37,259 nucleotides of DNA from Pelomyxa schiedti (taxonomy: Eukaryota; Protista; Evosea): assembly GCA_020536535.1 (NCBI GenBank), contig JAHLWZ010000514.1, positions 1 to 37,259 on the forward strand. Direction: 5' to 3'. A program made the position numbers and the translations under genes. Positions 1 through 37,259 of this stretch are shown one piece after another; position 1 is the stretch's first letter, and the number at the start of each line of letters is the position of its first letter. Below the pieces are notes generated by a model that saw only the letters and a list, made by a program, of their open reading frames with translations, made no database searches and had not been told where the DNA came from.

Positions 1-351
1 GGAGTATTACTTACCCACCCAAAGAAGTGCCAATGCCGATGCCGGCCATAAATTACCCTTCTACTCTGTGTTACATACAACCTCTGCCCAATTGAGTGCA
101 TATGCAATAACGAGGAATCAATCCATGGTCTCAGAACCGCACAAGCTCAACTCCAGACCACAACAGTAACAAACAACCTGGGCTCTGTAGTTGTGGGTAC
201 CAAAAGCAGGCGTGAGTTGCCCTCACGTTGGTGAATAGAACATCACGTACCTGAATCAGCCAATTGATAAACCTCGCCAGAAAAAAACACTGAGTTTCTC
301 ACAGTGTTTCGGTGTGAGAGGGAAAAAATAAACACACAAAACAATTCTTCG

Positions 352-3300
352 ATGATGAGTGGCAGTGCCCGCGGAGCCAGGATGCGCGGGCGCGGGTGGG
401 CGAAGGGTGATGCATCACGCGGGCGAAGCGGCAGGGGCGGTGTCGTGCGTGATTGCGGTGCCCCCGAAGCTCCTGCGGTGCGGCGCCCCGCCACGCCCCC
501 CCGTTCCCGCTCGGTGAGTGGCGGCGAGGGTGCCGGCCCCCTCGCCCTGGCGGGCACTAAGCGTCGCCGCGATGAATCGAGCGCCGCCTCCGTGGGCGAC
601 GACAGCAGCGCAGAGGGTCGTGATGAGCACTACGGTGGCGGTGCGGGTGGGTGGTGGACAGAGCCGCCCGAGGTGGTTGTGCTGCCGGCGACGTATCGAA
701 GGGTGTTTGGCGTCGGTGTGAATGAGGCACCTGAAGTTGTTATGCACCAAGTAGAAGGGTGCGTGCTCCTCTTGCGTGTGTTTGTATGCTTATATGTACT
801 ATATTCCTTCAGTTCTTTTACATTTAATATATTACTTTTTTAGGGCAAAGACATTGATTGTCATGGAAAACCGACTATACGTGGACTTGGATCAGAAATC
901 AAAATATCTCACAACAACTGAGGTTCACCACGTGGATTTGGGCAAGGAAATCTCCATCTTTCTTACACCGCCACGAGCGGAGTGGAATTTCGATAAGAAA
1001 CGAGGAAAGCCACCAACGATACCAGACGAGCTTAAAGATCCATTGTGCAGGCGTGTGTTTGGATTTCATAAGAATGAGACACATGAGGCCATTGCGGATC
1101 ATTTCGTGAAGAGTAATATTCCCATTGAAAGGTATGACTCATCTCTTATCTGTGGAGAAATAAGCCTAACATATCCAAAGGGAAAGAGTTCACAATAAAA
1201 ATCATCACCTCTACGTCCGTTTCCCAAGTCAGCAACAAGCTGACAGTGCCAAAGAGACTATCCACTCAAGTGGCAGAACCATTTTTGCTGTAAATCCAGA
1301 AGCCGAATTTAAATTGCCATTTGCCAGCCCAAAATACATCCACAAGCAACCACAAAAAAAAGTACCACGTACCACAGGCACTGTAAGAATAACTGAACAG
1401 CAGAAGGATCTCTCCCTGATCAAAGCAAATGAGGTGAGTTACTTCATCACCTCGAGATATCCCTTCCTTTCTTTCTATCTACACTTCTTCCTCTTGACGA
1501 ATCAACACAAAAAGCCAACAACGACTCACAACAACCACACCACACAGGTGCTGAGCAACGAAGAGGTCAATACCAAANNNNNNNNNNNNNNNNNNNNNNN
1601 NNNNNNNNNNNNNNNNNNNNNNNNNNNNNNNNNNNNNNNNNNNNNNNNNNNNNNNNNNNNNNNNNNNNNNNNNNNNNCCTGCTGCTGCTATTGAGCTGGT
1701 TGAAGAGGGCCCCACCTTACGAGCCATTAAACCAAGCCTGGAAAATATCAAGAAAAACCTCACCGCTAAGAAGCTGGAGCTATCCAGGCAAATCGAGGCC
1801 GCCACTGAGGTGAGAGTTGCCCCTCTCCCCACAGTCACTCTCCCACCTCTATATATCCCTTCCTTTCTTTCTATCTACACTTCTTCCTCTTGACGAATCA
1901 ACACAAAAAGCCAACAACGACTCACAACAACCACACCACACAGGTGCTGAGCAACGAAGAGGTCAATACCAAAAACTGGTTACAAGAAACTGGAAAGAAG
2001 CTTGAGATTGAGGAAAAGCGAAATCACAGTGGTATTCGTGATTTACAAGCCTCCTTGAGATCGTTGGAAGAGATCGCTTCATCAGCAAGGAGCAGGGATA
2101 TCCTCCTAAAGCAAGTGAGGGACCAGATCAAGGTCTGTGACGTTATTAATGTTAATATATTACCTACTACAACCCGGGCATCAAAAAAATCCCAACAACA
2201 ACAACAACACAAAACACTCCCTACTTTTGCTTGCTTGCTTTCTCGCTACTCTTGAAGATATGAATTACTCACACTTATCCAGGTGCTACTGGAAGGAACA
2301 GGGGCAGAAGATCCCAGCACCAAACAATTGGAAGAGGATGATCCTCGTGCTCATCATCCTCCTGCTGCTGCTATTGAGCTGGTTGAAGAGGGCCCCACCT
2401 TACGAGCCATTAAACCAAGCCTGGAAAATATCAAGAAAAACCTCACCGCTAAGAAGCTGGAGCTATCCAGGCAAATCGAGGTATGTTGTACCTTTGTACT
2501 CTCCAAAATAATAACTTGTGGCCCGTAGACCCATGGTGACTTTACGAGACTGCTTCGTGCTCTTAATTCCCTTATTGATGACTGCTGTAGTGCACTGCCT
2601 GCACTGCCTAATACCACCCTACAAATTGGGTCCCGATCTGATGCTGTTCGCCAGGGGTCTTCCTTTGCCACCATTGAAAAGCAACTTGCAGACAACGAAA
2701 AGAACTTGAACAGATTGGGCTTACTTCACATCCAGCTTCAGGAGGATAGCACGCTGACCTCCACAGACACCGAGGAATATGCAAAACTGTGCCGGCGGTG
2801 GGGAGACTGCCGGATCCGAACCAACGAATTGCAGCACCGAGTTAAGACCTGGACACAGGTGAATCTTAAAAGCCAGAACCTATGTCATTTCCTTACTCCT
2901 TTCCCAGAACAACGAGAAAATGCACTGCGAGGAGGCACTGCCGCACACTGCTGCATCGCGGTATACTTCATCACCATCCACCACTCCTTATGTCATGTTC
3001 CCAATCCCCAGCACCAGCACGCCCCATAAAAGAACAGCACCGGGCACAACAGCACCGACCGCACCACAATCCCACCAACCCCCGCGTCATGCAGCAAAGA
3101 GTGGCGTGCCCCCGAGCACCACTCCACAGCAACACCCCCACCACCAACAATCCCTTCCCGGAACAACAATAACCGCCACCACAGCAACAGCAACAACGTC
3201 GGCAGCCGCGCGCTCCCCAGCCACCAGGCCAATAGCAGTTGTTATCACTATACCAGATGACTCCCCGGCGACCCCACCAACACCACCACCACAACCCGAA

Positions 3301-3564
3301 CCCGAACCACAAGCACCCCAGCGCCGGCCCCACTCCCCCACCCCCGCCTCCGCGCACCGCTCCTCTGCCGCCTCAACCTCGCCGCCCTCTAGCCCCCATG
3401 CCCAGGTACTCCCTGCAATGCACCAATTACACAGCAGCCATCAGCACCGCTGCCATAATCATAATCATCATCATGTTGTCCCCCCACCCGCTTCATCGGC
3501 GACCACAAGTGCCAGCAGGAATAGGAGTACCAACAACACAAGTTCAAACACTTCCCACTCGTAG
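352..3564 (+). CDS. Multi-exon hypothetical protein: basic/Gly-rich N-terminus, RRM-like domain, coiled-coil region, Pro/Thr/His low-complexity C-terminus
   Basis: ATG at 352. GT-AG introns that keep the frame include 759-843, about 1132-1180, 2481-2529 and about 2860-2907. The spliced segment RVFGFHKNETHEAIADHFVKSNIPIERERVHNKNHHLYVRFPSQQQADSAKETI resembles an RNP2/RNP1 pattern. The last exon continues ORF 2920..3564. The gene is interrupted by an N gap and a duplicated exon block. Confidence 0.6.
1457..2481 (+). repeat. Tandem duplication of a ~629-bp intron/exon block; first copy collapsed into an assembly gap
   Basis: 1457-1577 is identical to 1853-1973, and 1678-1798 is identical to 2361-2481. 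Each match is 121 bp and abuts the gap. Confidence 0.85.
1578..1677. other. Scaffold gap (100 N)
   Basis: Run of 100 N. Confidence 1.
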
Positions 3565-4510
3565 TAGGGTAGTGAGTGACTAGAAACCCCACACAGAACC
3601 CCATACAAACAAGAATTAAGCCCCCCCATCTGACTGCATACACAACACCATAACAATCAAGGAGAACTTGTTGTAATGGCGACCTCATCCTGTTCATAAA
3701 CTGTAAAAAGCCCAACCTAAAGAAAAAATTCTTGTTTGCTATCAATACTTTTCGAAAAAACGAATTAAGAGCATTTTCATATAGCCATTTTTACACTGGG
3801 GTATTCAGTATTTGTTTAACTGCTATCCACATAATCCACCCAATCATGTCCGTTCCAGATGACCCAAAGGGCACCACAACTGCAGCAACAACTAAGGCCC
3901 AATGTCCCACCAACAGTCACCGCTATCATCATTCCCACTGTTTGTGGTGCTGTGCCACTTATTGTCAGTGCAACAAAAAAAAAAAAAACGAATACAAACC
4001 AAGGCCAAGTACCAGCCCAAGGACTAGCCCAACAAATATGAGGGCCACTGGAGTGACAATGACCAAGAAGCACACCCATAGTGCCATTCCAATGTCTCTT
4101 GGCCTATGTGCAGCATTGCAAAACAGCAGTTTGCCACATGGACACTTCCTCTTCTGCATCATGACGTCAACACAAACGAATCACGCGGATGGGTGGGGGG
4201 TATAAATGAGGGTAACCGCGGTTGTTGCGCGTACCAACTTTTTGCCAGAAACACACCAACTGCCAGCGACAGTGATGCCAACAAATAACAGCGCCGCCAT
4301 GAATCCACACGCAATTGCCACGCCGGCCACCGCGCCACCTCCAAGCAACTCCAGTGCCATATAATGTGAAAATAAAAACAAACAAAAGGCCCAATTAATT
4401 GGTTACGGCGCTGTCGTTTTCTTTGGCGTTTACCACCATTTCAACCAAAAAAAAAGTGTGAAACGGGAAAAAAACTTTCGTGTCATTGGTCTTGTCAAGA
4501 CCGGCCGGTT

Positions 4511-7062
4511 TTAGTACCTGGGCCTTTTTGATGATGGTGGAGTTGGCGTTGCTGTTTGTATTCTCCAGCCTGGAAGCTTCTCTGGTGTTTTCCTTTGTTG
4601 TGCCGAGTCGGTTCTGTACCTGGGCCTTTTGCTACTGAGGCTCCTCATTTGGGGTTCCGGCTCGTGCAGAGTTGCGCTCCTTCTGCTGTTCTCGAACGAA
4701 TGCAGTGTGGCACCAATGTCAGCGCTTACAGTCTGCTGAAGCTGCTGGTTGAATTTGGCTTGTCTGGGAGTCTCCTCCATGCTGTGGCTGTGCAGAACCC
4801 GGTTGAGAAGCGGCCCCCGCGGCATTTCAAACTCGTGGTGCTGGATGTTGCACTTGGCCCACTTGAGGTAAGAGGTCAGCATGGATTCCCCGAGGTGCCG
4901 TAATTTGCTGGATTCCAGGAACAGAACGCCGAGGGCTTCCTTCAGGCTCTTTTGCGATGACAGCTGCGGCGGAAGCGGAAGTTGTTGCGCATGAAGCTTG
5001 TGCTCTTTCATCATCACCTCGAATCTGCGCTGAGTTCAGTGGAACGGAAAAGGGAAGTGAATGCGGAATGTTTACCGGTGCTCATGCGGAAGTATGAATA
5101 GCATTGTGTGGGCCGGCTTCAATTGTCCATCACTGCCAATTCTGCCCTTCGTGTTCTTACATCGGTGGCTGTATGTGGCAGCATCATCCGGCAGGTCATA
5201 TTGCACAACCCAGTCCACTGGTGGGTAGCAAGAGAGGTCGCTGCCAACCTCTTCATCATCGTCCCCTGCGTTGCTCTCCAAAATGGTTTGTCTTGCTTCG
5301 CGGATTGTTGCGGCATTAATAACATCTGTTGTAAACAAAATTCCACACCTTGCGGCACAGAACTCTGTATAAGTTTGTTTGCGGGCAAGAGGTTTCATTT
5401 GTTTGTGCAACTTCCACAAGGCAAATGATTGTGGTAAGAATGACCTACAAAAAGGTGTTAAGGGTAACCACTTTTTAAGTAGGCCAACCTAAAAATGATA
5501 GAATAAAATTCCACTTCAGCACAGACAGCAAATATTACAATCACCTTCGCATCAGCACCAGCGCGTTTTAGCAACAATAGAAGTAAGTCCATTCGTGCCT
5601 CATAATGGATGCGAACATAGTGATGAGTCAGCATCAACAGCCCAGTAGGACTTGTACTGGCAACAGTTTTCAATGGGGCAGCAGTGGGCACGCTGGGTTT
5701 GGTTTTGCTGTCAGTGGAAGGTGGAGTGGCAGAATCCAACGAAATATGACCGCGTTCACCTGGTTTCGCCTCGGCATTGAAAAAAATCGGGTCCTTTGCA
5801 AGCATACTCATGACCGCCAATACTTTTGGTTTCACGTACTTGGTGGAGATTATTGTTAAGCGGCGCCAACCAACGCCGGCAACGCCATCACCAATGCTTT
5901 CAGATACCTTCCTGGAAAACTGCTGATAGAACTGTTGTTCTAAGGCCTTCGTCTTGAATAAAACTTCCTGAGCGTCATCTAACACGAGACATGCAACGCA
6001 CTGTGGTGAGAGTACGTGAACCACAAGGTTGTTGTTTAGATCGGTGCTTGTCAGTAGCCCCGCGTGATAAAGTAGTCTCTCCAAACTTGCAACAATCACC
6101 CACACATTTCTGGATTGCTTTAGCGCAGCCCTCTCTACTACATCCATCTTGGCAGAGTATAATGTAAGTACTCTTGGTGGCTCTTCATCAGTACTGCCCG
6201 GATCACATTCGGTCTTGTGATACCGAAGTAGTTTCCTGGCGATTTCCGCAATCCGTAGAACTTGCCTAGCAGGAGCAACAATAACGGAACACACTGGCAA
6301 CCCGTCTTGATCCTCTGGCCCTTCTTTCTTAGCAGCATCGGTGGCGTTTTCCACTCGCCGCAGTTGCTGCAGGATCCGCACTTTCCGCACTGATTCCACC
6401 GCAGGTATGAGATATGCCAGAGTTTTCCCACAGAGGGCGCCGGACATGAAAACGTCTTGAGTCTTGTTCTTCCCATTGCCACCATCCGGCGGCTGGCTTA
6501 CAGCCAGAGCCGCTCGTATTGCTGCGTACTGCATCGGAGTCATTGCGTCATAGTTCAGAACCCGCTCCAGAGACTGCAGCGTGGCCTTGGAAACCGGGAG
6601 TGAGCTAAACAGCCCAGAGTGTGCCGGCTCCTGGTCACCCACGCTATTCACAGAAGCCTTGCCACCGCCAACAACTTCCTTCCGTTTCTTCTCTTTCTCC
6701 TTCTGCTTTTTCCTCTTGTTCTTGGCCGCGTTTTTGCCCGCTGGTTTCGGCGAAGCCCCGGCGTCGGTGCCTCGGCCTCGTCCGCCATCTGAAGCCACGG
6801 TTCCTCCGTTTTCGGGTTCGGGCGTTGTTTTCTCCTCCACGATTCCTGGTGGCGTTTCATCCTCAGCCCTCGCAGGCGAACTTTGTGATCGTTTTTCAGG
6901 GGGCAGGTCCGGTTGTTGTTGCAATTGTGGGAATTGCGTGCGTTGGGTTGTAGTACAACCGTTTGGTTTTTGGACCGTTGCGGTAATGTGTTGATTCGCG
7001 TCCACGGCCCCCCGGGACGCGCGTGTAATAGTTGTACTCATCGTCGGCCGGCGGCGTCGCAT
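4511..7062 (-). CDS. HAS1/DDX18-like DEAD-box protein with degenerate catalytic motifs (probable pseudo-helicase), 3 exons
   Basis: Q-motif region FSSLPVSKATLQSLE..MTPMQ, then GKTLAYLIPAVE, KVIVIF..C..VEFY, TEFCAARCGILFTTDV and VDWVVQYDLPDD..YSHR match the Has1 pattern. Two short introns near 5445-5488 and 5026-5075 join ORFs 5458..7167, 5072..5419 and 4511..5017. Start is ATG 7062 or 7041. Confidence 0.85.
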
Positions 7063-7366
7063 CGCCGTGTTTTTAATTCTATCTACGGTGTGCAACTGTG
7101 AAAAAAAGGAGGGTCGAAGGGCTTCGGGAAGCGTCTCCGTTCCCCATGAACTGTCCACCCACAGCAAACTGTTGTCAACAAGCTAGTCCAGGGTGGTCAC
7201 ATTGGGACCACCCAGGGAACCAAGTTGGAATCCTTGATGTTAGGTGAAAACGAGGTTTTTTTCAAAAAACAAACAACTGCCGCACGCGACGAATCGTAGT
7301 AGAGTAAAGAAAGTAGTAGTAGCAGCAACAGCAATAAAACAAACAAGGCCCACCAGATAGCAAGAG

Positions 7367-10229
7367 ATGTTGAAGGATTTATTTGGGTCTGGGTTTGATG
7401 TGAACAAGGTGAAGGTGTCTATCAACCTGGCTCTCACCAGGATGAAGTTACAAAAGTCAAAGAAGAGGAACTCGATAGACAACATGAGGGTAATTCCTCT
7501 TTCCACTTTCCAATTTCCTATTCGTCCTATCTGTAATTTAACACGGGGTGGACGAAAAAGCGGAAGTATATGACGCAATTCGAACAAACTGTTTTTTTAT
7601 TTGATTGTCTAAATAGAGGGAAGCAGCTGATTGTTTGAGGAAAAACAATGAAGAACAGGCTAAGTCTGTCGTTGAGTCAATAATAAAAGAGGACTATATG
7701 GTATTTAATCTCCAAGAGAAGCTGTCCTCCTAAAAAAAACCACCCAGCTGGATGCCTATGACATTTTGGAAGTTTACCTTGAGGAAATAGCTACAAATAT
7801 AAGGCTCATAACTGGCAAAGACCCGTAGGTGTTCTGCCCCGTTGCTGCAAATATCTAACAAGAGCCAGAAAGTGCCCCAGTCATCTGTCCGAAGCTATAT
7901 GCACAATAATTTACGCTGCATCCAGAATTCCTGTGGAGGAGTTTATGCAGGTTCTTTATTGCCATTTAGAATGTCATACAATCCACCCATAACACTACAG
8001 ATACGCAACCAAGTCGCCGCCCGTTACGGGAAACCTTTTGTTCAAGAGGCACTCAACAATAGTGGCAATTGTGTCAATGCCAGGGTAGGGTCTTTTACTT
8101 CATTGCAATCAACTAAAATACACAGATTATCCACAAGCTATGTGTTGCCACACCTCCTGAAACTGTTGTCTGCGAGTACCTAAATGATATCGCAAAACAG
8201 TATAATCTTGAATGGCACATAGACATTCCGACGCCAACTCCTTCTCGCACTCTCACCAATACATCTACCCAATTCCCGTCAGTTCCAAGCACCGTACTCG
8301 TTCCTAAACCTTTTATAGTGCTAATGTACACCTAGGGGTCTGTGGCATTCCCTGGACAACTCACAAATGTACAGTTTTTTAGTTACTCCCCTGTAACCTG
8401 ATCTTTTATAGTCTTCTTTTCCCAGCACACCAGCAAGTTATACTGCATTTCCTTCCATTCCCTCCTCGAATATGCAGCAATCTCAAATTCCACAGTCCCA
8501 AGTCCAAGGAACTCAGCGTCTTTACCCTTCAATTATTGGCGGATTTCCTCCAAATCCAAATGCAACTACATCGTTTCCAAGTTCTTCAGGTTTCCCACAA
8601 TCCACACCTTTTCCCCAAGTTCCTTCCTCTTCTACTGCCTTTCCGCAGGTTCCTTCATCTACCACTATGCCTTTTCCACCATCTGTCTCCACACCCTTCC
8701 CCCAGATACCGAGTACGTTCCCGCAAGTGCAATCGCCTAGCCCTTCGCCATTCCCACAAGTACCATCTTCCAACCCCTACCCGCAACTCCCATCGTATAA
8801 CCCACAGTTATCGTCAGCCTTTCCGACTCCTCCCCCTACCGCTTCCACAAATTCTTCATTTCCTCGTCCCCCAGTAACCAACAACTCTACTTTTCCGGGT
8901 ACACCAAACGCGTTTCCCTCTGTTCCTTCTTCACCCTTTCCTTCAGTACCATCCACAACCCCTTCGTTTCCTTTAGCACCTACTTCAACACCTTCGTTCC
9001 CTACAGCGCCCACCTCAAATCCTTCCTTCCCTTCAGCACCAACTACAACTCCTTCCTTCCCATCAGCTCCAACCACAACCCCATCTTTCCCCTCAACACC
9101 ATTCCCCTCAGCACCAACAACCCCGTCTTTTCCCTCTACGCCCTTTCCATCTGCACCAACTTCAACACCGTCGTTTCCCTCCACTCCCTTCCCCGCCACA
9201 CCAACTTCTACACCTTCATTCCCGTCAGTTCCACCCTCAAATTCTTCTTTCCCAGAGGCACCAAGTAAAACTTCTTTTCCACCAACTCCAACCCCATTCC
9301 CATCAGTACCTGCTTCAACACCGTTCCCGTCAGTTCCCTCTTCAACACCATTTCCCTCTGCCAGTAAACCAAGCTCTTTCCCCACTCCACCAACTTCTTC
9401 CTTCCCAACTGTCCCAACCCATAATACATTGCCGCCCAACAACCCTGCAGTATCTCCCTCGCCATTTCCCTCAGTACCCAGTAGTGAAATTCCATCAGGT
9501 CTTGACTCAACCGATTCCAACGATACAAATGACAGCGAAAACATTGAGGTTCTCCTGCCACATTCTCTAACTACATCCTAACCTCTAACACAAGGATATG
9601 TTCCCTTCTGTGCCGGTAAGAGATTGCAAGACCTTCAGGCAACCCTCCGCTCACACCCCAGATGATGTATCCAGCCTATTCCCTTCAGTACCAAATTCAA
9701 CAGCAACCCACAAACCCGGCGGCGGGAATAATTCCGGCGGCGGCGGAATGACCCTTCCCGGAGGGTTTCCACCAACACCCGGAGACCTCCAGTTCCCCCA
9801 ACCACCCAATTCCTTCAACATGAACATGAATTCCAACACACCCCAACCCACCACAACAAACACCCCGCCATACAACACAGACACCAACAGTGACATCAAC
9901 ATCAACAACAACAATGACAATGGTGGCCTGATGCTGTTCCCGGCCACATCAATTCCCTCTTCGGCCATCGTCCTCCAGAAGATCACCTCGTCCACCCATA
10001 ATGATGTCATGACCAACCTCAACACGCCGATAAACGCGGCACACTGCGACATTCCGGACCCGGCACCCGTCGCCGCTCCTGCTTCCTTGGGTATGGACTT
10101 TGGTGCTACTCCGGACTTTGACGAAATGAACAAGCTTTTTGAGGTATCCTATCATCCACATTTTTGAAAATGCAGCTCAGTAATCACTCCAATTAGGCAC
10201 TCAAGAGCAAAAGAACAGAGAAGCCCTAA
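7367..10229 (+). CDS. IST1: IST1 homolog (ESCRT-III-associated regulator of Vps4) with a very long FPxxP-repeat linker
   Basis: Spliced N-terminus MLKDLFGSGFDVNKVKVSINLALTRMKLQKSKK..REAADCLRKNNEEQAKSVVESIIKEDYMLDAYDILEVYLE..LSEAICTIIYAASR..ARYGKPF..IIHKLCVATPPETVVCEYLNDIAKQYNLEW is colinear with the Ist1 domain. The C-terminal MIM1-like DFDEMNKLFE|ALKSK forms across intron 10144-10196. Confidence 0.93.
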
Positions 10230-10371
10230 CCATTTTTGTATGTAGTTTGGGCATTTGACATAAAAAAAAGGATGAAAAGCTTTTGTATTGATCTGTATGG
10301 GCATGACCCGTTATCCATTTAGAGAGGTTGGTGTTAAAAATGCCGGTGTGTTTGAGGAGTGTTAGAGTCGG

Positions 10372-12833
10372 TTACTCCGCCTTGAGCTGTTCATAGATGT
10401 AGCGCACAAATATTAAACTGCTGGAGAAGCCCACAGTGCCGAGCATAAGGAAGAATCCGAAACAGGCAAGGAAGGTGTAGCCAAAAAAGTAGGAGCCCTG
10501 GAGAATGCCACTCATGGCAGAGCGGGCACTGTAGTAGTACCAGCTGTTTCCTTGTTAGTTAAGACAAACAAAGGAGTGGGACAAAACCTGTAAGCAAAGA
10601 CAAAGAAACTGGCGGACCTACATATGTTTAGGTAATGGGAAATCAACTTTGGAAGGGTGCATACCCTCCACACAGGAAAGACTTCCACCACCAGCGATGA
10701 TCTTCCAGAGATAGTTGGAAGTAGGTAACGGCGGTGGTGATAGAGGCAGTGACAACAATAAGTATAATGAACACGAGGAACAAAATGCCGTAGAGACTGT
10801 AATAGCTGTGGCCCCAAAGAGCTTCAAAGATGTAAAACATCTCTATGTAGATGGCACTGGCGCATGTTAGTGAAAGTAGGCCTTGGATGATGAACCAAAT
10901 TTACACCTGAAAGGAAGAAATCCGGCAGCAGCCATCTGGAAGGGTAGAGTTCGGTACCACGGCGTTGGTGGGATTTCTCTAACTGCATTTGCTGTACGGC
11001 AAGGAGCATAAAACGAGCCTGGGTTGAAATGTGAGGGGAAATATTGTTTGAGTGCTACAGCGAACCAGTAGTGCGTCTTCCAATAATTCCACCAATTAGA
11101 TACAGTGGTACTCCAACAATTACGTGAATCATCAGAACCTCAACGATAGTCCAGAATGGGATGGACATTGTTGAGCCTTTAGCTGCTGCAATTGTATTGA
11201 CCCACTGAACAAACAGGGTTAGGGGCTTATATGAGAGCACAACTTACGAAGAAGATCAGCCCAAAAGGAATCGCAAAGAGCGTTGCAGTAAGAATAATCG
11301 TCCATGACCACTTCACACCACCCATTTGTTGGAATAAACGGGCTGCAAAGAAGCCTCCAATCCCTGTATCATACGTTATGTGCTGTGAGAAAAAGAGGTA
11401 CTATACCAGAAGACAAGGCATACAAAACTATAGCAGATGTATACACAGCTCCACCCATTTCAGGATGGAAGAGACCTGAAAGAGGTAAGTAATACATGCA
11501 GAAAACCTTGGGTACCTGTAAGAGACAGTAAAATAACCCCCAAGGCAGTCGCAAAGAACTGGCAACCAAGACCATAAAAGGCACAAAAGAGTGTTTTTGA
11601 CGATGGGAAACGGAAGACGTCATGGTGCACAAGTTTCCAGCCGTAATCCTCGTCCGGGGTCTTGGAAGCTTTGAAGCAAAGCTAAGATAATTTCGGGAAA
11701 ACACAAAAGAATACATACCGCCTTCACGAGACTTACTCGTTGAGGACTCATAGCGATTAAAATCGTTCTTTAGGATTCTCATCACAATAATAGCTAAAAA
11801 CCTAACGCAAAGTGAACTTCAGAGGAAGGGGAGAAACGGAAGGGGAAAAACCCTGTAAGGAGAACAACAAGTACGAGGGAGTTCATGATTGACAGCCAAT
11901 GAATTTCCATTTCTTTTCCAAAGAATGTGTCCTTGTAAAGGTCGTACCTAACCCCATTAACATCAAGCAGTAAGAAGCATAGATGTACCTGTGGTGATAC
12001 GGGAACGAAGTATTGCTCCAGGTTACAGAGTATGTAAAATTAAAATCAAGAAGAGTTCCCTCCGTGAGTTCAACAACTCGGTCAGTGTACGAGCTTATGT
12101 TCACTTGAATGATCTGAGGAGTAATGAGATGAGGAAATATTCGCAACGATACTCAACTCGGTTCCTGTTCTTGGAAATCGAGAAGTCCATATGTGTGAAC
12201 AAGTAAGTACGCTTGTATGGACCTTCAGGAGGGTCTTCAAACCCAATAAAACCGTGAACAGGTAAATCCTCTTGGGAAAAGTAAGTGCTAGAAATGAAAG
12301 GGAGAACTCACCTATCAGCATTTCATAGTAATATTGGTTGGAAATTGCATGTTTAAACGAAGCGACATTTTGTTCCGTGAGTTTGCGATGGCAAAGAACA
12401 ACGTTATTGGCCTCAACACCAAACCTAAGGATATACACGTGAGCCAGAAAGTAAAAAGAAGCATACTGCGGAAACCGTACTCTATCTTGTACATTGCAGC
12501 CCTAATTGGTCTGTCTCCTTGCAGTCTCTGTGAGAGAGTTGTGCTTTTCCTGATGTGTGAATCCGGAACACAAAACGGCATAGCCCACATCCTATACACC
12601 TATGTTTTTTGTTAACAAAAAACCAAAAAACCAAACAAAAAAAAAAAAACACAAAACCACAACGTTACGCTTTTCCCCCTACACATACATACCTCCATAG
12701 GATTGTTATAAGGCCCGATGGTGTTGAAAAAAACGGGGACTGGGTCGCCGGTATTGTAGCGGCCCCCGCACGACACACCCGAGATCCACACGCACGCACA
12801 CACGACCGCTATCGCCAACACCCCTCCCTTCAT
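10372..12833 (-). CDS. Transmembrane 9 superfamily (nonaspanin/EMP70) protein, TM9SF1-like
   Basis: Signal peptide followed by [22 protein letters not shown]; YYYEMLI; [14 protein letters not shown]; NDFNRYE; [15 protein letters not shown]; [17 protein letters not shown]; and a C-terminal [22 protein letters not shown]. Many short GT-AG introns. Confidence 0.95.
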
Positions 12834-12879
12834 TACTTAAAAAAGATCCCGTAGAGGCGCACACGGTACGATGATGACT

Positions 12880-14000
12880 CGTTGTGTTTACCGAGGAGTT
12901 GATTTTTTCCCGTTCCTTGAAGACGGTCCAATCATTCTCCAGCGCTTTGGGTTCTTTGTACTGGGACCCATAGATAGGGGGTGTGACCACAGCACCACAA
13001 CACAGCAGCACAAATCAGAGAGTAACACACAGTTTCTACCTTGGACTGAATATTTCACATTGAAGGTGTCTATCAACACCTTTCCTGGCCACCAAAACTG
13101 GCGACCTATGAAAAAGTGAGCAACACCTTTATATATATATTTCAGTTGGCCAAAGAAATGGGAAAAACAATGATTGGACCAGGTGGTTTAATAAACAGGT
13201 TCTTCAATGTGAAAGGGGAGCATAGAGAGTAGCTTTTTCTTTTTTGGTTTTTTTGTTTTAGTGCTCAGTGACACTAAAAGACCATGTTGACTGGAGCACA
13301 GCATTTGGAAGGCACCAAATGGACCGGGGCCTCACAGAAGCAGTTGCTCTCACTTTGTGATCTTGGCTGTTCTTTTCTCCACGGACATTGGCTCAGACCT
13401 GTTTGCCCATGGTTAATATTGTATTGTAATTGATTGATTTGCGGCAAGCATAGTATAAATAAATGGCTTACCAGGAATTTCCCACCAATCTGTGGTGGTA
13501 CTTGAATGGCTACCCAGAAGCGGAGGTCTTCTTTGTCGTGTAGGTGATATTCAAAGTGCAACTCCCATTGGTTCCCATTTTCCGGCCACACTTACGTTGT
13601 CTCGGTCAGCAGGGAAGGACAGTTGAAGCTCCGCCCTTTTTCCATTCCTCAGAACGGAACAAATTACATCCTTGTCATCTTGTGGTATTATCTGTTTGTT
13701 GGCCAGAGGGAGAGATTTGTTTTAGGAGATTTTTAGATTTAAAAATGAATATTATACCTCAGGTTCCAGAAGCACTGTCAGAAGAAAAACCGGAAAAAGC
13801 TGCGGGACAAGTGAAACTTGGATGATCTTCTTGATCTGTTTGTTTGTCCGTTTTGTTATAGTATTAGAAGGATCATTTCCAGGGCTGATTCTCTGTTGAT
13901 CCCAATTAATTTGAGAGGCAATAACTATTGATGATGGGTAATACAGGTTTTTTCGCTTGTATAAGTTGAAGCTCTTCCAAGGCACAATCTCACTGTCTTT
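12880..14000 (-). CDS. Possible multi-exon hypothetical gene, structure unresolved
   Basis: Several GT...AG intron-like segments (e.g. GAG|gtataat, CTG|gtaagcc) separate short open frames such as IKKIIQVSLVPQLFPVFLLTVLLEPE, IIPQDDKDVICSVLRNGKRAELQLSF and GRQFWWPGKV. I could not build one continuous frame. Confidence 0.3.
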
Positions 14001-14046
14001 TAAGCTGCTTAATCAGAGTGACACCCTTTCGCGCTTCTCTGCATCT

Positions 14047-14136
14047 GAGATTCATTGTCTGACGTGAGTTCCTTGGAGTCACTGTTACTGCCCTAACAGT
14101 GACTCTCCAAGGAACTCACATCAGACAACGAATCTC
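14047..14136 (-). ncRNA. Long near-perfect inverted repeat / candidate hairpin RNA
   Basis: Arms 14047-14087 and 14094-14136 with a 6-nt loop, one 2-nt bulge and two mismatches that are G.U pairs on the minus strand. The inverted repeat is certain; the RNA function is not. Confidence 0.4.
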
Positions 14137-14558
14137 TGGAGAAGAGGGGCTTGGTCGCGGCGACGCAGGGTCGGACGCACGCACGACAGGTCGATGGCGG
14201 AGTCGGTCGGTGCGGGTGGGTGGGTGAACGAGATCGATTGTTTTGTTGTTGTTGTTGGCCAACAGTGATTACTGTAGAATAATATCTGTGACAGGGTGTT
14301 TCAATTCCCATTCAATCAGTTAGGCGAAATAAGGAAAGGCAAGAAGCGGAGACACGGCAAGACCAAGAACAGAACGAACCGAACGAATACAATTCCCGCA
14401 GTTGCAGCCAAGTCGTATAATGGTTGTAATAATGGGAACGTCGTCACGTCTTCCGGTGCTGGGTCCCTTGGTGGTCACGAATTGGCAATTTCCTCGACCG
14501 ATACAACGTATGCGCCTGGACGCGATGATGGGACGGCGGCCACCAGGCCACTCAACAC

Positions 14559-16331
14559 ATGAATCCCTCTGTGTTGCACTCATTTAAGTTACGACTGTTA
14601 AAAGAACTACTAGGACTGCTAATTCACTGGTGGGTGATGGTGGACAAGGAACCCAACAATTGGACCACACAGTGCCATGTGTGCCACCAAATGGTATCCA
14701 GTGCCAGGGAAAAAAAAGAGATCAATGTAACACACTCCATACAGTAGGAAACACTGCGAACCCTACAACTACATCAGGAGTGCCTGAAGAATCCCACCAG
14801 TTGCCTGTAGTGACAAAAAGACCTGCACTGACAACACAATTTATGGCTGAACTGTTGCGAATGGTATTCCCTCCTCCAAAAGATACAGTTGGGAACTTAT
14901 TTCATGTATTACTAATAGACTGTGATTTCCCCTGAGACAACAGATTGCATGTATTGTGGGGAGACATGCCCAACAAAGCTCTTTTGTGGCTGCCAGCTCA
15001 CCTTCTACTGTGGACGTGGGTGTCAGATCAACGATTGGCCAGTACACAAGGAAATGTGCACATCCTATGGCACCATCACTGGCCCACCCCCACCTTGTTC
15101 TACCTTTACTGTTCGGTGAAACACCTGGTTGATCCACCTAAATGTTCACCGGGCAAGTAGGATCGCGTGACGTCGTTGGTGGTGGTACTAGTAGTGGCAG
15201 CAACGGGCATGCGAACGGCGGTGGTTATGGGACAGTAGTGGAGGTGCGTACGATAGACCAGTTTGGGTCACCAACGCAGGCCCTGTGCTCACAATACAAC
15301 GCACCACCTGCTGTGTGTGTACTGCGGTTTTGTGACTTGGGTACTAAAAATAGTGCTGGGGGGGTGTGTGTTTATTATTACAACAGGCATGTGGGTACGT
15401 GGCATGTGCGGTGGCTAGGATACTGTGTAACACATTGCGGAATACAACCGCCGCCACGTCTGTGTCTGTGAACCAAGTAAATGAGTGGCTACGCACGGTG
15501 CAGGATACGGCATCGGTGAATAGTGAGGTTATATCTCCTTGTGAAATGTGGGTTTAAAGCTCACGCGCGTTGCTCCCCTCGATAGATTGCCAAGATAATG
15601 CAACATATTCACGACCAAAGATACTGTTACATGATTGACCATTCCGATGAATTCCCCCGCCACGCGGAACGAGACTCGTATCTGCGGGACTGGGTCGCCA
15701 ACTATGAAATCAGGTTTGTTTTAAGTGAATCATGCCAAGCTATTCCATTGAATGCCGAGCATTGAAGTTTCCTAACCGTTTGTTCATGTGTTCTATTCCG
15801 CTCTCTTGTTTGACTTTGGGGCAGCCAGTGATTGGATGGGAATCACCAACCCACAGTTTGGAAACTGTATACAGTTTGCTAGGCAAGTTGAACCGCATCC
15901 CGAAAAGCTGAAACACGAAGAACTCCAGCGAGTTGTTGAAGAAGTTCCCTTCCGCGGCCTTCCTTTCTTCATGGAGACCTACTCACCAAGTACCCCCACA
16001 ATGCCAACAAGCTAAATTAGCGATGTAAATAAGACATACCGGGACTAACCACCCACAGATAGAAAGCTGCAAACACCGCAAGAATGGCTCGCGAGTTACA
16101 ACAACCATCACTTCGATCCCATGCAAGTAGTGTACATAGTGGACCTACTAGGTCACTTTGCTGTGGCGAAAGCAGCAGTTATTACAGACAACAGCGGCAC
16201 TTCCCGCAATGTACTCTTTCTACTTAACAGCCTCGGCTCCTATGTTGGTATACGAGATTCTTCTCTAATAATACAATACTAAAAAAGCCTCTTTTCTAAA
16301 CTTCATTCCCGGTGTTTTTTTTAATTTTTAG
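14559..16331 (+). CDS. MYND-type zinc finger protein with a downstream uncharacterised, putatively papain-like domain (5' and 3' ends uncertain)
   Basis: CMYCGETCPTKLFCGCQLTFYCGRGCQINDWPVHKEMC at about 14947-15060 is a typical zf-MYND pattern. Downstream spliced exons read QYNAPPA|ACGYVACAVAR..ERDSYLRDWVANYEISDW..IVDLLGHFAVAK..LFLLNSLGSY. Confidence 0.65.
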
Positions 16332-16593
16332 ATAGGCCAATAATGAAGAGCTTGTACAACATGATATTCTTGCATTCTGTATGAGGGAGCGTTGTGGATT
16401 CAACGAGGATTGGCTGCTGAATGAGGGTGTAAAAAGGCTGCCTTGTTGTTGCAACTAATCGTAAAAGGGTGCCTCCCTTTACTTTTTTTTTGGGTTTTCG
16501 TTTCACTCTTCCTTGGTTATTGAGTTGTTGATTTTGTGGCCTTGCTGTGGGTTTTTGTTGTTATTGAATGAACGATTGTTGAGGGAGGGGAAG

Positions 16594-19500
16594 TCACCGG
16601 TTACTGCGCGGTTTTCTTGGTGCACTGCTTTCTGGGTTTCTTCTTGCTGGATTTGTAACGTTGTTGCTGGTGTTAGTATTGACTGAATTGTTGTTGGGGT
16701 GGTGTGTTGTAGTTGTTGTGGTAGTTGTTGTTGTGGTAATGATGGGCTTTGTGGCGTTTGGATTGGTTGTTGTTGTGCTGCTGTGGGTGCGGTGGATCAT
16801 CACGGTGGGTTGGTGCGGTGTGGAGGTGAAGCCGCCGCCGGCGCCGCCGGGGGGGTGCCGGGATGAGGGCGGCTTGTAGTACGATTGCTGCGGTTGAAGA
16901 GAGCGCATTTGTTGGTGGTATCCCCAGTTGTCGAGCGTCGACACAGGGCCTTGGGAGTGGGTGAAAGGAGAAAGTAAGCAAGCGTGAGAAAAAAGGAATA
17001 TGCGGAGTACCTCCAAGGCTGTACAAATAAGATTGCGGCGGTGCAGTTGTTGCTTGCGGAGATGCAGGATTTTGTTGTTGTTGTTGTTGTTGTTGCAGAA
17101 GGGTGTTTTTGTTGTTGTTGCTGCTGTTGTTGGAAGTGTCTGGATTGCTGGACTCTGTTGTGGGGTGACTCTGCACAGCCGGTGGCGGTGCTGGAATGGA
17201 GAAAGCACTGACCCAAAAGTAGAAATTCTGAACCACTCCATTCCTGCCAAGCATTAGCACATAATAATAATAATAATAATATGTGAGTGAGTGGAGGTCA
17301 TGTTCACTGAGGAAAGTGTGGATGTGAGTAAGGAAGGAAGGAAGGAAACCTGAAAGCCAACAGGTCCGGATCAGGGTGAAGTATTCTCTTCAAAATAGAG
17401 GTTGAGCTGAGTGCCGTTGCACTGGTCAATGGAGGTGGAACCCCCGACGAGGCAATAGTCTCAGTTGTTAATAAAGTGGGTGTGGGCGTGGGTGCGAGAG
17501 TGGGTGTTGTGGTGGTGGTGGATTTTGCCTGGGAACCGTCGGTTACAGGAGATTTATCATCAGCAGCAGCCAAAGATACGGTGCTTCTCTCAGGCTGGGG
17601 TGCATTGGGGGTGGGTTTGGTTTCATGAGCACAGAGGCGGTGATACGTTTGCGCGAACACACCCCTGATATGGATTGTGCTGTAAGACATTCTACCAACA
17701 TCATTTTCTAGTATGTGTGCGGTGCACATAAGCATCGCATAGAAGAGATCGAAGAACAACAAACCGGGATCGTTGGGGTCTTCAACACACAATAGAAATG
17801 GATTATTTGGACGAACCCAGCCACGTGCTCCCTGTTGATCATGTGAGTGAAAAGAGTGCAAGGAGGAGAGTTGTTTTTCTCTTCACTTTATCAAATATAG
17901 ATCCATTGTCGCGAACAGATATCCCTTGAGCCAGCGTGAGATGTATTCCGTAAAGGTAAAAAAGAAGGGTACCATGCTTAAAGTAGTCAAATGTAATGCC
18001 ATAAAAATAAAAGAACTCCAGTAAAACTTGACCCAAATTGGGGGCCACGAAAGGTTCCTCTGCTGGGTGTTGTTGGTTGGCAGTAGAAGCCTCTGGTGGT
18101 TGATTTTCGTGCAGTGCATCGGGAGAAGAAGGGATTTGCACTACTAGTTGTAACTTGGTAAGGGCTTCAATTCAAAAGGGCAGTTGTAAAATTTACGTTT
18201 GATGGGGAAAACCTGGTGATTCGTGAATCTTTGGCTGTTTGTGTTGCTAAATAACCCGTTAACAGTCCATATGCACCGAAAAGGGTACACACCAAAAGAA
18301 TATAGACCATCATCAAAGTGAGGGCATAGGAGCCAATACCACCTTTGTGGGTCTCACTCAAGTGTTGCTGATGCAAAAAATATTTCAGGAAAAGCACAAG
18401 TGGTCTGAGGTAGGGCATTTTCTTCACAAAACCCATGATAACCCTTGTGTTGTTAGGACCTTGTGCGGTTAGACTGGTAAGACGAGGGGGAACCGTACCG
18501 GCATTGACATTGCAACAGATGTCCACTGTTAGTCCCGAAATCCTGTCTTTCATCTTGATGATTGGAACCTTTTTCTTCGGTTAGATAACTTAGTATGGAT
18601 TTGAGAAAATACCTTCGCATTTGGGAATACTGAGATGTCAGCAAAAAACAACCTTGCCTGTTGTTGATACAAAAAAGCAGCCAGTTGTTGAAGGTATTGT
18701 ATTGCATGGATGTTACCCTCCGACTCAATATACACGGCAATGTCCACATCCGCAAATGGTAAGAACAGTGAAGTAACAGAGGACCCATATACTTCAATCT
18801 ATGGGTTGGATTGGTTTTTTGTTTTTTTCAACTCTGTTTGTCCTGAGAGAACTGGAATTATTACCTTTGCGGTGGACCATATCTGATTTACAATCGTTTT
18901 GATACGAGAAATTAGTTCCTCACGAAGAGTTTTCTCTTCAGTGAAAGGCTCTGTGTGTAGGGAATTACAAATAGTTACAGAAGAAAGTAAAAAACAAACA
19001 AACCCATAAACTTCTCGAATAATAATATTTCATCATGTAACCTGTAATTTAATTCATGGAATTAGTTCTCTCATAGAAGTCAATGAAAAGAGGCAGCAAC
19101 TCACGTTATTTCCTGAGAATGTCTTGTTGGAGGTTGCATCCAAGGCGGTTCACTTCCCCCTCCGAACCACCCACTCCCAGAAGACATGGGGCCCAGCACG
19201 GGGCTGTATGCACCCGTGTTAACGTACATGTGATAATGAAGCTTTTGAGAAGGATGTGAATGAGGCCGTTGCTGATGAGAGGTTTGTGCATCGTTTTCAG
19301 TATCTGTGCCCCTCGTGTCAATTTCTTCCATTGGACTATTTGAAGTGGTTGAATACACTGTGTGGCCGGGAACGAGTCTTTGGTTAGGACCACTGGGGTG
19401 TCTTTGATACTGTTGTGCATGATAGCTGTTGCTTCCACCATAAAATGTGGCACTAGTTTCCCCGAAACCCCGTCTGCTATAATGAACACTGACACTGACT

Positions 19501-20835
19501 CTATCTCCAGTATTCAAAGTAACGGCACTCTCTGCTGGTGCAGCAATAGCTTCACCACTTGGAGTACTCTGGGCCAGTTCTGCACTGGTGTGAGTACCAG
19601 CATCAATGCTCGTTGGAGTTGCAGGCATTTGTTGTGTAACACCCGGTTGGGTTGGTTGCACAGCAAGCGGTGCGCCTTCCTTCTCGAGAGATACAGCTAA
19701 TGGTGCAGGGCAGTCCAGTTTGCTGGAATTTTGTTGTTGGAGCAAACTGTTTGAGGGTGGGGGTTGGGCTTGTGGTGACTTTTCTTTTTGTATTTCATTG
19801 TGGTGCTGCTGAGAAAGAGAGCCAAGTATTTCACCACTGGCCAATATGGGTGGGGTACTTGCGCTGGGTGTATGGAGTAAAATGGGAGGAGATGGACACG
19901 GGGAATTTATGGGGGATGCAAGCGGTGATGTGGGAGGCATATTTTGAGTTGGAGAAAATGAGGTTGTGGTTTGTGACTTTGCTGCACGAGGTGATAAGAT
20001 ATTTTGTGAGTTTGTTAAGGTATGAAGGGACAGGGAATTTGGAGGGGAGTTGAGAGGGGAGTTCGTAGGAGGTGAATTCAGGGAGAAAGAGTTCGGCGGT
20101 GAATTGATTGGCGGGGAATTAACTGGCGGAGAAGACCGCCTCTGTGGAGAGGGTATATTAATTCTTTGGGAACGTGGTGATCCCGTTGTCTTTGAAGCTG
20201 GGGATGGTGGGGATTTAGGATGCGTGTGGTGATCCAAGTGGGGATGTGGCATATGTGGGACTTGTGCAGGGGAACTTGGTTGTTGTGGATGTGGTTCATC
20301 CTTGGTTCTGTCCCAGTTAGAATCACCCACTGGCGCTTGGAAACGCGGACTATTCTTCTTGGAGGGTGAATTCTGAGCGGGAGATGTCGGTGGTGTGACG
20401 AGAGGCACGGAAGGAGAGTTGCCAGAGCCGGACTTGGAGTGAGAGTTCGTGCGGTGCCTAGGGGGTGCAGACTGAAGATCGTGAGGGTCATGTGACGTAA
20501 CCGTTATGGGAGAGGAGGGTGCAGAGTGCGATTCAGAGAGCGTGTGCAGAGAAGTCTTTTTAGGCATGCAAAAATACAAACTGGCCTGCGATTCACGTGA
20601 GCAACCGGGACTCGAATTGATTGGTGAATACGTGGTGTGAGGGCATGCCGATATTATGCGGAGGAAAAACGACGCTTACTTCGACAAGGCGAACTCGGAT
20701 CTGCGGCTGTTGTACGCAAAGATCGCCCAACAAAACCACCCTTCTCCCTGCTTCTGTTTGACTTGCTGTGGTCGCCCGCACACGTGCGTGTTGTTGATTG
20801 ACCTTTAAAAAAGAGAATGATTCGTTCAATTGCAT
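16594..20835 (-). CDS. Non-canonical poly(A) polymerase, TRF4/PAPD5/TENT4-like, with long low-complexity N- and C-terminal extensions
   Basis: Nucleotidyltransferase signature IEVYGSSVTSLFLPFADVDIAV, third Asp in VDIC, LRPLVLFLKYFLHQQHLSETHKGGIGSYALTLM, NLGQVLLEFFYFYG, and PAP-associated LCVEDPNDP..NDVGRMSY. The 5' end is inferred via an intron at about 20587-20678. Confidence 0.9.
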
Positions 20836-21070
20836 TTGAAGGAGCCCGAAGCGAGATTCTTTCAAAAATGCCCGAAGATCCCTCGGGAATTGAACATGTC
20901 AAACAACGCAGGGGATTGCTGTATCCCCGAGCCACACTGTGTCAACATGTCAACTTTTTTCAGAACTGCTGGTTTTCCGAATCTCCAGGATCACAAACAC
21001 AAAAAAAACCTTCCGGTTGGACGAGCGACCTGTAACCAACAACAAAAACACGACAAGTTGAATAAGGGAG

Positions 21071-23076
21071 ATGAGTTCACAGCCACCATCGGCGAGTGCC
21101 TCTGTTTCTGTTAGCACGTCATCGTCGCCGACCATGCCGCCGTCGGCGTCAACTGCCACCGCGAGTGCACCAAAGGCTACGCACGCACCACAACCTTCAA
21201 GCACCACTGTGCGTCGTGTCGAATGTCCAACCTTTGACGTTAACAAGTACGCCAACAGATACTCCGGTAAGGCCTTCCGCTTTTTTTTTTTTTCCCCTTG
21301 TTGCCAACGAGTTGACCTTCTATAGGTTCTTTGTTGGTTCAACGCATGCGATTCGTGGCTGAGAGGGTTGCCAATCCTGCTGTTGGGTTTGCAGCTCTCC
21401 TTAGAGCTTCAAAAGAGATTAAAAGGCCTGATTCCCCTTGTGGGTTGAACACACTCGCTTTCCGCGCAATTTCCAATGACTGGGCTCCTACGTTCGCATC
21501 TACTGTAGGAGCTTCGGTTCCTCATGAACTTATCCTCGACCAGGTAGGAGGAAAAATATAATTATCCGTTTTTTAAACAAATTCTAACAGGCTTGGATGG
21601 ATGCAACTGAGAGGACTGCTATTAATATGCAAGAGAAATTGGAGCAAGGACTCAATGCCGCTCGCGCCAATACTACAAAGGAGCAGCTTCGGGTTTGACT
21701 ATGCAACTATGCGAAAACTCACTTGTTTTGTAGCAAGCATTTGTAAACTTGGCGCAGTTCTTCTATAAACGTGGTGATATTACAAATTGCACAAAGATGT
21801 TTTCTCGAGCCCGCGATCATTGCACTACAACTGCCCACAATAATGAAGTATACATTGGCCTGATCAAGGCAGGATTGGAGATAAAGAACTACCCATCAGT
21901 TTGCCGCGACTTTCTTGTGCCTTTGCCTGAATTTCTTCTAGGTCGGACTGCACGGTTCCAAAGCCCTACAAGGCATCAATGTAAATGCTCCTGAAAACCA
22001 AGTTCTGGCTGCGAGATTGAAGGTGCACTACTTTCTATTTTTAAGTATTAAAACTGATTATAATAGGCTTGTGCAGCCCTTGTGGAGCTAAAAAGCAAGT
22101 CATTCAGACAGGCAGCGAGAAAACTGATTGAGATTGGTGACATTGCTAACTGGAATGAGGTGCATACTCACTACCCTGACGATCTTTGAATGACGTTTAT
22201 CACCGTAGGTCATTTCCCCAGAAGATATTGCAATTTATGCAAGCGTATGTGGGCTGGCTACGTTTGACAGAGGGGAAATAAAACGAAACGTATACATCAT
22301 CCAAAGAAATCTTCTTAGTGTTTTCTAGATTCTTGAGAATCCTTCTTTCCGTCAGTATCTGGCTTTGGTGCCTGATGTCCAAAAGATTGTCACCGATTTC
22401 TACAACAGCAATTATGCTGCCTGTTTGTCCTCTCTTCACGCATTGCAGGTGATCTCTTACGCCCTGTAGTTAGTTCCTAATAAATTTAGGTGGAATTGCA
22501 ACTCGATTTGTACATGGCCGAGCACATTTCTACCCTTACACAGAAGATCCGCGATAAAGCCCTTATTCAATACTTCACGTGAGTAGTTTGTCTTCCAACC
22601 AACAGTCACCAATAAATACCAGCCCGTACGCTTCCGTGGATATGAATATGATGGCTGCTGCGTTCAACACTCCCCTCCCTGACCTTGAGAGAGAAATCTC
22701 AAAGTTGATCATGGATAATCAACTCCAGGCCAGGATCGACTCACAGAACAAGGTTAACCCTCCCGCTTTTTGGGTTTCTACTGAAAGTTTACAAGGTACT
22801 AATTGCTCAACAAGCCGACCAGAGGTCCAATACTTTCAAGACGGTTCTAGACGGAGGTGACGACCTTCATCACGACCTTCAGGCACTGCTGTTCAGGATG
22901 AATCTAATGCGTGCCGATTTCTCTGTGCAGGTTTGAAACCCTTTGAGTACCTTTTTTTCCGCACTCACCCGGAACAGGCCCGCTCACACAAGGGCGACAA
23001 GAGACCCACCGGCGGACCACAAGGACCAGCAGGGATGATGTTTGATCCAGCTATGCTTGGCTTCATGCAACCGTGA
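21071..23076 (+). CDS. CSN1: COP9 signalosome subunit 1 (PCI domain)
   Basis: [12 protein letters not shown]; [26 protein letters not shown]; [24 protein letters not shown]; [11 protein letters not shown]; LDLYMAEH; [44 protein letters not shown]. These fit CSN1 better than Rpn7. Confidence 0.93.
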
Positions 23077-23229
23077 TACTGACACCAACACCGCACTCAA
23101 GTACACAAGTTTTAAAGTATTAAAAAAAATGCAAATCAAACCCAAAAAAGGAACCAGTTAGTTACAAGAAGTTGTGTTGTCTCCTTTTTCCTTCCTAACT
23201 TCATGTCTTCACGCCTCACGTTCTGCTCC

Positions 23230-24951
23230 TCAGAGGAACTCTCCCTCCGAGGCACCTCTCCTCTGCAGTGAATGCGATGAGCTCTTGATCCTCTGCTCCA
23301 CGCTTGTGCCTGTGCCCTTTCCCGAGCCATACACCTGCCTCTCCATGCTCCTCAAGAACGTGGGCCTGGCCCCCGACGTCGCGTCGCCGCCGCTGGCGGC
23401 CCCGGGCGCCTCGGGGGTCTTTGTGGAGCTGGAGGCGCTGAGGCCGTGGGCCTCGACCCTCTTCTCGGCGCTCTTGAGCTTGTGGTCCATGTGGGCCTTG
23501 GCGTCGGCCTTCATCTGCTCCAGCATGGCCTCGCGCTCCTTGCCGCCGGCCCGCATCAGCCGCTTCCTCCTGAGCTGCTCTCGCTTCTCTTCCTCCTCGC
23601 GCTGCCTCTTCTCCTCCTCGCTGGCCCGGTGCTGCGCCTCGATGTCGCTCAGTGACACTGTCCTCTCTGTGGATTGTGCTGATGGACAGGTCACGGTCAG
23701 GCCGTACTTCCCTTTGGTGGTTGCGGATGAGGGAGTGGAAGAAGAAGAGCTAGCGGTACTTGTGCTGGTTGTTGATGTGCTTGCGGGAGGTTCGGTCCTT
23801 CTTCTCTTGGAGCCATCATCATCTGATGGGCCTTCTTGTTGTTGGCGTTGCTGTTCTTGTGTGGTTGTTGTTGGGGGTCTCTTCCTATCTGTTGTTGGCG
23901 ATTTGCTCCTGCTACGGCTTCGGCTGCTGCTGTGCTTGTGCTTTTTGTGGTGGGATGATGCGGAAGTTCCGGTTTCCGTGTCTGAGTGATGCTTATGGTG
24001 GTGTTTGTGGTGGTGCTTGTGATGTTCTGGTTTTTCTGATGTTGTGGGTTCTGGTGTTGCGGTCGGGGGAGTAGGGTTGCAGATGGAGCGTACAAGTTCC
24101 GCTAGTACTTCGTCTCCCATAACCATTGATTTGAGCTTAGCCATTGCGAACTTATCTTTGGATGCAAGGATAAGCAGTTTTCGAATCTTGCCTACAATTT
24201 TGGCAATCTTCTTGATGCTCCCTGAAGAAGGGTCAGATGAATTCAGCAAGTAGTTTACTACGGAAGGTACCTGAACCACGAGCAACTTGCAGTTTACGAA
24301 TCAACTCGCTCATTTTCTCTTGCTGCAATGTCATCATTTTTACAGGGTTGTCCAAAATTTGTTTCAGAGATTGTTGTTCCTGCTTCTTCATGATGAGGAG
24401 AGGGTCCTGCCTTACTTTCGACATAGCGTCCTGAAATTATTTAGGAGATGGTTAGGAGAATGTTTGTATTGTGTAAGGCTACCTGTACTGGATCCACATT
24501 GGCACCAAATAGTGCACCGGGCTTGTCGGCAAAGTTGGCACGCACTTCATCAGAAATTCTCCTCCCCAGGAGGTAGGACTCACTGTCAGTAGCCGCAGTT
24601 GCATTGTCATACAACCAATCAACTCTATCGCGCTTCGGGGCGCCTGTGGCAGCAGAGTGGATATCTCTCAGCTCTTGTATTTGCTCCTTCTCGGCTCTAC
24701 GGAACAAATGAGCGACAACGACCAAATGCCCTAGTACGTGAAGTGAAAGAGGCACTACGTACATCTCGCGCTTGAGGGCCTCTATTTGCTTCTGCTCTTC
24801 AGAGTGCCTCCTCTCCCTCAGCCATACTTGCTCGATGTTTTTGAGGGTCCCTGTACGTGCGGTTGGTGGTGCCTCCTGCAACGCGACAAAACGCGACAAA
24901 ACGCGACACACCGGTGTGCCAGCTCTTCTTCGACAAAAAGTTCTTGTTCAT
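23230..24951 (-). CDS. CWC25: Pre-mRNA splicing factor CWC25
   Basis: MNKNFLSKKSWHTG|TLKNIEQVWLRERRHSEEQKQIEALKRE (Cir_N-like); RVDWLYD..ESYLLGRRI; SKVRQDPLLIMKKQE..ILDNPVKM; C-terminal SVEQRIKSSSHSLQR. Confidence 0.9.
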
Positions 24952-25258
24952 GAAGCTCGGTTTTTTTTTTTTGGTTTTTTGATGAATTTTCTTTCACATA
25001 GGGAATTCAGCAGTCACAAGCCTACTACTCTTATCCTCACTGAAATCATCCCTCTCTGCTAGTGCTCAAGGACCCTTGACACGGTAGCAGAGAGGATTGA
25101 TTTTCGATGGCTGCTTTATGTTTGTTTGTTTGTTTGTTTTTGTGTTCCTGGTTGGGTGTCACTATGGACCTTTCATGACAAAGGATTTGCTAGATTGCAG
25201 GCAGCAATAACCAACAACGTTTGGATCTTTACAGCTTGTTTTTGTGGTGGATATGTGC

Positions 25259-26470
25259 CTACCAAATGTCAATGAATCCAAGTGACCTTTGCAGGAGTTC
25301 TAGTCTGAGGATGGCTATCACAGACCCAGTGGTTGGGTCTGTCACTTGGACATATTTGCCCAGTCCACTTGGTGGACTGCTGACCTTACATATCAGGCCA
25401 TTGGACAGCACCCTGATGCTGTTGAAGTCCGTGTTGTAATGAACAAAGCACGGTGCCGTCAGATTCCCGATGTGGAACACCTGGCAAGTGGAGGTGTTGC
25501 TGCAGGGAATCACGCAGAAGTGAGCATCATCCACATGTATCATCTGCTTCACATCCTGCAGCTCAGTGACATTCCCAGTGTTGGCGCAAACAAGGGCGAA
25601 CCTCTTCCTCCCAGACAAAAACACAGGGGCATACACAAGCCCGTTGTATGACATGAGGCCACCAACAGCAGAAGGGCTGGAAGCCATTGTCCACTCATGT
25701 GACTTGTGCATCACAAACTCACCACTCTCATATGACCTTCTAAGGTCCATGTGCAAAAGTGACCACCGCGATCCAGAAGTCTTCCTGAGGAAAGTGGCTT
25801 CGTTGAAATCGCCGAGGATCATTGGGCACAGTCCCTTGGTCATTGCGACCTTCTCAACGGTCAATTCGTGGAACGGCAGGATGACGTCACGCGGAGCAAC
25901 TGGGCAGCGGTTTTCCAGCGACCAGATCGTGACTTTGCCTTGGGCGACTGACGCCATCCAGGAGCAATTGCAGAGGACGAGGGGGTCGCAGTAGGCCTTG
26001 ACGTCAACAGCAACCGTGGCCAGTGCGCGGTCGTTGTCAAAGTCCCTCGTCGTGAACTCCTTCCCGAGGACTGTGACGACCGTCGAGCTGTCGAGGCACG
26101 CCCACAGCTGCTGCTTGAGCACGACGCGGGACTGCACGACCGCCATTGTGGGACTGAGGCAGAACCTCACGTTGCCAGTGACCCCCGACGCGGACGTGAA
26201 GTTCACGGCGACGGCGCGGTCGCGCGGGGTGACCCACCGGTGGGACACGTCGCGCAGGACCGAGGCCGGCATGTGCCTGGCGGGGCTGGCGGCGCCGCAG
26301 CGGGGCAGCAGCGCGGCGCCGAGGGCGAGGATCACAGCCGCGGGGCTCAGGGACCACTCGATGTCCGCGACGTCGTCCGCCACGAACGTGACGAAGTACG
26401 TGCCGCGATCTCCTCCTCCGCCGCCTCCTTCGCCTTTACGCTCGGGGAGAGCGGACCACTGTCGGCTCAT
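25259..26470 (-). CDS. Intronless hypothetical protein, likely a member of an expanded lineage-specific family
   Basis: Single ORF of about 403 aa from ATG 26470, with strong GC3 bias in its 5' half. N-terminal motif LALGAALLPRCGAASPAR is followed by beta-rich sequence. Confidence 0.75.
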   Translation of the reverse strand: MSRQWSALPERKGEGGGGGGDRGTYFVTFVADDVADIEWSLSPAAVILALGAALLPRCGAASPARHMPASVLRDVSHRWVTPRDRAVAVNFTSASGVTGNVRFCLSPTMAVVQSRVVLKQQLWACLDSSTVVTVLGKEFTTRDFDNDRALATVAVDVKAYCDPLVLCNCSWMASVAQGKVTIWSLENRCPVAPRDVILPFHELTVEKVAMTKGLCPMILGDFNEATFLRKTSGSRWSLLHMDLRRSYESGEFVMHKSHEWTMASSPSAVGGLMSYNGLVYAPVFLSGRKRFALVCANTGNVTELQDVKQMIHVDDAHFCVIPCSNTSTCQVFHIGNLTAPCFVHYNTDFNSIRVLSNGLICKVSSPPSGLGKYVQVTDPTTGSVIAILRLELLQRSLGFIDIW

Positions 26471-26708
26471 TTCGTTCGTTTTTTCGTCACTTCGCAAATG
26501 AGCTGGTTTTCCCCGAACCCACAGTGTGATCTTCTGCGGAGGCTCTCTCCTCTTCAGAGAGCAGGATGCATTCGTAAATTGTGACAGTGCTTCGATTGGT
26601 TGCATGCAACCAATCATTTGGATGTTCCCTCCCTGATCCCCTGAAAACACAGTGTCTGATTTGATGGCTTCTGTTAACTGGAAAACAAAAGGCGACTGAT
26701 CGTAAGGA

Positions 26709-27529
26709 ATGCCGCTTGTGTCGTTCTCTGAGCAGACAAAGGGGGACTTGATCCTACTGGCTCAACTGAAGCCCCCACACTACAAAGCACGTGTCCCCCA
26801 ACCGCCAACGCCCACACCCAACCCCTAATTAACTAAAAAAAACCCCAACAACAGGAGTTCATCCGCGTGGCCGTCGAGCTGACCAAGAACGGCGCCTCGC
26901 CCGCGACCAACTTGGCGCTGCGCAAGGCGGCGCAGACGGCGGGCCTGGCCGACGAGGAGCGCGTGCGCCGCGCCACGGACGCCGCCGCGACGGTGCTCAC
27001 CGAGTGCGCAAAGGCGTCGGTCGCCGAGGCCGACTTCGCCGAGATCGTCGCGTCGGTGCTGCAGGGAACTGGTGCCACCGGCGGGGGCGGCGCGACCGCT
27101 TCCGCGAACGCCGCGGCGCTGGGGGAGGCCGCGGTGACCGAGTTCTGCGGGATTATGGGAGAGGTGTACGGCGCCAACAAGGCTGAGCTGAGGAGGGTTC
27201 TGGGAGAATCAAGTTTCGGGCTTCCAAAGTACACTGACTTGGAGTGGAGGCTTGATGTCCCTGTTGCTACTAGGTGCCAGAGGCAGCTACCGGTCCAGCC
27301 TCTCTACATACTAAAGCTACACATAAACAACCCCTCCGCACCATCACCGGCTTCCTCTTCCGCTGCCGCTTCTGCCTCTGCAGCTTCAACCCCATCGCTG
27401 GTGAATGATGGGCCTATTGTACTGCAGGCCGATCCTCTTACTATATCCAACATGTGTGCACAGCTGGAGACAGCGATATCGCAGCTCAAGGCCTCGTCTA
27501 CAAGGCGTGTGATGCGCAACATACATTGA
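26709..27529 (+). CDS. COMMD2: COMM domain-containing protein 2
   Basis: EFIRVAVEL; LPKYTDLEWRLDVPVATR; YILKLHIN; VLQADPLTISNMCAQLETAISQLKASSTRRVMRNIH, colinear with COMMD2. First exon MPLVSFSEQTKGDLILLAQL is joined by intron 26787-26855. Confidence 0.92.
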
Positions 27530-27794
27530 ACAAACCCATTTCCCTGGTGTGTAGTGTTGTTAGTGCCACATAATAAAACACTTGGTCTCCACAAACCCTA
27601 TCTGTACAAGAAAGATAGTCCACATTTCCCCCTCTTCCACACAGGCTTTTGCTGTTACTGTGTTTGTGTCCCAGCTCTCTCAGAGTACTGCCCGTTCGAT
27701 GGTACCTCATCTTCGTAGAAAACATTTCCGTTGGGAGAGCAAAGATCGCAGGTGTTATTCTTGAGACACGATAATTAATCAAGGCGAAGGGGGG

Positions 27795-29336
27795 ATGCCG
27801 GGGTGTCGTATATGGTCGTTTTACATCCTCGCGTTGTTCACACTAGGTACTATTCACCAGCCCATAATAATACCCAACCTCCCCCGATACGGCACGTCGC
27901 CCTGAAAGCGTGCCGTTTGTTGGTTTTTTTTTTTTTTAATCCTTTTTTTTCTTGTTGTTCATTTGCCTCGGAAGGGAGTTGTGGACAGGACTCGCCGTTT
28001 GAGGCGTGGTGTACTGTTGATCACCCGGACGGGACGTCGTTCGACCATGCGTACCCTGTCACATTGGGATTCTACGGCCAGTCTCGCACAAAGGATACGT
28101 CGTCTTTGATTCATGAGTGCGTTCTTTCTTTCTTGTAATAAATTGTGTTAACTACTTAATTTTGTTATATTGTAGAAGTTATGTGACAGTAAATGCTATT
28201 ATCCTGGTTTTTTTTTTTTTTTTTTGAACCGCCACAAGGGAAATTGTGACAAGCTTATATACAGCTTACCCTCGACCCTCAGCTGTATTCCATGCTGGGG
28301 GAATGGTCGAGGGTGATGGGTCCTCCTCCTGGCAATCATTTTTCCAAATGATATCGCCTCTTTGCAGTGCCATCCCCATGTACTTTGTTCATGGTTCGTT
28401 CTTTCCTTTTCGAAAATAAGAATCTCTAATCTCGCCCCAGGTGGTGAAAGCACTGACGCCTTCACTTTTAACACAAAGTCCTCTCCAACATACTGGGTTC
28501 AGTTTGGCGGGGTTAGAGTGACTGTCTTGGACACTACTGAAGTTAATGCGGATCAAACTGCCTTCTTGACTGGTGTTCTTTCCAACACGACGGGAGTGGA
28601 CTGGGTACCGGCTTTCAGCACTTTGACATACCACTAATATTCCTCAGGATATTGCTATGTTATATAAGCCAAGATTCAGCACATCCCACGGTGGCTGTGG
28701 GTTCCTGGACTCGGACTTCGAGAAAGCCCTTTCAGATGCGGATTTAGTCATTCAAGGGTACTTCGCTTTACTCTCTTAACTCGCATGGCTAATATTAGTG
28801 CAGACGCGATGCAAACTATGAAAGAGCCTTCCCTATGCTGGGACCTCATTGGATTTCTACTGGTGGTGCAGCCCCGGTTGACGACTTAGAGTACCAGTTT
28901 TGGACAAATACTTGGTCCGCTTCATTCAAGACAGTGAACCACTTCTTGACACTGCAAGCAACGGCGGTTTTTGCACCCTTGTACTACAAGCCTAGTCTTT
29001 CTCACACTACTACAGACCTCTCTAACTGTGAAAGCAATCAACCCCCTCAATGGTACCATTGTGTATGACACTCTGTCAGTAATCAAGGGGCAACCCTTCA
29101 ACTGGTACGGCAGGCACGGCGATTATGATGTGTACTGTCAATCCGGATCCTGGTATGAAACAAGGGAATTCACAGCCCCAAACAAACAGTAAAATCACAA
29201 ACAAACCCCTAACAACAAATGCAACTGCAGGTGGCATGTTCCCGTTGGAATTGCTGTGGTTGTGGGGCTATCTGTGGGCTTCATCCTCTGCCCAATAGCC
29301 GCTACTTTATTCTGCCGCAAAATCAAGTCCGTTTGA
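27795..29336 (+). CDS. Type I membrane protein with a purple-acid-phosphatase-like (calcineurin-like metallophosphoesterase) ectodomain lacking metal ligands
   Basis: Signal peptide MPGCRIWSFYILALFTL. Spliced segments LGFYGQSRT, AVFHAGGMVE, WQSFFQMISPLCSAIPMYFVHGGE, VRVTVLDT..QTAFL, IAMLYKPRFS, ADLVIQGRDANYER and PHWISTGGAA follow the order and spacing of the MPP motifs. C-terminal TM helix VPVGIAVVVGLSVGFILCPIAATLF, then RKIKSV-stop. Confidence 0.75.
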
Positions 29337-29544
29337 AGTGTTTATTCAACTCTGAGGAACAGACCCAGCTGGTCCAGACCAGAAAGAAAAATAGAAAACT
29401 TTTCTAATTTAATTTAATCTGTCGAATACTTTTTTTTGATTGGCATTGGTCCCCGGCACATCACCCACTCAAACGAAGTTCTTGTCTTCGAGTAAAACAT
29501 CATTTTTCTTCAAAAAATACCAAGCAACGCTTGGTTGATTGACG

Positions 29545-30942
29545 ATGATGACGACGCAACAAGACAATACAAGCGACACATCGTGTTTGGAGGGGACTGC
29601 CCAGCCGGCAGTTGTACCACAGCAGACGCATCCGTCAGTAACGGTTGCGCCGATGACCCCTCCAAAGACCATATTTTCCGTGGACTCTGCAGAATTTACC
29701 CCGTTTAGAATGAAGCCCACTTCACCTTCTTGCACTTTCCGCGTCGACGCACCAGAGTTCTCTCCATCTGGGGACTTCTGTAAGAAAAGCTCCAAGACCT
29801 CTGGTTCTCCGCCGAACAGTGCCTCAACCACTACCGTAGCATCACCTCAAACTACACCATTGGTCCTTTCACGCACTGCTGACCCTCCACCCACCATAAC
29901 CATCGAAAAACCGGCAGTACAAGACTCCACCCCCACCCCAGATGAGAGCCAAGAGGCTCATAATGTGACCAACTCGGGACATCCTTCATTCAACGTTCCT
30001 GTGACGTCAAACGCACCAACAACTCCAACACGCAACCAGCCCCTTCTTGTCGCCGCTCGCTCTCTTAATGTCGAGAACGCCCCTTCACCATCGGCCGCGG
30101 TAGCAGTCACACAAACATCCACTTCGCCAAAAAGCCCTGGATTGTCACCCAATGACCGTCTCTTCAAACATCCCCTGGAACATCGATGGGTCATGTGGTA
30201 CGACAACTCACAGCGGAAGGAGATCAACCAGCAAAATTGGGGAGAGGGATTGAAAAGTCTACTGGATTTTGGCTATGTGGAAGATTTTTGGGGGTGAGTC
30301 TTTCACTTTTACACTTCCGTTCTTATTTTTCTGATTGCAATACATAAAGGATGTACAACAACCTGTATCCCCCAGGAGCCCTTCCGGTTGGCTCCAATTA
30401 CCATTTGTTCAAGGCAGGCATTGAACCCAAGTGGGAGGATCCAGCCAACACAGGAGGTGGGAAATGGATTGTGAATGTGGCAAAGAGACCGGACACCGCG
30501 GCGCTCAGCTTAGATTCATTGTGGTTAGAAACTGTATATAAGGCTATCTCCACTTTATACCCCTAATGGTTCCATGCAGATTCTCGCTTGTATTGGCGAA
30601 CAGTTTGATGATGGCTCCGACATGATATGCGGTGCCGTTGTTAGCACCCGAAAGCAGCTGGATAGGATAGGTAAGTCCCGCTCTTAGAACCTCATTTTTT
30701 TGAGTAACCTTCCTGAAGCTCTTTGGACAAAGGAGGACCGGTCTGGAGTGGAAATGATAAGAAAGATTGGGTGCGTGCTGCTTGGCCCATAAGACCTTAA
30801 TTTTACTTACACTCTCCACAGGCAAACTCTGAAATCCAAGCTTGGACTTCCGGCAAGCATGGTTATCAGTTACGGCACTCACACAGATGCCAGAGCCTCC
30901 AACAGCAGCTACTTTCGCCTTCATTCAAATTTGGAACTTTGA
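29545..30942 (+). CDS. eIF4E: Cap-binding translation initiation factor eIF4E (class I-type Trp pattern) with a ~205-aa N-terminal extension
   Basis: KHPLEHRWVMWYD..NWGEGL..VEDFWG|MYNNL..SNYHLFKAGIEPKWEDPANTGGGKW..LWLET|ILACIGEQF..ICGAVVSTRKQLDRI|ALWT. All eight conserved Trp positions are present. Confidence 0.96.
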
Positions 30943-30998
30943 TAAGGGCCGTGCCATAGGCCTTAGAACTATTACTTCATAAGATTGGGACTCACTTT

Positions 30999-33430
30999 TT
31001 ATTTATTTTGGCAGAAAAGGAACCGTTCTCTGATGGCAAGACCAAATTTAAAAGTGGGCCCAAAGATAACAACATTTGATGCGAAAGTGACGAAAGGGTT
31101 TGTGCGGTCGTACTTGCGGGTGTCGTTGTTTGAACGGCGAAACGAACTTATGGGGGCCACAAAAAAATGCACCACATCTTTACCATGTAACGTAGTTGAC
31201 ACCCGCATTACGACTCCGGCATAATTAATAATTAACAACCTTGAAAAATAACTTCAGTCATAACAGCACCACTGCGGACTCTTCGAAGAAAGCATTGAGG
31301 TGTAGGAATATGAGTCCTCTTTCTCTTCCTCTTCCACCTTCATTCGTTGTCAGCAGTGTCAAGAAGCAAGTAAGAGGGTGGTAATAGTTAACTTCCTCGC
31401 TTATTGTGCCAAGGTAATGTCTTTCCTTGCGTCACCTGTGGCCTTAAAGCCAGAATTGGATGCTATATTTCCCGGCCACCTCTACCAGAAAGAAAACGTT
31501 GAGAGTGATACTTGACAGCAGCAGAGCGGTGGCCAAACAAACGCACCCAAGGTGTAAATCCCTTTGTAATTTCCTTATATTGACTGATAATGTTGGAAAA
31601 ACTTTTGTTTGCAGGCTAAAAAGGGACATGCGGCGGTGGCAACACCCCCACAGTGTATACGACATGGCCAAACTGTGTCGTGTCATTGATTTGGATGTGG
31701 TCTTTATACAAATCTGTGGAAAGGATTAGACAGAGAAAGAGAGATTTGTAAATCACATGTCCGAATGCTTTTTGATTTATATATGTCGCTAGGCATAGGA
31801 GCAAGACTCAAGGCTATTTGCAAGTCTTTAACAAGCTCACAGATACACACTGCTCTTGTATTGTAAGTAATATCTGTTGATCCAAAATGGGCTGCCCTAG
31901 GCCTTTGAGGTAGGTGAGAATCCTGTTGGCGACCTTTTCGTCCAGCGTCCACTGCAGCTGAGCCGGCTTGTCTTGATGAAAAAGAAAAAACATAGGAAGA
32001 CAGAGGAAAACCTGACCCTCCAGGATCCCTTGGCCAATGTTAGAACGTGGGGAGATCGGCAACAATCTTTGAGTTGGTTGAAGATTCCTTTTTTGTTGTG
32101 TAACAGCGAGGAGCCTTGGAAGTGGCAACTCCAATAAAACGCGAAGTTCCTGTAGGTAGTTGATTAGTCTCCCCCCCCAGGAAGTTGAGGAGACTTACTC
32201 CAGTGTGGCTCTGGATCGAGTCCATCACGTCACAGTGGTCGATGTCAAAGCAGACGTACGGGGGACGCTCAAGGTAGGTGTGTGCACAGTCGAAGAATTC
32301 TACCTGTGAGATTGATGATGAGGCACAGTACGAAAACAAACAAAAAAAAACCAACGTACGATGGGCAGGAAAGCGACGGCACCAAGAACTCCTCTCGCGA
32401 GCACATCGACGCCATTCGGCGAAACGCACACCGTCACACGAGAGACGTGCTTCAGTGCACAAACACCTCTGCGTAGACGTAAAAAACAAAAAAAAAACCC
32501 GGCAGCCGAACCTCTCAATTTTTCCTTGCTGTACTCCGGTACTATGGCTTGTAGCAACATCAGTCCCTTTATATAGATAGAGCTTTCGACACCACACTCC
32601 AGCAAACGTACGATAATTGCACTCGAACTCTGGACACGCTGTTTGAGTTGGTAAACTGCTCACCGCAAATTTCAGCTGCATCACAGGGACAAGTTGAGAA
32701 ACAGAAATAATGGCTCCTCGGATTCTATGGAATCAATATAAATGAAACCACGAATTGTCAGGTGCTCTCTATGCTGTATTGTACCATATGAATTACAAAC
32801 AACGTTATACTAATTAATCACAAGAAAACAACAAGTTCAGTAAAACGTACACTAGGTTACACGGCATGTACAAGATACGTTTCCCGTATCGCATGCAGGT
32901 CCAATCTACCTCAATGCTGGTATGCCTGCCATTTTCATCTGACTACGCCACAATAAAACTGACTTTTTGAAGTTCTTTAAAGAACTACAAAGTAGTACTC
33001 ACCGCCGATGGCCTCCAGGAGACAACAACAAACAAAGTATTGTTCCAAGGCAGCTCGCACCGCAGGAAACAAGGTCGGTCCTCCAGGACGTTTTACCCCT
33101 CATTGAACCTGGTTTCTCTTGTATAAAAAAATTCAAAACAGGCTTTACTCAAATTCAAAGTTTCTGTGTTCTCTTTACTTGTTTTCCTTGCGTGGTTACT
33201 GTAAGCTCATGATGCTGGTTTTTGTGGATATACATGGAAAACGTGAATGCAGTGGTGGATGGTGGTAACAGGAATGAATTCATTCATCGAGTAAAAAAGA
33301 CATCCAGTGAGTCAAACCAATCCTCAACATTATTTGTCACCTTTTCAATAAATCCCCTCGGGCTAGGTTGGTTGTGCAAAGAAATGTCTTCTGATGATGG
33401 TCGTCCTCCTTTGTTAAGTCATAAATACTA
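30999..33430 (-). pseudogene. Multi-exon hypothetical gene copy carrying a frameshifting 224-bp deletion (5' end uncertain)
   Basis: Exons can be spliced, e.g. GVCALKHVSRV..FLPI|VEFFDCAHTYLERPPYVCFDID..|ELRVLLEL..|PAQLQWTLDEKVANRILTYLKGL. Relative to the copy at 36647-37259, sequence is missing at 31835/31836, giving SVSLLKTCK-stop. Confidence 0.55.
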
Positions 33431-33891
33431 CTACAAGTATACTTGGGTAACTAACCCTGTGGGGAGCAGATGGCACATTTTGAACAAATGAAGAATTGTC
33501 GGAAGCACAAAATACATCAAGCATAAGGTGATGAATCTCACACACTGGCGACCACCACACCTACCGAATGTTAGATTGATGATTGATATTTTATTGTATT
33601 CTATTGAATTACACAGAGCCACATAATAACAATTTTACTTTTATTACTATTAGCTGTTAGTATATCTCTTATACATACATATATATATATATATATAGTA
33701 AGAGTGCCTATTCCTAGACAACCAAGCAAGTTTGGAATTACAGCAGATGGCGGCACAAATTTCCTCTCCAACAAGATCGATCATCGTCGCCACACTTGGA
33801 AACAGCCACTCCGCCCCGCCGGCAGACAAAAACTTCTACCTTTGGTGAAATCTCGAGCTCTGCACCAAACGGCACCGCGGCGGTTGCGGCC

Positions 33892-33909
33892 GACGACGAC
33901 GAAGACCAA

Positions 33910-33990
<81 letters not shown>
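33892..33990 (+). repeat. (GAC)n trinucleotide microsatellite, about 26 uninterrupted units at 33910-33987
   Basis: Directly visible. Confidence 0.98.
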
Positions 33991-33991
<1 letters not shown>

Positions 33992-34227
33992 GCGGCCCAC
34001 GGAACAGCGGCCAACGCCAACTGGCCTCCTTGTTTATTCAAAAGTACGGAAAAGCTCCCTCCAATGCAGCAGTAATTTCATTGCCTGATGTGCTGCACTG
34101 GAGAGCCACCTAGGGGTGTATCTGGGTGTGTAGGGATACAAACTTTCCCAGAGTCTTTTTTCCCAGAGTGTTTTTTTGACGGTTGTTTTTTCAACAAGAG
34201 TGAGTCAACAACAGAATAACCGGTACC

Positions 34228-34490
34228 AGCCAACATTGGGTGCGAGCAAAACCGAAACAACCACAAAACAACCAAACAGTCAGTGCAGCATCAGTGCAGC
34301 ATCAGTCAGTGCAACATTGGGTGCTTACAAACCACTCGTTGCAAAGCCAAAACAACCACAAAACAACCAAACAGCTGCAACATTGGGTGCTTACAAACCA
34401 CTCGCTGCAGTGCAACATTGGGTGCTTACAAACCACTCGTTGCAAAACCGAAACAACCACAAAACAACCAAACAAATGCTGCAACATTTT
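34228..34490 (+). repeat. Modular minisatellite built from two motifs (TGCAACATTGGGTGCTTACAAACCACTCG and AAACAACCACAAAACAACCAAACA)
   Basis: CAACATTGGGTGC starts at 34231, 34312, 34378 and 34413, with a partial copy at 34482. The AAACAACCACAAAACAACCAAACA module occurs three times. Confidence 0.9.
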
Positions 34491-34680
34491 CTCCTCAAGC
34501 AATTACTTTGACAGTGATGAACAACGAGCTGGAAAGATAGCAACTTGATATGGATCTGCTTTGCCTATTGTCTTGCCGGCTGGGGATAATAGCGGCGTCA
34601 ATAGCTTACTCTACAACTTACAATACTCACTTTCGGTAACTAATAATCTCTTGTATGATCACCCCACTAAAGCATGACAG

Positions 34681-34959
34681 GTAGTAGACAGCCGCAGCTC
34701 TCTCTTTCCTGATTTCCGGCACTTTGTGACCTCCTTCTGGTAGGTGCCTTCTTCTTCTTCTTCTTTTCTTTTTTTTTTTGACTTTTTCTCCAGGCTCAAG
34801 ATATTATTATTATTTAGGTGTAGGTCGGCCGACCCGCTTGCTCAATCTATTATTACCAAGGTACATTCCCTTTTTTTTTATTGTCACCCCACTCAACAAC
34901 AACAGGACCCTGGATATAGTAGAATCATCGACACCCTGAGAAGCCGGAACGAACTTTGA
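34681..34959 (+). CDS. 3' exons of a short or degraded hypothetical gene
   Basis: In-frame GT-AG introns (about 34740-34791 and 34861-34905) join VVDSRSSLFPDFRHFVTSFW-LKILLLFRCRSADPLAQSIITK-DPGYSRIIDTLRSRNEL-stop. No clean upstream start was found. Confidence 0.3.
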
Positions 34960-35104
34960 CACAAAGTGTTCGTTCTGTCACCACTACCCCCACACAAAAC
35001 ACTCCTTTGAGTGGAGTTTGAATCTCCCTTTTGCAAATTTGCAGACAGAGCCCACCCACCCCACTCAACTGGACACAATAAGAAGAAGAAACACAACTTT
35101 TTTT

Positions 35105-35641
35105 TTAAAACACTTTCCTGGTGCCCACCACTTGTTGGGAGTAGGTTTTGTTGAGTAAGTCCAGTGTAACATGGAAGTAGCGGGTCGCCTTCTTCATAGA
35201 CTCGAGTATTTGTTCGTGGGTGTGGAGTAGGTTGGTCAAGGCACCGTCGGTTTGACTCAAGATAGGGAGCTGCAAGGTTACCCTGGTCAAGTCCTTTGTA
35301 ATAGCTTCCATGAGCTTCGTCCCTGCAAACAAAGACCCTGACCGCTCGTGCACCACTCTAATCCGTTCGGTCAACCTCTCCTGTGAAACGGTGAGTAGTA
35401 TCCATGAGGAGGAGGAGGAAAACGCACATACCAGGGATGAGGCGACGGCAATTGGGGACAATGGTGAGGAGGCTGCTGTACTAGTAGTGCATGTAGCTGT
35501 CGCCGTTGTTCTACCGGGTAAAGCAAGTTCATAGATAAAAGCAAGCATGCGAGATTCATTGGGCCAATTGGAGGTTGTGACAGTCGCCAGTGGAGGGGGT
35601 ATGTGCGGAGTGGGCGCCCCGCCCAGAGACAAGGAGAACAA
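35105..35641 (-). CDS. Hypothetical protein fragment
   Basis: 178-codon ORF with a helical-looking 3' half (QERLTERIRVVHER..LMEAITKDLTRVTLQLPIL). Upstream frames are broken and no family is recognised. Confidence 0.35.
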   Translation of the reverse strand: MFSLSLGGAPTPHIPPPLATVTTSNWPNESRMLAFIYELALPGRTTATATCTTSTAASSPLSPIAVASSLVCAFSSSSSWILLTVSQERLTERIRVVHERSGSLFAGTKLMEAITKDLTRVTLQLPILSQTDGALTNLLHTHEQILESMKKATRYFHVTLDLLNKTYSQQVVGTRKVF

Positions 35642-36325
35642 ACATGGGGAATATGGCGTGGATCATCCTCAGGAGGCGTTGTTGTGCATCAATCCGGCGT
35701 CAAGAACTTCCGGTGTGACAAGAAGGGCTCATCGTCATCCTCAATGGCGGCTGTGATTTCCTCTTGTGATGACAGCTTCCTGTTGTGATACAGCATGTGA
35801 GCAGAAACAAGGTGGTAAGAACCGTCACTGTTAGTCCTGCTGAAATACTAAAAACTAAAAACTAAAAAAACACAAGAAAAAAAAGAAAAGAACCTGCTTG
35901 CTGGCTGAGATGGATGCCACAACCGGAGTTTTCACGGCACCTGTTACTGGGGTATCAACTATAGCTGGTTTAGTTTTGCTCTCTTTCATCGTCAGATGGA
36001 ACAACAATCAGTGTAAGGGTGTGTTCTGGTATACACTGTGATTCCAAATCACACCCAGAGTGGGTTCCAAGCTGTTCCCAAAGGGTGGTCTCAAAATGGG
36101 AAAAAACACTACCAAAGTGGAGGTAAAATCACAATGGGCTCGATGTGGGAGCTCCCAATGTGGACACACAGTGGTCCCCAGGTGGTACCTGTTCCAGCCC
36201 CTCTGCCCCATCTACTTTCTGAAAGCAAATATTTTTTTTTCTTTTGCCTGAAGTGGAAAACAAACTTCAGGCCAGGAATGGAAGCGTGGAGTGCAGGAGC
36301 CCAGTGGTGGGGGGTGTGTAGGAGT

Positions 36326-36408
36326 GAGAGAGCGAGAGAGAGCGAGAGAGAGCGAGAGAGAGCGAGAGAGAGCGAGAGAGAGCGAGAGAGAGCGAGAGAG
36401 AGTGAGAG
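36326..36408 (+). repeat. (AGCGAGAGAG)7 decamer tandem repeat
   Basis: Seven exact copies at 36331-36400. Confidence 0.97.
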
Positions 36409-36546
36409 CAAGGGCTGTTAGTGCTGAGGTGAAGTGGGTGGAGGCGGAAGTAAAGCCTGACATTGCACTCTGTTCATCAGCCCTTCTGGCATCCAGGGTC
36501 CTGTTGTCGTTGAGTGGGGTGATGTTAAAAAGGGAATGTACCTTGG

Positions 36547-36646
36547 NNNNNNNNNNNNNNNNNNNNNNNNNNNNNNNNNNNNNNNNNNNNNNNNNNNNNN
36601 NNNNNNNNNNNNNNNNNNNNNNNNNNNNNNNNNNNNNNNNNNNNNN
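36547..36646. other. Scaffold gap (100 N)
   Basis: Run of 100 N. Confidence 1.
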
Positions 36647-37259
36647 ATGGCCAAACTGTGTCGTGTCATTGATTTGGATGTGGTCTTTATACAAATCTGT
36701 GGAAAGGATTAGACAGAGAAAGAGAGATTTGTAAATCACATGTCCGAATGCTTTTTGATTTATATATATCGCTAGGCATAGGAGCAAGACTCAAGGCTAT
36801 TTGCAAGTCTTTAACAAGTAATAGACCACACCAACGTCCGTCCCTTAATCCACCATGAGCTGCGTACGTTTGAGACATTAATGATGGCGGTACCCGCATA
36901 CCCCTATTTGGGAGGCACTTTTGTATGTTACTTGGGTACACAACTGTGTATTGTAAGTGAAGTAGAAGAGGGGAAAGAAAATAACTAACCAGCAATCTTC
37001 TTGCAAACCAAAACACTTCCTGCCATTGTTTCTGGATAGGGTCTCACAGATACACACTGCTCTTGTATTGTAAGTAATATCTGTTGATCCAAAATGGGCT
37101 GCCCCAGGCCTTTGAGGTAGGTGAGAATCCTGTTGGCCACCTTTTCGTCCAGCGTCCACTGCAGCTGAGCCGGCTTGTCTTGATGAAAAAGAAAAAACAT
37201 AGGAAGACAGAGGAAAACCTGACCCTCCAGGATCCCTTGGCCAATGTTAGAACGTGGGG
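36647..37259 (-). CDS. Partial, apparently intact paralogous or allelic copy of the 31-33 kb hypothetical gene (runs off the window end and into the gap)
   Basis: Near-identical to 31664-32052 plus an extra 36819-37042 containing a 46-nt GT-AG intron (36944-36989). The frame stays open: ..QEQCVSVRPYPETMAGSVLVCKKIA|VVYPSNIQK..SKSIRT|YLYKDHIQINDTTQFGH. Confidence 0.7.

Follow-up and report, generated by a model that had tools for sequence, protein, structure and literature searches.

The window that we analysed, a 37,259-nt stretch of DNA from Pelomyxa schiedti, a free-living anaerobic amoeba (Archamoebae, Amoebozoa), carries on its + strand a gene for the translation initiation factor eIF4E (29545..30942, +). 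The gene is composed of five exons (29545-30293, 30350-30533, 30580-30670, 30719-30770 and 30822-30942, all on the + strand, with the stop codon TGA at 30940-30942), which splice into an in-frame CDS of 1197 nt encoding a product of 398 aa. This product has two parts: an N-terminal extension, rich in Ser, Thr and Pro and predicted to be disordered (29545..30159, +; aa 1-205), and the eIF4E core (30160..30942, +; aa 206-398), whose coding sequence is split by four GT..AG introns, 56, 46, 48 and 51 nt long. All four junctions were found spliced as modelled in RNA contigs from a single-cell RNA run (X1), which together cover the gene from 29936 to 30906. Neither this run nor a second search of runs provided RNA contigs over 29545-29935, a segment that includes the motif region described below; this is a gap in cover and does not contradict the gene model. 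The nearest database protein is P0001, the annotated eIF4E of Pelomyxa schiedti (362 aa), with 97% identity over the part compared and only seven substitutions from M37 onward. Since the DNA runs of the same study as X1 hold both haplotypes, the 3% of differences between the window and P0001 are allelic. The contig that encodes P0001 (assembly GCA_020536535.1, 1725 nt) begins 20 nt upstream of the M37 codon, so that the annotated start at M37 is an effect of truncation.

Several further observations were made around the gene. In run X2, one haplotype carries a 6-nt insertion (TGAGGG) behind 29539 together with a T>A change at 29546, which turns the first ATG into AAG and would move the start to the second ATG, at 29548. 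In contigs of runs X2-X4, whose type is unrecorded and which are probably DNA, a 51-nt stretch at 31161-31213 is skipped; its ends, AA..CG, are not intron-like, and it resembles an indel polymorphism, located 3' of the eIF4E gene. The frame of the upstream gene ends with a TGA at 29334-29336, about 210 nt before the eIF4E start codon, and the 3' end of that gene is covered at higher depth by an RNA contig (29230-29362). A Pfam search of the ten largest ORFs in the window (among them 5458-7167, 19101-20579 and 25259-26650, all on the - strand) gave no match at E<=0.001, and no RRM or PABP gene was found nearby.

The assignment of the host protein to eIF4E, made in the preliminary description of this DNA, was corroborated by profile and alignment evidence. 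The Pfam family IF4E (PF01652) matched exons 1, 2 and 3 at consecutive profile positions 1-37, 39-94 and 95-124, with E-values of 6.6e-6, 1.8e-17 and 2.9e-7 respectively, and P0001 also carries PF01652. In an alignment of 46 eIF4Es (A1), the invariant and near-invariant residues are all kept, including the HPL motif, eight Trp, the WE pair and an Arg. In the numbering of P0001 the kept residues, at columns that are invariant or at least 90% conserved in this alignment, are H173, P174, L175, W179, W182, W196, V209, E210, W213, W242, E243, W253, W272, R299 and W308. Among them are the Trp pair that stacks on the cap, with its neighbouring Glu, and the HPL...W dorsal site for eIF4G and 4E-BP. The class-defining Trp is present at both positions, which we take to correspond to human W43 and W56. 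The best PDB matches are to canonical eIF4E (E ~1e-46), with Leishmania eIF4E-1 reaching only 3.6e-21, and the closest relatives of the core are amoebozoan and opisthokont (fungal and animal) eIF4Es, not the kinetoplastid proteins. Judged by its sequence, the protein is a canonical class I cap-binding eIF4E, and a class I core should still bind eIF4G or 4E-BP-type partners. Class I eIF4Es from elsewhere (human and mouse, Balamuthia) are 41-53% identical in the core to the Pelomyxa protein and have the same invariant cap-binding and eIF4G/4E-BP-binding residues; what differs is the extension, which comprises 205 aa in Pelomyxa and 0-170 aa in these relatives.

As had been described, the extension is rich in Ser, Thr and Pro (31 Thr, 31 Pro and 29 Ser in aa 1-205) and contains many SP/TP sites, 14 in total. 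Its aromatic residues are strongly clustered, with six of the seven lying within aa 44-78. AlphaFold2, run on P0001 with the 46-sequence alignment, predicted residues 1-168 as coil with a pLDDT of about 50, as opposed to values above 90 for the core. Two PAM2-like motifs sit in this predicted disordered region, and PAM2 motifs generally lie in disordered regions (PMC6379680). Motif 1, TIFSVDSAEFTPF, is encoded at 29668..29706 (+; aa 42-54) and its core, FSVDSAEFTP, at 29674-29703 (+; aa 44-53). Motif 2, CTFRVDAPEFSPS, is encoded at 29731..29769 (+; aa 63-75) and its core, FRVDAPEFSP, at 29737-29766 (+; aa 65-74). Both peptides had been noted before, and both are present on the + strand in the frame that continues into the eIF4E core; the spacing from F44 to F65 is 21 residues, and the end previously given for the pair, 29766, is the last base of Pro74. 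The form common to the two motifs is F-x-V-D-[A/S]-x-E-F-[S/T]-P.

Crystal structures define PAM2 by a position 3 that is hydrophobic (mostly Leu, with Phe or Pro in some cases) and a position 5 occupied by Pro or Val, more rarely by Thr (PMC2854688), together with an invariant Ala at position 7, an invariant Phe at position 10, a Pro at position 12 and a preference for Glu at position 9 (PMC2854688, PMC7356810). At position 4 Asn (or Ser) is usual and stabilises a beta-turn, its side chain contacting a Glu of the MLLE domain (PMC2854688), and at position 7 a side chain bulkier than Ala is sterically unfavourable (PMC2854688, PMC7356810). Position 3 is hydrophobic in both Pelomyxa motifs (Phe44 and Phe65, Phe being a permitted minority residue) and position 5 is satisfied in both (Val46 and Val67). 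So are Glu 9, Phe 10 and Pro 12, positions 9-12 reading E50-F51-T52-P53 in motif 1 and E71-F72-S73-P74 in motif 2, which also places an S/T-Pro site at positions 11-12 of each motif (T52-P53 and S73-P74). The two motifs part at position 7, where motif 2 has Ala69 and motif 1 has Ser48, the sole failure of motif 1. At position 4, Ser45 of motif 1 is acceptable and motif 2 has Arg66 in place of the usual Asn or Ser; Arg66 might also contact the Glu of MLLE, as the usual side chain at this position does. Motif 2 is therefore, by a regular-expression search, a full match to the structural definition (positions 3, 5, 7, 10 and 12, and the preferred Glu 9), in agreement with the earlier judgement that the second motif fits better and that the first has Ser at the Ala position.

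We compared the two copies with each other. They share six of ten core residues (positions 3, 5, 6, 9, 10 and 12) as against only one of 11 flanking residues, and five of the six shared residues are encoded by different codons, the nucleotide identity of the 21-residue units being 27/63. Because the identity falls on PAM2-defining positions and is written in different codons, the likeness is maintained at the protein level and is not the trace of a recent DNA duplication. Conservation of this kind argues for function without naming a particular partner, so that short linear motifs which bind something other than PABP have to be considered, be it a UBR5/HYD-type HECT ligase with an MLLE domain or an unrelated domain. 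MLLE domains do occur outside PABP, and the D-A-P-E stretch of motif 2 recalls the core of the FFAT motif (EFFDAxE), a VAP ligand. When the FFAT motif is aligned on D-A-P-E, however, its essential Phe position is occupied by Arg66 in motif 2 or by Ser45 in motif 1, and the acidic tract expected upstream is absent; the FFAT/VAP reading was rejected for these reasons. Moreover, the conserved positions 3, 5, 9, 10 and 12 are precisely those that contact the MLLE domain of PABP in crystal structures (PMC2854688). We regard functional motifs with a partner other than PABP as quite improbable.

The extension has left few traces in other sequences. A word-indexed homologue search with the extension returned only the P. 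schiedti eIF4E itself, and an exhaustive search of 1.84 billion representative proteins gave no match to aa 1-82. A few matches begin before aa 143, namely P0124 (from aa 123), P0134 (aa 96-157), P0153 (from aa 129) and P0250 (from aa 83), and these look like low-complexity matches; the remaining matches cover the core plus only the approximately 60 residues that precede it. The representative library did not return P0001, and extension-bearing members may thus hide behind representatives that lack an extension. A feature search of the ESM Atlas with aa 36-85 gave no usable match. Within the species, the alleles give a pN/pS of about 0.37 for aa 97-205, and over aa 37-205 nonsynonymous changes between the alleles are below the neutral expectation (p=0.01). 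In the motif segment (aa 37-96) there are no nonsynonymous and two synonymous changes, a comparison with the rest that has no power (Fisher p=0.48), and the sole change in motif 2 is synonymous (P70, CCA>CCC).

Other members of the family in P. schiedti were also found. Two further annotated eIF4E paralogues in NCBI, P0287 (300 aa, with HKL replacing HPL) and P0311 (282 aa), have 46-47% core identity, and their extensions, about 110 residues long and rich in S/T/P/A, lack both aromatic residues and PAM2-like motifs. P. schiedti thus has an expanded eIF4E family, in which a single known member bears the motifs. A closer paralogue, 79% identical, is present as an intronless RNA contig (L002:3-1046; Logan, SRR23919876) whose frame is open to the 5' end. 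It has a Thr/Pro-rich extension of at least 155 residues, its homology to the window gene begins only 12 residues before the core, and beyond those 12 residues the extension is unalignable and holds no motif in the known 155 residues. Its PTVDIVRHSP stretch could, speculatively, be a decayed motif copy. Loose ends at 30185-30222 of the window, in runs X2 and X4, touch this same paralogue.

Could the two motifs be a chance resemblance? The extension would then be a fast-evolving, low-complexity tail with some other role (solubility, phase behaviour or the phosphoregulation of eIF4E, for example) or with none, and it would make no contact with PABP. The properties of the extension give this reading some substance: outside the motifs it changes fast between alleles, and between paralogues beyond alignability, and the S/T/P/A-rich, motif-free extensions of the other P. 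schiedti paralogues indicate that such tails arise readily. The scan with Pfam PF07145 (PAM2) that had been proposed in the preliminary description gave no match at E<=10 with motif pieces of 24 aa and 45 aa, a weak negative for 12-residue motifs since most faint matches are dropped by the HMMER filters, and phmmer found nothing for the motif region among PDB chains, again with a tool that is weak at this length. These negative results weigh against PABP docking, as do the departure of each motif from the canonical form at one structural position (Ser at Ala 7 in motif 1, Arg at 4 in motif 2) and an extension with no detectable homologue, unalignable even to that of the closest paralogue. In the six-frame translation of the window one other full match to the PAM2 regular expression was seen, at 10607 on the - strand; it is probably outside any real reading frame, and its occurrence nonetheless lends some weight to chance.

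Composition accounts poorly for the pair. When the extension was shuffled, a full structural PAM2 match occurred in 0.68% of trials, and a full match accompanied by a near match in 0.01% (1e-4). With a score requiring five of the six consensus positions, two hits occurred in 0.0025% of trials (2.5e-5). These figures are to be read with the look-elsewhere effect that remains, the motifs having been picked from a scan of very many genes. The motifs exceed what composition yields by chance, and a scan of this size can be expected to match some translation proteins by chance. Among 336 eIF4E-family proteins including the Pelomyxa one (64,182 residues), the extensions of the 335 others, 164 of which have at least 40 aa before the core, contained no PAM2-like motif. 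Two matches 21 residues apart, an identity between the copies confined to PAM2-defining positions and encoded by different codons, and a host protein that acts at the mRNA 5' end, a place where a ligand of PABP is functionally reasonable and has been found before (PMC6379680, PMC11754739), all speak against a chance resemblance. Taken together, we consider chance, along with the alternative roles just mentioned, a real possibility and still an unlikely one.

The motifs would be irrelevant if they were absent from the mature protein, either because translation starts downstream of them or because the extension is a mis-annotated 5' leader. The lack of RNA contigs over 29545-29935 leaves room for this, and so does the public annotation beginning at M37, although the latter merely reflects a contig that starts 20 nt before that codon. 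The reading frame itself points the other way. M1 is preceded at 9 nt by an in-frame TGA, after which the frame stays open for 252 codons. Within 29400-29941, all frames considered, there is no ATG apart from M1, M2, M37 and M56, which are all in frame. After M56 the frame has no further ATG until M217, located inside the core, past the HPL motif and behind five out-of-frame ATGs. Since the RNA contigs extend back to 29936, 224 nt ahead of the core, and there is no in-frame ATG between M56 and M217, initiation should take place at or before M56. A start at M1, M2 or M37 keeps both motifs and a start at M56 keeps motif 2. The departure of the alleles from neutrality over aa 37-205 and the cDNA contig of the 79%-identical paralogue, which likewise reads through 155 or more open codons of extension into its core, are also difficult to reconcile with an untranslated leader. 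A start at M217 was rejected, given its place within the core, the five ATGs ahead of it and the reach of the RNA, and the concern raised at the outset that the true start might lie downstream of the motifs is thus largely excluded for motif 2. That the mature protein lacks the motifs appears very improbable.

The explanation that we favour, with a confidence only somewhat above even, is a class I eIF4E with a disordered tail whose PAM2-type motifs would, by analogy with known ligands, dock on the MLLE domain of PABP, and we lean to the same slight degree towards at least motif 2 being a working PABP ligand. In the usual closed-loop model it is eIF4G that joins cap-bound eIF4E to tail-bound PABP. 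We hypothesise that a class I eIF4E acquired a disordered N-terminal extension of 205 residues with two PAM2-type peptides that may bind the MLLE domain directly. Going by solved PAM2-MLLE complexes, the Phe at position 3 (Phe65 and Phe44) and the Phe at position 10 (Phe72 and Phe51) would fill two hydrophobic pockets, Val 5 and Ala 7 would pack on the MLLE surface, and a conserved Phe would serve as stacking partner of Pro 12. Motif 2 would probably be the main site, while motif 1, with Ser for Ala 7, would probably be weaker and add avidity or a second PABP contact. PABPs that end in a PABC/MLLE domain are described as the rule among eukaryotes, and such a PABP is inferred for the last common ancestor. 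On the model of trypanosomatid EIF4E3 and EIF4E4, cap and poly(A) would be linked directly through eIF4E and PABP, in addition to the eIF4G-PABP contact or in partial bypass of it. Proline-directed phosphorylation could switch binding off, as the S/T-Pro site of each motif, at positions 11-12, adjoins the key Phe. Such a switch is plausible because phosphorylation near PAM2 motifs is reported to lower PABP binding, in a reference cited in PMC6379680 and PMC11754739.

The closest known parallel is found in Leishmania and Trypanosoma, where the PABP MLLE domain is bound by EIF4E4 and EIF4E3 through two to three PAM2 motifs in their long N-terminal extension (PMC6379680, PMC11754739). Of these trypanosomatid proteins, EIF4E4 was the exception named in the preliminary description, and the literature bears it out: PAM2 motifs in an eIF4E are reported only for trypanosomatid eIF4E3/4, the one reported exception to the eIF4G-bridged closed loop (PMC11754739, 2024). 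Motif 2 of the Pelomyxa protein resembles the validated PAM2 of Leishmania eIF4E4, MNPNATEFMP, which binds with a Kd of 33 nM and is weakened most by E146A and F147A (PMC6379680). The likeness extends to the architecture, in which the core follows a disordered, SP/TP-rich extension that exceeds 150 residues and has at least two PAM2-type motifs, and to the family, as both lineages have several eIF4E paralogues with the motifs in only some. On the other hand, the extensions have no sequence similarity, the Pelomyxa core is class I and only distantly matches Leishmania eIF4E-1, the lineages are separate (Amoebozoa and Discoba), and the motifs have a different flavour, F-x-V-D in Pelomyxa and M/L-N-P-N in trypanosomatids. 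Binding to PABP has been demonstrated by experiment for the trypanosomatid proteins and is putative for the Pelomyxa motifs. The Pelomyxa eIF4E may work like the EIF4E3/EIF4E4 group, of which it is not a member.

The canonical PAM2 ligands of the MLLE domain of PABP, with the consensus LNxxAxEFxP (PF07145), include Paip1, Paip2, eRF3, ataxin-2, PAN3 and Tob (PMC7356810, PMC2854688). With these the Pelomyxa motifs share a hydrophobic residue at position 3, Val at position 5 (as in eRF3), Ala 7 (in motif 2), Glu 9, Phe 10 and Pro 12, as well as their setting in a disordered region of a protein of mRNA metabolism. They differ in having Phe instead of Leu at position 3, Arg at position 4 (motif 2) and Ser at position 7 (motif 1). 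Two motifs are found in eRF3 as well, overlapping there and separate in Pelomyxa.

With an extension that has no detectable homologue and a core nearest to amoebozoan and opisthokont eIF4E, not to kinetoplastid eIF4E, any PAM2 present here would have arisen independently. The preliminary description had proposed an eIF4E-PABP closed loop that evolved on its own in this lineage, and the analysis supported it in part, through the class I core, the predicted disordered and SP/TP-rich extension, the agreement of motif 2 with the structural definition and the independent origin of any PAM2. A PF07145 match did not appear. Whether two PABP-docking PAM2 motifs evolved de novo here, a second independent origin of the cap-to-poly(A) bridge with a possible phosphorylation on/off switch, seems to us an evenly balanced question. 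Overall, the sequence makes the Pelomyxa eIF4E a credible though unproven analogue, of independent origin, of the trypanosomatid EIF4E3/4 proteins.

The direct eIF4E-PABP case of the trypanosomatids has been tied to their unusual cap4 and trans-spliced mRNAs. If the bridge proposed here is true, an unrelated lineage with an ordinary class I eIF4E would show that direct coupling between eIF4E and PABP evolves readily, and the Pelomyxa protein would offer a natural test of how far the closed loop depends on eIF4G. It would also be a clean case of short linear motifs born de novo in a fast-evolving disordered tail.
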